Assembly: GCA_963664815.2 (NCBI GenBank)
Contig: CAXXHB010000003.1
Coordinates: forward strand, 1,312,001-1,376,000
Direction: 5' to 3'
DNA: 64,000 nt
Source: Spirochaetota bacterium
Lineage (GTDB): Bacteria > Spirochaetota > UBA4802 > UBA5550
Shown piece after piece: positions 1 through 64,000 of the stretch. Every line of letters starts with the position of its first letter. Within the stretch, counting starts at the first letter, position 1. The notes under the pieces are model-generated. The model ran no database searches. It saw only the letters and a list, made by a program, of their open reading frames with translations, and was not told where the DNA came from. Both the position numbers and the translations under genes were made by a program.

Positions 1-117
1 CTGCTTAAAATCATGGTTGTAATAATATTTATAGTTCTCGGCATCATCATAGGGAAGATGGTTGATGACAGGTCTTCTGTCATTGAAGGAATAACAAATC
101 TATTCAGAAGAAGATAA
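1..117 (+). CDS. 3' end of small integral membrane protein (possibly DUF2273-like), truncated by window edge
   Basis: Frame 1 reads LLKIMVVIIFIVLGIIIGKMVDDRSSVIEGITNLFRRR* with a hydrophobic helix; stop at 115-117. Confidence 0.5.
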   Translation: MLKIMVVIIFIVLGIIIGKMVDDRSSVIEGITNLFRRR

Positions 118-135
118 CCCGGAAGACTGAATCAG

Positions 136-1353
136 ATGAAACAGTCGGGAGATAAAAATACATTTCAGCATCTTCACGAAGCTTACATTTCGTTTAAAAA
201 AAAGAAATACACAAACGCGGTAATTATTCTTGAACAGATTAAAGACGGAGGTCAGGAGGATCACTACGCTCTTTTTCTGAAGGCGGTCTGTCTGCTTTAC
301 CTCGGTAATCTGCAGGGAGCCAATATCCTGATGGATAAAATCCGGATTATTAATCCTGTATATACTCCATTTATCCAGCTTAAGGCCTTTCTTGCTTTGA
401 AGTCTTCCCTTAGCCGTGAGGATGCAATTGCCGAGTATATAAGTGCGCTTGAGAAAAAATCATCAGACAGGCTACTCCGCAGAGGACTAAGGAGAATAGA
501 GAAATCGGCTGATTTCTACAGATATCAGAAAGAGGCTAAACTGACCACTCTTGTGTCTGTTCCACGTCCCGGGAGGAGAAGTATTGTTTCTGTCAGTGAC
601 AGGCCGCAGCGAAGGATAGAGGCAGGTCGCCGGAGAGTTCGTATACCTGTAGTAAAACCGGCTTTAGTTCTGCCGATACTGCTGATCTTACTGTCTGTTG
701 CCGGTCTTACAGCTTTATTCTATAATATCGAAAAAATTAATTTCTTCGGCAGCCGTGATGCGGTGAAGCTAAGCAGAGAAAAAGTAAGTAAAATAGATAT
801 GGTGGATATCAGCGGTTCGGGATATGGTATTATTAACAGGATAAATAAAGATAAAACACCGGAATTCTACTCATCGGGAGATATCCTTTTAAACGATTTC
901 AATGAAGCAAGACTTCTTATGAAAAAGGGATATTTTAATAAGGCTATAATTATACTTAACAGGATAACTAACAGCAATGCCAGTTACCCGGTAAAGGAGA
1001 AAAGCGATTTTCTCATACGGTTTATTATGGAGTCCGATGAGAGAGTTTATGAAGAGATGGATCTGAAACAGTTCAGTGAAAAACCGCATCTCTTCCGGGG
1101 GAGCGCCGTGAAGTTTACAGGCAGAACCGCCAATGTAGCAGAGGGTAAAAGCGGAACAGCCTTCACTGTAATGGTAGGATATGACGGGAATAATTTTAAA
1201 GGTGTCTGTGATGTTTATGATTCCGCAAAAAGTGCTGTTGATAACGGGGACATGGTTGAAGTGCAGGGGCTTTTTATTCTTAATATAGGTAAAGGTGGTA
1301 TACCTTATATATCTGCAGAAAAGGTTAAGGTTATCAGTAAAAATAAAGGTTAA
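136..1353 (+). CDS. Hypothetical membrane protein with TPR-like N-terminus and OB-fold-like C-terminus
   Basis: 405-aa ORF; helical N-terminus, central TM segment (LVLPILLILLSVAGLTALF), beta-rich C-terminus ending GDMVEVQG. Confidence 0.6.
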   Translation: MKQSGDKNTFQHLHEAYISFKKKKYTNAVIILEQIKDGGQEDHYALFLKAVCLLYLGNLQGANILMDKIRIINPVYTPFIQLKAFLALKSSLSREDAIAEYISALEKKSSDRLLRRGLRRIEKSADFYRYQKEAKLTTLVSVPRPGRRSIVSVSDRPQRRIEAGRRRVRIPVVKPALVLPILLILLSVAGLTALFYNIEKINFFGSRDAVKLSREKVSKIDMVDISGSGYGIINRINKDKTPEFYSSGDILLNDFNEARLLMKKGYFNKAIIILNRITNSNASYPVKEKSDFLIRFIMESDERVYEEMDLKQFSEKPHLFRGSAVKFTGRTANVAEGKSGTAFTVMVGYDGNNFKGVCDVYDSAKSAVDNGDMVEVQGLFILNIGKGGIPYISAEKVKVISKNKG

Positions 1354-1394
1354 ACAATCCGCCGTTGCATCAGTATAAGAGTTCTTTTAATTTG

Positions 1395-2057
1395 TTATCT
1401 CTCCGCCGAAATAATCCAGTGTGAAATGACCTTTGATATATCTCCTATAATTGTTCTCTCCATCCAGCCGTAACTGAAAATCCCGAATATGCTGAATATA
1501 TCTTTTAACTCCTCCTCGCTGAAGAATGAGACAACGCCCCCGGTAAGATCGTCCAGTCCGGTTTTCCAGGTGTTATTTCCCAGATGATCCCCCGTTTTTA
1601 AATATGTATCATTGTCTCTTCTTAATGTGGCAAACAGAGTCCCTCCTTTTTTTATTACTCTTTTTGTCTCTCCAAGCATAAAACGCATTTCTTCTTTTGT
1701 CGAGTAGTGAAGGGAGCCCCAGGCGACGGCTATATCAAAGGTTTCATTTCTAAACGGCAGACTTTTATTGTCACAGTTAATCAGATTGTGAAAGCCTGCT
1801 TCACTGCAGATATTAAGAGCGTTAAGGCTGTAATCGCTTCCGAAAACTTCCGGAATTCCCGATTCTCTAAGGAGTGAAATATGCCTGCCGCTTCCGCATC
1901 CTATATCAATTGCGTTTAATTTATCTTTATTGCCGGCTTTTTTAAGTTTGCCTGCTATCAGACGCACAAGATTTTCATCAGGATATGATAATACAGATTT
2001 GTTTTTTTTATAATGGCTGTTCCATTCGTTCATTTTCATTCTGTATAATTTCTTCAT
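1395..2057 (-). CDS. Class I SAM-dependent methyltransferase
   Basis: Motif I DIGCGSGRH, FDIAVAWGSLHY, KKGG post-motif. Confidence 0.85.
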   Translation of the reverse strand: MKKLYRMKMNEWNSHYKKNKSVLSYPDENLVRLIAGKLKKAGNKDKLNAIDIGCGSGRHISLLRESGIPEVFGSDYSLNALNICSEAGFHNLINCDNKSLPFRNETFDIAVAWGSLHYSTKEEMRFMLGETKRVIKKGGTLFATLRRDNDTYLKTGDHLGNNTWKTGLDDLTGGVVSFFSEEELKDIFSIFGIFSYGWMERTIIGDISKVISHWIISAER

Positions 2058-3294
2058 CCTCTTTTTTTGATTCTTTTTTTATCCGGATATTCATCTCTTT
2101 TTCAGCTGAATCTGCATTTTCAATTGCGTGTTGAACAGTCTTGCCTGATGCAACTATTACACCAATACGGTCATGATTAGTTAAAGGGCGTGTAGTTTTT
2201 TCTCCAATATGCTTGAAGATTCTTGTGAAAATTATATCATCCATTTTCTGAACAGAATCGGTATTACATGATGTAAGTACACCGTTTGTTCCGGTTATAT
2301 ATTTTACAGCAACAGGATTATTTAATGATAATTTCAGCGGAATTTTAAAATCATATGAAGACGACGCCCTGAGCGTATTACCGAGATGATTGTAGCCTGT
2401 GGCGGCCGGTATCATTATATCCGGAATGAATTCACCGCCAAACTCCGGTACAGCCTCAAGGAGGTAAAGTTTTTCATCGCTGTCAACAACAAACTCCATA
2501 ATCAATGGTGCAGTATGTATGTTAAAGGCATCTGCAATTTTCTGCCCGGTTTCAACTGTGTTATTTACCAGATGCTGGTACTTTGACGGTGCAGTATGCA
2601 TGATGTCGACAAAGTGTGGATGTGGAGTTGTTTTTTTATCGCTGACAAGTATATGGTAGTATTTTTTTTCATGAATAAGACCGGCGCAGATTATTTCATC
2701 TCCCGTTATGAACTGTTCAATAATATAATCCTGTGCGGAGTGATGTTTCATGAATTTATCAAATTCAGCGGAGTTCTTTATGAGTATCACATCCATTTTT
2801 GCATGGCCGGTTTGCGGCTTGGCAATAACTGGGTAGAGTGTCTCTTTAATACCGGAAATTTTTGTTTTCTGTGTAATATTTACGGATGCGGGTGTAAGTA
2901 TTCCATTCTCGTCGTATATTTTTTTTGTAGTTTTTTTATTAAGAAATTTTTTACTGTTTTCAAAAGGGAGGAAGGGCAGGCCGAATTTTTCACAGAGATA
3001 TGCTGTGGTGATAATTGCATTACCATATGATTTTGTCATTATAGTGGAAATTTTACCATCTACGAGCATCTCCCTGAGCTTTACATAGATACTTTCATAA
3101 TCTTCAACAGATTCCTGAATTTTAAGATCACAATGATAGAAGCCTGGTGCTGATGCATTCATATCAACTGCAATAACCTGAAACCCGTTTCTTTTTGCTT
3201 CTTTTATCAGTGGTATCTGATTTATACCTGCACCTATTGAAACAAAATAATCATTTGAAGGTCTGGTTTTTTTCCCGAATATTTTAAACTTCAT
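2008..3294 (-). CDS. ATP-grasp domain protein
   Basis: GAGINQ N-terminal loop, YPVIAKP, IIEQFITGDE, LLEAVPEFGG motifs. Confidence 0.85.
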   Translation of the reverse strand: MKFKIFGKKTRPSNDYFVSIGAGINQIPLIKEAKRNGFQVIAVDMNASAPGFYHCDLKIQESVEDYESIYVKLREMLVDGKISTIMTKSYGNAIITTAYLCEKFGLPFLPFENSKKFLNKKTTKKIYDENGILTPASVNITQKTKISGIKETLYPVIAKPQTGHAKMDVILIKNSAEFDKFMKHHSAQDYIIEQFITGDEIICAGLIHEKKYYHILVSDKKTTPHPHFVDIMHTAPSKYQHLVNNTVETGQKIADAFNIHTAPLIMEFVVDSDEKLYLLEAVPEFGGEFIPDIMIPAATGYNHLGNTLRASSSYDFKIPLKLSLNNPVAVKYITGTNGVLTSCNTDSVQKMDDIIFTRIFKHIGEKTTRPLTNHDRIGVIVASGKTVQHAIENADSAEKEMNIRIKKESKKEDEEIIQNENERMEQPL

Positions 3295-3546
3295 ATTATA
3301 TTTCCGGCCCTCCAGTGATATTTGTAGACACTTTTAAGTAACAATTATAAACACTAAATCAACGACAGTGGTTTTATATATCTTAATCGCTCTGAAGCGA
3401 AATGTTAAAAACAACCTTTCTGATTTAAAAGTCGGGAAATTTTTAAAAATTCTAAACTATATATAGTTATATAGCAATACAAATTTTATATGATTGGAAG
3501 GATTAATTGAATTTAGGTGTTATTGTATGCGGATAAAGAGGATTTA

Positions 3547-4032
3547 TCAGGTTTTACAGAATGATGAATAAACCAGTTTCTGTACATCTTCACAACTTAC
3601 AATTTTTTTATAAACAGGACAGTCTCTGCAGGAAGGAAAAGGATCGAGACATTTTTCTACAGTTGCCCAGCAGGGTTTTGTGCTTATATTGTAAGCTTTA
3701 CAGAGAGTCCCATGTTTTGAATTGCATTTTCTAAGCTTGAAACATGGTACAAATGCAAGCAGCCTTCTTATCCCCTCAAAATTCAGTCCCTCTTCCTGTA
3801 TCATTTTTTTTATGCATTTGACTTTTTCAATCTCCAGGTCGGAGTATAATCTTCTCCCTGTGGTGGTTTTGTAAGTGATTATCAGCCCTTCCGCTTCGTA
3901 TAATCTCAGGGTGTGCACTGATACGCCGAGTTTTGCCGCAGCCACACCTATCGTATAAACAGGCTCAAAGAAGTCCCGTGAGTCGCGGTTTATTTCAGGA
4001 GTATATTCACTTTCATCTTTTATAGTGTTCAT
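3547..4032 (-). CDS. MerR/HspR-like transcriptional regulator with Cys-rich C-terminal domain
   Basis: YTIGVAAAKLGVSVHTLRLYEAEGLI...GRRLYS MerR HTH; many Cys residues in the C-terminal half. Confidence 0.85.
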   Translation of the reverse strand: MNTIKDESEYTPEINRDSRDFFEPVYTIGVAAAKLGVSVHTLRLYEAEGLIITYKTTTGRRLYSDLEIEKVKCIKKMIQEEGLNFEGIRRLLAFVPCFKLRKCNSKHGTLCKAYNISTKPCWATVEKCLDPFPSCRDCPVYKKIVSCEDVQKLVYSSFCKT

Positions 4033-4293
4033 ATTTTGTTTAAGTCCGGTTCCCTGTCAGAAAACATTTTTCTGCAACTCTTTGAACAAAGCAATGATTT
4101 TTTTAAATAAAAGTAACGTCATATTTAAGGCGTTACTTTTATTCTGTGTTATAACTGTAAAGTTAATTATTTTCTGAATAATGATCATCTATATGCTGTA
4201 AAAAAGATTTTCATTGTTCTTTTTAATTCTCATCTGAGCATCCGGTTCGAATTTATGCTATATATATAAATGAAAACCGCCTGATCCAGGTTG

Positions 4294-5472
4294 TCAGAAA
4301 TTATATGCTATACCCATATCCAGTGAGTATTGCGACATCTTTGTCTCACCCAGAGAAGATTTAACCTTAGCTTCCGGTGAATACATGTAACCGAGTTCAA
4401 GGGAAAGTTTTTCGCCAAGTTTAACACCTGCACCGGCTGTATAGTGCCATTCTGAAACAGCAGGAAAAAACATGTTTGCATTTAGAGCATTAGAGTTATC
4501 TTCACTTAACGGCATCTTCCCGTAATTCAGACCAGCCCTTATTTTCAGGATAGGCATAACATTATACTGTAAGCCGAATTTATATACAATCTGGTCATCC
4601 CACTGCATGTCGAAGCTTCTGTCACCGGTTGCAGAACCGGTATATTCGGGCAGATTATTCCCGTTGGTTTCAGACCATCTGATCCACTGCAGATCAAAAG
4701 CAATAACAAGTCCGGTAACAGGTTTAAATCCAAAACCGATAGTAGCACTCATGGGCTGGTCAAATGTCAGAGTATTCCGGGCAGTTCCTGCGGTTGATAT
4801 GTATTGATTGAATTTAAAATCCTGAAATTTACTTTTTGTTTCATAAACAATACCTACAGTCAGCATATCAACAGGTTTTACAGTAACACCTATTGTGCCG
4901 CCATAACCGAATGCAGATGACGTCATGTCAACAATCTGTGCGCCAAAACCCGGGTTGTACATTGAATATTCCATTGTGGCATACATAACATTCAGCGTAG
5001 CTCCAATAGATATCATATCATTTACTTTGTAGGAAATTCCTGGTGCGAATCTCATGTTGGTATAGTTCGTGTAAAGCAGACCACCGGATGAGGCACCAAG
5101 ATCGTAGTCAACTCCCATTCCCGAAACTCCATACGCTCCAAGACCAAATGTCATATCTGCATTAAGAGGTATAATCATTCCGAATGCAGGTACAGGAGAT
5201 GCCTTTTTATCTGATGTAAACTCTGCTCCCGATGCCGTTTCGGTTTTAACTGTCGGGGCAAAGTACGAGGCACCGAAATCGACTCTTCCTCCAAGCGACT
5301 GGATTCCTGCAGGATTGGTAAGAATAGATGCCGCGTCAAGATTAACTCCGGTACTCGCTCCACCCATGGAATCCTGTACCGGGCCAAAACCTATCATTCT
5401 CATGCCGTTTGTGGCAAAAGCGTTTGATACTGCTACCAACATTAGTATTGACAAAATGAAACTTTTTTTCAT
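4294..5472 (-). CDS. FadL/OmpP1/TodX-family outer-membrane channel
   Basis: Signal peptide, ATNG...GFG...MGGA, NPAG plug motif, C-terminal YNF beta-barrel signature. Confidence 0.85.
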   Translation of the reverse strand: MKKSFILSILMLVAVSNAFATNGMRMIGFGPVQDSMGGASTGVNLDAASILTNPAGIQSLGGRVDFGASYFAPTVKTETASGAEFTSDKKASPVPAFGMIIPLNADMTFGLGAYGVSGMGVDYDLGASSGGLLYTNYTNMRFAPGISYKVNDMISIGATLNVMYATMEYSMYNPGFGAQIVDMTSSAFGYGGTIGVTVKPVDMLTVGIVYETKSKFQDFKFNQYISTAGTARNTLTFDQPMSATIGFGFKPVTGLVIAFDLQWIRWSETNGNNLPEYTGSATGDRSFDMQWDDQIVYKFGLQYNVMPILKIRAGLNYGKMPLSEDNSNALNANMFFPAVSEWHYTAGAGVKLGEKLSLELGYMYSPEAKVKSSLGETKMSQYSLDMGIAYNF

Positions 5473-5547
5473 ACTGAACCTCGCTTTATAGTTTTAACCT
5501 GCCCTGTGCCTCTCTACAGGCCGGGCAGGGTTTTTTAAGAGTATTTT

Positions 5548-6795
5548 TTATATTTTTAGATTTTCACATACAATCTCTGTCAGGTATTTAACCTCCACAT
5601 CAAGTCCATAACCGCTTTTAATCAGCTGCAGCTGAGTCACGCAGTTTTCGCAGGCTGAGACCACTACTTTAGCGCCGGTTTTAACTATCTGTTCTTTTTT
5701 AGGTTTTCCGGTTTTAATACGGAACTCCTCGTTGTCCAGGGCTCCAAGACCACCGCCGCCTCCGCAGCACCAGTTCTGTTCCCGGTTTGGAGTCATTTCC
5801 CTGTAATCTGAAGCTATGAATTTAAGGACATCGCGCGGTTCCTCGTAAATACCACCATTTCTGCCGAGCTGACAAGGGTCATGGTATGTAATGGCTTCAG
5901 TTACGGATTTTTCTTTCAGTTTAATTCTTCCGCTTTTCATATACCGGTATATTACCTCGACAATACTTGAGACCCTGAAGGGGAGTTCTCCCATAAGGCT
6001 GTGAAGAATCCTGAAAGCAGTACCGCATTCAACCATAACAACTTCTTTTACTTTTAACGATATGGCCTCCTTAATTATCCGTTGGGCGATGAAATCAGCT
6101 TTTTCCGGATCTCCGGCAAAGAATCCGAAATTAACACCTTCAAAGTAACTGAGAGTCCAGTTTTCCTTTGCAGCATTGAAAATTACAGCCGGATTTACTA
6201 TAGAGTGAGCACCCGCAAGTCCTACATATAATATGTCCGCATTCATTTTCTCCATAGGTATAAGATTTTCAGATGAAGGGAGCATAAGCTTTTCCTGAAC
6301 AGTTTTTTCAAGGTCATGAATTATATCACGGTATCCATTTTTGAATTCATCTATACTTTTTCCTTTTTCAACTGCGGCGTCGGCTAGCATCACAAGCTCT
6401 TCAGGTGCTGTGCCGTTTTTTACAAGGAGATGTTTGGCTACACCCATCATCATCCCGGTATCAATTCCGAACGGACAGTTCACCATACAGCGACGGCATC
6501 CCGTGCAGGACCATGCAGCTTCATGCAGCTGATCCATTACAGTGTCGCTGAATTCTGCTGCATCAGTCAGATAAGGGAATAACGTTCCTGACGGGCGGGT
6601 ATATCTTTTGTAAAGTCTGCGTAATACCTCGGCGCGCCCTACCGGGGAAAATTCTTTTTTAGGAATCCCGTTATATGCATGGCATGTATCGTAGCACAAA
6701 CCGCATCGTGTGCATGTATCCACATAATACTTCATGGGCCTGTTTAAACGGGACTTCAGTACACTTTTAAGTTCTCTGATTTTTTCTTTTTCCAT
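5548..6795 (-). CDS. (Fe-S)-binding heterodisulfide-reductase-like protein (DsrK/HmcF/TmcB/HdrD-like)
   Basis: CTRCGLCYDTC and CTGCRRCMVNCP ferredoxin motifs; YHDPCQLGR and WCCGGGGG CCG domain. Confidence 0.85.
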   Translation of the reverse strand: MEKEKIRELKSVLKSRLNRPMKYYVDTCTRCGLCYDTCHAYNGIPKKEFSPVGRAEVLRRLYKRYTRPSGTLFPYLTDAAEFSDTVMDQLHEAAWSCTGCRRCMVNCPFGIDTGMMMGVAKHLLVKNGTAPEELVMLADAAVEKGKSIDEFKNGYRDIIHDLEKTVQEKLMLPSSENLIPMEKMNADILYVGLAGAHSIVNPAVIFNAAKENWTLSYFEGVNFGFFAGDPEKADFIAQRIIKEAISLKVKEVVMVECGTAFRILHSLMGELPFRVSSIVEVIYRYMKSGRIKLKEKSVTEAITYHDPCQLGRNGGIYEEPRDVLKFIASDYREMTPNREQNWCCGGGGGLGALDNEEFRIKTGKPKKEQIVKTGAKVVVSACENCVTQLQLIKSGYGLDVEVKYLTEIVCENLKI

Positions 6796-6798
6796 AAT

Positions 6799-7515
6799 TT
6801 ACTTCCTCTTCAGGTTTAATGAAAGAAATGCAAACACCATATGTACCATCTTTGTGAAAGGGAGCATCATTAAAACGATGTTTGCGAGAAAGATATGCAG
6901 AGCGATGAGTACAAAGTGAGGTGAGCCGGCCATGTTTTCCGGGATAACCGGTTTGAGCGCTATTATGCTTCCCAGATATTCCCTGTACATATCAGCGTTA
7001 ACTCCGAATTGTGCCATCCCATAACGCTCACCGATATGCAGATGAGTGCCGATTACTGATGTGACAAAAAGAAGAAGAAGTATTATAAAGTCCTCCGGAA
7101 CTGATATCTCTCTCCAGGGGGTCCGAAACCTTCTAAAGAGAAAATAGAGCAGAGATGCAATAACTGTCAGTCCGACTGCACCCGCACCCAGAAAAACTTC
7201 ATGGCGGATTAACTGAATGATTTTAAATTCCCTGATGAGTTCAATGTGCCCCAGCAGCAGAAGAAACATTGCAATGTGAAACAGAACAATAAAAAACCAG
7301 AAGACTTTTGCCTTGCCCCAGGCTGAAGGAACAGACAATGCTTCTGCAGCGATGCCGACTGGGCGCGGCAACTTCCGGGGGTATGTCGCAAGTGAACCGC
7401 GGAATTTTTTTGAGAAAAAAACCGCCGCAAGTTTGAAAATTATTCCCCCTGCAAAAACAGCAGCCGCAGTGTACAGCATAGGAACCATGGCAAAATAATA
7501 AATTTTATCCCACAT
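6799..7515 (-). CDS. NarI-like membrane b-type cytochrome (DsrM/HmcE/TmcC-like)
   Basis: Multiple TM helices, FH...GH heme ligands, LFRR, H...LPFTKMVH C-terminal signature; adjacent to DsrK-like gene. Confidence 0.8.
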   Translation of the reverse strand: MWDKIYYFAMVPMLYTAAAVFAGGIIFKLAAVFFSKKFRGSLATYPRKLPRPVGIAAEALSVPSAWGKAKVFWFFIVLFHIAMFLLLLGHIELIREFKIIQLIRHEVFLGAGAVGLTVIASLLYFLFRRFRTPWREISVPEDFIILLLLFVTSVIGTHLHIGERYGMAQFGVNADMYREYLGSIIALKPVIPENMAGSPHFVLIALHIFLANIVLMMLPFTKMVHMVFAFLSLNLKRK

Positions 7516-7536
7516 AAATAATCCCTCTTACACGGT

Positions 7537-7776
7537 TTATTTTAATTTTTTAATATAGAAAACTGTAACGTTATCTTTTTTTTCTGTGCCGACAATTTCG
7601 TTTCCGGTGGACTTTGCCCAGGCCGGAAAATCGGCATGTGCTCCAGGATCTGTGGTTTCTGCTGCAAGAACCTGTCCAATCTGCATTTTTTTTATCTGCT
7701 GACTTACTTTAATAACAGGCATAGGGCATGCCACACCCTTGAGATCCATGCTGATATCTGATTTAATTTCGCTCAT
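7537..7776 (-). CDS. tusA: TusA-family sulfurtransferase
   Basis: DLKGVACPMP (CPxP) and TDPGAHADFPAW; start moved to ATG 7776 (MSEIKSD) after an AGGAG SD. Confidence 0.85.
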   Translation of the reverse strand: MSEIKSDISMDLKGVACPMPVIKVSQQIKKMQIGQVLAAETTDPGAHADFPAWAKSTGNEIVGTEKKDNVTVFYIKKLK

Positions 7777-7905
7777 ATTATTTCTCCTTTTAAATTTTAA
7801 AATTATTTCAATTAACGTTTCTGTCTGTAATTCCATAACTGGTGATATCAATACAGAAACATTCCAAATCCTTCAATGAGAATATTGCCTGCAGAATTTA
7901 CTTAA

Positions 7906-8445
7906 TCATATGAATAGCTGTATTTTGCTGTCGCCAGCCTCTTCCAGAAATTTTGCCACTCCGACGAACTCTCTTCCAGGATAGTCGATCATCTCATCCT
8001 GTTTAAAACCCATAAGATCCATTGACATATCGCATATGTAGATCTTAACCTCCATTTCTATTGCCATGGACCGTAATTCTTCAAGTGATGCTACATTTTT
8101 CTTCTTCATCAGATGTTTCATCATTCCTGTTCCCATTCCACCCATGTTCATTCTGGAGAGTTTAACCTTACCTGCACCTTTCGGCAGCATAAATCCGAAC
8201 ATTTTACCGAAGAGATCTTTCCCTTTCCCTTTTTTCTTCTTATCCCTCAGGGAGGGTGTAGCCCAGAATGTGAAAAACATAACTACTTCCATTCCCATTG
8301 CGGCAGCGCCTGTTGCGATTATAAACGCTGCCAGAAGTTTATCCAGGTCGCCGCTGAAGACAACCATTGACAGCTTGTTTTTTCTGTCGTCACGGACCTG
8401 CTTCATTTCGTTCTGCAGTGATTCAATTACTTTTTGAACATCCAT
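7906..8445 (-). CDS. DsrE2/DsrE-F/DrsH-like sulfur carrier
   Basis: VVFSGDLDK, MFFTFW, LSRMNMGGMG, ICDMSMDLMG (conserved Cys), VGVAKFL. Confidence 0.85.
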   Translation of the reverse strand: MDVQKVIESLQNEMKQVRDDRKNKLSMVVFSGDLDKLLAAFIIATGAAAMGMEVVMFFTFWATPSLRDKKKKGKGKDLFGKMFGFMLPKGAGKVKLSRMNMGGMGTGMMKHLMKKKNVASLEELRSMAIEMEVKIYICDMSMDLMGFKQDEMIDYPGREFVGVAKFLEEAGDSKIQLFI

Positions 8446-8500
8446 AATATACTCCTCTTAATTGTATTACTCTGGAAAAATGAAAAATTAACAATAGTAA

Positions 8501-8612
8501 CTCCTGACCTTTTTTATAATATAAAATACTCTATATCTTACCGCCTCCAAAGTCGGCGGTGAGATATAATCGTTCATTTTAAACTGAAACTTATGATCAT
8601 GAATTAACATCG
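8501..8612 (+). repeat. Dispersed ~110-bp intergenic repeat, copy 1
   Basis: TCCTGAxCTTTTT..ATAAT..TACTCT..CCGCC-loop-GGCGGTGAGATATAA..GAATTAACATCG; similar sequence at 16358-16455, 19629-19737 (rc), 36779-36880 (rc), 38279-38340. Confidence 0.75.
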
Positions 8613-8702
8613 AAAATTTAAAATCTTAACCATACATCCTTAAGATATGTAAGGTTTGTGAATAAATCTATAAATGATATAATTTACAATCATATATGCT
8701 TA

Positions 8703-8758
8703 ATTGACACATGCATATAATCTATATTATATAATATAGATTATATGCATGTGTCAAT
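8703..8758. promoter_or_regulatory. Perfect 56-bp palindrome carrying TTGACA on both strands, between divergent genes
   Basis: ATTGACACATGCATATAATCTATATTAT|ATAATATAGATTATATGCATGTGTCAAT pairs at all 28 positions with no loop. Confidence 0.6.
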
Positions 8759-8898
8759 ATGTTTTTATCTTTTTTTATTTTTTTTTCATGTTTATAACTG
8801 GCGGTATTTAAAATTTAATTCTTGTTAATTTTATTGTATTAATTACAGACGTGTAATTAGCTTTTAAAATCTATTTGGCGTGTATCAAACGGGAGTAT

Positions 8899-10005
8899 AT
8901 GTTACCTGATATTTCAAATGCGTTTATACTTTTTGGCGGGGGGCTTTCTTTTTTGATTGCCCTTGTACAGCTTCTCCAGGCCAGGAGCAGGTTCAGGAAC
9001 ATTCTGCTTTTTTTAATTTTTTCAAGCCTTGCAGTTATCCAGGTTCAGGGATATGCCTTTTCAAGCACACACTATGAAAGATCCGGTTCAGGGATGATGA
9101 TCTTTCTCCTTGCTAAATTTATCTTCGGCCCGTCGATCTATATTTTTTACCTTTCTGTGTTCCAGAAAGATTATTTTTTTTCTACGAAAGAGTTTGTTCA
9201 TTTTCTTATGGCAGCTTTTGTCCTGTTGGTAATCATTATTGTAATGCTTCCGGCTGGTTACAGGACAGGCTTTCTTGCAATACCATATTCTTTTATAGAA
9301 AATGGTTCTGTTATTGAATACCTCCATTCTTTCGGCTTTGCCCTGATACTCGGTTATATACTTGCAATCTTTTCAAAACTTGAAGTTATGAAGGTTTTAC
9401 GTGATTCCAACAGGGACAGGCTGCTGATTGTAACAATTACAGTTATTACAATTTTATTTCTTATTACAACATTGATTATTGTGTCGATGATTACCGGTTA
9501 TAGTTCTTTTGCAAGGGGTGCCATGACACTTACAACACTCTTTGTAATATACTGGTTTGTAATCTCCCAGATCCATCCCGAGATTTTTCTTGTCGCTGCC
9601 GGCAGAAACAAAAAAACAAACCGGATAGAAGGACTTCTTCAGGGAATAGATATTAAAAAGCTTGAAGCCGGTCTCGATGAACTACTGATGAAAGAGAAAC
9701 TTTATTGCGACGAGGATCTCTCTCTCAGGAGACTTGCCGGACTTATCGGTATTCAGCCGCAGGAGCTTTCGGTATATTTAAATCACCACCTTCAGGTGAA
9801 TTTTAATTCTTTTATCAACAGGTACAGAGTTGATGAGGCAGTTAATATGATGAAGGATGACACAAACCGTTCCCTGCTTTCAATAGCCTTTGCTGTAGGC
9901 TTCAATTCAAAATCTGTTTTTTACGAGGCATTTACAAAACAGACAGGAATATCCCCCGCCCGTTACAGAAAATCCCTTGCTGCCGGACAAAAAAGTCCGG
10001 AATAA
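8899..10005 (+). CDS. Membrane-anchored AraC-family regulator
   Basis: About 7 TM helices then LYCDEDLSL..LA, FINRYRV, IAFAVGFNSKSVFYEAF HTH; GGAG SD before ATG 8899. Confidence 0.9.
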   Translation: MLPDISNAFILFGGGLSFLIALVQLLQARSRFRNILLFLIFSSLAVIQVQGYAFSSTHYERSGSGMMIFLLAKFIFGPSIYIFYLSVFQKDYFFSTKEFVHFLMAAFVLLVIIIVMLPAGYRTGFLAIPYSFIENGSVIEYLHSFGFALILGYILAIFSKLEVMKVLRDSNRDRLLIVTITVITILFLITTLIIVSMITGYSSFARGAMTLTTLFVIYWFVISQIHPEIFLVAAGRNKKTNRIEGLLQGIDIKKLEAGLDELLMKEKLYCDEDLSLRRLAGLIGIQPQELSVYLNHHLQVNFNSFINRYRVDEAVNMMKDDTNRSLLSIAFAVGFNSKSVFYEAFTKQTGISPARYRKSLAAGQKSPE

Positions 10006-10018
10006 TTTATCCGGTCGA
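9995..10018 (+). promoter_or_regulatory. Putative AraC operator GTCCGGA-N8-TCCGGTCGA
   Basis: Same motif and spacing at 41076-41099 downstream of the second AraC; TATAAT follows at 10043-10048. Confidence 0.6.
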
Positions 10019-10251
10019 TTTAAACTCAGAAACCGCTCATAGTATAATTAAGGTAGCGCGTTCAGGGTTGACTTTACCAGGTACATTGCGGGTTTGGCCG
10101 GGATAAACGGGAATATATGGATAAGGGATGTTTTTTACACCGCCGGTTCTTTCCAATAAACGGTAAATAACTATATTACTCATGAAACAATCCTGAAAAA
10201 CTACCTGAGAATTATTAAAAGAAAATAAACTGATTTTCAGGAGTGGCCTGT

Positions 10252-13200
10252 ATGAGCTTAAAAAATGTTCTCGGGATTGATATAGGTTCAATTTCGGTAT
10301 CTGTAGTTGAGATGACCCGGGAAAGAGAAATTGTTAAAAAAGATTACGGATTTCATGAAGGGCATATCAGGGAGACACTTCTCGGATTGCTGGAGAGCTA
10401 TAGTTTCAGTGAAATATCAGCTCTGGCTTTAACATCTTCCACGCCGGATATTTTTTGCAAAGGGGGGAGGTTTGACTCCAGAATTTCCATTATATCTGCG
10501 GCAAAGCATATTCATAAAAAGCCGGGGGCAATTCTTCTGATAGGTGGAGAAAAGTTCGGGCTTACCATGTTTGATGAGAATGGAAATTACAGAAATTATA
10601 AATCAAATACCTCATGTGCGGCCGGAACCGGGAGTTTTCTTGAACAGCAGGCAAGGAGGCTTAATCTTCCTGATATACAGACTTTCAGCAGGATTGCGGA
10701 AGGTAACTCAGGAGGCATTCCTAAAATCGCATCAAGGTGTGCCGTATTTGCAAAAACTGACCTGATTCATGCCCAGCAGGAGGGGTACTCCCTGGCAGAG
10801 ATATGTGACGGCCTCTGTCATGGTCTTGCAAGGAGTGTGGCAGACACTCTTTTTGGTAATGAAAATGCCGTTGATCCGATAGTGATGGCGGGGGGTGTTT
10901 CAAAGAACAGAGCTGTAGTGAAACATCTTTCTTCGATAATAGAAAAAGAGATTATAGTCGATGAGAATTCCCATATCTTCGGAGCTATAGGGTGCGCGCT
11001 TCTTTATCTTGAGGGTGCGGAAAACAATACCCTGAAAGATTATGATCTCAGTCTTGATTCTGCAGAAGATATTATTTCAGATCATAAGAAAATGAAAAAT
11101 TACCATTATAAACCTCTTAAACTGGAACTTTCTGAATACCCGGATTTTAAAAGCCTCAGATCGTACGAATATATCCCGAAATATTTCCCTATGGCAACTC
11201 CGGTAGAGATTGATATATACAATAATGTTGATTCATCAAGGGTTGTGCCGGTTTATATGGGAATTGATATAGGATCGACCAGCACAAAGGCTGCTATTGT
11301 TGATATTAACGGTTCTGTCGTTGCGGGATTATATACACGTACGGCGGGGAGACCTGTCGAAGCTGTACAGGCCATTTTTGAAGCAGTTGATGATACAGGT
11401 TTTTCATTTGAATTCCTTGGGGTAGGGACAACAGGGTCCGGCAGAAAGTTCATAGGCAGTATAATCGGGGCTGATTCAGCCCTTGATGAAATTACAGCGC
11501 ACGCCAGGGCTGCGTATATGCTTGATCCTGATGTTGATACGATAATTGAGATCGGGGGGCAGGACGCAAAATTCACCACGCTAAGGAACGGTATGGTAAC
11601 ATTCTCAATAATGAACAATGTCTGCGCTGCAGGGACAGGGAGTTTCATAGAAGAGCAGGCAAGAAAGCTTTCGTGCCCGCTTTCGGAATATGCCGGGAGG
11701 GCTGAAGGGCTCCCCGCACCTCTTTCAAGCGACAGGTGTACTGTCTTTATGGAGCGGGATCTTAATCATTACCTGAGCGAGAACTATACGACAGATGAAG
11801 TGCTGGCCTCTGTGCTTCATTCTGTACGGGAAAACTACCTGACCAAGGTCGCCATAGAAAAAAATATTGGCGATAAGATTTTTTTTCAGGGGGCTACTGC
11901 CAAAAATATAGCGCTTGTAGCAGCCTTTGAGCAGCGTCTTGGCAAGCCGATAATGGTATCAAAATTCTGCCATATTACAGGCGCGCTGGGTGCAGCGCTT
12001 GATCTTATTGATCATAAGGTTGTTGAATCGACATTTCGCGGGATTGGTATTTATAAACAGAAAATTCCTGTTAAAACCGAGGTATGCGGACTCTGTAACA
12101 ACAGCTGCAAGATCAAGATTGCGGAAGTAAACGGCGATACTGTAGCATTCGGATTTTTGTGCGGGAGGGATTATGAGACAAAACGTTTTGTTAACCAGAA
12201 CAGCTCAGGATTTGATCTTCTGAAGGAGAGAAAAAGCCTGATGGATGTAAAACCGCTGAGAGAACCGCAGTATGATTTTACAGTCGGTATTCCCGCTGCA
12301 CTTCATATGTTCGATGAGATTGAGCTGTGGAAAGACTTTTTCGCCAGACTCGGGATAAAGACAGTAACCAGTGAAAAATGCGGAAGCGGGATAAGGGAGG
12401 GTAAAAAGATCTCAGGTTCGGAGTTCTGTGCACCGATGTCGGGCATGCATGGCCATATACAGTACCTTGCCGGTAAAGCTGATTACATTTTTCTGCCTGT
12501 TTTCCTGGAGCAGAAAAACGATGTACAGGGTGTCAGGAGAAATTACTGTTACTATACACAGTTTGTTACGCCGATAATAAATGCCTGCGGGGCTATTGAC
12601 CGGAGGGAAAATATTCTGTCGCCGGTCATACGTTCGCTGGGAAGCACGATTAATCTGAAACTTCAGCTGCTTAAAATGTTCAAAGGCATTTCCGGCAGCA
12701 GCATTACATTTATGCAGGTTTCATCCGCCTACGACTCTGCTTTAAAGAAATTTAATGAGAAAAAAAACAGGCTTGTTTCTCTTTATGAAAAACACAGGAG
12801 TAAAAGTGATATAAACATTGTACTGCTCGGAAGGCCATATACCGTACTTTCATCCTCAATGAATAAAGGCATACCTGAAATTATAGGCAAAATTGGTGTA
12901 AAAGCTTTTTTTCAGGATATGATACCTTCAGACAGTAAAGCAAAGGAGGATGCAGACCCTCTGCTCAGGCTGCTTCACTGGAATTATGCGGCATCAATAC
13001 TCGAATGTGCAGGTGTTGCAGGCAAAGCAGATGGTCTTTATCCCGTGCTTGTAACTTCATTCAAGTGTACTCCCGATGCCTATACGATAGAATATTTTAA
13101 AAAAATAATGGATGCCCATAATAAACCATATCTGATTCTTCAGCTTGACGAACATGATTCGAATGTGGGATACGAAACGCGTATAGAGGCGGGGATAAGG

Positions 13201-14505
13201 TCTTTCAGAAACCATTTCAGCGCAGGAGAAACAAGGCAGGCCGCCGATTATTCGGCAGTTAATCCTCTGGTGGTTACAAAGAGAAGCGTTCTTAGAGGGA
13301 AAACACTTCTCCTTCCAAGATGGGATGGCATTCTCGGGGAATTCATGACAGCCCTTCTGCAGCATGAAGGTATTGACGCGCGTATGGTTGACGAAAGCCG
13401 TGAATCAATACAGAGAAGCCTGAGCCACAATACCGGGCAGTGCATTCCTCTTAACATAATCATTCAGAACTGTGTTGAATATATAAGAAAGCACGATCTC
13501 GATCCAGCAAAGACAGTTATGTGGAATATAAGCTCAAAAATTTCATGTAACCTGGGAATGTTCTCATATTACAGCAAAACCCTGCTTGAGTCAATGGGGG
13601 GAGGCCTTGAGAAAATTGAGGTTTATGCCGGATCAATAACCCTTACAGATATTTCATACCGGGCAGCTCTGAATATGTATACGGCGTGCATGTTTGCAGG
13701 AATGCTTCGCCGCATGGGGTGTTATTTAAGACCCTATGAAACGGTACCGGGGAAAACAGACAGTGTTCTTGAACTTTCAATACCTGTAATATCAGAGGCG
13801 TTCCGGACCGGATCCTCAAGAGAGAAGGCGCTTGAAGAGGTTATAAAGCATTTTGAATCTGTCGAGGTGAAAAGAACCGATCGTCCAAAAGTGGCTATAT
13901 TCGGTGATCTATATGCGCGGGATAATGACATTCTGAACCAGAATATAATATCTGTCATTGAAAGGAACGGTGGAGAGGTTATTACAACGCCATACAGTGA
14001 ACTGATAAAGATCATTGCCGGGCCGTATATAAAAAAATGGATGAAAGAGGGGAGGTATCTTGAAGCCCTGACATCTAAAATTCTGGAACAGGCCATTACG
14101 GTATTTGAGAATAAATACTTTCCATATTTCAACCGCATATTGAAGGGGAATACAGATATTGCTCTTCCTCCGTTCACCGGGGTACTTGAGAAATTCAATA
14201 TGAAGACGGAACATACCGGCGAGTCCATGGAAAATGCGCTTAAAATATATTCCCTGATGATGCATCATCCCGATCTTAAACTTTTTGTACAGACAAACCC
14301 GGCATTCTGCTGCCCGTCGCTTGTCACCGGGGCAATGTCCCGTCATATCGAATCTGTAACAGGTATACCGATTGTAACAATTGAGTATGATGGGACCGGC
14401 GGGTTTAAAAACGATGACATTATTCCCTACCTGAAATACCCGAGGAGTGGTGTCATAAGTAAAAACGGGGATAACCCGGTTAATGATGAATACAACTGTG
14501 CCTGA
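10252..14505 (+). CDS. CoA-substrate-specific enzyme activase (BcrAD/BadFG/HgdC-type, two ATPase domains plus DUF2229-like region)
   Basis: Two GIDIGS motifs, SCAAGTGSFLE and VCAAGTGSFIE, IEIGGQDAK, RCAVF/RCTVF, LQLDEH...TRIEA. Confidence 0.9.
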   Translation: MSLKNVLGIDIGSISVSVVEMTREREIVKKDYGFHEGHIRETLLGLLESYSFSEISALALTSSTPDIFCKGGRFDSRISIISAAKHIHKKPGAILLIGGEKFGLTMFDENGNYRNYKSNTSCAAGTGSFLEQQARRLNLPDIQTFSRIAEGNSGGIPKIASRCAVFAKTDLIHAQQEGYSLAEICDGLCHGLARSVADTLFGNENAVDPIVMAGGVSKNRAVVKHLSSIIEKEIIVDENSHIFGAIGCALLYLEGAENNTLKDYDLSLDSAEDIISDHKKMKNYHYKPLKLELSEYPDFKSLRSYEYIPKYFPMATPVEIDIYNNVDSSRVVPVYMGIDIGSTSTKAAIVDINGSVVAGLYTRTAGRPVEAVQAIFEAVDDTGFSFEFLGVGTTGSGRKFIGSIIGADSALDEITAHARAAYMLDPDVDTIIEIGGQDAKFTTLRNGMVTFSIMNNVCAAGTGSFIEEQARKLSCPLSEYAGRAEGLPAPLSSDRCTVFMERDLNHYLSENYTTDEVLASVLHSVRENYLTKVAIEKNIGDKIFFQGATAKNIALVAAFEQRLGKPIMVSKFCHITGALGAALDLIDHKVVESTFRGIGIYKQKIPVKTEVCGLCNNSCKIKIAEVNGDTVAFGFLCGRDYETKRFVNQNSSGFDLLKERKSLMDVKPLREPQYDFTVGIPAALHMFDEIELWKDFFARLGIKTVTSEKCGSGIREGKKISGSEFCAPMSGMHGHIQYLAGKADYIFLPVFLEQKNDVQGVRRNYCYYTQFVTPIINACGAIDRRENILSPVIRSLGSTINLKLQLLKMFKGISGSSITFMQVSSAYDSALKKFNEKKNRLVSLYEKHRSKSDINIVLLGRPYTVLSSSMNKGIPEIIGKIGVKAFFQDMIPSDSKAKEDADPLLRLLHWNYAASILECAGVAGKADGLYPVLVTSFKCTPDAYTIEYFKKIMDAHNKPYLILQLDEHDSNVGYETRIEAGIRSFRNHFSAGETRQAADYSAVNPLVVTKRSVLRGKTLLLPRWDGILGEFMTALLQHEGIDARMVDESRESIQRSLSHNTGQCIPLNIIIQNCVEYIRKHDLDPAKTVMWNISSKISCNLGMFSYYSKTLLESMGGGLEKIEVYAGSITLTDISYRAALNMYTACMFAGMLRRMGCYLRPYETVPGKTDSVLELSIPVISEAFRTGSSREKALEEVIKHFESVEVKRTDRPKVAIFGDLYARDNDILNQNIISVIERNGGEVITTPYSELIKIIAGPYIKKWMKEGRYLEALTSKILEQAITVFENKYFPYFNRILKGNTDIALPPFTGVLEKFNMKTEHTGESMENALKIYSLMMHHPDLKLFVQTNPAFCCPSLVTGAMSRHIESVTGIPIVTIEYDGTGGFKNDDIIPYLKYPRSGVISKNGDNPVNDEYNCA

Positions 14506-14758
14506 TTAAACCGGATTTACATGGCATTGCCGGAATCTGAATTATTATATAAGATGCGATTCCGGGTTATGCTCATTCCAGTAACCTGAATGCACATTCC
14601 AGTCTGAATAAAAATTGCCTGATCCGGAACAATTATTCCGGATCAGGTGAAAATATACCCTGTGACTGAAAAATAACCTTCCCTTTTTCTATATTAATTG
14701 TTGACCATTCCTTAAATTTTATATATAAAAGAATCAGGAATACCGGAAATAAATTGCA

Positions 14759-15322
14759 ATGAAAAATGAAAATCCCTTTATCTCTGTGATAGAGTTTAAA
14801 AATGTTTATTCCCATCCCGGAGATATGGAATGTGTTGTCAGGGAATTTCATGCAATATTTGACAAAACAGCGGAATTTCTTAAACCTGTGAAAATAAATA
14901 CAACAGAAGGGCTTGGATGGGTTTTACTTGAACTTCTGAATAACGCTGTGAGATCACCGGTTTCCCTTGCCATGAACCGGGGAGTAATAGATATTAATGA
15001 AACCAATTTTTTTACTGATATTATTATACGCAAATCTGTCTGTGATACAGATAAAGGTAAATCTTTAGAGCTGTCTGTCATGAACAGCGGAGAGTACTCT
15101 GAAAACGTCATAAAATCCATGCAGGAAATACTTGCCGGCGGGATGACGATACTTGACTGTGAGGAGCGTTTTATGCTTAAAGGGAGCTATACCGGTAACG
15201 GGGGTATGGGGATAATTCTATCAAAGAAACAGATTGAGAATGCACTTGGAGGAACTCTGTCACTGGAATGGCACGATGGATACTATGACTTTACCATAAG
15301 ATTTACAGTAAAAGACATTTAA
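14759..15322 (+). CDS. Stand-alone HATPase_c-like protein
   Basis: N-box-like LLELLNNAV and G-box-like GNGGMGIILSK; no HisKA domain. Confidence 0.55.
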   Translation: MKNENPFISVIEFKNVYSHPGDMECVVREFHAIFDKTAEFLKPVKINTTEGLGWVLLELLNNAVRSPVSLAMNRGVIDINETNFFTDIIIRKSVCDTDKGKSLELSVMNSGEYSENVIKSMQEILAGGMTILDCEERFMLKGSYTGNGGMGIILSKKQIENALGGTLSLEWHDGYYDFTIRFTVKDI

Positions 15323-15414
15323 AACGGTATTTCTATATTTATTTTGTAGTTAAATCACAACCGGGATTTTAAAAAATAGTCTGATAAACAGATTGCATAT
15401 ACAGCGGAGGAACT

Positions 15415-16317
15415 ATGAAAGAATCTGAAGTAATAATTATAGGGCAGGGGCCGGCGGGTCTCTCGGCGGGGATATATACATCAAGGGCCGGTATTAAAAC
15501 ATTTATCCTCGGATGTGAACCTAAAATTGCCGGAGATTACGAGATTGATAATTACTTCGGGTTCCCGGAAACGATTTCCGGCAGAGAGCTTATTGAAAGA
15601 GGGATGAAACAGGCGGAGAGATTCGGCGCCTCAATTCTGTGCGACAGGGTAATAGGGATTCATTTTGATGATTCCGGGAAATATATGGTTAAAACTGAAA
15701 ATGACGAGTTTCTGACATGCTCTGTTATTCTTGCCACAGGTGTATCTCGGAAAAAGCCGCGTATCCCTGATATAGATAAATATGAGGGTAAGGGTATTTC
15801 ATACTGTGTAAGCTGCGACGGATTCTTCTTTAAAGGGAAAAAGGTTATAGTTGCAGGGGAGGGATTATATGCCGCAAACCAGGCAATGGAGCTTTATAAT
15901 TATACCACCGACCTCTCTATATGCACGCTTGGAGCGAAGAGCGCTATCCCGTCCGGTTTCATGAAACATCTTTCAGAACGGAATATTCCTGTGATGGAAA
16001 CCGGCATCATGTCACTTCATGGAGAGATGAACCTTGAGAAAGTCACTTTTTCAGATGGTACCGTAATGGATGCATCGGGCATTTTTATTGCGCTGGGTGA
16101 CGCGTCTTCAGTTGATTTTGCAAAGAGTCTTGGAGTAATAACAGAGGGTAATTTTATACAGATCGACAGAGAGATGAAGACTAACGCGCCTGGTATATTT
16201 GCAGCAGGAGACTGTACCGGCGGGTTTTTACAGATAAGCGTTGCTGTGGGAGAAGGGGCTGCGGCCGGCAGATCAGCTATAGAGCATGTAAGGAATACAT
16301 GCAGAACCTCCGTATGA
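15415..16317 (+). CDS. trxB: Thioredoxin-disulfide reductase-like FAD/NAD(P) oxidoreductase
   Basis: IIGQGPAGLSA, GISYCVSCDG redox CxxC, GIFAAGD. Confidence 0.85.
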   Translation: MKESEVIIIGQGPAGLSAGIYTSRAGIKTFILGCEPKIAGDYEIDNYFGFPETISGRELIERGMKQAERFGASILCDRVIGIHFDDSGKYMVKTENDEFLTCSVILATGVSRKKPRIPDIDKYEGKGISYCVSCDGFFFKGKKVIVAGEGLYAANQAMELYNYTTDLSICTLGAKSAIPSGFMKHLSERNIPVMETGIMSLHGEMNLEKVTFSDGTVMDASGIFIALGDASSVDFAKSLGVITEGNFIQIDREMKTNAPGIFAAGDCTGGFLQISVAVGEGAAAGRSAIEHVRNTCRTSV

Positions 16318-16357
16318 TAATCCGGGTTAAGCAGATATTTTATATTTAAAAAAATAA

Positions 16358-16455
16358 TTCCTGAACTTTTTTATAATAGAAAACCGCCGCCTTTAGCGGC
16401 GGTGAGATATAAGCATTTATTTTACTCTGAAATATTTGTTAAGGAATTAACATCG
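16358..16455 (+). repeat. Dispersed ~110-bp intergenic repeat, copy 2
   Basis: TTCCTGAACTTTTTTATAAT..CCGCCGC-TTTA-GCGGCGGTGAGATATAA..GAATTAACATCG. Confidence 0.75.
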
Positions 16456-16467
16456 GGTTAAAACAGG

Positions 16468-19275
16468 TTATCTGCTTACTATTTTTGTTCTTATCCCCTC
16501 CGGTGTGAACTCAAATTCGAACCTTAATTCGGATGTTTTAAAAAACCTCTTCAGATATAATGGAACCGAACCGTTGCTGCTTTCATCCATTCTGAGAACC
16601 GGATAATACCAGTTGCCGTAAACAGTGTTTCCAACTTCGCCCGATCTCCTGTCATATGTATACTCCCCGCCGAGAGGGCATACAGGTTTGAAACCGAAAT
16701 TTCTATATGCAATATCAGGTAATTCCTTACTGTCAGCATCGGGATACATCATACCCAGCAACTTTATTGTTCCGGAATTTCTTCTGCTTTTGGAAAGACC
16801 GCTTTCTATCATGCCGGCCCGGTATGTCTCCTTTTCAAGCAGCATCTCTGAGGGCCTGTAAACGAGCGCCGCATTCTTTTTTATCGAACCTGATTTTGCT
16901 GAAGGGTTGATATCAAGTATCTCTTTCATATACTTTTCGGTTGTAGCTATGTGTATAACATTATCCTTTTCTGCCAGATAGATTCTTGTTATGAGTGAAT
17001 TGAAAAGCGTAAGTTTCAGCACGCGTATATCATTCCTGTTATAAGTAAACAGGTAGCTTTCGCTCTGTATATAGTTACTGAAGCTGCTGCGTTCTATAAT
17101 TTTGTCTATAAGAGTGTTTATTATATTCATACCCTCCCTTGGCCTGTTTACCGGCAGAGCAATTCTCACGGGGTGGGACAACGACCATACCAGCAGTCCT
17201 GTGATAACCTCGGATGAACGGATGATATTGCCGGCGGAGAATTCTGCAATGATGGCAGGATTAAAGTCAGCAAGAGGCAGCGCATCTCCCATGTGAAGCT
17301 GGATCTCCCCTGTGAAGATTTCATTCTGGCCCGGAGCTGATTTCAGAAGTGAGGCTGAGTCGATTCCTGAAAGAGCAAGGTAACTGTTAATTGCAAGCTG
17401 GTTTACTTTAAAGGCAATACTGAGGGTATCACCCCTGATTTTACTGTCCGGATGGAGTTCAACAGGTTTGCCGCCGGCAATTCCCGCAAGCAGAGAATAC
17501 ACCGGGTTATCAGTCAGCGGCAGTATACATGTCTCTATGGATATGCCGGGGTCAGTTTTGATCCTTATTCCGACAGGATCAAAAACATCCCTCCGGAAAC
17601 CGGTGTAGGTATCTGCAAACTTTCTATACTCCTCCGCCTCGCGTCTGGAAACCGCACCAGTTTCAGTTTCTATCAACGGCAGCATGTAGCCGGTTTTCCC
17701 GTAATAATCGCTTCTGGCTGAAAACGAGCCTGGTGTTATTGATATACCCTTAAACCGTTTTGACTCAAGTGCGCCAGGTTTGCTTACGGCATCAATTATA
17801 CCGAGTACCTCGACTGGCGTAAATGCCTGATCACCTGTGATTTTCCTGTAAAACATCTTGAGATCGTAGATAAAATCATCGGGGCCGGGACTTTTTTTCC
17901 TTTTTTTACCGGGCTTTTTTACATCAGGGGGAACAAGTGCTGCTCTAAAGCTGTCCCAGGTGGAGATGTCGGCCTGTTCAAGTTTAATTGCTTTTCCGTA
18001 AAATGAATTTCTTTTCAGCGACTCAAGCTCCTTTTTCCTGGCATCTGTGAAAGATGAACCGCCGGCTGAATCCATAACCTCTTCAATGGAAGAAGGAACC
18101 TTACCAGTGGCCTGGTAGTGGTATATCATGTATTTTTCCAGAACTGCAGCTTTCATCGCTTCATACATCCTTCTCGCCTCTTTGATCTTTAAAGCCGGTG
18201 AAACAAGGTAGCGGATGAACCTGTCAGACAGGTAGATGAATCCGTCTTCATTATCTCTGCCTGCGGGGTAGATTGAGCGCATGTACCTGTAATCCCATGA
18301 ATCAGCTATGGATGTCAGCTTGCCTGAAAACGTGTCAATCACCCTCTCAACGGCTTTGGCTGAGTTCGAAACGACTGCTGTACCGTCTGGAAGTGTGAAG
18401 AAAAATGACCATACCCTGCGGTCGCCGGTAAAAATGTGGCTCCCCTTTATTCCGCAGACAAGAATTTCCCTCTCTGTCGCAGAGTACCTCTCTTTTATAT
18501 ATCTTCTCATACCGCCTATAGCCTGATAGACAATCTGCGGTGATGCCGGACGGATAATAATTGTAACATCGCTCCCTTCAATAAAGAATGGATCTGAACC
18601 TGTAATGGCTATTTCAGTAATTGCCCCGGAATAAAATGCCGCCATATCCTGGCTCTCTCTCATTGCAAGCTGTACCATAAGCTTGTCTTTTACCATGTAA
18701 TCCACCGAAACAGGGGAAAACCGCTTGTATACAGCCGAGCCTGTTTCATTTAAAAAATTGATAAAATCAATGGCTTTTGATCCGTAATTAAAATGCATAT
18801 AGTAAAAATCATCGGGCACGCATTTATCGACAGGATATGTTTTGTAATCCCTGTTCTTCAGCATTTTTTCATATGGGTGTGATTCAATACTGACCGGTGT
18901 AATGGAAGACGGGTTGACATCCCTGATATTATCATCAACCGGCCTTATACTTTCAAGCAGAAGTGATTCCCTGATTGCCAGCCCCCCCGAAAGAAGAGAG
19001 TAGAGGTTGATGCTGTTGCCGCGCAGATTGAGCCGATCTACATCATCAAAGGGATCGCTTTTATATTTCTGAGGCCTTATGCCTGATGATTTTTCAAGGT
19101 GCTGAAGTATTTCGCTTGTGTACCCCAGGTAATCTCCGCCGGAAAGTTCAATATTATATAATTTATCCGCTATCTCCTGCTTTTTCTGTTTTGATATTTC
19201 ACAGATGGAATCGGAAGCCGGGAGAATAAAGGCTGCTGACATTGTCAGGATGGCCGCGGTTTTTTTTATATTCAT
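16468..19275 (-). CDS. Large exported hypothetical protein
   Basis: 935-aa ORF, signal-peptide-like N-terminus, C-terminal CPLGGEY motif; no catalytic motif recognised. Confidence 0.6.
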   Translation of the reverse strand: MNIKKTAAILTMSAAFILPASDSICEISKQKKQEIADKLYNIELSGGDYLGYTSEILQHLEKSSGIRPQKYKSDPFDDVDRLNLRGNSINLYSLLSGGLAIRESLLLESIRPVDDNIRDVNPSSITPVSIESHPYEKMLKNRDYKTYPVDKCVPDDFYYMHFNYGSKAIDFINFLNETGSAVYKRFSPVSVDYMVKDKLMVQLAMRESQDMAAFYSGAITEIAITGSDPFFIEGSDVTIIIRPASPQIVYQAIGGMRRYIKERYSATEREILVCGIKGSHIFTGDRRVWSFFFTLPDGTAVVSNSAKAVERVIDTFSGKLTSIADSWDYRYMRSIYPAGRDNEDGFIYLSDRFIRYLVSPALKIKEARRMYEAMKAAVLEKYMIYHYQATGKVPSSIEEVMDSAGGSSFTDARKKELESLKRNSFYGKAIKLEQADISTWDSFRAALVPPDVKKPGKKRKKSPGPDDFIYDLKMFYRKITGDQAFTPVEVLGIIDAVSKPGALESKRFKGISITPGSFSARSDYYGKTGYMLPLIETETGAVSRREAEEYRKFADTYTGFRRDVFDPVGIRIKTDPGISIETCILPLTDNPVYSLLAGIAGGKPVELHPDSKIRGDTLSIAFKVNQLAINSYLALSGIDSASLLKSAPGQNEIFTGEIQLHMGDALPLADFNPAIIAEFSAGNIIRSSEVITGLLVWSLSHPVRIALPVNRPREGMNIINTLIDKIIERSSFSNYIQSESYLFTYNRNDIRVLKLTLFNSLITRIYLAEKDNVIHIATTEKYMKEILDINPSAKSGSIKKNAALVYRPSEMLLEKETYRAGMIESGLSKSRRNSGTIKLLGMMYPDADSKELPDIAYRNFGFKPVCPLGGEYTYDRRSGEVGNTVYGNWYYPVLRMDESSNGSVPLYLKRFFKTSELRFEFEFTPEGIRTKIVSR

Positions 19276-19628
19276 AATTACTCTCCTTATATTACGAATT
19301 CTGTACCCCGTTAAAAAAATCCAGGAAAATATATATCATTTTAAAAAGAAATATCAGGTCTCAATACATTGAAGGAAAAGACTCTTGTAAATCATGCCGC
19401 AGCGTTGCAATGCCTGACCAGGTTTCAGCCGGTGTAAAACGGTACAGGCAGGGCTTCCATGCGGGTGCAGGATGCAGTTTCAAAACAGGTCTGCTGATAA
19501 ATAAGAATTAATAAATACTGTACTTTTTTAATTATCAGTGTTAAACTTGTTATTATCTGGTTGTTTTATACAGAAAAATGTTTTTTAATGTCAAGATGAA
19601 AAAGCCGTAATAAATTTATTAAATGATC

Positions 19629-19737
19629 CGATGTTGATTTTTTAATATATATTTTAACGTTAAATAGACGATTATATCTCGCCACATTCTTTGACGGTGG
19701 TTAGAATAGAGTATTTTCTACTATAAAAGTTCAGGAA
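19629..19737 (-). repeat. Dispersed ~110-bp intergenic repeat, copy 3
   Basis: Reverse complement TTCCTGAACTTTT..AAAATACTCTAT..CCACCGTCAAAGAATGTGGCGAGATATAATCGT..AACATCG aligns with 8501-8612. Confidence 0.7.
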
Positions 19738-19786
19738 TTTCTATTGTAAGATATCATAAATTTCCGGAAAGGGGAATAAGGATAAT

Positions 19787-20806
19787 ATGAGTGAAAATTT
19801 AATACTGGACCATATTGTTAATATAACAGAGCACAGGGATCTTGAAATTCTCGAGATAAGCCTTATGCAGACTATTTTTGAGGTTATACCATGCAGAAAG
19901 GTTTTTATGCTGAGATACAATATGGAACAGGAAAAGTTACTATGTTCGGCCTGTTTTGATATTACCGGCCTGAACAACAGCTGCATTGAGTCGTGTATTG
20001 ATAAGACTCTGGTTATGGAGATGATTAAGGAAGTGAGTGAAACAGGTAAACTCAGGGCATACGCGGATAAAGGGGGGTATATAATATGCCCTGTGTCTCT
20101 CACAGGTAAAAACAGAACTTTTATAGAGGTTGAGTCATCGTCATACTCGGAATCTGATATAAGGGTGCTTGAATCCCTGACAAAGATATATCATAACTAT
20201 GTGTCACTTCTTGTTGACAACCAGCGTGACACCCTTACCGGCCTCCTTAACAGGAAAACATTTGATGACAAAATAATGAAACTGGTTGAAGTGAAAAAAG
20301 GGGAAACGCCGGCCGGAGATTATATAAATGAAAGAAGAAGGCATAATACAAAGCGTTTCTGGCTTGGTATGTATGATATAGATTTTTTTAAAAAAATAAA
20401 TGATTCATACGGCCATGTATTCGGGGACGAGGTATTGATTATTATATCACAGTTAATAACTGAATTTTTCAGAGCCGATGATCTTAAATTCCGTTTCGGC
20501 GGCGAGGAGTTTATAACTGTTATCATTGCTGACAGTACAAGGGATGCATATGAAGTATTTGAAAGGTTCAGGAAAACGGTGGCCTCTCATAAATTCCCCC
20601 AGATAGGAAAGGTCACCGTAAGTATTGGAATTGTTGAGATAACAGGTTACGAAATGTCGACGGCATTTGTCGGTTCGGCGGATAAGGCGCTCTATTACGC
20701 AAAGGAACATGGGAGGGATATGACATGCGTATATTCCGAACTTGTAAAGGATGGCCTTTTAAGCTCGGATATTCATAAAGGGGGAATTATTATATTTGAC
20801 CAGTGA
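19787..20806 (+). CDS. Diguanylate cyclase (GGDEF domain)
   Basis: DTLTGLLNR, DIDFFKKINDSYGHVFGD, RADD I-site, RFGGEEF. Confidence 0.92.
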   Translation: MSENLILDHIVNITEHRDLEILEISLMQTIFEVIPCRKVFMLRYNMEQEKLLCSACFDITGLNNSCIESCIDKTLVMEMIKEVSETGKLRAYADKGGYIICPVSLTGKNRTFIEVESSSYSESDIRVLESLTKIYHNYVSLLVDNQRDTLTGLLNRKTFDDKIMKLVEVKKGETPAGDYINERRRHNTKRFWLGMYDIDFFKKINDSYGHVFGDEVLIIISQLITEFFRADDLKFRFGGEEFITVIIADSTRDAYEVFERFRKTVASHKFPQIGKVTVSIGIVEITGYEMSTAFVGSADKALYYAKEHGRDMTCVYSELVKDGLLSSDIHKGGIIIFDQ

Positions 20807-20816
20807 CACACTTTCT

Positions 20817-21803
20817 TCAGAACAGGCCTGGTTGTTCATGATCTGTTATATCTGAAGAGCATAATTCCTCTTCAATTTCCCTCAGCCATATATCGGAAAG
20901 ATATTCAGGCGTACCGAGAAATGCGGAATGTTCAAAGCCTTTATCTGAACTGAACATGTTGTAAAACTCAGATGCCCTCAGAACATTGCTGTTGGCGTAA
21001 CAGTATATACAGCCGTGGGTACAGCTGTCGTATATGCCTATATCAGTACTCTCCGTGCAGCCGCACTCTTTGCGTGTGGGGCGGGATTTGAACTTATGGT
21101 GGCCCATTCCTGATATTGATGACAGTATTACACCGTCGATACATCGCCCCTTAAGTATTTTCTCTCCGGTGAGGTAGTCTCCGCAGCATGAATATATCTT
21201 TATCCCGTAGTTCGCGGCTGTTTCAGCAAGTTTACATGCCAGTTCTATCCTGTCATTAATATCAGGTGATATAAGTGATATTCCGGTTTTTCCGGTGAAA
21301 CTTTTAAAGCTTCTGTCCACTTTGCCATATTCAGTGGGGAAACTGATATAGCACCGTTTGACATAACCTGAGAGAGCACGGCATAAAGATTCAAATTTAT
21401 CAAGGTGATAATCCGCGCCGGTAATGTCTGAAACCAGTACCGGGTCGTACCTCCAGTTTATATGCTCAGGTGAAAACCTGCTGCTGAGATATTTCATCGA
21501 TTCAACAGATTCATACTCTCCGGGAGCCGCCGGTTCAAATATGGCGGGGAGTCCTGTTAATGTATAATTGAAAAAGAGTGAGTAGCCTTCATCTTTAAGC
21601 AGCAGGGCATTGTTTAAAAAAGGTGAGAAGTTCTTTGACCACAGAACAATGGAGGCAACATCATCTTTTTTCAATGAAACAATGTGCTTTTTATTATTGA
21701 ACGGATTAATATACCCGGCGAAACCCCCGGCCACACGGTTCATAAACCAGTTTCCGTAAAATGCCGGGATGTCTGTCCGTCTTGACGCTGAAATTATCTT
21801 CAT
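20817..21803 (-). CDS. DUF1848 family protein (radical-SAM-like)
   Basis: IISASRRTDIPAFY, WRYDP, RKECGC..SxDIGxYDSCxHGCxYCYA. Confidence 0.9.
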   Translation of the reverse strand: MKIISASRRTDIPAFYGNWFMNRVAGGFAGYINPFNNKKHIVSLKKDDVASIVLWSKNFSPFLNNALLLKDEGYSLFFNYTLTGLPAIFEPAAPGEYESVESMKYLSSRFSPEHINWRYDPVLVSDITGADYHLDKFESLCRALSGYVKRCYISFPTEYGKVDRSFKSFTGKTGISLISPDINDRIELACKLAETAANYGIKIYSCCGDYLTGEKILKGRCIDGVILSSISGMGHHKFKSRPTRKECGCTESTDIGIYDSCTHGCIYCYANSNVLRASEFYNMFSSDKGFEHSAFLGTPEYLSDIWLREIEEELCSSDITDHEQPGLF

Positions 21804-21881
21804 AAACTCCTGAATCTGGTATCATTATATAAAATACCCTGTAATTCAGGTAAACAAAAAAATATTACCGGGAGTATAGAA

Positions 21882-23756
21882 CTATTCTTTATACATGCTG
21901 TCAATCTGCGTCATGTATTTCTGTCCGATCTCTTTTCTTTTAAGTTTCATTGTGGGTGTCAGCTCTCCACCCTCCTGAGTTAACTCGCCGGTGAGAAGAG
22001 TAAATTTTTTTATCTTTTCAACCTGCCCCAGGGATTCAGTTCTCTTTGCGATGATCTCTTCATACAGTTTATGTATTTCAGGTTTCGCCGCCAGCTCGTC
22101 TCTTGAACTGTATGTGATTCCATTCTTTCTGCAGTACTCTTCAAGTATTATAAAATTCGGCACAACCAGCGCCGATATGTACTTTTTCCCTTCGCCGATA
22201 GTGACAAACTGTTCGATAAAAAGCTCATCTCCGAGAAGAACCTCTATCTGCTGCGGTGATATATTCTTTCCTCCGGCTGTTATAATCAGGTCCTTGATCC
22301 TGTCTGTAATTTTAATATATGTAAGCATATCGCCATGTTTCTCTTCGGTGATTAATTCTCCCACGTCCTGGGTTTTAAACCACCCGTCCGGTGTGAAGCA
22401 CGATTTGGTCTCTTCCGGCTTTTTATGGTACCCGCTCATGCACATGCCGCCTTTAAGCTGAATCTCCCCCTCGTCAGACAGTCTCGCCTGGATCATCTGC
22501 AGCATGGGGCCGCAGTATGCGGGTTTCCCCGTGTCCCTGTACCCGACACATACGGGGAAAAACTCCGTGAGTCCGAATCCCTGGATGATATTGATGCCGA
22601 ATGCCTGAAAGAACTCGTTGATCTCCGGGGCAAAGGCCGCACCCCCGATATGGTATACACTACATCTCTCAGTGCCGAGTTTTGCACGTACCGCGCTGAA
22701 TATAAGCCTGTCAGCCAGCCTGTACCTGAAACCGCTCTGACCCCTGCCTGTGTTTATTTTTTTTCTGTATTCCTCAATCCCTACTTTTGAAGCCCATTCG
22801 AAAAGTCTTCTCTTCACAGGTGAGGCCGATTTTATCCCTTCGTGGATTGTGCCGTAGACTTTTTCCCATATTCGTGGGACGCTGGTCATAAAATGAGGTT
22901 TTACATGTGACATTACCTCAATAAACTGTTTGGGGTCGGGACAATAGGCTATTTTAACCCCTTCCGACATGCATCCGTAAGACCACATCCTTTCAAAAAC
23001 ATGACTTAATGGGAGAATGGCAAGGGATACCGTATCCGGGCCTGCCTCGGGAAATCTCATGTATGACGGATATATTCCGTTCATGAAACTCCTGTGTGTA
23101 TGAACGGCGCCTTTAGGTTTGCCGGTTGTTCCGGAGGTATATATAAGAGTGAGTATATCATCAGGCTTAACGCTCTGCAGCCTGTTGTCAAGCTCGGCGT
23201 CGTTGGTCAGATTTTTACCTTTATCAATGAGATCGTTAAAGTGAACGCTGTGGTCCCCTTCAATTTCAGTTTCACTGTCGAAGGCAACAATCAGTTTGAG
23301 TGTTCTGCTCTCTTTTATTATCTGTTTGGCTTTATTATATTGATCCTGATCCCCTGTGAAAATAATCTTCACATCAGCATCATTTATAATATATTCTGCT
23401 TCATCTTTGGAGTTTGTAGCATAGACGGGAACCGATACAGCCCGTGTGGAGAGAATACCAAGGTCGGAGATAGCCCATTCAGCCCTGTTGTGTGAAAATA
23501 TTGCACACATCTCCCCGGGCTGAAGTTTCATATCGATAAGAGCTTTTGCGGTAGCCCTGGTTTTATCCCCCAGTTCGCTCCATTTTATCGATTCCCATTC
23601 ACCTTTACTGTTCTTATGTGTCAGGGCATCGCGGTCCTTAAACCTTTCCGCCCGTTTCAGCATCATGTATGCGAGGGTTTTGTTCTCGTTCAGGTAGTTG
23701 TCAAAATCCTTCTGCCAGTCTCTTTTTGATTCATTTAACGGCTGTATCATATTCAC
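21882..23756 (-). CDS. Long-chain fatty acid-CoA ligase (FadD15-like)
   Basis: IYTSGTTGKPKG, LPLSHVFER, QGFGLTE, DRIKDLIITAGGKNISPQ, ELTPTMKLKR. Confidence 0.92.
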   Translation of the reverse strand: MNMIQPLNESKRDWQKDFDNYLNENKTLAYMMLKRAERFKDRDALTHKNSKGEWESIKWSELGDKTRATAKALIDMKLQPGEMCAIFSHNRAEWAISDLGILSTRAVSVPVYATNSKDEAEYIINDADVKIIFTGDQDQYNKAKQIIKESRTLKLIVAFDSETEIEGDHSVHFNDLIDKGKNLTNDAELDNRLQSVKPDDILTLIYTSGTTGKPKGAVHTHRSFMNGIYPSYMRFPEAGPDTVSLAILPLSHVFERMWSYGCMSEGVKIAYCPDPKQFIEVMSHVKPHFMTSVPRIWEKVYGTIHEGIKSASPVKRRLFEWASKVGIEEYRKKINTGRGQSGFRYRLADRLIFSAVRAKLGTERCSVYHIGGAAFAPEINEFFQAFGINIIQGFGLTEFFPVCVGYRDTGKPAYCGPMLQMIQARLSDEGEIQLKGGMCMSGYHKKPEETKSCFTPDGWFKTQDVGELITEEKHGDMLTYIKITDRIKDLIITAGGKNISPQQIEVLLGDELFIEQFVTIGEGKKYISALVVPNFIILEEYCRKNGITYSSRDELAAKPEIHKLYEEIIAKRTESLGQVEKIKKFTLLTGELTQEGGELTPTMKLKRKEIGQKYMTQIDSMYKE

Positions 23757-23914
23757 CCTCCGGGTTATCTTTTTTTTGTTTGTGATATAATATTTTTTTA
23801 GCAGAGGTTTAAGTCAAATATTATTTAGAAATAATGTTCATTTTATAGAACATGGTTCTGTATCGGGGAGAGCTGCTCTCTCAGAGGGTAGGTTTTTTTA
23901 ATACTTCCGGAATT

Positions 23915-23974
23915 ATCGTTCTAACCATCATCGTTCTATCTATCATCGTTTTAACTATCATCGATCTAACCATC
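23915..23974. repeat. 15-bp tandem repeat x4 (ATCGTTCTAACCATC consensus)
   Basis: atcgttctaaccatc atcgttctatctatc atcgttttaactatc atcgatctaaccatc. Confidence 0.8.
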
Positions 23975-23975
23975 C

Positions 23976-25055
23976 TTATACCCTCACTTTATAAAGATTA
24001 TCCGGAAATTCAAATTTACAGGTAACTCCACCTGAATTTTCCATAACCACCCGTCCTCTCATCTGCAGCTCTCCGAGAGTGTAGATCAGCTGTAATCCAA
24101 GAGTGTTATGGTTCTTAAAATCAAATCCGGCCGCTACACCGATCCCGTTATCATGATAATGAAGGATGTTTTCTGAATCACCGCTGGTCAGCGTGATTGT
24201 TATAACTCCTTTATGATCATCAGGAAATGCGTATTTTAATGAATTTGTGATAAGCTCATTGAGAATCAGGCCAAGGGGAATTGCCGTATCAAGAAGAAAA
24301 TAGTGGTCACAGGCATTAATATTTAATGATACTTTATCAACAGGCACCTCGAAATCCTGCATAATCATATCTGACAGTTTATGGATATATTCATTTATGG
24401 GGATCTGCGATAAATTCTGGCTATTATACAGCATCTGGTGCACAAGTGATATTGCCCGGATTCTCTGTTCGGTATTTTTCAAAACGTCCTGAAGCTCTCC
24501 ATTTGAGGGATGCTCCTCGGCCTGCAGAAGCAGCATGCTGATTATTACCTGAAGTGAATTTCTGGTCCGATGGTATAGTTCACGGATAAGCGTTTCTTTT
24601 TCATGCAGCAGCTGCATGAGCCTCTCCTCTGTAATTTTGCGCCCGGCTATCTCCCGTTCTAATGCCTCTATATGAGTCAGCTGAAGGTGGATGTTTACAC
24701 GCGCCAGAACCTCTTCCAGCTGGAATGGTTTTGTGATAAAATCAACCCCGCCGCAAGAGAAGGCCTTCAGTTTATCGATTGTCTCATTAAGGGCGCTTAT
24801 AAAAATAACAGGTATGTCATGAAGCTTTTCATCCTCCTTGAGATATCGGCAGACCTCATATCCGTCCATTTCAGGCATGGTTATATCCAGGAGAATAAGA
24901 TCAGGCGGATTGTTTCTGGCTGACTGCAATGCAAGGTTTCCGTTAAGCGCAGCTCTTATCCTGTATCCTTTCTGTTTCAGCATCCCTGTCAGGAGCTCAA
25001 GGTTTGCCGGTTTATCATCTACAATAAGTATATTTGCCTGTTCATTATGATTCAT
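23976..25055 (-). CDS. Response-regulator receiver fused to HisKA_2/HWE-type histidine kinase
   Basis: ILIVDD, LLDITMP, FITKPF receiver; [28 protein letters not shown]. Confidence 0.88.
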
Positions 25056-28000
25056 AATAGCCGTCCCTGATTTTTAGCAGATCTATGAGCCTGTCAAACT
25101 GGTATTTTTTCAGCATATCTGTCATCTCCTGCTTTACCTGCCTGGATAAGGTATAGCTGCTCTCAATAATTTCAAGAAGCAGATCCTGATCGAGGTTTAT
25201 AGCGGCTTCCAGCATCGAATTCCTGGTTTCACAGGTGAGTTGTGCTATATCCTCCTCAAGAACATATACATTACCCGGTTTAATATCCTTTTTTTGTTCA
25301 TGAATCTCATTGCTGTAAATATACTCCAGATCGAGATATTTTTTTATCATGTCAAAAATTTCCCTTTCCCTGAATGGTTTCCTGAGATAATCACTGGCGC
25401 CTATGCCGAGCACTTTAATCCTGTCCTCTTCAAATGCGCTTGCTGTTACGGCAACGATCGGGATATCTCTCCCGCTCTCCATCCCCTTAATCACACGGAT
25501 CGCATCATAACCGCTCATCACCGGCATATTCAGATCCATAAGGATGATATCCGGATTCCACTCTTCAAATATGCGGATTGCATCCCGGCCGTTTTCCGAT
25601 TCCCGGACAGAGAACCCTGCGGATTCAAGCATCTCTTTCATGAGTTTCCTGTTATCGGTTTTATCATCAGCTACCAGCACTCTGAATTCTTTTTCATTAG
25701 CCATGATTTTTATGACGTTTCTCGCGGGAATTTCATAAGATGCTTCATCTTTTATCGCAGGCTCCACGCTGATTTTCATTGTAAAACATGTCCCTTTTCC
25801 TGCCTCGCTCCTGACGTTTATATCCCCTCCGAGGAGTCTCGCATAGTAGATGCATATAGGGAGCCCAAGGCCGGTACCTCCGGCTTTCATTCCTGCGTCA
25901 GTCTGTTCAAAGACCTCAAAAATCCTGTTTATATCACTTTCGGAGATCCCCGTTCCGCTGTCTTCAATGTCAATTACAAGCATCTGCATAATTCCCGGTG
26001 ATTCTTCAATCCGTACCCTTATGGCAATGCCGCCTTCTTCGGTGAATTTTACTGCGTTACCGATAAGGTTTATCAGTATCTGCCGAAGCTTACCCTGATC
26101 GGTGCTGATAAATTCCGGTAGTCCCGGCGGGATTTCAAGGATAAGGCTGAGATTCTTTGCATCGGTTTTTACCTTGAACATCATTTCAATGTCGCGTAGA
26201 AGGGAGTGAAGGCTGAATATAGAAAAGGTTATCCCCATGCGCCCCGATTCAATTTTAGAAATTTCCAGTATGTCATTTATCAGGGAGAGGAGGTGTTCAC
26301 CGCTTCTGTTTATAGTATCCAGTCTTTCTGACTGTTTCATGGTAATCTCCGGATCGCGTTTCATCAGCTGTGAAAAGCCGAGTATGGCATTCATCGGAGT
26401 GCGGATTTCGTGCGACATGCTCGACAGGAAACGGCTTTTTGCATTATTCGCCGCCTCGGCGGCCTCTTTTGCCTCCTGAAGTCTGATCTCGGCGAGCTTG
26501 ATGTCGGATATATCCCTGTTTATTCCCACGATTCCGTAGGGAGTTCCATCCTTATCTGTAAGCGGCACCTTTGTGATGTAATACCATCTGCTTTCGGTAT
26601 TATTAATAACAGTAAGCTCCTCCCTGTTAATGCATTGTTTTTCCTTCTGCAGTAAAAGCTGCTCTTCGCGATATGATTCGTTAGCCCTTTCCTGCGGCAG
26701 CAGGTCAAAATCTGTCTTATCAAGAATACTTTCTGAGGATCCAGGTAAAAGGATCTCCAGTACTTTCGAGTTAGCCAGTATAAATTTTCCATTTGAATCT
26801 TTTGCATAAATCTGATCAGGTATGCTGTTTATCAGGGTTTTTAAGAGGTTTCGTTCGTCCGAAAGCATTCTTTCAGACTCCATGCGTTGTGTAATGTCCT
26901 TGAATACAACTACAGCACCTATAACCTCATGGTTTTCAGCTATCGGAGTGCTTATGTATTCAACGGGGAAAGCGGTTCCGTCCCGTTTCCAGAATATCTC
27001 ATCGCTGATACGGTACTGTCTTTTTTTACTGAAAGCCATGTAAATCGGGCACTCCTCAACCGGATATGGAGAACCGTCGGGCTTCGTATGATGCAGATGG
27101 TTATGACCGTGTTTACCGGTCAGTTCAAAACCCTCCCATCCCAGCATACGAATCCCTGCGGGATTAATAAATGTTATAATTCCATTACTGTCGATTCCAT
27201 AAATACCCTCTCCAATTGAATTGAGAATGAGATCATTCCGCCTTCTTGCATTTTCAACCTCTTTTGTACGTTCAGTTACCATCTCCTCCAGCCGGTCACG
27301 GTAGTTTTTCAGCTCCTCTTCCGCCTTGATCCTGCCTGTGATATCCCTTGAGATAACTACAATTGACTTGCCCCCTGAAGCTCTGTTTATAATGTTGCCG
27401 CCGCATTCCACCCATAACCAGCGGCCGTCACTGTGTCTGAATCTCCATATATCGCGCGATGGTTTGCCGCTGATCAGCAGATCCCCGTATTTTTCTCTGG
27501 CATTCTGCAGGTCATCGGGGTGTATCAAATCTTCAGCGCTTTTTGAGATCATCTCTTCAGGTTCATAACCAAGGACTTTTTTATAGGATGGGCTAAGGTA
27601 GGTATATCTTCCGGTTTCATCGAGTTCACAGATCAGGTCGTTTATATCCTCCACCATCATCCTGTAGCGTTCCCTGCTTTCAACCAGTTCGTTCTGTAAT
27701 CTCTTCAGCTCGTTTATGTCTGAAAAAGTGATTACCATCATCTGAAGTTTTCCGTCTGAACCGAATTCAGGAAAGGCATTAATCAGTACAAATTTAACAT
27801 CATTGGTATGAGGTCTTACAACCCCCATTATATGGTCTTTCAGCGGTTTTAAGCCTGATAAGACTATATTTACAGGATATTCATCAGGCTCGGCCCTGTT
27901 CCCGTCCTCATTTATAAAATACCACCCGGGATCCATGGCGGTTTTCCCTTTCATCTGTTCAATTGTAAGCCCCAGAATCTGTGATGCGTAGTTATTTGCC

Positions 28001-30438
28001 ATGATTATTGATGTATCAGGTCCGTGAACCACAACGCCTGTCTGAAGGTTATCCATGAGGAGCCTGTACTTCTCTTCGCTTCTCCTGAGGGAATTTTCGA
28101 TGTTTCTTCTTGAAAGAATCTTGCTTAATTCATTTGCAATTATCTGAAGGTTAACAACATCATTGTCATTATATTCTTCAGATTTGTTGCCTACACCAAA
28201 GATAATCCTTGCAGTGCCGCCTTCGATCACAGGGATACTCATGAACCTTTTCACCGGTGTATGGCCTTCGGGGAGACCTTTCCGGTTTGGTGAATCGGAG
28301 AAATTATTGTATATTACGGGCCGTTTCTCCCTTACGCAGTCAACCCAGTTCCCCGCTTCGTCAACAGGATAGTGAAAATCATAAAGGGCATTGCACGTTT
28401 TAAGCGCCTCGCTGTTCCATGACGTCAGAACAATTGTTCTGCCGTCATCATCGACAGAGTGACAGAACCCGATAGAGCTGTCTGTCAGCATAACAGCGCA
28501 GTCGAGGGCGAAGTCGAAGAGTTCCTTATCTTTGAAATAATATGCCTTTTCATGAAGTTCAAGAAGAACCCTTCCGCGCTCCTTCTCTTTATATATTATA
28601 TTCTCTGCCCTTAATCTGTCAGATATATCAGTGTCAAAGATAAGGGCTGCGGGTTTCCTCTCCCAGGTGATAGCTGCCGCATGTCTTTCCAGAGTGCTGA
28701 TCGAACCGTCTTTACGGGTTATTCTGAAAGAGTATATTTCCGGCGCCTCTTCTCCATTAAGTCTCCTGCTGTGATAATCAAGCAGAAGTTCACGGTCGTC
28801 CTGATGTACAATGTCCGAGTATCTTGTTCCGGTGATTTCTGCCGCTGTATAACCGGTGGTCTCCATTATATTCCTGTTGGAGAACCTAACCAGATCATCC
28901 TGGATAACAAGAATTGTTTCACCGGCGTTTTCAATCAGGGTCCTGTATTTCTCCTCGGATTCCATGAGCTCGCTTTCCGACTGAAGCAGTGCCTCGTTGG
29001 ATGCTTCATACTCTTCGTTGATTGCCTGCAGTTCCTGGATTGTTTCATTCAGTTTTTCATTTACATCCAGCAGCTCATCATTCGCCTTTCTGACGGATGC
29101 TTCAGCCTCTTCTTTTCCATAAATTTCTTCCTCCAGGGATCTGTTCAGTCCTGTGAGCTCCAAAGTCCTCTCCGCTACCCGTTCCTCCAGCAGTTCATTG
29201 CTTCCGGCAAGATCCCGGTTTGCCTTTTTTATCTTTATATTAAGCCTGAATACTGTGACTGACATTACTGATGTGATTAACAGCAGTAACAGCAGCAGGA
29301 TTGAAGGGTACCTGTATTCCCTGAAGAGATCAACGAAGGTGATTTTCCCGTAATCGCTGTAGGGACCAACGCGAAGTTTCATCATAAGACGGTGCACCGG
29401 CTCATAGGCAAGCGGAGTTGTCCATCCTGCGATTCCTGCGGCTCTGGCGGAGGGGTCGCTTTTTCTTATTCTGAACAGGGCGCTTACTACGTTCCGTGAG
29501 AGTAAATCGGACGTGGTGCGTATTTTAGCCAGCGGCCATTCAGGATAGAGCCTGCTGCTGACGTGCAGCGGAAATTCACCGGAAATCCTGTCATTGAGTA
29601 TCCGGAAGTCTCTGATATCTATTTTACCCGCAGCTGCCATCTGTTCAAGTACACCGGTCCAGACGGCGCCCGCATCACCCCTGCCGTCACGCACTCCATA
29701 TACGATATTATCATGTGGAAATCCGGCAAATAAAACCTCTGCCAGGTCCTTATCCGGATCGATCCCGAGGTCTTTCATCTCACTCTCCGCGATCCACCAT
29801 GTTAACGATCTCTCTGTGGCAGCTATGAATTTTTTCCCTCTGAGATCATTGATATCTCTGATATCTGTCCTTTCTGATTTTGTGAAAATAACCGTTCCAA
29901 CTTTACTGCATTCAATGCTGCCGTTAAGACTGACCCTGGTGGCTATGCGCGTTATATCATATTTCTTTTCGAGAGTAACATAACTGCCCGGATTTGTTAT
30001 AATAAAATCGAGTTCACATTTTTCTATTGCAGGGCCGATTGTATTATGGTCAAAGGGTATAATCCTGAATCTGTATCCGGGGATATTTGCAGTCAGATAA
30101 TCCGCTGTAGGGGCCCATGCTTTTATGGTCTCCTCGTGACCCCTTATTGCGAGAACCCCGATGTTGATATTTTCGTAGGAATAAACTTTTTTTATGAAGA
30201 GGGATGTAATTAGTACTATCACCAGGAGGCATATCGTAATATTCTTCACGGAATTTTGAGCTTTACGTTTTCCCGCTGCATGTTGATGCAGGTTGTCAGC
30301 ATATAATGCTTCAGTTATCATAAACCCGCTGTTCATTATTTTATATAATCCGCACCTATACTTTTTTTTACCGGCTGCAGCCGGGTAATGTGTCTGTCCG
30401 TTCATACCCCGTACTGTTTGTTGATAATCTATAATCAT
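25045..30438 (-). CDS. Hybrid sensor histidine kinase: PhnD/TtrS-like periplasmic domain, PAS/GAF domains, HisKA-HATPase, REC (true start probably downstream of 30438)
   Basis: IGVLAIRG...LYPEWP...GWTTPLAY sensor domain, TM helix, PAS repeats, [33 protein letters not shown]. Confidence 0.9.
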
Positions 30439-30737
30439 ACTGCTGATATTATATATATAACTATAAAAGAATAAAATTCCATATTTTTCGGATTTATCAG
30501 GTGACAGTATTAAATAAATTTTAACCTGCCTATGCTTTTTATAGAGTGTTTATACTAGGAATAGGTTTATAATAGCATTTTTTTAATGAATTTCATATTT
30601 TTATATATACAAATATTACACCGGTTTTATAAATGAAGGATTAATAAAAACAGATTATATTGTATGTCCTGTTTTAAATAATTTAATCTGGTCTGTGATA
30701 TGTAATAATTTTAAAAAGCTTATTTATAATAAGGAGT

Positions 30738-32306
30738 TTGATTATGAGCATTTTCAGCAGTTTAAATAATTTTTTTCTTGATCGGTTTTATGATAAACCA
30801 TTTCTTCTCCAGCAGCGCGTAAAGGCTTTTATGTGGGTGGAGATTGTCCTTGTCACTTTTGTTTCAGTTTCGGTAGCATCTACCAACATTACAAAGCCTG
30901 AATCGGCCGGCCTTCTTTATAATCTGAATAATTGTTCCATAATCGCCGGATGCATTATATGCCTGCTGCTTCTGCGACGGGGCAGATACTGGATTGCCAT
31001 ATATATAGGCATGATTCTGCCGATTCTTCTGCTGGGTATGCAGGGTTATAATGTCCCTACACAGTCCGGCAAGTATATATATATGTTCTACATGATGATG
31101 TTTCTTGTGATGGCGGCTATATTCGGCAACAAAGTTACCATTTCATTTATCGCTGCCTGTATAACAATCATCGGTATTTTTATTGTGCATACGGCAGGTT
31201 CACTGCTGAAACCACGCGATGCCATGAGCACAATGATCAATTATACCATAGTAAATATCGTTATTGCCAACCTCTGTTTTCTCATCTCGACAATTGTACG
31301 GAATTCCATCAATGAAGCGGAGAGTAAAAAAACAGAGGTGGAGCTGCAGTTGAAATCAATAAGAGAGATCGTTGCAACCGGTTCACATGCGGTCTCCACA
31401 ATGACGGAAGCGGTGGGGATTATGGATTCAGGCGCGTCTTCTTTTTCAGATAACGCCCAGGCGCAGGCATCGGGAATTGAGGAGATAACGGCAACAATTG
31501 AAGAGGTCACAGCAACTGCTGAGTCATCTGAAAATACCACAGTACAGCATTCCATGATGATCCTTGAGCTTATTGAAAGCCTTAAAGGGATGCACTCTCT
31601 GGTGACAGAGGTGCGCCTGAAAATGTCGGATGCCCTGCTGATCCGCAGGGATTTAAATACCAGAATGGAGGTTTCCCAGGAGGAGACAAAACGCTGTCTC
31701 ACCGCGATGAAAAACGCAATGGAGAGCAGCAGAAAGGTCGCCGAGGCTACAAGCCTTATAAATGATGTCTCCGATCAGATTAACCTTCTTTCCCTTAATG
31801 CCTCAATTGAAGCTGCAAGGGCGGGAGCGCAGGGGAGGGGTTTTGCGGTAGTCGCCGATGAAGTCGGGAAGCTGGCTGAGCTTACACAGCAGACAGCAAA
31901 GGAGATAACCACCCTTGTAAAACAGACGGAACAGGAGATGATGGCTACCGGCAGCGCACTTGGAAACGTGGCGGAAGCAAATACAGACGTTATCAGGCTG
32001 GCAGAATACTTCGGAACACGGGTAGAGGAGGTAAACAGCATATCCATGGAGGATCTGAGCAAAAATGAGGAGCTGCAGAGAGATGCAGCAAAGGTTCTCC
32101 AGAGTTCGGATGAACTTAAAATTTCAATGGAGGGTGTAAAGATCGCAATCGAGGAGATCAATAAATCGATAAGCATAATTAATCTCTCCACGCAGGACCT
32201 TGCTTCGGGCGCTGAAGATATCAGCAGCACAGCGAAGAAGGTGGCTAATTCAACAGAGAAACTCAGGGATGTCCTCTCAATGAAAATGAACCTGGCGGGG
32301 GCATAG
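30738..32306 (+). CDS. Methyl-accepting chemotaxis protein
   Basis: Six TM segments; [34 protein letters not shown] signalling motif. Confidence 0.93.
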
Positions 32307-32316
32307 TCTTTTTTCG

Positions 32317-33900
32317 TCACCCCCGTTTTTTTATAAGCAGATAATTAATGCCGTCGGCAATGGCAAGCAGTGATGCCTCTGTAATATTCCCGGATACTCC
32401 GATAGTGTTCCAGCTGTCGGATGTATCGCTCCATCCGGTAATTACCCTTATTCCGGATGCTGCACCATCAGCGGCATCCAGCACATGAACCCTGCAGCCA
32501 GTCATCCGCAGATATTCAGTTTCCGGATAAATCCCCGTTAATACCCTTCTGAGCGAGTTTTCAACAGCATCTGCCGGCCCGGTTCCCTCAGCTGCGGTTC
32601 TATATACCATGTTGTCAATAACTACCTCAAGCATCGCTTCAGCTGAAACCTCACCCCTGTCATTTTTATTCAAAACGACCCTGAACTCTTTTACCGTGAA
32701 AAAAGAATGTTTTTTTCCGGACGCTCTCCGCAGAAGCAGCTCCAGAGAGGCATCGGCTCCTTCAAAACTGTATCCGCGGTTTTCCAGCTCCTTTATTTCC
32801 CTTACGGCAGAGACGGCTGCTGTATCATTGCCGCTTATATCAATATTCATCTCCCCCGCCCTGCAGATGATGTTTGATATGCCGGAGAGTTCGGAGACCA
32901 GTACCCTCCGTCTGTTTCCTACATCTTCAGGGGAAATATGCTCATAGGTAAGGGAATTCTTTAAAAGGGCGGATACATGGATACCGGCCTTGTGGGTAAA
33001 GGCCCCTTTTCCCGTGTAGGGCTGGTTGCTGCAGGGCGGCATGTTTGCAATTCCGTTTACGCAGTCAGCTATACCCTTCAGCTTTTTCAGGTTCCCCGCC
33101 GGGAGAACCCTCTGTCCGAGTTTAAGTTCCAGTCCCGGTATTACCACGCAGAGATCCGCGTTGCCGCACCGTTCGCCATAGCCGTTGATTGTTCCCTGCA
33201 CCTGTATGCAGCCGTTTCTGACTGCTGTCAGGCTACCTGCTGCCGCGCAGCCTGAGTCATTGTGCATGTGGATACCCATTGGCGTTGTAATTAATTGCCG
33301 TGCCTGCTGCACTGTACTGCCTATCTCCCATGGCATTGTCCCGCCGTTGGTATCGCAAAGTACAATCCAGTCCGCGCCTGCATCAGTTGCAGCCTGCAGA
33401 ACGCTCAGGGCATAGCCGCGGTTATTCCTGTAACCGTCAAAGAAATGTTCGGCATCAAATATTACCTCCAGCCCATGTTCTTTGAGCAGCATAATGCTTT
33501 CCCTGACCATGGCAAGGTTTTCTTCGAGGGTTGTTTCAAGCGCGCGCAGTACATGAAAATCCCAGCTTTTGCCGAACAGCGCTGCTGCAGTTACGCCGGA
33601 TTCAATTATGGATTTCAGATTGCTGTCCCTCTCTGCCGGGATCCCCGGTTTGCGGGTTGATCCAAATGCTGTTATGCGTGCATATTCGAGTTTATAATCA
33701 CCGATACGCTGAAAAAACTCCATATCCTTTGGGTTACTCCCCGGCCATCCCCCTTCAATATAGGAAATCCCCAGTGAGTCAAGGGCGAGAGCAATTTTAA
33801 TTTTATCTTCAATGGTGAATGAAATACCTTCACCCTGCGAACCGTCTCTCAGCGTTGTGTCATAGGCAAATACATCCGCATTAAACGTATTGTTTCTGAA
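32317..33900 (-). CDS. cimA: Citramalate synthase (LeuA/CimA family); start codon uncertain
   Basis: Frame stays open upstream of the annotated ATG 33723 and encodes YDTTLRDGSQGEGISF...IEGGWPGSNPKD; FDAEHFFDG, LCDTNGG, HMHNDSG, GYGERCGN, GYSFEGADAS. Confidence 0.85.
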   Translation of the reverse strand, partial: FRNNTFNADVFAYDTTLRDGSQGEGISFTIEDKIKIALALDSLGISYIEGGWPGSNPKDMEFFQRIGDYKLEYARITAFGSTRKPGIPAERDSNLKSIIESGVTAAALFGKSWDFHVLRALETTLEENLAMVRESIMLLKEHGLEVIFDAEHFFDGYRNNRGYALSVLQAATDAGADWIVLCDTNGGTMPWEIGSTVQQARQLITTPMGIHMHNDSGCAAAGSLTAVRNGCIQVQGTINGYGERCGNADLCVVIPGLELKLGQRVLPAGNLKKLKGIADCVNGIANMPPCSNQPYTGKGAFTHKAGIHVSALLKNSLTYEHISPEDVGNRRRVLVSELSGISNIICRAGEMNIDISGNDTAAVSAVREIKELENRGYSFEGADASLELLLRRASGKKHSFFTVKEFRVVLNKNDRGEVSAEAMLEVVIDNMVYRTAAEGTGPADAVENSLRRVLTGIYPETEYLRMTGCRVHVLDAADGAASGIRVITGWSDTSDSWNTIGVSGNITEASLLAIADGINYLLIKKRG

Positions 33901-34007
33901 AACTCTCCCGCTTATGCCGGGATGAAGTTCTGACTTATAATCCCCAACTCCTGTTCCTCCTGTCAGTCTGTTTTATTTTTATTAAGTCATGAAACGGGGA
34001 AATCATA

Positions 34008-34514
34008 CTACATTAAATACCTCTTCAGAAACATAATATCCCTGCCGTCGTCGCAGGCATGATTATTTATGACAGTGGGAATAAAGTCATTTCTGATAAG
34101 CAGTGAAAGCATCGGCTTATTATTGGTGAATACACCTCCATGCAGAGCATGGAAACCTCCGTCTGAGGCAGCATCGACAGAATACTGCAGCAGCTGTTTT
34201 CCCGCCCCTCTGTTCTTAAAACCCGGCCTGACGGCAAACCCGGAAATTTCAAATCCCTCGACAGGGGATTCTTTTACCACTGCAATCCCTGTAATCAGTT
34301 CATTGACATCAGTCGTTACGAAATATCTCCCCCCCATTTCCTGATGATGTGAAAACCAGAAGCTTACAATATCAGCACTGAACTCTTTCAGCGTAAAACT
34401 GAGGTATTTAAGGTTCTCACGGTCATTCCATATTTCAAGATAGGCCGGAAGAAGCTTTCCGAAATCCTCGCTGCATCTCTGTGGTACAAATTCACGTATT
34501 GTAAATTCAGACAT
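34008..34514 (-). CDS. GNAT-family acetyltransferase
   Basis: FAVRPGFKNRGAGKQLL acetyl-CoA binding motif A. Confidence 0.8.
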   Translation of the reverse strand: MSEFTIREFVPQRCSEDFGKLLPAYLEIWNDRENLKYLSFTLKEFSADIVSFWFSHHQEMGGRYFVTTDVNELITGIAVVKESPVEGFEISGFAVRPGFKNRGAGKQLLQYSVDAASDGGFHALHGGVFTNNKPMLSLLIRNDFIPTVINNHACDDGRDIMFLKRYLM

Positions 34515-34541
34515 ATATTGCCCCCTGATGATTATATATAT

Positions 34542-34581
34542 AAAAAAAGCCCCTGCGGTTTTGCCGGCAGGGGCTTTTTTT
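34542..34581 (-). terminator. Intrinsic terminator (attenuator) upstream of GNAT-cimA
   Basis: Minus strand AAAAAAAGCCCCTGC-CGGCAAAACC-GCAGGGGCTTTTTTT, located between leader peptide and first gene. Confidence 0.85.
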
Positions 34582-34603
34582 ATTGCATATGTATTACTGA
34601 TCC

Positions 34604-34672
34604 CTACGGCATGGATAATATGTCGGCACCGTTAATAATAATTATCGCAGAGATTGTTTTTACGGTTTTCAT
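34604..34672 (-). CDS. Ile-rich leader peptide MKTVKTISAIIIINGADILSMP
   Basis: 22 codons with 6 Ile, including ATA-ATT-ATT-ATT; ends 22 nt before the terminator; upstream of an Ile-biosynthesis gene. Confidence 0.8.
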   Translation of the reverse strand: MKTVKTISAIIIINGADILSMP

Positions 34673-35241
34673 TATGCTTAAAAGAATCCTTGTTTAATAT
34701 AAATTCTCACTGGTCACAATAAACATAATATATGATTAACGGTCAATAATATTTTAAGAGGGGGATTAATTAATATTAAAAAAAAGAGTAATTCAAAGAC
34801 ATTTTTTCAAATGTTTATAACCGTTAATTAAATATAAGCTATCCTGTACCTGGTAAAACAAAATTGACATATTTTTACAGGGTTATATATCTGAGGCTGT
34901 GTAATATACCGGTTTGAAAAACTGAAATTGTAAAATAAAACCTTATCACGATTACATGATTGCGGGATTTGCTTACTGCGGATAAGATCGATATGCTTGT
35001 TGATGATCTGAAGAAAATGACGATCTGAAGAAAATTCGCGCCTCATTGTAAAAGAATTGACTAATTCCGTAAAAGATATTAATTTCTGAAAGTAGTAATT
35101 CCTTAACATGCATTTTATCTTATAAAAAGATTAAGGAATAATTTTTTGAATTTTTGTTATATCATAGCACTCTTGAATTATCATATTTCGTTTTAAAAAT
35201 GCAGAGATTTGTTTAATCCGGTTATTTCATGGGAGGTTTAT

Positions 35242-36045
35242 ATGTTTAAACGTTATTTTTATGCCTTTGTGCTGATTTTTTTTGTAATTCTGAAGATGAA
35301 TGTTTCTGCCGCAATTCCCGTGGCTGTAATGCCCTTTGAAGGGGAAAAAGCCTCCCAGGATGCCGAAAAAAAAGTCAGGGAGCTGCTCGGCAAATCGAGC
35401 GGGATAACTGTTGTTGCCCAGAAAATGATGGGGGAGATTATCAAGGTTCATCAGAACGCACAGGTTGTCGGTTCAGAAAATCTTGATCTGTCCAAAATAA
35501 AAGCCGCTGAGTTTCTTATAACAGGGAGCGTATCTGAGGGGAAACTGGTGCTCAAGGCTGTTGATGTTAACGAGGGGACAGAGGTGTATAATGAAACAAT
35601 TGAACTGACCGGAGACAGCAAGCGACTTGTCGCGAAGGCCGTAAAGGATATGAGCGACAAAATTCTTTTCAAGAACTCCTCGAAGAGCGGGGATGTTCCG
35701 TCAGAAGCCAAACCGTACATGGATGTCCTTAACAAGCTTGCAGCCTCCATGGGCGGAGACGATGCTTCCTCCTATCCCTATATAGCAATTTATTTAAGCG
35801 GAGCTTATAATCATCCGGACGGCGGGAATAAAAAGGCTGTAGAAAATGCAAAACTTATGCTCAGGGTAATGAGGCCCTATCTTCTCAGGTCAAAGCTTTA
35901 CTATATCAGCATGAAAGGTGAAAATGTATGGGTATATCTTGAGGTTGTGGCTGAAAAGACCGGCAAGAAGACCAAGCTAAAAATAGGTGTAATCGAACTT
36001 GCTGACGGCTCTCTCGGCGTGGGATTATTTGAGGAGATTAAATAG
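35242..36045 (+). CDS. Exported hypothetical protein (CsgG/TolB-N-like N-terminal domain possible)
   Basis: GGAGG SD, signal peptide, IPVAVMPFE...AEFLITGSV...VDV pattern. Confidence 0.6.
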   Translation: MFKRYFYAFVLIFFVILKMNVSAAIPVAVMPFEGEKASQDAEKKVRELLGKSSGITVVAQKMMGEIIKVHQNAQVVGSENLDLSKIKAAEFLITGSVSEGKLVLKAVDVNEGTEVYNETIELTGDSKRLVAKAVKDMSDKILFKNSSKSGDVPSEAKPYMDVLNKLAASMGGDDASSYPYIAIYLSGAYNHPDGGNKKAVENAKLMLRVMRPYLLRSKLYYISMKGENVWVYLEVVAEKTGKKTKLKIGVIELADGSLGVGLFEEIK

Positions 36046-36052
36046 CCGGTTT

Positions 36053-36757
36053 TCAGATTAACCGCCCGAGAATGAACGGGAGAGCGGTTTCCACCCGGAG
36101 AACCCTCTCCCCGAGCGAAACAGGAATAAAGCCCCCCGCTTTCAGCATGTCAATTTCGTAAGGAATAAAACCACCCTCCGGCCCTATGGCAAGAGTGACC
36201 GGGGTTTCTGCACTGCGGGGGCACAGGGTATCTGCCTCGGGGTGTGCTGCAAGAGCCAGGCTCCCGTCAATGATTGCGGGGAGTTCATCCTCCGCGAATG
36301 GTTTAAAGCGTTTTCTGATTTTAACAGAGGGCAGAATGGTATCCTTCCCCTGCTCAAGGCCGGTTATCAGCTGGTTATGTATACTCTCCTCTTCAAGAAC
36401 AGGGCTTTCCCAGTAGCTTTTTTCCACCCGCCATGTTTTTATAATGTATATATCCTTAATGCCCATTGATGCGGCGTGCTGAAGTACCCTGTTTAAGACC
36501 TTTGGCCTGGGCATGGCCAGTATCAGTTTAACATGAATCGGGTCCGGCGGGGGATACTGCATGTTCAGTGTAAGGACAAGTTTCCGGTCACTTATATCTG
36601 TAACAATCCCTTCCCCCATCAATCCGTTGAGGATGCCGGTTTTAAGCGTATCACCAGCGGAGGGTTTTATGAAAGAGAGAATATGCTCAAGCTTTCTCCC
36701 GGTAATTTCAACTTTACCCTCCTGTATGTCGTTTTCCATAAGTAATATTATGTTCAT
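36053..36757 (-). CDS. rsmE: 16S rRNA m3U1498 methyltransferase RsmE
   Basis: LAMPRPK, GLEQ, AIGPEGGF, LGERVLRVETA SPOUT motifs. Confidence 0.92.
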   Translation of the reverse strand: MNIILLMENDIQEGKVEITGRKLEHILSFIKPSAGDTLKTGILNGLMGEGIVTDISDRKLVLTLNMQYPPPDPIHVKLILAMPRPKVLNRVLQHAASMGIKDIYIIKTWRVEKSYWESPVLEEESIHNQLITGLEQGKDTILPSVKIRKRFKPFAEDELPAIIDGSLALAAHPEADTLCPRSAETPVTLAIGPEGGFIPYEIDMLKAGGFIPVSLGERVLRVETALPFILGRLI

Positions 36758-36778
36758 TGTTTTAAACTGTATTTTTTA

Positions 36779-36880
36779 ATGTTAATTCCCTGACATATAT
36801 TTCAGTAAAAAATAACCTGTTATATCCCGCCGCCGTTTTGGCGGCGGGATATAACAGGTTTCTGTTAAAAAGTTCAGTAA
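36779..36880 (-). repeat. Dispersed intergenic repeat, copy 4, with extended 21-bp perfect stem
   Basis: AACCTGTTATATCCCGCCGCC-GTTTT-GGCGGCGGGATATAACAGGTT (36814-36860); rc flank ACTGAAATAT..GGAATTAACAT matches copies 1-2. Confidence 0.7.
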
Positions 36881-36883
36881 TGA

Positions 36884-37516
36884 CTATAATTTTTTCCCTG
36901 TTATAAGAAATATTGAAAAGGTGTTGTTCTTTCCGTCAATGCCAGGTTTTTCCATCTTTGCGGCTGTGACATCAGACACTTCATCAAACCCGGCATCCCT
37001 GAAATATTTTTTCATATCATCCCTCTGGAATCCATTATGAAAAACACCATCATTGTTTTCGTGGAATTTACCCTCATCCGGATCGAGGTCCGCAATACAG
37101 AGGTATCCGCCGCTTTTTAAAACTCCGCAGAACTCCTTTATGAGCGGAGCGGGGTATTCTATATGGTGCATGGTCATGCTGCAGGTGACAAGGTCGTACA
37201 AACCTGTGAGTTTGTCTCCACCTGCAGAATTGAGATGAAATGTTTTTATACGCTGAATCTGCTGCCCGGAGATCTTTGAGTTAAGGACATCAAGCATCCC
37301 GGACGAACTGTCAAATCCCGTTACTGAATTTACATGCGGGAGTATATTCAGCGACAGAAGACCTGTTCCGCAGCCGAAATCCATTACATCCATATCCCCG
37401 GAGAGTCTTATGTTGCCGCTTATTGCCTCAAAAACCGAGCGGGCCATTTTTAAACGTCCCGGGTTTTCATCCCATGTTGCCGCAGCTTGATCGAAATCTC
37501 TTTTTTCTGTTGTCAT
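36884..37516 (-). CDS. Class I SAM-dependent methyltransferase
   Basis: FDQAAATWD, MDFGCGTGLL, SMTMHH, IADLDPDEGKFH. Confidence 0.88.
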   Translation of the reverse strand: MTTEKRDFDQAAATWDENPGRLKMARSVFEAISGNIRLSGDMDVMDFGCGTGLLSLNILPHVNSVTGFDSSSGMLDVLNSKISGQQIQRIKTFHLNSAGGDKLTGLYDLVTCSMTMHHIEYPAPLIKEFCGVLKSGGYLCIADLDPDEGKFHENNDGVFHNGFQRDDMKKYFRDAGFDEVSDVTAAKMEKPGIDGKNNTFSIFLITGKKL

Positions 37517-37543
37517 AACTTATTCCTCTTTATAATAGGCAGA

Positions 37544-38188
37544 TTAATCTGCAAGGTATATCTCTATACGCTCCCTGCCGCCGCCAGGGTTGTTTCTCTT
37601 AAGCCTTAATGCCCCGACCTCGCCGGTTTTTCTTAAATGCGTCCCTCCGCAGGGTACCCTGGCGAAGCCTGGAATCTCCCAGTATCTTCTCTCTTTTTCA
37701 GGGTCGCTGAACTTGCTGAAAATATCATGGTCTGCATCAACTAACTCTTTAATGAGTTTCTCAAGGAGCGGAAATGTTTCTGATATATTGCCGTTCCAAA
37801 TAAAGTCAACCCTTGCTTTTTCACAGGTAATGTTTGCCCCGGTTTTTTCAGGCCTGCTGAAATTGGTGTAAACCAGCTCAAGGACAAGTTCGGCGGCAAA
37901 GTGAAGCCTCATTATCTTATATCTCCTTTCCCGGTCTATCTTTACTTTAACTCTGTCCCCCTCTTTCAGGGAATGACCTTCGTCGATGGTGTAGAATATC
38001 TCCAGGCCATCTTTCCTGGCATCAAGAATTTCATATCCGCCTATTGTCCCGGAATCTGACTGCTGACCCCCGGAAAAGGGGTAGGCAACAGTCTGGTTCA
38101 GCGTTATTATATTTTTGTCTGCCGAGACAATCACTGCATCAATTTCAGATAGATATGGGTCTTCCCAGAAAACCTTTTTTACCGGCAT
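37544..38188 (-). CDS. Alanyl-tRNA editing protein (AlaX family)
   Basis: GGQQSDSG, MRLHFAAE, PCGGTH Zn-site motifs. Confidence 0.88.
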   Translation of the reverse strand: MPVKKVFWEDPYLSEIDAVIVSADKNIITLNQTVAYPFSGGQQSDSGTIGGYEILDARKDGLEIFYTIDEGHSLKEGDRVKVKIDRERRYKIMRLHFAAELVLELVYTNFSRPEKTGANITCEKARVDFIWNGNISETFPLLEKLIKELVDADHDIFSKFSDPEKERRYWEIPGFARVPCGGTHLRKTGEVGALRLKRNNPGGGRERIEIYLAD

Positions 38189-38430
38189 GTTTTTTATCCA
38201 TGAAATAGAATATGTTCAGGAATTATCACTGTTTTAATTTATCAAACAGTTTTTTTATATTAAGCATCAGCAATATATTTTTTATAATAAAAATGCTCTG
38301 TTTTCTTCGCCGCCGGAAGGGGGCGGGGTGATATTATGTATTTTTATTTTTGTGGATAATTTTCATTGCATGGTGAATCATGGATTTCTTAATGGTTTAA
38401 AATTTATAATACATCTGATGACGGAAAATA

Positions 38431-39258
38431 ATGTTTGAGTTTACTTATTCAATATCTTCAAAGCTTGAAGATCAGTATTCAGAGCTGCTTATGAGCGCCG
38501 GGATAGCCTCCTTCTGCTTTGAGAAAATTTCCGGCAGACTCTTTCTCAAGGTATATCTGGATATTCCTGAACCGGTACCTGGAATCAGCCCGGCCTCACT
38601 TGTAAATGTTGCGGAGATTCATGATTCAGACTGGAAGAATAAATGGGCGGAGGGGTATACTGGGCATGAACTTACAGAGAATATCTATGTAATCCCACCC
38701 GGGATCGTACCCCCGGAAAAGAGCTACCACCTTGTTATACAGATCGACCCCGAGGATTCTTTTGGAGATGGCCACCATCCGACAACAAGGCTATGCGGTA
38801 CATTGCTTGAACAGGTAATTGAAATGTACCCATATCCCGGGGAGCTTTCCCTTATTGACATAGGAACAGGTTCAGGAGTGCTTGCAATCCTGGGTGCTCT
38901 TATGGGGATAAGTGATGTTGAACTTTTTGATTATGACAGGGATTCGGTAATCAAGGCGGATAAAAATTTATGCCTTAACGGAATATCCGGTATAAGAGCC
39001 TCACTTGATGATCTTTATACCTTCACCAGCAGTAAAAAATACGACATTATAACGGCTAATCTTCTCTCAAGAATAATAGAAGAGAACATCGGGAGGCTGA
39101 AAGCGCTTTTAAAGCCTGACGGTTTTATGATACTCAGCGGAATAAGCTCAATATGGAGTGAGGATATGAAAATGTTGTTTAAAATCTCAGGATTAACAGC
39201 AGTTTTTCATAAAAAGCTTGAAGAGTGGGAGGGTTTTGTGCTAAAATTGAATTCTTAG
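38431..39258 (+). CDS. prmA: Ribosomal protein L11 methyltransferase
   Basis: DWKNKW, IDPEDSFGDGHHPTTRLC, DIGTGSGVLAI, ITANL, ILSGI. Confidence 0.88.
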   Translation: MFEFTYSISSKLEDQYSELLMSAGIASFCFEKISGRLFLKVYLDIPEPVPGISPASLVNVAEIHDSDWKNKWAEGYTGHELTENIYVIPPGIVPPEKSYHLVIQIDPEDSFGDGHHPTTRLCGTLLEQVIEMYPYPGELSLIDIGTGSGVLAILGALMGISDVELFDYDRDSVIKADKNLCLNGISGIRASLDDLYTFTSSKKYDIITANLLSRIIEENIGRLKALLKPDGFMILSGISSIWSEDMKMLFKISGLTAVFHKKLEEWEGFVLKLNS

Positions 39259-39306
39259 TCACCGGTTAAAACTGAACCGGAAAGGAAATCTGAAGGAGAG
39301 TAAAAG

Positions 39307-40395
39307 ATGTCTGAAAGCATAATCTTTTTCGGTGCATGCCTCTGTTTCCTCTCCGCTGTTTCACAGCTTGTACTTAAAATTAAAAAAAGGGAAAATTATA
39401 ATCTTGCACTGATCTTTACTCTCCTGGGGATAATACTTTTACAGTTCCATTCAGTAGTTGACTCTTCTGTTTTTACGCACCCTTTATATATGGCTTTTCA
39501 TCCGACAATACTCTATATATTCTGTCCGCTGCTGTATTATGCCTATTATGTTGTCTCCTTTCCCGATGCGGATATTCCGCAAAAATATGCTCTGTTCTTT
39601 ATTCCGGCTTTTATATCTGCCGCTGCAGACAGCTGGCTTTTTATTTTCAGGCACAATTCATCCCATGATTTTGTAAGGATGCTCTTTAACGGGGAGAATT
39701 CTCTCGAGGTTGTAATATTCAAGGTATTGGCAATAGGCGCCATCGGGCAGATACTTATATACCACATAAAGCTTATAAAGGTACTTGTACCATCCATGAA
39801 GGATAATCATGAGAATAATATTATATATGTTACCTTTATAGTATCCATTGCATCGGCAATATCCCCGGCGGCGCTGATCCCTGGATATGTGCTGGGGGAT
39901 GTAAACTACATAAAATACGGCGCCATCCTTATTACAGCGAGCTTTATCCTGACAAATCTTGCCGGTGTAAGGTATCCCGGTTTTCTGCAGATGCTGTCGT
40001 TCAAGGTGAAAAGGGGGATATACTCACGCTCACTCCTTAAAGGTCTTGATGTGGACAGGCTTATGCTGGAGCTTGAAAGGCTGATGACGGTTAAGAAGGT
40101 GTACCGTGATGATTCAATAAATCTTGCGGATACGGCAGCAAGCCTTAAAATAACACATCATCAGCTCTCACAGCTCCTTAATGAAAGGCTGAGCATGAAC
40201 TTCAACACATATATAAACTCATACAGAATTGAAGATGCAAAAAACCTTTTAATTGCCAACCCTGACAGAACAGTTCTCACAATAGCCTACGAAGTCGGAT
40301 TTAACTCAAAATCCTCATTTTATGAATCATTTACAAAAATTACGGGGGTCACCCCCGTTGAATACCGCAAGACATATCATTTTATAATCAAGTGA
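39307..40395 (+). CDS. Membrane-anchored AraC-family regulator
   Basis: TM region then HQLSQLLNE, YINSYRI, IAYEVGFNSKSSFYESF. Confidence 0.9.
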   Translation: MSESIIFFGACLCFLSAVSQLVLKIKKRENYNLALIFTLLGIILLQFHSVVDSSVFTHPLYMAFHPTILYIFCPLLYYAYYVVSFPDADIPQKYALFFIPAFISAAADSWLFIFRHNSSHDFVRMLFNGENSLEVVIFKVLAIGAIGQILIYHIKLIKVLVPSMKDNHENNIIYVTFIVSIASAISPAALIPGYVLGDVNYIKYGAILITASFILTNLAGVRYPGFLQMLSFKVKRGIYSRSLLKGLDVDRLMLELERLMTVKKVYRDDSINLADTAASLKITHHQLSQLLNERLSMNFNTYINSYRIEDAKNLLIANPDRTVLTIAYEVGFNSKSSFYESFTKITGVTPVEYRKTYHFIIK

Positions 40396-40410
40396 CATGA
40401 ATAAATCACC

Positions 40411-40741
40411 CCGGCAGCAGCCCCCTGAATCCTCCGGAGGATCCATAATCTTCCGGCGGCAGCCCCCTGAATCCCCCGGAGGATCCATAATCTTCAGGCA
40501 ACAGCCCCCTGAATCCTCTGAAGGATCCATAATCTTCAGGCAACAGCTCCCTAAATCCCCCGGAGGATCCATAATCTTCCGGCAACAGCCCCCTGAATCC
40601 CGCGGAGGATCCATAATCTTCCGGCAGCAGCCCCCTGAATCCCCCGGAGGATCCATAATCTTCAGGCAACAGCCCCCTGAATCCTCTGAAGGATCCATAA
40701 TCTTCCGGCAACAGCCCCCTAAATCCCCCGGAGGGGGACTT
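40411..40741 (+). repeat. 42-bp tandem array (about 8 units) ending in REP-like hairpin CCCCCTAAATCCCCCGGAGGGGGACTT
   Basis: GGATCC recurs at 40439, 40481, 40523, 40565, 40607, 40649, 40691; no unique spacers. Confidence 0.9.
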
Positions 40742-40982
40742 GAAGATACTGTTATGAAATTATTTGTGTTAAATATTTTCTTATTTCAGACAGAACATAA
40801 TCAATTTCTGCTGCAGGCTTTTTCTCATGGCAGTAAAAAATCAGGTATTTATCTGTATATTAGATGCTGAACTCATAAATTTACTATTAAACTTGATATT
40901 TATTTGTAAAGCAGTCTTTAAGTCCTCCGCCGGGGGATTTAGGGGGCTTCCGGTACAAGTGAATTTACCGGATGATGTGCCT
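40716..40982. mobile_element. MITE-like element, copy 1: inverted REP-like ends around a deleted DUF559 remnant
   Basis: Left end CCCCCTAAATCCCCCGGAGGGGGACTT, right end AAGTCCTCCGCCGGGGGATTTAGGGGG; interior and 3' flank homologous to 44747-45104. Confidence 0.65.
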
Positions 40983-41075
40983 TCCAAACCGTGAGTGCGT
41001 GAGCCGGGGGCTTATAGTTGCTGGTTCCGGCGGCAGTTATATATATTGAAAAAAGCTGTTTATGATAAAAAAACT

Positions 41076-41099
41076 GTCCGGATATATCTTTCCGGTCGA
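41076..41099 (+). promoter_or_regulatory. Putative AraC operator GTCCGGA-N8-TCCGGTCGA
   Basis: Matches 9995-10018; lies ~90 bp upstream of the ADH operon. Confidence 0.6.
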
Positions 41100-41191
41100 A
41101 TAACTTCCTTTTTAAGTTAATTATACAGATGTAATAAAATCACGTACATTATGAATGCTTAAAAAATAAAAAGCGGCAGCGGGAGAGTACT

Positions 41192-42364
41192 ATGAATATA
41201 CCCGATTATTTTGAATTCTATAACAAAACAAAGATCAGTGCGGGGAATAAGGCGCTGGAAAATATCCCCTTTGAGCTTGAAAGCATGAGTGCTGTCAAAC
41301 CATTTGTGATTACCGACAAAAGGTCTTCACAGATCGGAATCGTCAGTGCGCTGGTGAAGTCATTTTACGATTCGGGGGTAACCATCGGTGCGGTATATGA
41401 TGAAGTGCCCGGATATCTTTCCGATCCTCTTTTAAAGGAACTATCTGAACTTTTCCGGGAAAGAGGGTGTGATTCAATTATTGCCCTCGGCGGTGATGCT
41501 GCGGCATCCGCGGCAAAATGCCTTAATGTTCTTGTGTCAGACAAATCAGGTGATCTTGCCGGTAATATGGAGAAAAACGCTCCGTTAAAACCATTTGTTT
41601 TTGTTCCGTCAATACGGGCATGCGGTTCAGAAACATCCAATGAACTGGTAACAGAGTCATGCATCTATAAATCTGATGAACTCTTCCCCGATCTTGTGAT
41701 AGTTGACAAAAGGATGCTTGAAAAGAGTGATAAAAAAATAACAGCCTCCTCTGCAATGCTTGCCCTTACGCAGGCAATAGAGGCATGTACATCGGGTGAA
41801 TCGAATCCGTTAAACGATTCTTTCGCATATGCGTCGATAGAGCTTGTCTACGGAAATATGGCGGATGCGCTTAAATGCTGCGGCAGGGCAAAAGAGAAAA
41901 CCGGTTTCATGAACGGCGTGGCAATATCGGGAATAGTCTATTCCAATGCTCCAGAGGGGCTGGCCCGGGCGATAGGTTTTGAAATGGAGAAGATGACGGG
42001 ACATGCTGCAGGGCTCTGCGCGGGGCTTGTTCTTCCATATGCCCTCGACTATAAATTGCGCTTTGAAAAAAGCGGGGTAAGGGGTGAACTGCTTCTTCCG
42101 CTTGCGGGGATTGATAATTACTGCTCTGTAAAAGAGAGTGAAAGGGCCGCTAAAAGCATTGAGCTGCTTTATCTGATGATAGATAATCTTGAAGATGTAA
42201 TTCCCGGAAGAATAAGGGATCTGAATATACCGGTGTATATGATCAAAAAGATAGCAGAAGCGGCTGAAGAGCGGGCGGGTATAAAATACGGCAAAGGGGC
42301 TGCACTTAAAATTCTTGAACATGCCTACGAGGGGATACCATTTAAAAAGGAGGGTTCCAGATGA
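41192..42364 (+). CDS. Iron-containing alcohol dehydrogenase-like protein with degenerate active site
   Basis: Paralogous to 42968-44236, but GGGS is GGDA, THAVE is TQAIE, and VHQIGH is ARAIGF. Confidence 0.8.
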   Translation: MNIPDYFEFYNKTKISAGNKALENIPFELESMSAVKPFVITDKRSSQIGIVSALVKSFYDSGVTIGAVYDEVPGYLSDPLLKELSELFRERGCDSIIALGGDAAASAAKCLNVLVSDKSGDLAGNMEKNAPLKPFVFVPSIRACGSETSNELVTESCIYKSDELFPDLVIVDKRMLEKSDKKITASSAMLALTQAIEACTSGESNPLNDSFAYASIELVYGNMADALKCCGRAKEKTGFMNGVAISGIVYSNAPEGLARAIGFEMEKMTGHAAGLCAGLVLPYALDYKLRFEKSGVRGELLLPLAGIDNYCSVKESERAAKSIELLYLMIDNLEDVIPGRIRDLNIPVYMIKKIAEAAEERAGIKYGKGAALKILEHAYEGIPFKKEGSR

Positions 42365-42903
42365 ATAAAAACAAGTTCCCGGAAATAAAACCGAAGGGCA
42401 AACTGGTGAAAAAAATATATGTCGCGGTAATGCTCTGGATAGTGGGGAGGGCAATACAGGCGGCTGCAAAGGTTGACAAAGAGGTAAAGGGTGAGTTTGC
42501 CTCACTGCGGGATGATTTTGCCGTAAGGCTCTGGGTTGGCCCGTCCGGTCCGGCAATGATTGTGGGTAAAAACAGTAAGGGCGTTGTGAAATACATGGGC
42601 TGGAGGTCTGAAGGTAAAAAGATCACCATAGATATGAAGATAAAGAATATTGAGAGTGCAATCCTTGTATTCACATTCCAGGAAAGCACATGCCAGGCTT
42701 TCTGCAGTGACCGTTTTGTTGTTTCAGGCGATCTTCCCGATGCCCTGACATTTGTAAGGATTCTTAATTTAATAGAGGTATATCTTCTTCCTAAAGTAAT
42801 TGCATCGCTTGCAGTAAAGAGATATCCAAAGTGGTCACAGATGAATCCCTTCAGAAAACACCTGGGGAGAGTGCTTGTGTATATCAGGGCTTTTACTTTT
42901 TAA
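42361..42903 (+). CDS. Hypothetical protein (possibly SCP2-like lipid-binding fold)
   Basis: Overlaps upstream stop (ATGA); QAFCSDRFVVSGDL resembles SCP2 C-terminal pattern. Confidence 0.6.
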   Translation: MNKNKFPEIKPKGKLVKKIYVAVMLWIVGRAIQAAAKVDKEVKGEFASLRDDFAVRLWVGPSGPAMIVGKNSKGVVKYMGWRSEGKKITIDMKIKNIESAILVFTFQESTCQAFCSDRFVVSGDLPDALTFVRILNLIEVYLLPKVIASLAVKRYPKWSQMNPFRKHLGRVLVYIRAFTF

Positions 42904-42967
42904 AAGAGAGTTAAGCCGTTAAAATCCCGGTGATGGGACTGATTAAAATAGTGAAAAGGAGTAATAT

Positions 42968-44236
42968 ATGTATATACCTGGATATTATGAATTCTGCAAC
43001 AGAGTGAAGGTGGTTTCCGGACACAAGGCCCTTGACAGGCTTCCGGAGATGCTGAAGAGCCTTAAATCATCAAGGCCGATGATAGTAACGGACAAGGGTG
43101 TAATGGGTGCGGGGCTTATTGTGCCGGTTAAAAAATCCCTGGGAACAAAACTTAATGCCGGCGCGTACTATGACAATGTACCGGCGGATTCCGATGTGAA
43201 GACAGTGCTTGAAATAGCTAAACTATACAGATCGTCAAAATGCGATTCAATAATTGCCGTGGGCGGGGGGTCGGTACTCGACACTGCCAAGGGTGTAAAC
43301 ATTCTTGTCTCGGAGAACTCCGACAACCTTATGGACTTTGCCGGGTCGGGGGCCTTAAAGCGTAAACTTAAGCCTTTAATCGCTGTCCCCACAACATCGG
43401 GAACAGGCTCCGAGATGACGCTTGTCGCTGTTATCGCGGACCATTCGAAAAATGTCAAGATGGCTTTCCCGTCTCTTTTTCTTCTGCCGGATATGGCTAT
43501 ACTCGATTCCCGCATGACCGCAACGCTCCCCCCGTTTCTTACAGCTCCGACGGGGATGGATGCAATGACTCATGCCGTTGAGGCATATACCTGCCTTGCT
43601 AAAAATCCGCTCAGCGATTCAACTGCCATTACAGCAATTCAGCTTATAAGCCGTAATGTCCTTGCATCAGTTTTAAAGCCGGGTGACCTGAAGGCAAGGC
43701 TTGCACTTGCAAACGGTTCGGCCCTTGCCGGGATGAGCTTTTCAAATTCAATGGTGGGGATGGTTCACCAGATAGGGCATTCCATAGGGGCTGTTGCCCA
43801 TGTTGCCCATGGCACATGTATGAGCATTCTGCTCCCCTACGGACTTGAATATAATCTTCACAAAACGGGGCATCTTACAGCGGAACTTCTTTTCCCCCTG
43901 GCCGGCGAGGAGGTTTATAACAGCACCCCGGTTTCCGAAAGGGCATTAAAAACAATTGCCTATATACGCAACCTGAACAGCGAACTCCGCAAGGCGGCTA
44001 AAGACAAACACTTCACATGCCTGAAACAGGTTGTGGATAAAGACGGGAAGATGATGGTTCCCAGGGAGATGCTGCCTGAAATAGCAAAGCTGTCCCTTAA
44101 TGACGGATCGCTGGTACAGAATCCCGAGGAACTTGACTATAATGATGCACTTATGGTACTTGAACATGCATGGGAGGGGACTCCCCTTGACCTTAAAAAG
44201 ATCAAGAAGGGGAAGAAGACCAGCAAGATCAAGTGA
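42968..44236 (+). CDS. Iron-containing alcohol dehydrogenase
   Basis: AVGGGSVLDTAK, PTTSGTGSE, MDAMTHAVE, MVHQIGH, VAHG. Confidence 0.92.
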   Translation: MYIPGYYEFCNRVKVVSGHKALDRLPEMLKSLKSSRPMIVTDKGVMGAGLIVPVKKSLGTKLNAGAYYDNVPADSDVKTVLEIAKLYRSSKCDSIIAVGGGSVLDTAKGVNILVSENSDNLMDFAGSGALKRKLKPLIAVPTTSGTGSEMTLVAVIADHSKNVKMAFPSLFLLPDMAILDSRMTATLPPFLTAPTGMDAMTHAVEAYTCLAKNPLSDSTAITAIQLISRNVLASVLKPGDLKARLALANGSALAGMSFSNSMVGMVHQIGHSIGAVAHVAHGTCMSILLPYGLEYNLHKTGHLTAELLFPLAGEEVYNSTPVSERALKTIAYIRNLNSELRKAAKDKHFTCLKQVVDKDGKMMVPREMLPEIAKLSLNDGSLVQNPEELDYNDALMVLEHAWEGTPLDLKKIKKGKKTSKIK

Positions 44237-44388
44237 TTGTCAGTGCTGGATTGAACATGGTGCAACATAGACAGAAATCCCCCGGCCTGCTTCGGCAGGT
44301 CCGGCCTGTGCATATTAGGGCTTGTGCCCGAATATTTTGTAGAAACTAATATCATCCGGCGAGATCCGGCCTCCTGGATCACAGGCTG

Positions 44389-44773
44389 GTCCATAATCTT
44401 CCGGCAATAGCCCCCTAAGTCTCACAAAGGATCTATAATCTTCCGGCAACAGCCCCCTAAATCCCACAAAGGATCCATAATCTTCCGGCAACAGCCCCCT
44501 AAATCCCACAAAGGATCCATAATCTTTCAGCAACAGCCCCCTAAATCTCGCAAAGGATCTATAATCTTCCGGCAACAGCCCCCTAAATCCCACAAAGGAT
44601 CCATAATCTTTCAGCAATAGCCCCCTAAATCTCACAAAGGATCCATAATCTTCCGGCAACAGCCCCCTAAATCCCACAAAGGATCCATAATCTTTCAGCA
44701 ATAGCCCCCTAAATCTCACAAAGGATCCATAATCTTCCGGCAACAGCCCCCTAAATCCCCCGGCGGGGGACTT
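44389..44773 (+). repeat. 42-bp tandem array (about 9 units), same family as 40411-40741
   Basis: AGGATC(C/T)ATAATCTT(C/T)C(G/A)GCAA(C/T)AGCCCCCTAAATC recurs every 42 bp (44431, 44473 ... 44725). Confidence 0.9.
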
Positions 44774-44799
44774 GAGGATACTGTTATGAAATTATTTGT

Positions 44800-44985
44800 G
44801 TTAAATATTTTTTATTTCAGGCAGAACATAATCCATATTGTTAATCACATCTTCATTTTTAAATCGTAAAGTGGTTATTCCGGCACTCTTAAGATATTAA
44901 TCCGTATAATTGTTATAATCCTTTCTGAGTTTATGAACATCTTCATTAATTTCTACAACAGGCTTTTTATCATGACAGTAAACCT
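44800..44985 (-). pseudogene. DUF559 (Vsr-like endonuclease) remnant inside MITE-like element copy 2 (44747-45104)
   Basis: Minus strand reads YCHDKKPVVEINEDVHKLRKDYNNYTD*YLKSAGITTLRFKNEDVINNMDYVLPEIKNI*, resembling the DUF559 C-terminus, with an internal stop and lost EIDG motif. Confidence 0.7.
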
Positions 44986-45154
44986 CTTGTATGTGTCTGT
45001 GTATTATTTAACTAAGAATATTTATCTGTACAGCCGTCTTTAAGTCCCCTGCCGGGGGATTTAGGGGGCTTATAGTACAGGTAAATTTACCGGATGATGT
45101 GCCTGTCAGTCCGGGGGGAACAGAAATAAAGTACCCCCGGTTTACAAAGACTCC

Positions 45155-46927
45155 CTAGAATGTCTTTCGCTGGCTGACTATCTCTTCATATATTTCTCCG
45201 GTTAATGGCACATAACAGCTTTTGCCGGTATCCAGAAAGTACAGAGGATCGCTTACAAGGGCGGGATTAAACCCCTCCTGCTTCAGCTTACCCTTGAGCT
45301 GCTTGAAACTGTTTGTAGCATCAATCTCAGGCCTGAGGCGTACAAAATATGGCCTGGCATAGGACGGCAGATGCTGCCGGACATATTCGGCAAGCCCCTG
45401 AGGTTCAAACTTTTTGCCTTCAAGAAGCTTCAGCGCCGCCATACCGCAGCGCCCTTCACTGCCGGGAACCTCAACGCCGTAGACATTGGCATCCTCGAAA
45501 GTTCCGAAGGCGTTGAGCACATCCCCGACCTGGTTGGTCGATACGTTTTCGCTCTTCCAGCGATAGGTGTCTCCAAGGCGGTCAACGAATGACATGTAGT
45601 CGTTTTCATGGAGCTGCAGCAGGTCCCCGCTGTTGAAATACTCATCCCCCGGTCTGAATACATTGCGCAGCAGCTTTGCCTCGGTTGCTTTCGGATTGTT
45701 TACATACCCGGCAAAACGGTTCAATTCGTTGATTGTGCACAGAAGAAGTCCGGTTTCACCGACACTGCATTTAACTGCATATCCATCTTTGTCACGGACG
45801 ATTTCATCATTTTCCACATCGTAGCGGACAATCTCACCCTGCCTCTGGCCGTTAAGCACCATACTTCCGCACATGCCGGGCACCTCAGCCATATTTATAA
45901 ATGATCCCACACCTTCAGTGGCCCCGTACACCTCAATGAGCCGCTCAAGGTTGAAACGTTTTTTGAACGGTTCCATCAGGTCTCCGCGCATGCCGTTGCC
46001 CATGATAAATCTCAGCGGATTATCGGCATCATCATCGCGCGGGGGCTGATTATAGATATATCTGCACAGCTCGCCGACATATATAAAATGGCTTGAATTA
46101 TATTTATGTATATCTTCCCAGAAGGTACGGGCTGAAAACCTGCGGCGAAGCGCCATGGAGCTTCCGCTGACAATGGCCGATGAAAACCCGATATCGAATC
46201 CGCTGTTATGATACAGCGGCAGCACCATATACTGTGATGTGGCCGGGTTCATCTGCCCTATCATGGCGGCTATATGACCCAGAACAAGCCAGCGTCTCTG
46301 GGCAACAGCGGTTGCCTTCGGAAGCCCGGTAGTACCGGAGGTGTATATGTATACAATTACATCGTCACTGGTGACAGTGCCGGTTTCAGCGGGATTTTCC
46401 GATGTGCATGCATCAAGGAGTGGGTTTAAATGTTTAAACCCGGCCTTGCGGGCTGTCTCGCTCCATACGGCCCCCTCCATGTAAAAAACTGCCGGGGACT
46501 CCAGATTCACCTTGCCGTTCACTTCAGCATAGGCTTCAATCAGTTCCTGGCCGACGATAAGGGCCCCGGCCTGGCATATATTCAGTGCATGGGCCAGCAC
46601 ATCTCCCCGAACTCCGTTATTTACAAGTGAAACAATTATCCCCAGTTTACTTAAGCCGCTTGCCGCGATGAGGTACTCAGGGCGGTTTTCCATCAGTAAG
46701 GCGACCACATCCCCCTTTTTAAAACCGAGTTCCCTGAAATGGGAGGCATACTGGTTTGCCCTGCGGTTAAATTCTCCGAAGCTGATGATTTTATCCTCGA
46801 AAATAATAAAGGGAGCCTGCTCCTGAAGTGAGGCCTGCCTTTCCAGTTCAGAGCCAAGGGATTTGGCCTGTTTCTGTCCCAGCGATATCATCTCCTGCAG
46901 ATGATTTCTTGGTGCAATGTCGTTCAT
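45155..46927 (-). CDS. Very-long/long-chain acyl-CoA synthetase (FATP/FadD6-like)
   Basis: YIYTSGTTGLPKA, YVGELCRY, YGATEG, FVDRLGDTYRWKSENVST; GGAGG SD before ATG 46927. Confidence 0.92.
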   Translation of the reverse strand: MNDIAPRNHLQEMISLGQKQAKSLGSELERQASLQEQAPFIIFEDKIISFGEFNRRANQYASHFRELGFKKGDVVALLMENRPEYLIAASGLSKLGIIVSLVNNGVRGDVLAHALNICQAGALIVGQELIEAYAEVNGKVNLESPAVFYMEGAVWSETARKAGFKHLNPLLDACTSENPAETGTVTSDDVIVYIYTSGTTGLPKATAVAQRRWLVLGHIAAMIGQMNPATSQYMVLPLYHNSGFDIGFSSAIVSGSSMALRRRFSARTFWEDIHKYNSSHFIYVGELCRYIYNQPPRDDDADNPLRFIMGNGMRGDLMEPFKKRFNLERLIEVYGATEGVGSFINMAEVPGMCGSMVLNGQRQGEIVRYDVENDEIVRDKDGYAVKCSVGETGLLLCTINELNRFAGYVNNPKATEAKLLRNVFRPGDEYFNSGDLLQLHENDYMSFVDRLGDTYRWKSENVSTNQVGDVLNAFGTFEDANVYGVEVPGSEGRCGMAALKLLEGKKFEPQGLAEYVRQHLPSYARPYFVRLRPEIDATNSFKQLKGKLKQEGFNPALVSDPLYFLDTGKSCYVPLTGEIYEEIVSQRKTF

Positions 46928-47046
46928 CTTGTAACCTCCAGCTGATTTTTGTTTAATCTTTTTTACAGGGCGTACGGAGATTGTTTTATGCTGAATTCCC
47001 CATAACAGGCCCAGGGTCATATAAAACTAAAGATAATTGATTATAG

Positions 47047-47092
47047 TTGAACATGTTCAATTATGTCAAATATATTATTTGACCGCGTTCAA
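47047..47092. promoter_or_regulatory. Two palindromic operators (TTGAACATGTTCAA; TTGACCGCGTTCAA), likely TetR sites
   Basis: 14-bp palindromes at 47047-47060 and 47079-47092 between divergent ligase and TetR genes. Confidence 0.65.
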
Positions 47093-47216
47093 AAAATACT
47101 ATAGCTGCGGTCTGATTAATCACTTGGCAAAAATCAGTTATTATTATTTTTTTGAATCCGGATCAGCATGAATCTGATTATATTTCATAAAAGCATTAAA
47201 AATCCAGGAGAAGCAA

Positions 47217-47864
47217 TTGAGCAGGGAAGAGAAAACAAGGGATATTAAAAACAGGATCCTCAGTATCGCGTACGATCTGTTTATTGCCCAGGGGTATAAA
47301 AAGACCACAGTAAGGCAGATTATTGAAAAGGCGGACATCCTGACCGGATCACTTTACCACTTTTACAGCAGCAAGGAGGACATTCTTCTCCAGATTGTCA
47401 TAGATGTGTACAACACAATGATGGAAAAAGCCGGCGTTATAATAGAGAGTGAAACCGATCCCATACTGCGGTATGCACTGATATATGTTTTCGAAATGAA
47501 GTTTGTTGAGAAATATGACAGCGTCGCTGAACTCTACTATGAGGCATACAACTCATGGAGAATAACACAGATAATGCTTGATATGAATACCAGGAGAAAC
47601 ATTGAGTTTTTCCATAAATACAACAAGGGCTTTACAGAGAATGATTATTACATCAGGACACTGGCTTTAAGGGGGATGAGGCTGAGCTTTATCTCCGAGA
47701 GATTTTTCAGCAAAAAGCTGGTTTTTGAATCAAAATGCCCCTTTTTAATAGAGACCGGGCTTTTAATGTTCAATGTGCCCCCCGGAAGGATTAAGTCGGC
47801 GATAGAGAAGGCCATGAACACGGCTAAGGAAGACAGTTTTACTTTCCGGGGGTTCAGAATTTAG
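47217..47864 (+). CDS. TetR/AcrR-family regulator (TTG start)
   Basis: ILSIAYDLFIAQGYKKTTVRQI...GSLYHFYSSKEDIL; AGGAG SD. Confidence 0.9.
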   Translation: MSREEKTRDIKNRILSIAYDLFIAQGYKKTTVRQIIEKADILTGSLYHFYSSKEDILLQIVIDVYNTMMEKAGVIIESETDPILRYALIYVFEMKFVEKYDSVAELYYEAYNSWRITQIMLDMNTRRNIEFFHKYNKGFTENDYYIRTLALRGMRLSFISERFFSKKLVFESKCPFLIETGLLMFNVPPGRIKSAIEKAMNTAKEDSFTFRGFRI

Positions 47865-47929
47865 GGTGTAGCATGGAGAAGAGTTTATCCCCGGCCTGAC
47901 GGCCAATACCCTGAATCCCGCAGGTGGCA

Positions 47930-48230
47930 AGGACTCCTCGGACCCCGCACCTACCCCAAGGGTACTTTGTCGCTACGCTCGGGCGCCCGGAAGGGGGCAA
48001 AGCTGAAATGTCTGTATAAGTATACCTTCGGCAGCATGGACTTATCGGACCCCGCACCCCTGAAAGGGGCAAGGCAGTATACAAATTTTATAAACCTGGT
48101 TTTAACCATTATTTTTTGAGCACACTCTGTCTATATAGTATACTTTCAGCAACCTGGACTTATCAGCCCCCGCACCCCCGGAGGTGGCAAAGCAGTATGC
48201 AAATTTGATAAACCTGTTTTATTAACATAT
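47930..48230. repeat. REP-like cluster with ~120-bp imperfect tandem duplication
   Basis: GGACTTATCxGxCCCCGCACCCC..GGCAAxGCAGTATxCAAATTTxATAAACCTG twice (about 48010 and 48129); related GGACCCCGCACC hairpin at 47940. Confidence 0.7.
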
Positions 48231-48345
48231 AAAATTTTTAAAAATTCTGCTTGCGCCATGTCATTTGTTTTTTTGCACTGGTTATATAGAGACATAAGCT
48301 TCAATATAACGACAAATAATGATAATAAACAAGGAGTGTATATCT

Positions 48346-48891
48346 ATGGCAAAAGTTAAGCTTCATCCCTATTTAAGAACTGCGCATGGTGGTCTGGATG
48401 GTCTTGTGTTTTACAGGCGTTATGGTAAAATCTACATTAAAGCGCGTACAATTCCTGCTAATCCGCGTACTGAACCGCAGGTGAAGTGCAGGGGTAATTT
48501 CGGCGGCGGTGTTAAGGCATGGCAGGTTCTTCCGGAGGAGGAGAAGAACCTTTACAGAGTAAGGGCAAAGAGGAAGAAAAAATCAGGGTATAATCTTTTT
48601 ATGTCTGAATACCTTCGCGGGATTGCTCCAGGTTCACCTGTTACTCCATCGGAAATCGGCGGAACAGGGGATGCAGTGGTTGTATCCGCCTCAGGTGAAA
48701 TTACGGAATATGCCGGTTACTATTCAGCAAACAGCAGATCAGCAGATGGACAGAGTAATATTAATGCAGTAAAAGACAGAGGTGAAGCTGTTAAAACAGG
48801 ACTTAAGCAGTATGTAGACCCTGTTAAAAACCGTTTCAATACCGTTTCAACACCGTTACTGACAGAGAAAAACGCGCGTTTAAAGCTGTAG
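48346..48891 (+). CDS. Hypothetical basic protein
   Basis: AAGGAG SD; GxLDGLVFY...GKIYIK...PANPRTEPQ...R.NF; Lys/Arg-rich. Confidence 0.65.
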   Translation: MAKVKLHPYLRTAHGGLDGLVFYRRYGKIYIKARTIPANPRTEPQVKCRGNFGGGVKAWQVLPEEEKNLYRVRAKRKKKSGYNLFMSEYLRGIAPGSPVTPSEIGGTGDAVVVSASGEITEYAGYYSANSRSADGQSNINAVKDRGEAVKTGLKQYVDPVKNRFNTVSTPLLTEKNARLKL

Positions 48892-49085
48892 GTAGCGTGT
48901 TTGAGGCGTAATTGAAGCGAAATGTAAGCGAAACTGAATACTCTGTAAACAGAGTCGGGATTTTGTCATAAATCTGCAGTGAATTTGAATCTGAACCAGC
49001 TGATGCACGATGCAGACCTCATCCCCGGACCCTCTCCAAATGGCGAGGGGTGACTATAGCATTTCCGGTTTCAATTAAAAAACCA

Positions 49086-49997
49086 GGGGAGCGGTGTGGT
49101 TAAAGAAAAGGGAAGGTGCGGTTCCATCGCTGACACGGGTATATTGATAATATTAATATGTTTTAAGAAAACAGCTTTCCTGTAGTGGTCCCCTCGATAC
49201 ATTTCCAGTTTCACTGGAAACACTCGGGGAGCGGTGTGGTTTAAGAAACCGGGAGGAGCTGTTCCGGAATTAATCCTGATATATTGATAATATTAATAAG
49301 TTTTAAGAAAACAGTTTTCCAGTAGTGATCCCCTCGATACATTTCCAGTTTTACTTAAAAACACTCGGGGAGCGGTGTGGTTTAAGAAACCGGGAGGAGC
49401 TGTTCCGGAATTAATCCTGATATATTGATAATATTAATAAGTTTTAAGAAAACAGTTTTCCAGTAGTGATCCCCTCGATACATTTCCAGTTTCACTTAAA
49501 AACACTCGGGGAGCGGTGTGGTTTAAGAAACCGGGAGGAGCTGTTCCGGAATTAATCCTGATATATTGATAATATTAATAAGTTTTAAGAAAACAGTTTT
49601 CCAGTAGTGGTCCCCTCGATACGTTTCCAGTTTCACTGGAAACACTCGGGGAGCGGTGTGGTTAAAGAAAAGGGAAAAGGCGGTTCCGGAGCTGACACGG
49701 GTATATCGATAATATTAATATGTTTTAAGAAAACAGCTTTCCTGTAGTGGTCCCCTCGATACATTTCCAGTTTCACTGGAAACACTCGGGGAGCGGTGTG
49801 GTTTAAGAAACCGGGAGGAGCTGTTCCGGAATTAATCCTGATATATTGATAATATTAATAAGTTTTAAGAAAACAGTTTTCCAGTAGTGATCCCCTCGAT
49901 ACATTTCCAGTTTTACTTAAAAACACTCGGGGAACGGTGTGGTTTAAGAAACCGTAAAAGGTGGTTCCGGAGCTGATACGGGCATATTGATAATATT
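49086..49997. repeat. 140-141-bp tandem array (~6.5 units) of a REP-like hairpin
   Basis: GGGGAGCGGTGTGGTT recurs at about 49086, 49226, 49367, 49508, 49648, 49788, 49929; each unit has CCCCTCGA-TACATTTCCAGTTTCACTGGAAACAC-TCGGGGA. Confidence 0.9.
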
Positions 49998-50208
49998 CCA
50001 TTACGAATAGTAAAAAAACGATGTGCAGAGAGCACATGACCCAATGTCTGTTCACTATGCAGAAAATCCCGCCAATCTCTTAATCCTGTAATCGTGTTCA
50101 GACTATTGAGGTATATTCTGATGTAACGTTGATTTCAATTATATATACTTGACAGATGATCAATATTTTGTAAAATATATATATAAAGAGATTCCGGGGC
50201 ATAATATT

Positions 50209-50493
50209 ATGCATAAAAATGAAATCATTGTATTTTTAAGAAATAATAAAACATTTTTAAGGGAAAGATATAATGTTACCAGGATTGGTTTGTTCGGGTC
50301 ATATGCTGCAGGGAATCAGAGAGAGGAAAGTGATATTGATATTATAGTTTCAATGCCGTCAGAGTTTGATAATTACTATGATCTTAAAGAATACCTCGAA
50401 TCGAATTTAAAACATAAAATTGATCTTGCCCTTGAAAAAAACATACGTGAACTTATTAAAGGGAGTATTGAAAAAGAGGTTATTTATGCCTGA
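50209..50493 (+). CDS. Minimal nucleotidyltransferase antitoxin (MntA-like)
   Basis: IGLFGSYA.G.Q..ESDIDI (GSx10DxD); overlaps downstream HEPN gene. Confidence 0.88.
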   Translation: MHKNEIIVFLRNNKTFLRERYNVTRIGLFGSYAAGNQREESDIDIIVSMPSEFDNYYDLKEYLESNLKHKIDLALEKNIRELIKGSIEKEVIYA

Positions 50494-50914
50494 ACGTGAA
50501 ATATCTCTTTATATAATTGATATACTGATAGCAATAGACCGGATTAAAAGGTATACAGAAAATATTAATAACGCGTCTGATTTCATGAATAGTGAACTTG
50601 AATGGGACGCAACTATACGCGAGCTTCAAATCATCGGTGATGCGGCGAATATGCTTTTAAAGTATCAGATGATTGATCAATCTTACAGGAGAATTGTTGA
50701 CTTCAGAAATCAGATTACACATGCTTATTTTGGTATTGATAAAGATATTGTCTGGGAAGTAATAACTGAAAAGCTTCAGATATTTAATGATGATTTGATT
50801 GCTGTTGTAAAAACGAAAAAAATTGATTTAACAAAAGGTTTAGAAGCAGCTTTGAAAGAAAACAGCTCTAATCAGAAAGTTATAAGTTTTTTAAAATTCT
50901 TAAAAGAGATATAA
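50486..50914 (+). CDS. HEPN/DUF86 ribonuclease toxin (HepT-like)
   Basis: LQIIGDA, FRNQITHAYFGID (Rx4HxY), IVWE. Confidence 0.88.
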   Translation: MPEREISLYIIDILIAIDRIKRYTENINNASDFMNSELEWDATIRELQIIGDAANMLLKYQMIDQSYRRIVDFRNQITHAYFGIDKDIVWEVITEKLQIFNDDLIAVVKTKKIDLTKGLEAALKENSSNQKVISFLKFLKEI

Positions 50915-51036
50915 GTCTGGTAAAAATAATGCAGATCAAAGCAGGTGTCCAATTCAGATAGTGATAGTTTTGTTTCAAAAAAGTTTGGTATTGCCGATTC
51001 TGCACATGTAGTGTTTTCTGAAATGGAGAACTTAAA

Positions 51037-51237
51037 ATGAAAACATTAAAGTATATGAATGAAGAAGAAATACTTAATAAGGGAATTAACATTTTAATGA
51101 AAGAGCTGGGTCCGGTTGAAACGGCAAGGTTTCTGAATATACCCCGGAATAAAAGAATTGAATCTGTTAAACGGCATAGAGACTGGCAGAAGACTTTGAA
51201 TAAAGATGAATTTCTTAATAGTATATTCGGTGAATAA
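51037..51237 (+). CDS. Small antitoxin-like protein preceded by a PIN-toxin remnant
   Basis: KGINILMKELGPVETARFL; GGAG SD; upstream overlapping fragment FVSKKFGIADSAHVVFSE (50969-51040). Confidence 0.6.
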   Translation: MKTLKYMNEEEILNKGINILMKELGPVETARFLNIPRNKRIESVKRHRDWQKTLNKDEFLNSIFGE

Positions 51238-51899
51238 TCAATATGATTATATTTGTTTCCAACTTACTTTAAAAAGTATACGTGAACTTATTAAAGGGAG
51301 TATTGAAAAAGAGGTTATCTATGCCTGACCGTGATGATTGCTGTTGTAAAAACAAAAAGATTTCTCTTCATGATACAGCCTTGAGTTTAATTAAAGCCTC
51401 ATATATTGTCCTGCCCCTGTAGTCTGTCAAAGCTTGAGATGGTTATTTAACAGCGCCTTATAACGCCCCCCCGGCATCCCTGCTTGACATTAATACGTCA
51501 AAAACAGGGAAATTTAAAAATTTTCCGGGAAAAACAAAAAAAATTCTGATGTTGCTTCGCCGGATAGATGGCGAATACGTGGCGGATAAAAGGCATATAC
51601 ATGGCGACAGATGAGTATAATCACTGCAGCGTAATGCAGTTTTCGGCACGATTTGTGCATATAACACATAATATGTTTTTATTTCGCGGCAGCCAATTCA
51701 ACAAAGTGATTACCGGTTTTTTAAACAGGGGCAACTTTTTTGCAGGGTATAAGGGACGAAGCCACTTAAAAAAACCACTAAAGGTTTCCTGAGTGCTGCA
51801 AATGCCAATCTGGAAACAAGCCAGATATTTATTTGAATATTTGAAAAAAAGTATTGAAATAACTGCTGTTTAATGAAGGAATAAATTAAATGCATACAG

Positions 51900-52187
51900 A
51901 CCAATCCGGCAGGGATCATCATGGAAACCGTTTATTAAAAGATAAGGAGAAGGGGAGTTGCAACAGGGAATATTAGTGCGGACTGGTTTCAACGGGATGT
52001 TGTAAATGCCGGGACGGAAAACAGTTAAAGATAACTCATCAAGGGATAAATTTACTACACAACTGCCTGAATAAGATAACGAAAAATACAGAAACTATCA
52101 GGACGGTAAAGTCCTGATACAATTATGATTTATACACATGTATGTACGGGGAAATCCGGGATTATTAAGAGTCCACTGGAGATATAG
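51900..52187 (+). pseudogene. Decayed tyrosine integrase (IntI-like) C-terminus; 5' limit approximate
   Basis: FTTQLPE*...IQKLSGR*SPDTIMIYTHVCTGKSGIIKSPLEI* mirrors FATHLLE..IQELLGH....TMIYTHV......SPLD; contains stops and a frameshift. Confidence 0.7.
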
Positions 52188-52269
52188 GGGTTACTGTACG
52201 TAACTTCTTTCGCTTTTTTCCGGATTTTTCCTGTGTTGTGCGAAAGATTTTGGATAGGACAAGTTATAT
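52188..52269 (+). other. attI-like recombination region (crossover G/TT at 52263)
   Basis: Directly after the integrase remnant; GTTATATGC at 52263 is complementary to GCATATAAC closing the first cassette; internal TCTTTCGC/GCGAAAGA inverted repeat. Confidence 0.55.
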
Positions 52270-52322
52270 GCAATTGCCCCCCTTTATGTTTATTAAGGGA
52301 TCGTTTATATAGAAGGATTTTT

Positions 52323-53933
52323 ATGTATAGTGTAAACAATGAAATTGTCAAGAAAGCCATTAAATTTTTAAAAAAAGATATCTATGATGACTGGTTTTGT
52401 GACATTCAAAACTTTGATGACATTTTTAATGACATCAATAATATAACCAATATAATAAATGATAAGATTAGAAGTGGAAAAGGTATTTATTTAGCAGATA
52501 ATCCAATACTATTTAATATCCCAAAAGAAAATGGTGCGTTCAGATATACATTAGAGCTATGTCCATTAGACAGATTAGCATATCATATATTTGGAATTCA
52601 ATTGATTCATTATTTAGATCGCTCCCTTCCATTCAATGTTTTAGGTCATCGAAAAAATTTAGATGATAAAATGTTATTCAAACCAATGATTGAGCAATGG
52701 AATAAATTTGAAAATTATACAAGGATTTCTGGAATAAATAAACATATAATCCAAACAGATATTTCAAATTATTTCGATTATATAAATATTAACAGACTCA
52801 GAATCGAATTAATCAACTCGGCATCTGATGCAAATCTATCTTCTGAAGACTTTGTAAATTGTATTTATGCAATAGAGTCGATATTTTCAATATTAAAACA
52901 AATATCATTCGATGGAGAAAGAGGCTTACCTCAAAATAAAGATATATCTTCATTTTTAGCAAATATATACATGAGACCACTTGATAAATGCTTAAAGGAT
53001 GCAATTTATTTTAGATATATGGATGATATACGAATTATAGCTGATACTAGAGCAGATGCTAACCGCTATATGCTTTGCATAATTGAAGAATTAAGAAAAT
53101 GTGGCTTATCATTAAATAGTAGCAAAACAAAAATTTTAATTCCGAACAGTCAAGAGCACTCACATTTTTGTTTTGAAATGGATTTAGAGGCAAAAAAAAC
53201 TGATTCACTGTTTAACAGTGGAAAAAGAAAATACGTAATGGAGTCATTTAATATAATTTATTCCAATGTTCTTAAATATCTTGATGAAAGTAAAGTTAAT
53301 GAAAGAAAATTTCGTTTTTACTCCAATAGATTAATTACATTTTTAAATGCAAAAGATGTTAAAGTACCAAATAAATTTAAAAAAGAGATTTCTAGCAAAT
53401 TAATTGGAGTTATTACGGCAAAACCAGATTCAGCTGATAAAATATGTGCTTTAGTAAAAGCCATTGGACCTTTTAAAAAGCTACAAGATGATCTCGTCAA
53501 GTGGGCAGTAACACCTGATAATTTAACATATGAATGGGCAGTATATACAATTATAAAAACACTTATAATACAATCCTATAAATCAAAAACTTTGGATAAT
53601 TATTGTAAAGCTTGTTTAAATGATATTAACACTCCTGATAATATTAGGGGTATCTCAGCTGTATATTTAAATAAAAAAGCAAAAAAATCTATCATTAACT
53701 TACTATCAAGAAATAATTCACATTTTTTCCAAAGACATTTAATAATCGCACTGTCAGAAATGAAACCAGATATTCTTTTACAAAATGATATTTCAGAAAA
53801 AATAATACCGGACTTTAAAGGGCAACACCAGAATCTATATAAACTTTCTTTGAATGCTAACTTTTTATATGTAAAAGAACATGAACGAATCACACAAAGA
53901 GAATTGATTCAAGAGTTGAAAAATTATGCTTAA
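52323..53933 (+). CDS. Reverse transcriptase, UG/Abi (defence-associated)-like, with helical C-terminal extension
   Basis: IPKENGAFR, QTDISNYFDYI, GLPQNKDISSFLANIYM, YFRYMDDIRI, GLSLNSSKT; AGAAGGA SD before ATG 52323; no retron VTG motif, no intron maturase context. Confidence 0.92.
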   Translation: MYSVNNEIVKKAIKFLKKDIYDDWFCDIQNFDDIFNDINNITNIINDKIRSGKGIYLADNPILFNIPKENGAFRYTLELCPLDRLAYHIFGIQLIHYLDRSLPFNVLGHRKNLDDKMLFKPMIEQWNKFENYTRISGINKHIIQTDISNYFDYININRLRIELINSASDANLSSEDFVNCIYAIESIFSILKQISFDGERGLPQNKDISSFLANIYMRPLDKCLKDAIYFRYMDDIRIIADTRADANRYMLCIIEELRKCGLSLNSSKTKILIPNSQEHSHFCFEMDLEAKKTDSLFNSGKRKYVMESFNIIYSNVLKYLDESKVNERKFRFYSNRLITFLNAKDVKVPNKFKKEISSKLIGVITAKPDSADKICALVKAIGPFKKLQDDLVKWAVTPDNLTYEWAVYTIIKTLIIQSYKSKTLDNYCKACLNDINTPDNIRGISAVYLNKKAKKSIINLLSRNNSHFFQRHLIIALSEMKPDILLQNDISEKIIPDFKGQHQNLYKLSLNANFLYVKEHERITQRELIQELKNYA

Positions 53934-55494
53934 TATTGCAATATTTTTTAATAACTCTCTTGAGTCGATTCCATTTGCATTAACTTTAATTAATAATAAA
54001 GTTAGAATTATTAGAGATTTTAGACGCATAAGTTTCCCAGATAATATTATTACATTAGGATACACTGACACTATTGATTCATTTAGAAATCAAAATATTC
54101 CATTTAATGCAACTCAAAGAAGAATTGAAATTTTATATGCTTTAACAATATACTATTCTAAGGGTGACCAGTCGAAAAAATGGAAATTTCGTAAACCTGA
54201 AATCATAGGAAAATTTATAGAACCTTCTTTAATCACCAGGCTGAAACAATATGAAAATAATGAAATATCATGGAATGAATTTAGTAAAATTCTTTTTAAT
54301 CAAAAGACAAATTTATTAACTGCAGTTGATAACGTATATAATCAACTTATTACCGAATATACAAAAAATTCACTAATTAAACTGGCTTGGCTTGAAACAG
54401 AATTTTTTATTGATAATTATTTTTTAATTAATCAATATAATGGAATCATGGTTGATAAAAATAAAATTGAAAAACAGCTATATGATATGAACTTTCAAAA
54501 ATATTCTGCATTATTGTATTTAGAAAAGAATTATAATATGGATATTTCAAGTTCATATTTATCTGATGAAAAAATAGACGAACTTATACTTTCTGAGTAT
54601 AAAGATTTCGAACAAACAGAAGAAATTACTAATTTAATTCAAGTGGTTAATACTTCTGATAAAAGAATTGAATCAATAACTACAGTTAAAGAATGTCGTA
54701 TTGATTACGCAAATCTGATCAAACATTATTCTGCCGATGATATCCCATATGTATACCCACAATATGATGTCATTGGCAGTAGTAGTGGTAGAATCTTTAT
54801 TGCAAGCCCAGGTACACAATACTTAAAAAAATCAAGAAGAGACATATTTTCAGCACAAAAGAATCATACCCTTACATATTTTGATTTTAGAAATTATGAA
54901 CCTGGCATCGTTGCAGGTCTATCAAATGATAAAGATTTTATAAAATATTACAATTCAGGAGATATGTATTCAAAAATTGCATCTGAAGTTTATAATGACC
55001 CCGAAAAAAGAAAAGATGTAAAAATTTCAATTCTTATGTTATTATATGGTATGTCTACAGAATCCTTGCATAACTTTTTTAAAAATAATAGTAATTTTAA
55101 TCCTGATGGTGTTATTCATATTTTAAATGGTTTTATACAACTACAAGAATGGAAAAAAAGCATTTTGGACGATGTATTGAATAAATATGCTGTTATTGAT
55201 AAAACATATACAAGAAAGTTTTTACCAAATAGTGATTGGAAAATTAAAACATCCGCAGTTAACCATATAATACAATCAACTGGTTCTCGGATTCTAAAGC
55301 GTTGCATTAAAGAAATTGTTAATATTGAAGGAATTAAAATACTAATACCAATGCACGATGCACTTCTATGTGAAATTATTGATAACAAATATGTTGAGAT
55401 TAAAGAACAAGTAATTCATAAAATGGAGAGCATCTTTACTGATGAAGTAACGCATACTTCCTCCAAAGTAATCGTAACGGATTTTTCATCGTAA
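53926..55494 (+). CDS. Stand-alone family A DNA polymerase (polymerase domain, no 5'-3' exonuclease)
   Basis: SSGRIFIASPGTQ, motif A DFRNYEP, motif B RKDVKISILMLLYGM, AVNHIIQSTGS, motif C MHDALL; 8-nt overlap with RT (ATGCTTAA). Confidence 0.9.
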   Translation: MLNIAIFFNNSLESIPFALTLINNKVRIIRDFRRISFPDNIITLGYTDTIDSFRNQNIPFNATQRRIEILYALTIYYSKGDQSKKWKFRKPEIIGKFIEPSLITRLKQYENNEISWNEFSKILFNQKTNLLTAVDNVYNQLITEYTKNSLIKLAWLETEFFIDNYFLINQYNGIMVDKNKIEKQLYDMNFQKYSALLYLEKNYNMDISSSYLSDEKIDELILSEYKDFEQTEEITNLIQVVNTSDKRIESITTVKECRIDYANLIKHYSADDIPYVYPQYDVIGSSSGRIFIASPGTQYLKKSRRDIFSAQKNHTLTYFDFRNYEPGIVAGLSNDKDFIKYYNSGDMYSKIASEVYNDPEKRKDVKISILMLLYGMSTESLHNFFKNNSNFNPDGVIHILNGFIQLQEWKKSILDDVLNKYAVIDKTYTRKFLPNSDWKIKTSAVNHIIQSTGSRILKRCIKEIVNIEGIKILIPMHDALLCEIIDNKYVEIKEQVIHKMESIFTDEVTHTSSKVIVTDFSS

Positions 55495-55564
55495 ATTCAC
55501 GGTTCTGTAAAAATTATTAGTATATAAATAAATATATGCTAATGTTTAACTCGGGGGCAACTGC

Positions 55565-55689
55565 ATATAACTTATAGAAGTCTTAACGATGTTGCCTCAA
55601 AAAAACCGCTAATCTTTATTAGCGGTATAAAAACATTAAACAGATAATTTCAATCTTCAGACAACAGCTATGTTAAGACTCTGTTGGAC
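55565..55689 (+). repeat. attC-like site, long type, copy 1
   Basis: TAAC..AGTCTTAACGATGTTG...CAACAGCTATGTTAAGACT..GTTGGAC; near-identical copies at 58119, 61989, 63383. Confidence 0.8.
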
Positions 55690-55700
55690 GAAACCACTGG

Positions 55701-55792
55701 GATCGAACAGTATATATAGGAATTTGAATGGGGGGAGAGGAGAGAATAGAAGAGGGCATCTTTGATCGAACAGTATATATAGGAATTTGAAT
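55701..55792. repeat. 29-bp direct repeat GATCGAACAGTATATATAGGAATTTGAAT, probable IS91-like end
   Basis: Identical at 55701-55729 and 55764-55792, downstream of the IS91-type transposase. Confidence 0.7.
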
Positions 55793-56004
55793 CCGTTTTC
55801 TCCCGATCTTTGAAAGAACATACAGTAATAATCCGGTGATTTTACCGGAAAAAATAATAATCCCGTAAAATAATTATTTCTATAGTTATCTGATAGACTG
55901 TGAATGGCGATTTTATGCAAAATCTCAAAAGCTCCGGGCATACTTATCCTCTCTATGAAACAGTTTTTTAAATTTGTGAAGTATAGCTATACTCTTTATA
56001 ACAG

Positions 56005-56586
56005 CTAACCGTAAGTCGACAGGCCATGGATATAATGAATGTGTCCCTTTTCGCACTCCCTGCAGAGAGTTATATCAATCCTGAAATATTTCCAGAACAG
56101 AAATGCCGTATCCTCAAGAAGCTCTTTGCTTCGCTCATCCTGCTCCGCCAGGGGCTGACCAAGAAACATCCGGCAAAGGGCAAGATTGTTTGCCCTGTTA
56201 CGGTTTTCCATAAAACCGAAGAACCGGACTTTTTTAAATCCTTTAGGAAGAATATGCAGTACCAGACGTTTCATAAATTGAATCTCTGTAACAACCTCCA
56301 TTTTACTCTGCTTCCTTTTTCTATTGTAATAGCGGATGTAAACATTTCCATTCTCCGCTTTCTGTATCCGTTTATCACTGACTGCACTTTTAGCAACGTA
56401 TCTTGAAAGATAGCGGACTATGTTTTCCGGTTTCCTTTTATCTTTGCCGGGAAGCTGGGAGTTTACAACCCATGGAATATGCGCAAGCTGATTAAAAAGC
56501 TTTGCAATATCTTCAATACCGTCAGGTGTCTTTAAAGAACCGTTTTTAAGTTCTTTGCCGAGGTGGAATAAAAGCATTTTTCTGAA
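56005..56586 (-). pseudogene. IS91-family (Y2) transposase, C-terminal fragment
   Basis: WVVN..., VRYLSRYV...AVSDKRI, FMKRLVLHILPKGFKKVRFFG, terminal CRECEKG; N-terminus lost at the intron junction. Confidence 0.85.
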
Positions 56587-56980
56587 TGTCAAAGGAAGCC
56601 TTTAAAAATCCCGATACTGTTCTTATTCAGGCTCTATGGAGATGGGGCAGATTCAGACACTCGATGAAAAATTCTTTATGGCTTAAAAACCTGTACTGGA
56701 AACGCATAGGAAACAGGGACTTAAACTTTCTGCTCTGATGAGGAGATTCTTATTACTGCAGGACACAATAAAATTGTACGGCACAGAATGATAAGTCTTG
56801 ACAGGAACCCATTTTTAAAAGAATATTCTGATTATTTCTACTATAGGAAAATGGGAATACAAACAGATAACAGCGGCTGGTTGTATAGAGAGCTTAAGAC
56901 GGCTTGAGCCGTATGAAGGGAAAGTTTCACGTACGGTTCTTATGGGGGGAAGGGGGTGCGAGCTTCCTGACCTACCAGAC
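56587..56980 (+). mobile_element. 5'-truncated group II intron remnant 1 (decayed maturase end plus domains V-VI)
   Basis: SKEAF..DTVL.QALWRW, KIVRHRMISLDRNPF; DV GAGCCGTATGAAGGGAAAGTTTCACGTACGGTTC; DVI ending CCTACCAGAC. Confidence 0.85.
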
Positions 56981-57030
56981 TTTTCACCTGAATGCCGGAG
57001 ACATCGGTAACTCATAAAAGGATCGTATTT

Positions 57031-58104
57031 ATGAATTTTAATGTTACAATACTAACTGCTCCAGATCCAGAAATAACACTTAAGAAAGAAATCAACCTTT
57101 TGAAAGTCGCATTATTGTATTCTGATAAAATAACACTTATAAGTCCAACAGCATCAATGTTGCTATCAGTAATGCAAATGCATTTATTGGATGACGATAG
57201 TAAATTTGAGTTAGTAAAAACATATATGTTAGCTACTGGACAAGGAAATTATGACGAAATCGTTAATTTATATTCGACATATAAAAATCTGAAAACAAAG
57301 AAGCGTCTTTCAAGAGAAGAGTTATTATTAAAAATAAAACTGCGCGAAGGATTTGAAAAATTTACTAAATCACTTTCTGAAATCGGTGAAAAATTTTATA
57401 ATAATTCAAATTTCGATAAACTTGTACCTTTAATCGAAAAAGGATTTATTGAATTTAAACATTTCAATTATGGTATTGATGATGTTCAAGAATTTTTCAT
57501 GAATGAAATATTGGACGTTTTGAATGATGTCTATAAATATCCTTTATTTGATAACATGATTGAAGGAATCACTCATGCATATTCGATTGAAAATAATTTA
57601 TCAATTGCTAACAATAATCCAAAAGAAATTAAAATGGGAAAAGAAGTTCTTTTTAAACTTCCTAATATTGAAGAGTTAGATTTTATAGAAATAATTGAAT
57701 TAAAAAACAATTTAAATATAGAACTATCTAGATTTAAAGGAGCTTTATTAAATTATTCAAACAGTTTGATTTCATTACCATATTCAGAAAAAGACGATGT
57801 TGAAATATTTAAAAAATATGAATATTATATAAAACCAGAACTCGCTGATTTAAAAAATCAAATATCTCAAAATAAATTTATTAAGAAAATAAGAAATGAA
57901 TTGCTGAGCAATTCTACTAAATATGCAACTCAAACAATGGTGTGTATTGGATTATGTGAATTGATGGAATTTAATAAACTTATTTCAACTGTTGGTTTTT
58001 TAGGTGAATCAATGTATAAAACATTTAAAACAAAAGCTGATGAAAGTAAAAAAATAAAAAAACATCCTTTATTTTTCTATCATTCGATGGAGAAATTAAA
58101 ATAA
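57031..58104 (+). CDS. Hypothetical cassette protein
   Basis: 357-aa AT-rich ORF (LKVALLYSDKITLISP); AAGGA SD; followed by attC-like site. Confidence 0.75.
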   Translation: MNFNVTILTAPDPEITLKKEINLLKVALLYSDKITLISPTASMLLSVMQMHLLDDDSKFELVKTYMLATGQGNYDEIVNLYSTYKNLKTKKRLSREELLLKIKLREGFEKFTKSLSEIGEKFYNNSNFDKLVPLIEKGFIEFKHFNYGIDDVQEFFMNEILDVLNDVYKYPLFDNMIEGITHAYSIENNLSIANNNPKEIKMGKEVLFKLPNIEELDFIEIIELKNNLNIELSRFKGALLNYSNSLISLPYSEKDDVEIFKKYEYYIKPELADLKNQISQNKFIKKIRNELLSNSTKYATQTMVCIGLCELMEFNKLISTVGFLGESMYKTFKTKADESKKIKKHPLFFYHSMEKLK

Positions 58105-58118
58105 AAAGTGAAAACTGC

Positions 58119-58226
58119 ACACAACTTATAGAAGTCTTAACGTAGTTGCCTCAAAAAAACCGCTAATCTTTATTAGCGATATAAAAACATTAAACAGATA
58201 ATTTCAATCTTCAGACAGCAGCTATG
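58119..58226 (+). repeat. attC-like site, long type, copy 2 (3'-truncated)
   Basis: Matches copy 1 up to GCAGCTATG, then jumps into sequence similar to 55897-55917. Confidence 0.75.
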
Positions 58227-58414
58227 ACCGTGAATAGCGATTTTGTGGATAGTGTCGCATTGTATAAAATAACTGTCTTGATTATTTATGAAAAGAATAG
58301 TATAAAGGTATATAAAGTACTGTAGAGTATTACTTATATCCGAAGATTTTATCTGTCAAACATTTAAAAAATCACTCTTTCGTACGCGGTAATGATTTAA
58401 ACGAGGGAATATTT

Positions 58415-59236
58415 GTGTTAATATATAAAGACAAATTTACTACTTTTCAGAAAGAAAATACGAAAACATCATATCAATCAACAATTGAAAATTTTGAATA
58501 CTTTTTGTGTAAGACATATAATTCTGAAATTAATGAAAACAATATAACAAGGACACAGATGATAAGTTATAATCAGTATCTAGTTAATATTTTTAATGAG
58601 GAAAGAACAATTTCAACACATATTTATGGGATAAGATCTTATTTTAAATTTTTATACAGGAAAGGTTATATTGAAAGTGATCCATCGACAATTCTTGAAT
58701 CACCACAGATTAAAAGAAAATCACCAATAATAATTACTCCCGAAGATCTTGAACAAATGCTAGATTTTCGATTAAATTCATTAGAAGATTACAGATTAAG
58801 AGTAATCATATTAATACTGTATTATACAGGATTAAAAGTCTCAGAATTAGTAGAATTAGAAATTGATGATGTTAAAGAGAATACATTAGTAGTTAAAAAT
58901 CAATTCAGTGGTTTTAGAGAACTACCATTGAATGGTGTTACGATCCAGTCAATAAATCAATATCTACTTCAAAGAGATGAGTTAAATGTATATTCACAAT
59001 ATTTAATTCACAGCAAGAAAGGAAGCATGCTAAATAGAAAATCATTATGGAGAATTTTAAATAGATTTACTGATAAAGAAAAATTTGGAAGCGATATAAA
59101 TCCAAATACTTTTAGAGAAAATTATATTATAAATAAACTTTGTGAACTACAGTATTTTTTAGGTTATGATAATTTGGGTAGCTTAATGAATTATATTCAT
59201 GAACATATAAAATATCAAAAGACTAGTGAAGACTAG
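58415..59236 (+). CDS. XerC/D-like tyrosine recombinase with degenerate catalytic residues
   Basis: SAM-like N-domain (IYGIRSYFKFL), YYTGLKVSEL, NPNTFRENY, LQYFLGY; GTG start. Confidence 0.75.
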   Translation: MLIYKDKFTTFQKENTKTSYQSTIENFEYFLCKTYNSEINENNITRTQMISYNQYLVNIFNEERTISTHIYGIRSYFKFLYRKGYIESDPSTILESPQIKRKSPIIITPEDLEQMLDFRLNSLEDYRLRVIILILYYTGLKVSELVELEIDDVKENTLVVKNQFSGFRELPLNGVTIQSINQYLLQRDELNVYSQYLIHSKKGSMLNRKSLWRILNRFTDKEKFGSDINPNTFRENYIINKLCELQYFLGYDNLGSLMNYIHEHIKYQKTSED

Positions 59237-59601
59237 ATCAGTTGAGAGTGACTCATACGTTTTGTATTCGCTTATTTTCATTTTTCATGGTTGCTTTATA
59301 TAACAAAGGAGTCTGTCTGAAAAAAATGTTTTAAACCGGATTATCTTCCGTCATTATTGATACCCAGACTTTTAATTGTTTTTAGGAATATGTATTCTTA
59401 TTTATTCAAATTTCTACATACGAATTATTCTTGCAATTATAAATCCGGTAATCTAAAATCCATTAATATTGTATTGGGCTACTGCTCAGGTGATTATGTC
59501 AAGCAAACAGGACGTTTGCACTTCGGCTGGCTCAGTTACCAGCTGCCGGCATATAACAGGTGATGCACTGATCGGCGTCGAAGTGATGTTATAAAAAAGC
59601 C

Positions 59602-59664
59602 GGCCAACTTGAAGAGTATCTCAATCAGTGAAGATTGATTAAGATACTCTTCTTAACGTTATCT
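59602..59664 (+). repeat. attC-like site, short type
   Basis: CAAC-TT-GAAGAGTATCT-CAATC..GATTG-ATTA-AGATACTCTTC-TTAAC-GTTATCT; partial copies at 62125-62172 and 63519-63566. Confidence 0.7.
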
Positions 59665-59748
59665 GAAATCGCCTTTTTTGGATTAAAGGCGAGCCGCCAT
59701 CCGTGGCGGTAAATATTAAAATGAAGATTGACTTGGACGAATACTTAT

Positions 59749-60312
59749 ATGATGAAATATGATATAAACAATAACCCTCCTAAGAAAAGACATGATATTT
59801 TCTTTAAATGGTATATATCTACAATTAGATATTACTTACATGATGCATATAACCATTTTGAAAAAAATTATGACAAAACAGATAAAGAATTGATTACAAA
59901 GGAAGGCCTTCTTAATGATAATGAATTAATACATTGGTCAAAAGATTTAGTAATTGAATCAACTATACTGTTGTTAAATAATTTAATTGAGACTATAATT
60001 CAATCGATAGCTATTAAAATAGGAGAATATGACTTAGATACAATTAAAAATATAAATAGATTCGAACAGATTTCAATAATTGAGAGTAAATGTAACATAA
60101 AATTAAATACTATTTCTGGTTGGACTCATGTTGAAAAAATTAGAAAAGATGCAAACTTATTAAAGCATAACACAGGTTTTAAAATAATCCCTAGTTCTAA
60201 TGGCGTCATGGAGATTCAAAAGGTTAAAAGATCGGTTGAAGAATTGGATAAAAGCATTTCCATTATTGAAAAGTGGTTTATTAAATTCATTGATTTAACA
60301 AATGACATATAA
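59749..60312 (+). CDS. Hypothetical cassette protein, possible HEPN domain
   Basis: Helical protein with IE...W..VEKIRKDANLLKHNTG (R/N..KH HEPN-like motif). Confidence 0.6.
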   Translation: MMKYDINNNPPKKRHDIFFKWYISTIRYYLHDAYNHFEKNYDKTDKELITKEGLLNDNELIHWSKDLVIESTILLLNNLIETIIQSIAIKIGEYDLDTIKNINRFEQISIIESKCNIKLNTISGWTHVEKIRKDANLLKHNTGFKIIPSSNGVMEIQKVKRSVEELDKSISIIEKWFIKFIDLTNDI

Positions 60313-60386
60313 AGAATATCTATTTTAACCAGATGTATGTATTCCGGCCCAAACCTGCCACCCATTCCGGTTTTAGTCTGCCTCAC

Positions 60387-60808
60387 TGTCAAATGAAGCC
60401 TTTTAAAAATACCGATACTGTTCTTTTTCAGGCTCTATGGAGATGGCGCAGATTCAGGCACCCGATGAAAAAATATTTTATAGCTTAAAAAACGATGCTT
60501 TCAAACACATATGAAAAATGGACTTAAACTTTCTGTACTGATGATGAGATTCTTATATCTGCAGGACAGACACATTAAAATTGTACGGCACAGAATGATA
60601 ATTCTTGACAGGAACCCATTTTTAAAAGAAGATTCTGATTATTTCTGCTATAGAAAAATTGGAATACAAATGCTAACAGCGACTGGTATAGAGAGCTTAT
60701 GACAGCTTGAGCCGTATGAAAGGCGACCGGGGGAAGTGCCTGTGGTAAAAACTTTCACGAACGGTTCTTATGGGGGAAAGGGAGTGTAAACTCCCTGACC
60801 TACCAGAC
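60387..60808 (+). mobile_element. 5'-truncated group II intron remnant 2
   Basis: Homologous to 56587-56980 from the same TGTCAAA start; IKIVRHRMIILDRNPF; DV carries an insertion; ends CCTACCAGAC. Confidence 0.85.
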
Positions 60809-60849
60809 TTTTCGGGTGTATGAAACGGATTAGGCAAAAAGGAAAACTA

Positions 60850-61947
60850 ATGAATGACAAGTGGATGAAATTACTACTACGTTGGAAAAATATTCCAAAA
60901 GTGGAATTAAGTCGCACATCTTTTGAGATTGCGGGGTATCCTCATTTAGAAAATGTTAGTAGTAATATTTTAGCATTCTATTTTTGTGATGAAAACGAAC
61001 ATAATCTTGGAGACCTTTTTTTAAAATCAATACTCGAAATTATTTCAAGTTCAAACCATGATTCTTTTTCATTTGAGAACATTACTGTCCAAAAAGAAAT
61101 TACTACTGACGAAGGGAAAAGAATTGATTTGATAATAGAAACACCTGAATACTTAATTGGTATTGAAAATAAACTTTTTAGCTGGCTTCATAACGACCTA
61201 ACAAACTACCGAAAGCATCTAGAAAACTCAAAAAAATATGATAAGCAAAAAATATTTGCTGTAGTTTTATCGTTAAATCGACTTGATGACGATTTTTCAA
61301 GAAATAAAATCAATTCTAATGAATTTATTAATATTACTTATGACGATTTATTTTCTCGAGTAAGAAAAAATATTGGTGATTACATAAATAATTCAAATGA
61401 AAGATATTCACGAATACTACTTGAGTACATTGAAACAATAGAAAATTTAAAAGGAAGAAATATGGAAAATAAAGAAATGGAATTATTCTTTCAAGAACAT
61501 AAAGAGGATTTGAATGAACTAACACATAAATACAACGAATATTTACAACGTATCAGCAATAAAATATATGACTTGAAAAACATTATGTCAGAATTGGAAT
61601 TTTTTCGAACATTCAATAGAGAATGGATTTATGATAAATGTTGCTTGGTTTATGATTATTTAATAGATAATAATAGTGTTTCTATAGATACATACATTGG
61701 TACCGATGGCTGGTCTGTGGAACTCTTTGGAAGAAATACAAAATCTTCCTCTTATATTAATACAGAATTGATTTCAAATCATGAGCTATTAAGTATTGTA
61801 AATAATAATATAAAGAAAAGTGGCCGTAATGGAATAATAATATATGAAAATAGAGACATAAATGCTATTGAATCAACGAGTAAGAAACTATTAGAATTGA
61901 TAATTTTTCTTGAAAAAATAAAATCAGATAAAGGAAGTAATGCCTAA
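60850..61947 (+). CDS. PD-(D/E)XK nuclease family protein (PDDEXK_4-like)
   Basis: ENVSSNILAF, HNLGDLFL, KE...KRIDLII..IGIENK..HNDL..Y. Confidence 0.85.
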   Translation: MNDKWMKLLLRWKNIPKVELSRTSFEIAGYPHLENVSSNILAFYFCDENEHNLGDLFLKSILEIISSSNHDSFSFENITVQKEITTDEGKRIDLIIETPEYLIGIENKLFSWLHNDLTNYRKHLENSKKYDKQKIFAVVLSLNRLDDDFSRNKINSNEFINITYDDLFSRVRKNIGDYINNSNERYSRILLEYIETIENLKGRNMENKEMELFFQEHKEDLNELTHKYNEYLQRISNKIYDLKNIMSELEFFRTFNREWIYDKCCLVYDYLIDNNSVSIDTYIGTDGWSVELFGRNTKSSSYINTELISNHELLSIVNNNIKKSGRNGIIIYENRDINAIESTSKKLLELIIFLEKIKSDKGSNA

Positions 61948-61988
61948 GCTGTATTAAGAGAGAATTATATATACACCCGAATAAGATC

Positions 61989-62172
61989 GCACAACGTATA
62001 GAAGTCTTAACGTAGCTGCCTCAAAAAAACTGCTGGTCTTTATCAGCGGTATAAAAATATTAAGCAAATAATTTTAATTTCAGAGAGCAGCTATGTTAAG
62101 ACTTTTGTTGGACGAAACAACTGATATCTCAATCGGAGAAGATTGATTAAGATACTCTTCTTAACGTTATGT
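61989..62172 (+). repeat. Composite: long attC-like copy 3 + GTTGGACGAAACAACTG scar + partial short attC
   Basis: Direct comparison with 55565-55699 and 59617-59664. Confidence 0.8.
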
Positions 62173-62200
62173 GAAAGTTTTGAAATAAAATACAAAAAAA

Positions 62201-63358
62201 ATGAGTCAAAAAATTATGAATGAAATAAATATATTATTAGAAAAAATAAAACTCATTATCAAGTATAACGCAAATTTTTTTGAAAATGAGAATACTAATT
62301 TTAACATATTTCATGTTTGCGGTGTGAATCATTATGAAAATACTCATTCATCAATAATTGCTGAGTTTTTTAAAACTGATGGAACACATGGTTTTAAAGA
62401 AAAGTTTTTAAAGGCGTTTTTAGACGTTCTTTTATCTGAGAAAATAATAGATAATAATTTTAATTTTTCATTTTCTAATGTAAAAGTTAAAACTGAATTT
62501 ATTATTAATAATGGACGTATTGATATTATAATTACTAACACTGAAAAACAGGCTATAATAATTGAAAATAAAATTTATGCAGAAGATCAATTCAAACAGT
62601 TAAAACGTTATTCAGATTATGGTAAACAAGAATTCAAACAAAATTTTATTCTACTGTATCTTACATTGTTTGGTGATGAAGCATCTGAACAAAGCAGACA
62701 GAATGTAGAATATAAACAAATATCTTACAATCATATTGTAATCGAATGGTTGGAAAGATGTGTTGAAATATCAGCTCGTAATGCAGTAGTTAGAGAAACA
62801 TTAATTCAATATATCAATTATATAAAAAAACTAACAGGTCAAGATATGAAAACTCGAAGCAATAATGAATTGATTGAATTTTTAAGTAAAAAAGAAAATA
62901 TACAAGCCGCATTATTAATTGGGCAGAACATTAATGCTGTTATAAATAATATTGTTAATAATATATTCATCCCACAACTTACAAATCTTTGTAATGAATT
63001 AAATCTAATTAATATGTCATCAGAATGTGATTGGTTTAATGAATCATGGGCTGGATTTCAAATTAAAAATCCTAATTGGAAGTATTTTAAAATAGCATTA
63101 GAATTTGAAGCAAAAGGATTAAGAAATTGTATTATCGGATTTAATCATATTGATATTAAAGAAAGAAATGACATAACATTTAATGAACTTAAAAATCTTA
63201 TGAAAAGAAATAATACTAATTGGGCGTGGAATGATTTTCCTGTCTATCAGAGTTGGAATAATGATGCAATTATTGCAATTTTAAATGGAGAAATGGCTGA
63301 AATTTTTAAAACAGAAATAAAAAAATTACTTGATATTACGAATAATTTGACAATGTAA
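62201..63358 (+). CDS. PD-(D/E)XK nuclease family protein (PDDEXK_4-like)
   Basis: FNIF, ENTHSSIIA, HGFKEKFL, TE...GRIDIII..IIIENKIYAEDQFKQLKRY, LYLTLFG. Confidence 0.9.
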   Translation: MSQKIMNEINILLEKIKLIIKYNANFFENENTNFNIFHVCGVNHYENTHSSIIAEFFKTDGTHGFKEKFLKAFLDVLLSEKIIDNNFNFSFSNVKVKTEFIINNGRIDIIITNTEKQAIIIENKIYAEDQFKQLKRYSDYGKQEFKQNFILLYLTLFGDEASEQSRQNVEYKQISYNHIVIEWLERCVEISARNAVVRETLIQYINYIKKLTGQDMKTRSNNELIEFLSKKENIQAALLIGQNINAVINNIVNNIFIPQLTNLCNELNLINMSSECDWFNESWAGFQIKNPNWKYFKIALEFEAKGLRNCIIGFNHIDIKERNDITFNELKNLMKRNNTNWAWNDFPVYQSWNNDAIIAILNGEMAEIFKTEIKKLLDITNNLTM

Positions 63359-63382
63359 AAAATAAATTTAAAAAAAACCAGC

Positions 63383-63566
63383 ATTTAACTTATAGAAGTC
63401 TTAACGTAGTTGCCTCAAAAAAACCGCTAATCTTTATTAGCGGTATAAAAACATTAAACAGATAATTTCAATCTTCAGACAGCAGCTATGTTAAGACTCT
63501 GTTGGACGAAACCACTGATATCTCAATCGGAGAAGATTGATTAAGATACTCTTCTTAACGTTATAC
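63383..63566 (+). repeat. Composite: long attC-like copy 4 + GTTGGACGAAACCACTG scar + partial short attC
   Basis: Same architecture as 61989-62172. Confidence 0.8.
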
Positions 63567-63686
63567 AAAACCGCTGGATGGGTGTCCTGCCCGCTTTTTG
63601 AAAAGAAAAAATGTTTGCATTATTATAAATTTTAATACAATTATTTAAAGCCAGCGAGAAGACAAATTATATGTTGAAGGTTTATC

Positions 63687-64000
63687 ATGAAAAAGTGGTA
63701 TGATGAGGAGTATCAATGGGAGATTGAGGTAATAGGGTTTCTACGGGGTGACCACACAGAGCGTTATTGCCGAAATGGCGAAGAAGTTGGAGATAAATAT
63801 ACCTGCACCTATGGCTGTCCTGTAAATACAGAAGGTCAAGGTATTTGTTCCAAAGCAATGATGATTATGTTTCCAGTTATGGAGGCTGTCAGAAGTGGTG
63901 GAGATTTACAGAATATTGGTGGTACCAGCCAATATAGCAAAGATATTGTATGTCCAGATGGTTGCGTTATGTTCAGACTGACAGCAAAGAAGCTTGGGAA
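63687..64000 (+). CDS. TIGR04076-family protein (runs off the window end)
   Basis: MKKWYDEEYQWEIEV...YCRNGEEVGDKY.CTYGCP...ICSK...CPDGCVMFRL; missing from the ORF track because it has no stop in the window. Confidence 0.7.
   Translation, partial: MKKWYDEEYQWEIEVIGFLRGDHTERYCRNGEEVGDKYTCTYGCPVNTEGQGICSKAMMIMFPVMEAVRSGGDLQNIGGTSQYSKDIVCPDGCVMFRLTAKKLG

Follow-up and report, generated by a model that had tools for sequence, protein, structure and literature searches.

Two adjacent genes in the analysed window (64,000 nucleotides of contig CAXXHB010000003.1 from a Spirochaetota bacterium) encode a reverse transcriptase (RT) and a family-A DNA polymerase. By its profile matches the pair is almost certainly a UG9-small member of the DRT systems, in which a class 1 UG/Abi RT has a dedicated family-A polymerase. 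The original prediction took it for a candidate new system; it is an already catalogued kind, for which ready-made PADLOC profiles (RT_UG9_small, RTasPolA) and descriptions in print exist, and it is a predicted defence system. Our best overall explanation, with a probability of roughly 0.55, is that of a UG9-small RT–polymerase defence pair that would turn single-stranded DNA (ssDNA) into duplex DNA and moves as a cassette. The predicted defence role as such is quite likely. The following features are referred to below:

52080–52187, + strand: remnant of a tyrosine recombinase gene (last 36 codons), decayed, oriented like the array
52188–52262, + strand: conserved spacer next to the recombinase remnant (attI-like position), reaching to the left boundary of the unit
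52261–52281: left arm of the inverted repeat
52323–53933, + strand: UG9-small RT, 536 aa from ATG, RT core and helical C-terminal domain, penultimate Tyr535
53926–55494, + strand: RT-associated family-A DNA polymerase, 522 aa, modelled Klenow/Bst large-fragment architecture with vestigial exonuclease domain, no 5′ nuclease
55553–55573: right arm of the inverted repeat
55565–55705, + strand: first copy of the array repeat (about 140 nt, attC-like candidate)

Identity and linkage of the two genes

The predicted two-gene layout, a 536-aa RT followed by a 522-aa polymerase with an overlap of 8 nt, was confirmed from the open reading frames. YMDD and GLPQ are present in the RT translation, and all RT core motifs are retained. 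When searched against the PADLOC profiles, as had been proposed, the RT matched RT_UG9_small with 372.9 bits (E 7.4e-112, residues 10–535 on profile positions 13–540 of 541), followed by UG9_large (194.8 bits, beginning only at profile position 245) and UG21 (150.7 bits). The match to Pfam RVT_1 reached 57.8 bits. The polymerase matched RTasPolA with 326.6 bits (E 6.9e-98, profile positions 6–474 of 475), a profile giving 116.7 bits on the Pol I of the same genome, and Pfam DNA_pol_A with 70.1 bits (cut-off 34.3). Among the NCBIfam profiles neither protein scored above the cut-offs. In agreement with the small variant the RT lacks an N-terminal trypsin-like protease and is not preceded by an MBL hydrolase; upstream of it only the recombinase remnant and non-coding DNA were found. 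A longer GTG start of the RT at 52233 was rejected, since it would fall outside the transferred unit and homologs also comprise 536 aa. The nearest named homolog stems from a Spirochaetae MAG.

Co-occurrence was analysed in loci from other species that were found by RT peptides alone. Among the best 80 of 262 RT relatives the polymerase gene lies directly downstream on the same strand in 78 loci, a few of these genes being partial due to contig ends or broken frames, and the other two loci are cut right after the RT. Of 73 junctions, 57 read TAT-Gnn-stop and give the identical 8-nt overlap. When loci were searched with one polymerase sequence as the query, no relatives were obtained, and an alignment-based polymerase search gave four. 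No third gene family recurs in the flanks of the RT loci, where the largest cluster comprises three loci. The dN/dS values against G328 (0.10 for the RT, 0.17 for the polymerase) indicate at the sequence level that both genes are under purifying selection.

Surveys noting a UG RT beside a PolA-like gene had been mentioned in the original prediction, and the linkage is indeed described by Simon and Zimmerly (2008), who cite Kojima and Kanehisa, and by Mestre et al. (2022). UG9 small corresponds to lineage D of Kojima and Kanehisa (2008). Mestre et al. (2022; PMC9226505) describe UG9 as working with a family-A polymerase, as enriched in defence islands and as a predicted defence gene. In the literature searched we found no UG/Abi group other than UG9 that was reported to have a family-A polymerase as partner. 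UG9 is also one of the few large groups still left for which this literature yielded no experiment, be it a phage assay, a nucleic-acid product or an expression study.

The unit as a cassette in an integron-like array

The inverted repeat that had been noticed around the pair (52263–52281 and 55553–55571) is real and extends to 20 of 21 positions at 52261–52281 and 55553–55573. Its pattern has two matches in the window compared to 0.04 expected, and none of 100 shuffles gave two. In both arms the 8 inner nucleotides are part of the unit; the outer part is shared with a paralogous recombinase locus in the left arm (GTTATAT...) and opens the array repeat in the right arm (...ATATAAC). The unit recurs between these ends at 90% identity in another genus, amid unrelated flanking DNA and with the likeness starting at 52267. 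Upstream of the RT it includes only about 59 nt and downstream of the polymerase about 77 nt, too little for a template RNA gene of its own outside the ORFs. As had been anticipated, the pair combines polymerases of two superfamilies in one conserved mobile unit that belongs among the UG/Abi defence RTs. Transposon terminal repeats were rejected as an explanation of the flanking repeat, because the outer halves of its arms are site sequences of the array itself and because a long flanking repeat was found in only two of 71 loci tested (the window and L049). A scan of the G328 locus for short-range inverted repeats gave nothing informative, and a sigma-70 promoter scan gave 35 sites, which is not above the 28.0 (sd 5.8) in shuffled sequences.

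The recombinase remnant corresponds to residues 322–357 of an intact 357-aa paralog elsewhere in the genome (tblastn, 69% identity, E 2e-8). Positions 52060–52275 of the window match the 3′ end of this paralog and the DNA downstream of it with a mean column identity of 82%; the conservation continues through AGTTATATGCAA and then stops. The intact paralog reaches 235.3 bits with NF040815 (cut-off 220) and 220.7 bits with TIGR02249 (cut-off 265), the latter match being split into two parts with profile positions 180–234 missing between them. An IntI gene reaching the TIGR02249 cut-off was found nowhere in the genome, and beside the array in the window only the 36-codon remnant is present.

The array repeat has 32 matches in the genome, and eight + strand copies extend over about 20 kb from the first copy. 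Four copies are located in the window (55559, 58113, 61993 and 63381), all of them downstream of the RT, which supports the assignment of the unit to the first array position, directly behind the recombinase remnant. The array is one-directional, with + strand ORFs between + strand repeat copies; further arrays exist elsewhere in the genome, two of which adjoin recombinase genes. Neighbouring cassettes are defence candidates as well (PDC-S26 twice and an MNT/HepT pair). Relics resembling group II intron ribozymes were also observed within the array. A transposase fragment beside copy 1 raised the question of an IS91-type element end; this reading was dismissed, because the fragment is part of a separate 1.28-kb insertion with four full copies and because the repeat copies at 61993 and 63381 lack that insertion.

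An integron-like array with the repeat as candidate attC is plausible. R-box-like ends occur both where the repeat starts (...ATATAAC) and where units start (GTTATAT, GTTATGT and GTTATAC). The repeat (about 140–180 nt) folds as a central hairpin with side stems and not as the single long stem of an attC. The proposed mobility was largely borne out, and the whole two-gene unit most likely travels as a site-specific recombination cassette; the recombinase family, which stays below the integron-integrase cut-off, and the fold of the repeat depart from the textbook picture.

Transfer of the unit between genera, bounded by its inverted repeat, and its place at the head of an array with ribozyme relics could also point to a selfish element, in which the pair turns RNA into dsDNA for capture by the recombinase and serves its own spread or new cassettes instead of defence. 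The recombinase nevertheless explains the movement, as the unit ends are the array's own site boxes, and among the 71 loci tested only the two mentioned above have the long inverted repeat. Relatives moreover occupy many non-array contexts including a conjugative plasmid, and the reported enrichment in defence islands (PMC9226505) also argues against a selfish element, which we consider highly improbable. It is extremely improbable that the pair acts as an RNA-to-duplex-DNA factory at array position 1 and supplies dsDNA for the capture of new cassettes. If this were true, a cassette would itself encode the step in the origin of cassettes that has long been searched for, and the defence reading would be mistaken or describe a secondary use.

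Predicted structures and a possible route to duplex DNA

The RT model (pLDDT 91.2) has the class 1 architecture, in which a helical repeat (alpha-Rep) domain, here with helices at residues 288–535, comes after the RT core. The best full-length folds were UG15/DRT4, AbiK, DRT6 and AbiA (TMq 0.51–0.58) and Abi-P2 (TMq 0.44); the PDB sequence set held no UG9 structure. In its modelled fold the RT resembles DRT4, AbiK and DRT6, which are protein-primed enzymes of class 1. The conservation of its penultimate Tyr is partly forced by the embedded start codon of the polymerase. It is not fully a by-product of this codon, since the ATG is missing from six loci that have nevertheless retained a C-terminal Tyr.

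The absence of a 5′–3′ exonuclease domain from the polymerase was confirmed by Pfam search and structural alignment. Its N-terminus had been called unrecognisable, which is correct for the sequence but not for the model (pLDDT 90.5): in VIA-align residues 1–522 match the large fragments of Bst and Taq (Z 30.0, rmsd 3.2 Å, 500 aligned residues), and in the model the protein is an entire large fragment of the Klenow/Bst type whose exonuclease domain is dead. Across 82 sequences, residues 1–262 contain no conserved acidic set that could represent the four acidic residues of a 3′–5′ proofreading site; three columns are at least 70% acidic, of which only residue 66 is close to the N-terminus, and this residue is Arg in the present protein. 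An active proofreading site is a feature of some family-A members and not a requirement of the family. Motif A comprises D320 with E325 at the steric-gate position, motif B R362, K366, Y374 and G375, and motif C H477-D478-A479. D320, E325 and D478 are invariant across the 82 sequences, as are the O-helix Arg (R362), Lys (K366) and Tyr. The motifs that had been called intact keep both catalytic Asp residues; motif C reads HDA instead of the HDE of the genome's own Pol I. This deviation is family-wide and leaves the metal-binding Asp intact; without the glutamate the activity could be weak or altered.

A complex of the RT with the truncated polymerase (residues 1–262) was predicted from unpaired alignments. 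The ipSAE values were 0.72, 0.74 and 0.77 (median 0.74) compared to 0.00 for the best of three controls, the runs share at least 76% of contacts, and the partner pLDDT is at least 70. The prediction thereby passed at a level that 58 of 80 solved complexes and 2 of 110 mismatched pairs also attained, counts that are rough because own alignments were used. These models make it fairly probable that the two proteins form a complex. Conservation of the interface gives no support for the predicted contact surface: in broad alignments its entropy is not lower (2.32 versus 1.97 for the RT, 3.07 versus 2.92 for the polymerase), and in the close subfamily the interface is marginally more conserved (1.01 versus 1.29), with 5% of random sets equally low. 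The cooperation of the two enzymes put forward originally fits the strict linkage, the shared overlap and the complex prediction, while its functional side stays a model-based prediction.

In the mechanism that we propose, RT and polymerase would be made together by translational coupling and then assemble, with the N-terminal 260 residues of the polymerase (dead exonuclease domain and first long helices) sitting on the RT. Upon phage infection the RT would synthesise ssDNA without an RNA template, primed from one of its own tyrosines like its structural relatives. The 3′ end of this strand would pass to the polymerase, which has neither primase nor proofreading function, and be extended by fold-back or second-strand synthesis into duplex DNA. 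The protein-linked product, or the drain it causes, would stop phage growth. Abi-type RTs are described as protein-primed and untemplated (bioRxiv 2026.02.16.706125; PMC9508834), and in DRT7 the RT product is described to serve as primer and template for the fused primase-polymerase (10.64898/2026.04.18.719102). We hold the hand-off from ssDNA to duplex to be a tentative proposal. A family-A enzyme requires a primer-template, and the supply of one from a semi-random strand is a weak point of the model.

The retention of all RT core motifs would also suit a classical two-step retro-synthesis, in which the RT copies its own mRNA or a host or phage RNA and the polymerase adds the second strand, yielding defined dsDNA. 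RNA templates are reported for class 2 DRTs (PMC12483538; PMC13174585), and a second-strand step calls for a dedicated DNA-dependent polymerase. The full-length profile and fold matches of the RT are, however, to class 1 enzymes described as untemplated, the mobile unit has no space for a non-coding RNA gene outside the ORFs, and an Rfam search in and next to the pair revealed no RNA family. Two-step retro-synthesis is unlikely.

The UG9-small variant has no recognisable effector. The polymerase itself might fill this role if it were activated or primed by the RT and poisoned phage or host replication by aberrant extension or by strand displacement at forks, and the lost proofreading site and the family-wide alterations of motifs B and C are in line with this. 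UG9-large is nevertheless described to add a protease and an MBL nuclease and to retain the polymerase (PMC9226505), which suggests that the RT–polymerase pair senses or makes a signal and is not the killer. An effector polymerase is quite improbable. For experiments on the preferred hand-off from RT to polymerase the present copy offers a minimal unit of 3.3 kb whose ends are defined, a predicted surface for docking, a putatively dead proofreading domain, the family-wide HDA motif C and a conserved C-terminal tyrosine.

Comparison with known systems

Compared to UG9 small (listed under DRT in PADLOC) the pair shows the same full-length profiles, gene order and overlap, without protease and upstream MBL gene. 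No family-defining difference was found; the host phylum and the cassette-array setting are particular to the present copy.

The setting resembles that of anti-phage integron cassettes (Darracq 2025 and Kieffer 2025, as summarised in the review PMC13434031) in its one-directional array, a near-identical repeat per unit, a recombinase at the head and defence-type cargo. It differs in that no recombinase of the genome reaches the integron-integrase cut-off, the repeat lacks a single attC-type hairpin, and the recombinase gene is decayed and oriented like the cassettes. With the present pair, a two-gene defence candidate of 3.3 kb joins the cargo of integron-like arrays beyond the well-studied Vibrio and clinical integrons.

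In structure the RT core and the helical C-terminal domain match best to AbiK, Abi-P2, AbiA, DRT4/UG15 and DRT6, for which protein priming and independence of a template are published; their sequence matches to the present RT are limited to the RT core. They act alone or with other effectors, none with a polymerase partner.

DRT7/UG10 likewise pairs a class 1 RT with a second DNA polymerase, and its published model is a protein-primed product handed off to give duplex-like DNA. Its second enzyme is a fused primase-polymerase of the archaeo-eukaryotic type, whereas here it is a separate family-A enzyme unable to prime; PADLOC RT_UG10_large gives only 67 bits on the present RT. In DRT3 (Drt3a and Drt3b) two cooperating polymerases are described to yield dsDNA (PMC13174585), but both are RTs, one using a non-coding RNA, while the present pair has a DNA-dependent second enzyme and lacks an RNA gene. 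DRT3 and DRT7 were recently shown to defend via odd DNA from two cooperating polymerase activities, and the mechanism of UG9 would test whether this logic reaches a Pol I-type enzyme.

Family assignment and coupling of the two genes

The unit comprises a reverse transcriptase (RT) gene and a family-A polymerase gene, which have the sizes and the 8-nt overlap originally described:

52323..53933, + strand, RT, 536 aa
53926..55494, + strand, family-A polymerase, 522 aa

The YMDD and GLPQ motifs claimed for the RT are both present in the translation. Pfam matches were restricted to RVT_1 (57.8 bits, RT) and DNA_pol_A (70.1 bits, polymerase), and neither protein matched an NCBIfam model above the cut-offs. 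The proposed PADLOC search aligned the RT end to end with RT_UG9_small (372.9 bits, E 7.4e-112; next-best profiles UG9_large and UG21 with 194.8 and 150.7 bits) and the polymerase end to end with RTasPolA (326.6 bits, E 6.9e-98). On these profiles the pair belongs to the UG9-small RT systems with a probability of about 0.95. Because both matches are full-length, the original proposal of a candidate new system has to be withdrawn: the unit is a real, intact and mobile member of a catalogued family.

According to Mestre et al. (PMC9226505) the small variant, which has neither protease nor MBL hydrolase, accounts for 60 of 79 UG9 members, and defence islands are enriched for UG9, which is classed as a predicted, non-validated defence gene. 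UG9 equals lineage D of Kojima and Kanehisa (Simon and Zimmerly 2008, PMC2602772). The latter paper also cites the observation of that survey that some RT lineages have a DNA polymerase A gene beside them; the linkage mentioned originally is in print. The name DRT11 occurs in a paper on UG5. Besides these papers, the literature searched for a later test or mechanism of UG9 yielded only a 2025 preprint, which treats the protease and nuclease that form a pair in the large variant; the system is catalogued.

A profile built from 44 RTs was applied to species-representative genomes and retrieved 262 relatives, of which the best 80 loci were retained for neighbourhood analysis. A polymerase-profile ORF directly 3′ of the RT gene on the same strand was found in 78 of these best 80 loci, confirming the expected co-occurrence; the other two loci (L050, L057) stop immediately after the RT gene. 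Among the 78 polymerase genes, a few are incomplete, being truncated by a contig end or having a broken frame. No third gene family recurs within 4 kb of the loci (largest cluster, 3 loci). The TAT-Gnn-stop junction, with the same 8-nt overlap as in the window, is present in 57 of 73 loci, and RT and polymerase are thus coupled by gene overlap. Clustering at 50% identity (E up to 1e-30) divides the polymerase family into 140 clusters, with lengths of 510–550 aa in nearly all. A relative carried by the Dinoroseobacter shibae conjugative plasmid pDSHI01 bears just the annotations ‘RNA-directed DNA polymerase’ and ‘DNA polymerase’. On a Treponemataceae MAG contig (L013/L036) the polymerase gene is whole and the RT is split over three frames, which could reflect a decaying copy or assembly errors.

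Horizontal transfer and the surrounding array

Among 401 genomes of the host phylum a full-length RT-associated polymerase was detected in two, the window's genome and G328, a genome of another genus in the same family. Other matches listed were housekeeping Pol I (≤172.5 bits, frames of about 600–1060 aa), and the three genomes of the same genus gave no polymerase match. Positions 52267-55535 are shared with G328 at 90.5% nucleotide identity (RT protein 92.9%, polymerase 87.7%); no other G328 match exists in the 19 kb on either side of the unit; by eye, similarity resumes at the right arm of the inverted repeat. The housekeeping Pol I of the window's genome is only 66% identical to that of G328, and 82% identical to that of a same-genus genome lacking the pair. 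As the unit is about 90% identical against 66% for housekeeping Pol I and the flanks are unrelated, these comparisons indicate horizontal transfer as a unit. The dN/dS values against G328 (RT 0.10, polymerase 0.17) show that both genes are under purifying selection.

The inverted repeat originally described (52263-52281 and 55553-55571) was recovered and extends to 20/21; its pattern matches twice in the window versus 0.04 expected, and two matches occurred in none of 100 shuffles. A long flanking inverted repeat is not a family trait: it was present at 2 of the 71 loci tested. In G328 an attC-like hairpin ending in GTTATGC precedes the unit. Directly upstream of the unit lies the following feature:

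52080-52187, tyrosine recombinase remnant (last 36 residues), with an intact paralog elsewhere in the genome

The window aligns with the 3′ DNA of this paralog from 52080 to 52273 and diverges right after AGTTATATGCAA; at the paralog's locus a different first gene follows AGTTATATGCAA. A candidate attC, the array repeat of ~140 nt, starts directly 3′ of the unit and has 32 matches in the genome, with eight + strand copies over about 20 kb from the unit onward and none upstream of the RT gene. Recombinase remnant upstream and repeat copies only downstream support the first array position assigned to the pair. Where a repeat copy is uninterrupted, its end reads GTTATGT or GTTATAC, immediately 5′ of the next ORF; thus the outer halves of the inverted repeat (GTTATAT… and …ATATAAC) are probably site boxes, and only the inner 8 nt would be the unit's own. 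Further repeat arrays exist in the genome, two of them adjoining recombinase genes. No recombinase of the genome reached the TIGR02249 cut-off for integron integrases (best 220.7 versus 265); the best one skips profile positions 180–234 and passes NF040815 (‘tyrosine recombinase/integron integrase’). The repeat does not fold into one long attC-type hairpin; this and the recombinase scores speak against an integron. One-directional array, head recombinase and defence-type cargo (PDC-S26 twice and an MNT/HepT pair) speak for one, and the array is here called integron-like. Defence systems are known to be carried in integron cassettes (review PMC13434031). That the pair is itself a selfish or cassette-making element appears very improbable.

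Further features in and near the array

47927-48220, three copies of a ~107–118-nt repeat with GC-rich core, between a TetR gene and the next ORF
49062-49997, seven tandem 140–141-nt units, 71–100% alike, upstream of the MNT/HepT pair
50149-50914, nucleotidyltransferase/HepT (MNT-HEPN type) gene pair
51271-51363, decayed second copy of the MNT/HepT gene junction, 835 nt downstream
55706-56985, 1.28-kb repeated element right behind the first array repeat
56005..56592, opposite strand, IS91-type transposase fragment within this element
56904-56980, group II intron domain V/VI ending this element (RF00029, 59.9 bits)
58113-59236, region of the second array repeat copy, which lacks about 190 nt present in other copies, followed inside the array by a gene for a XerD-like recombinase (139 bits, cut-off 329.6; integron-integrase model, 28.5 bits)
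60382-60808, second stretch assigned to the repeated element, with another RF00029 match (42.9 bits at 60707-60808)
60820-61947 and 62201-63358, two PD-(D/E)XK genes matching PDC-S26, a PADLOC candidate family (295 and 293 bits), with an array repeat copy behind each gene

The 1.28-kb element has four full copies in the genome and many ~0.57-kb forms without the middle. Its strand is that of the cassette ORFs, in contrast to the bottom-strand insertion described for group IIC-attC introns (PMC3001079).

Predicted structures and a possible mechanism

The RT model (pLDDT 91.2) shows a class 1 fold, with helices at residues 288–535 behind the RT core; the best full-length folds were UG15/DRT4, AbiK, DRT6, AbiA (TMq 0.51–0.58) and Abi-P2 (0.44). 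No UG9 chain was found in the PDB sequence set. These structural relatives are reported to be protein-primed and template-independent (bioRxiv 2026.02.16.706125, PMC9508834). Because DRT9 primes from C-terminal tyrosines (PMC12483538) and UG10 from a tyrosine in the helix that begins its repeat domain (bioRxiv 2026.02.16.706125), Y535, Y408 and Y75 are candidate priming residues. Tyr535, the penultimate residue in the low-confidence tail of the model, is shared by 42 of 44 aligned RTs, and in 101 of 115 full-length homologs a Tyr lies among the last four residues, a conservation partly forced because TAT-G contains the ATG of the polymerase gene. Six loci lacking that ATG nevertheless retain a C-terminal tyrosine; in one clade the protein ends in F-I-S in its place.

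The polymerase N-terminus, originally called unrecognisable, is so by sequence but not by structure: in a model built with an 82-sequence alignment (pLDDT 90.5), residues 1–522 align to the large fragments of Bst and Taq polymerases (Z 30.0, rmsd 3.2 Å, 500 residues; Foldseek TMq of Bst-type matches 0.72–0.80). The N-terminus is therefore modelled as a domain in the exonuclease position together with the helices that begin the polymerase domain. No acidic set is conserved in residues 1–262, where only three columns are ≥70% acidic, and one of them, residue 66, is Arg in the window's protein. D320, E325, R362, K366 and D478 are invariant and H477, A479, Y374 and G375 nearly so among the 82 sequences. 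The alignment thus shows a complete active site without a proofreading site, and proofreading is lost. Alignment with the genome's own Pol I revealed changes in motif A (DFRNYE versus DYSQIE), motif B (Leu370 versus Phe) and motif C (HDA versus HDE), which may affect fidelity or rate. Action of the polymerase as a replication poison is unlikely.

Full-length RT and polymerase residues 1–262, predicted in one job with own alignments, are predicted to bind each other, in line with the proposed complex-prediction check: ipSAE was 0.72, 0.74 and 0.77 (median 0.74; best of three controls 0.00), with contact agreement among runs of at least 76% and partner pLDDT of at least 70. Of 80 solved complexes 58 attained this mark, as did 2 of 110 mismatched pairs, counts that hold only roughly for this pair because own alignments were used. 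Predicted contacts join RT 104–136, 284–310 and 340–352 with polymerase 11–14, 51–55, 111–118 and 178–209. Conservation speaks against this contact surface: for these residues it is no higher than elsewhere in broad alignments and only marginally higher in the close subfamily.

We propose that the RT would synthesize protein-primed, untemplated ssDNA, whose 3′ end the docked polymerase might extend into a duplex, by fold-back or on a second strand; the protein-linked DNA product, or its cost, would then abort infection. RNA-templated synthesis in two steps, by the RT and then the polymerase, is rather unlikely; the mobile unit has no room for a separate RNA gene. [quoted passage not shown] UG9-large adds a protease-gated nuclease (PMC9226505 and the 2025 preprint), which suggests that the RT-polymerase pair may be the sensing or signal-making part.
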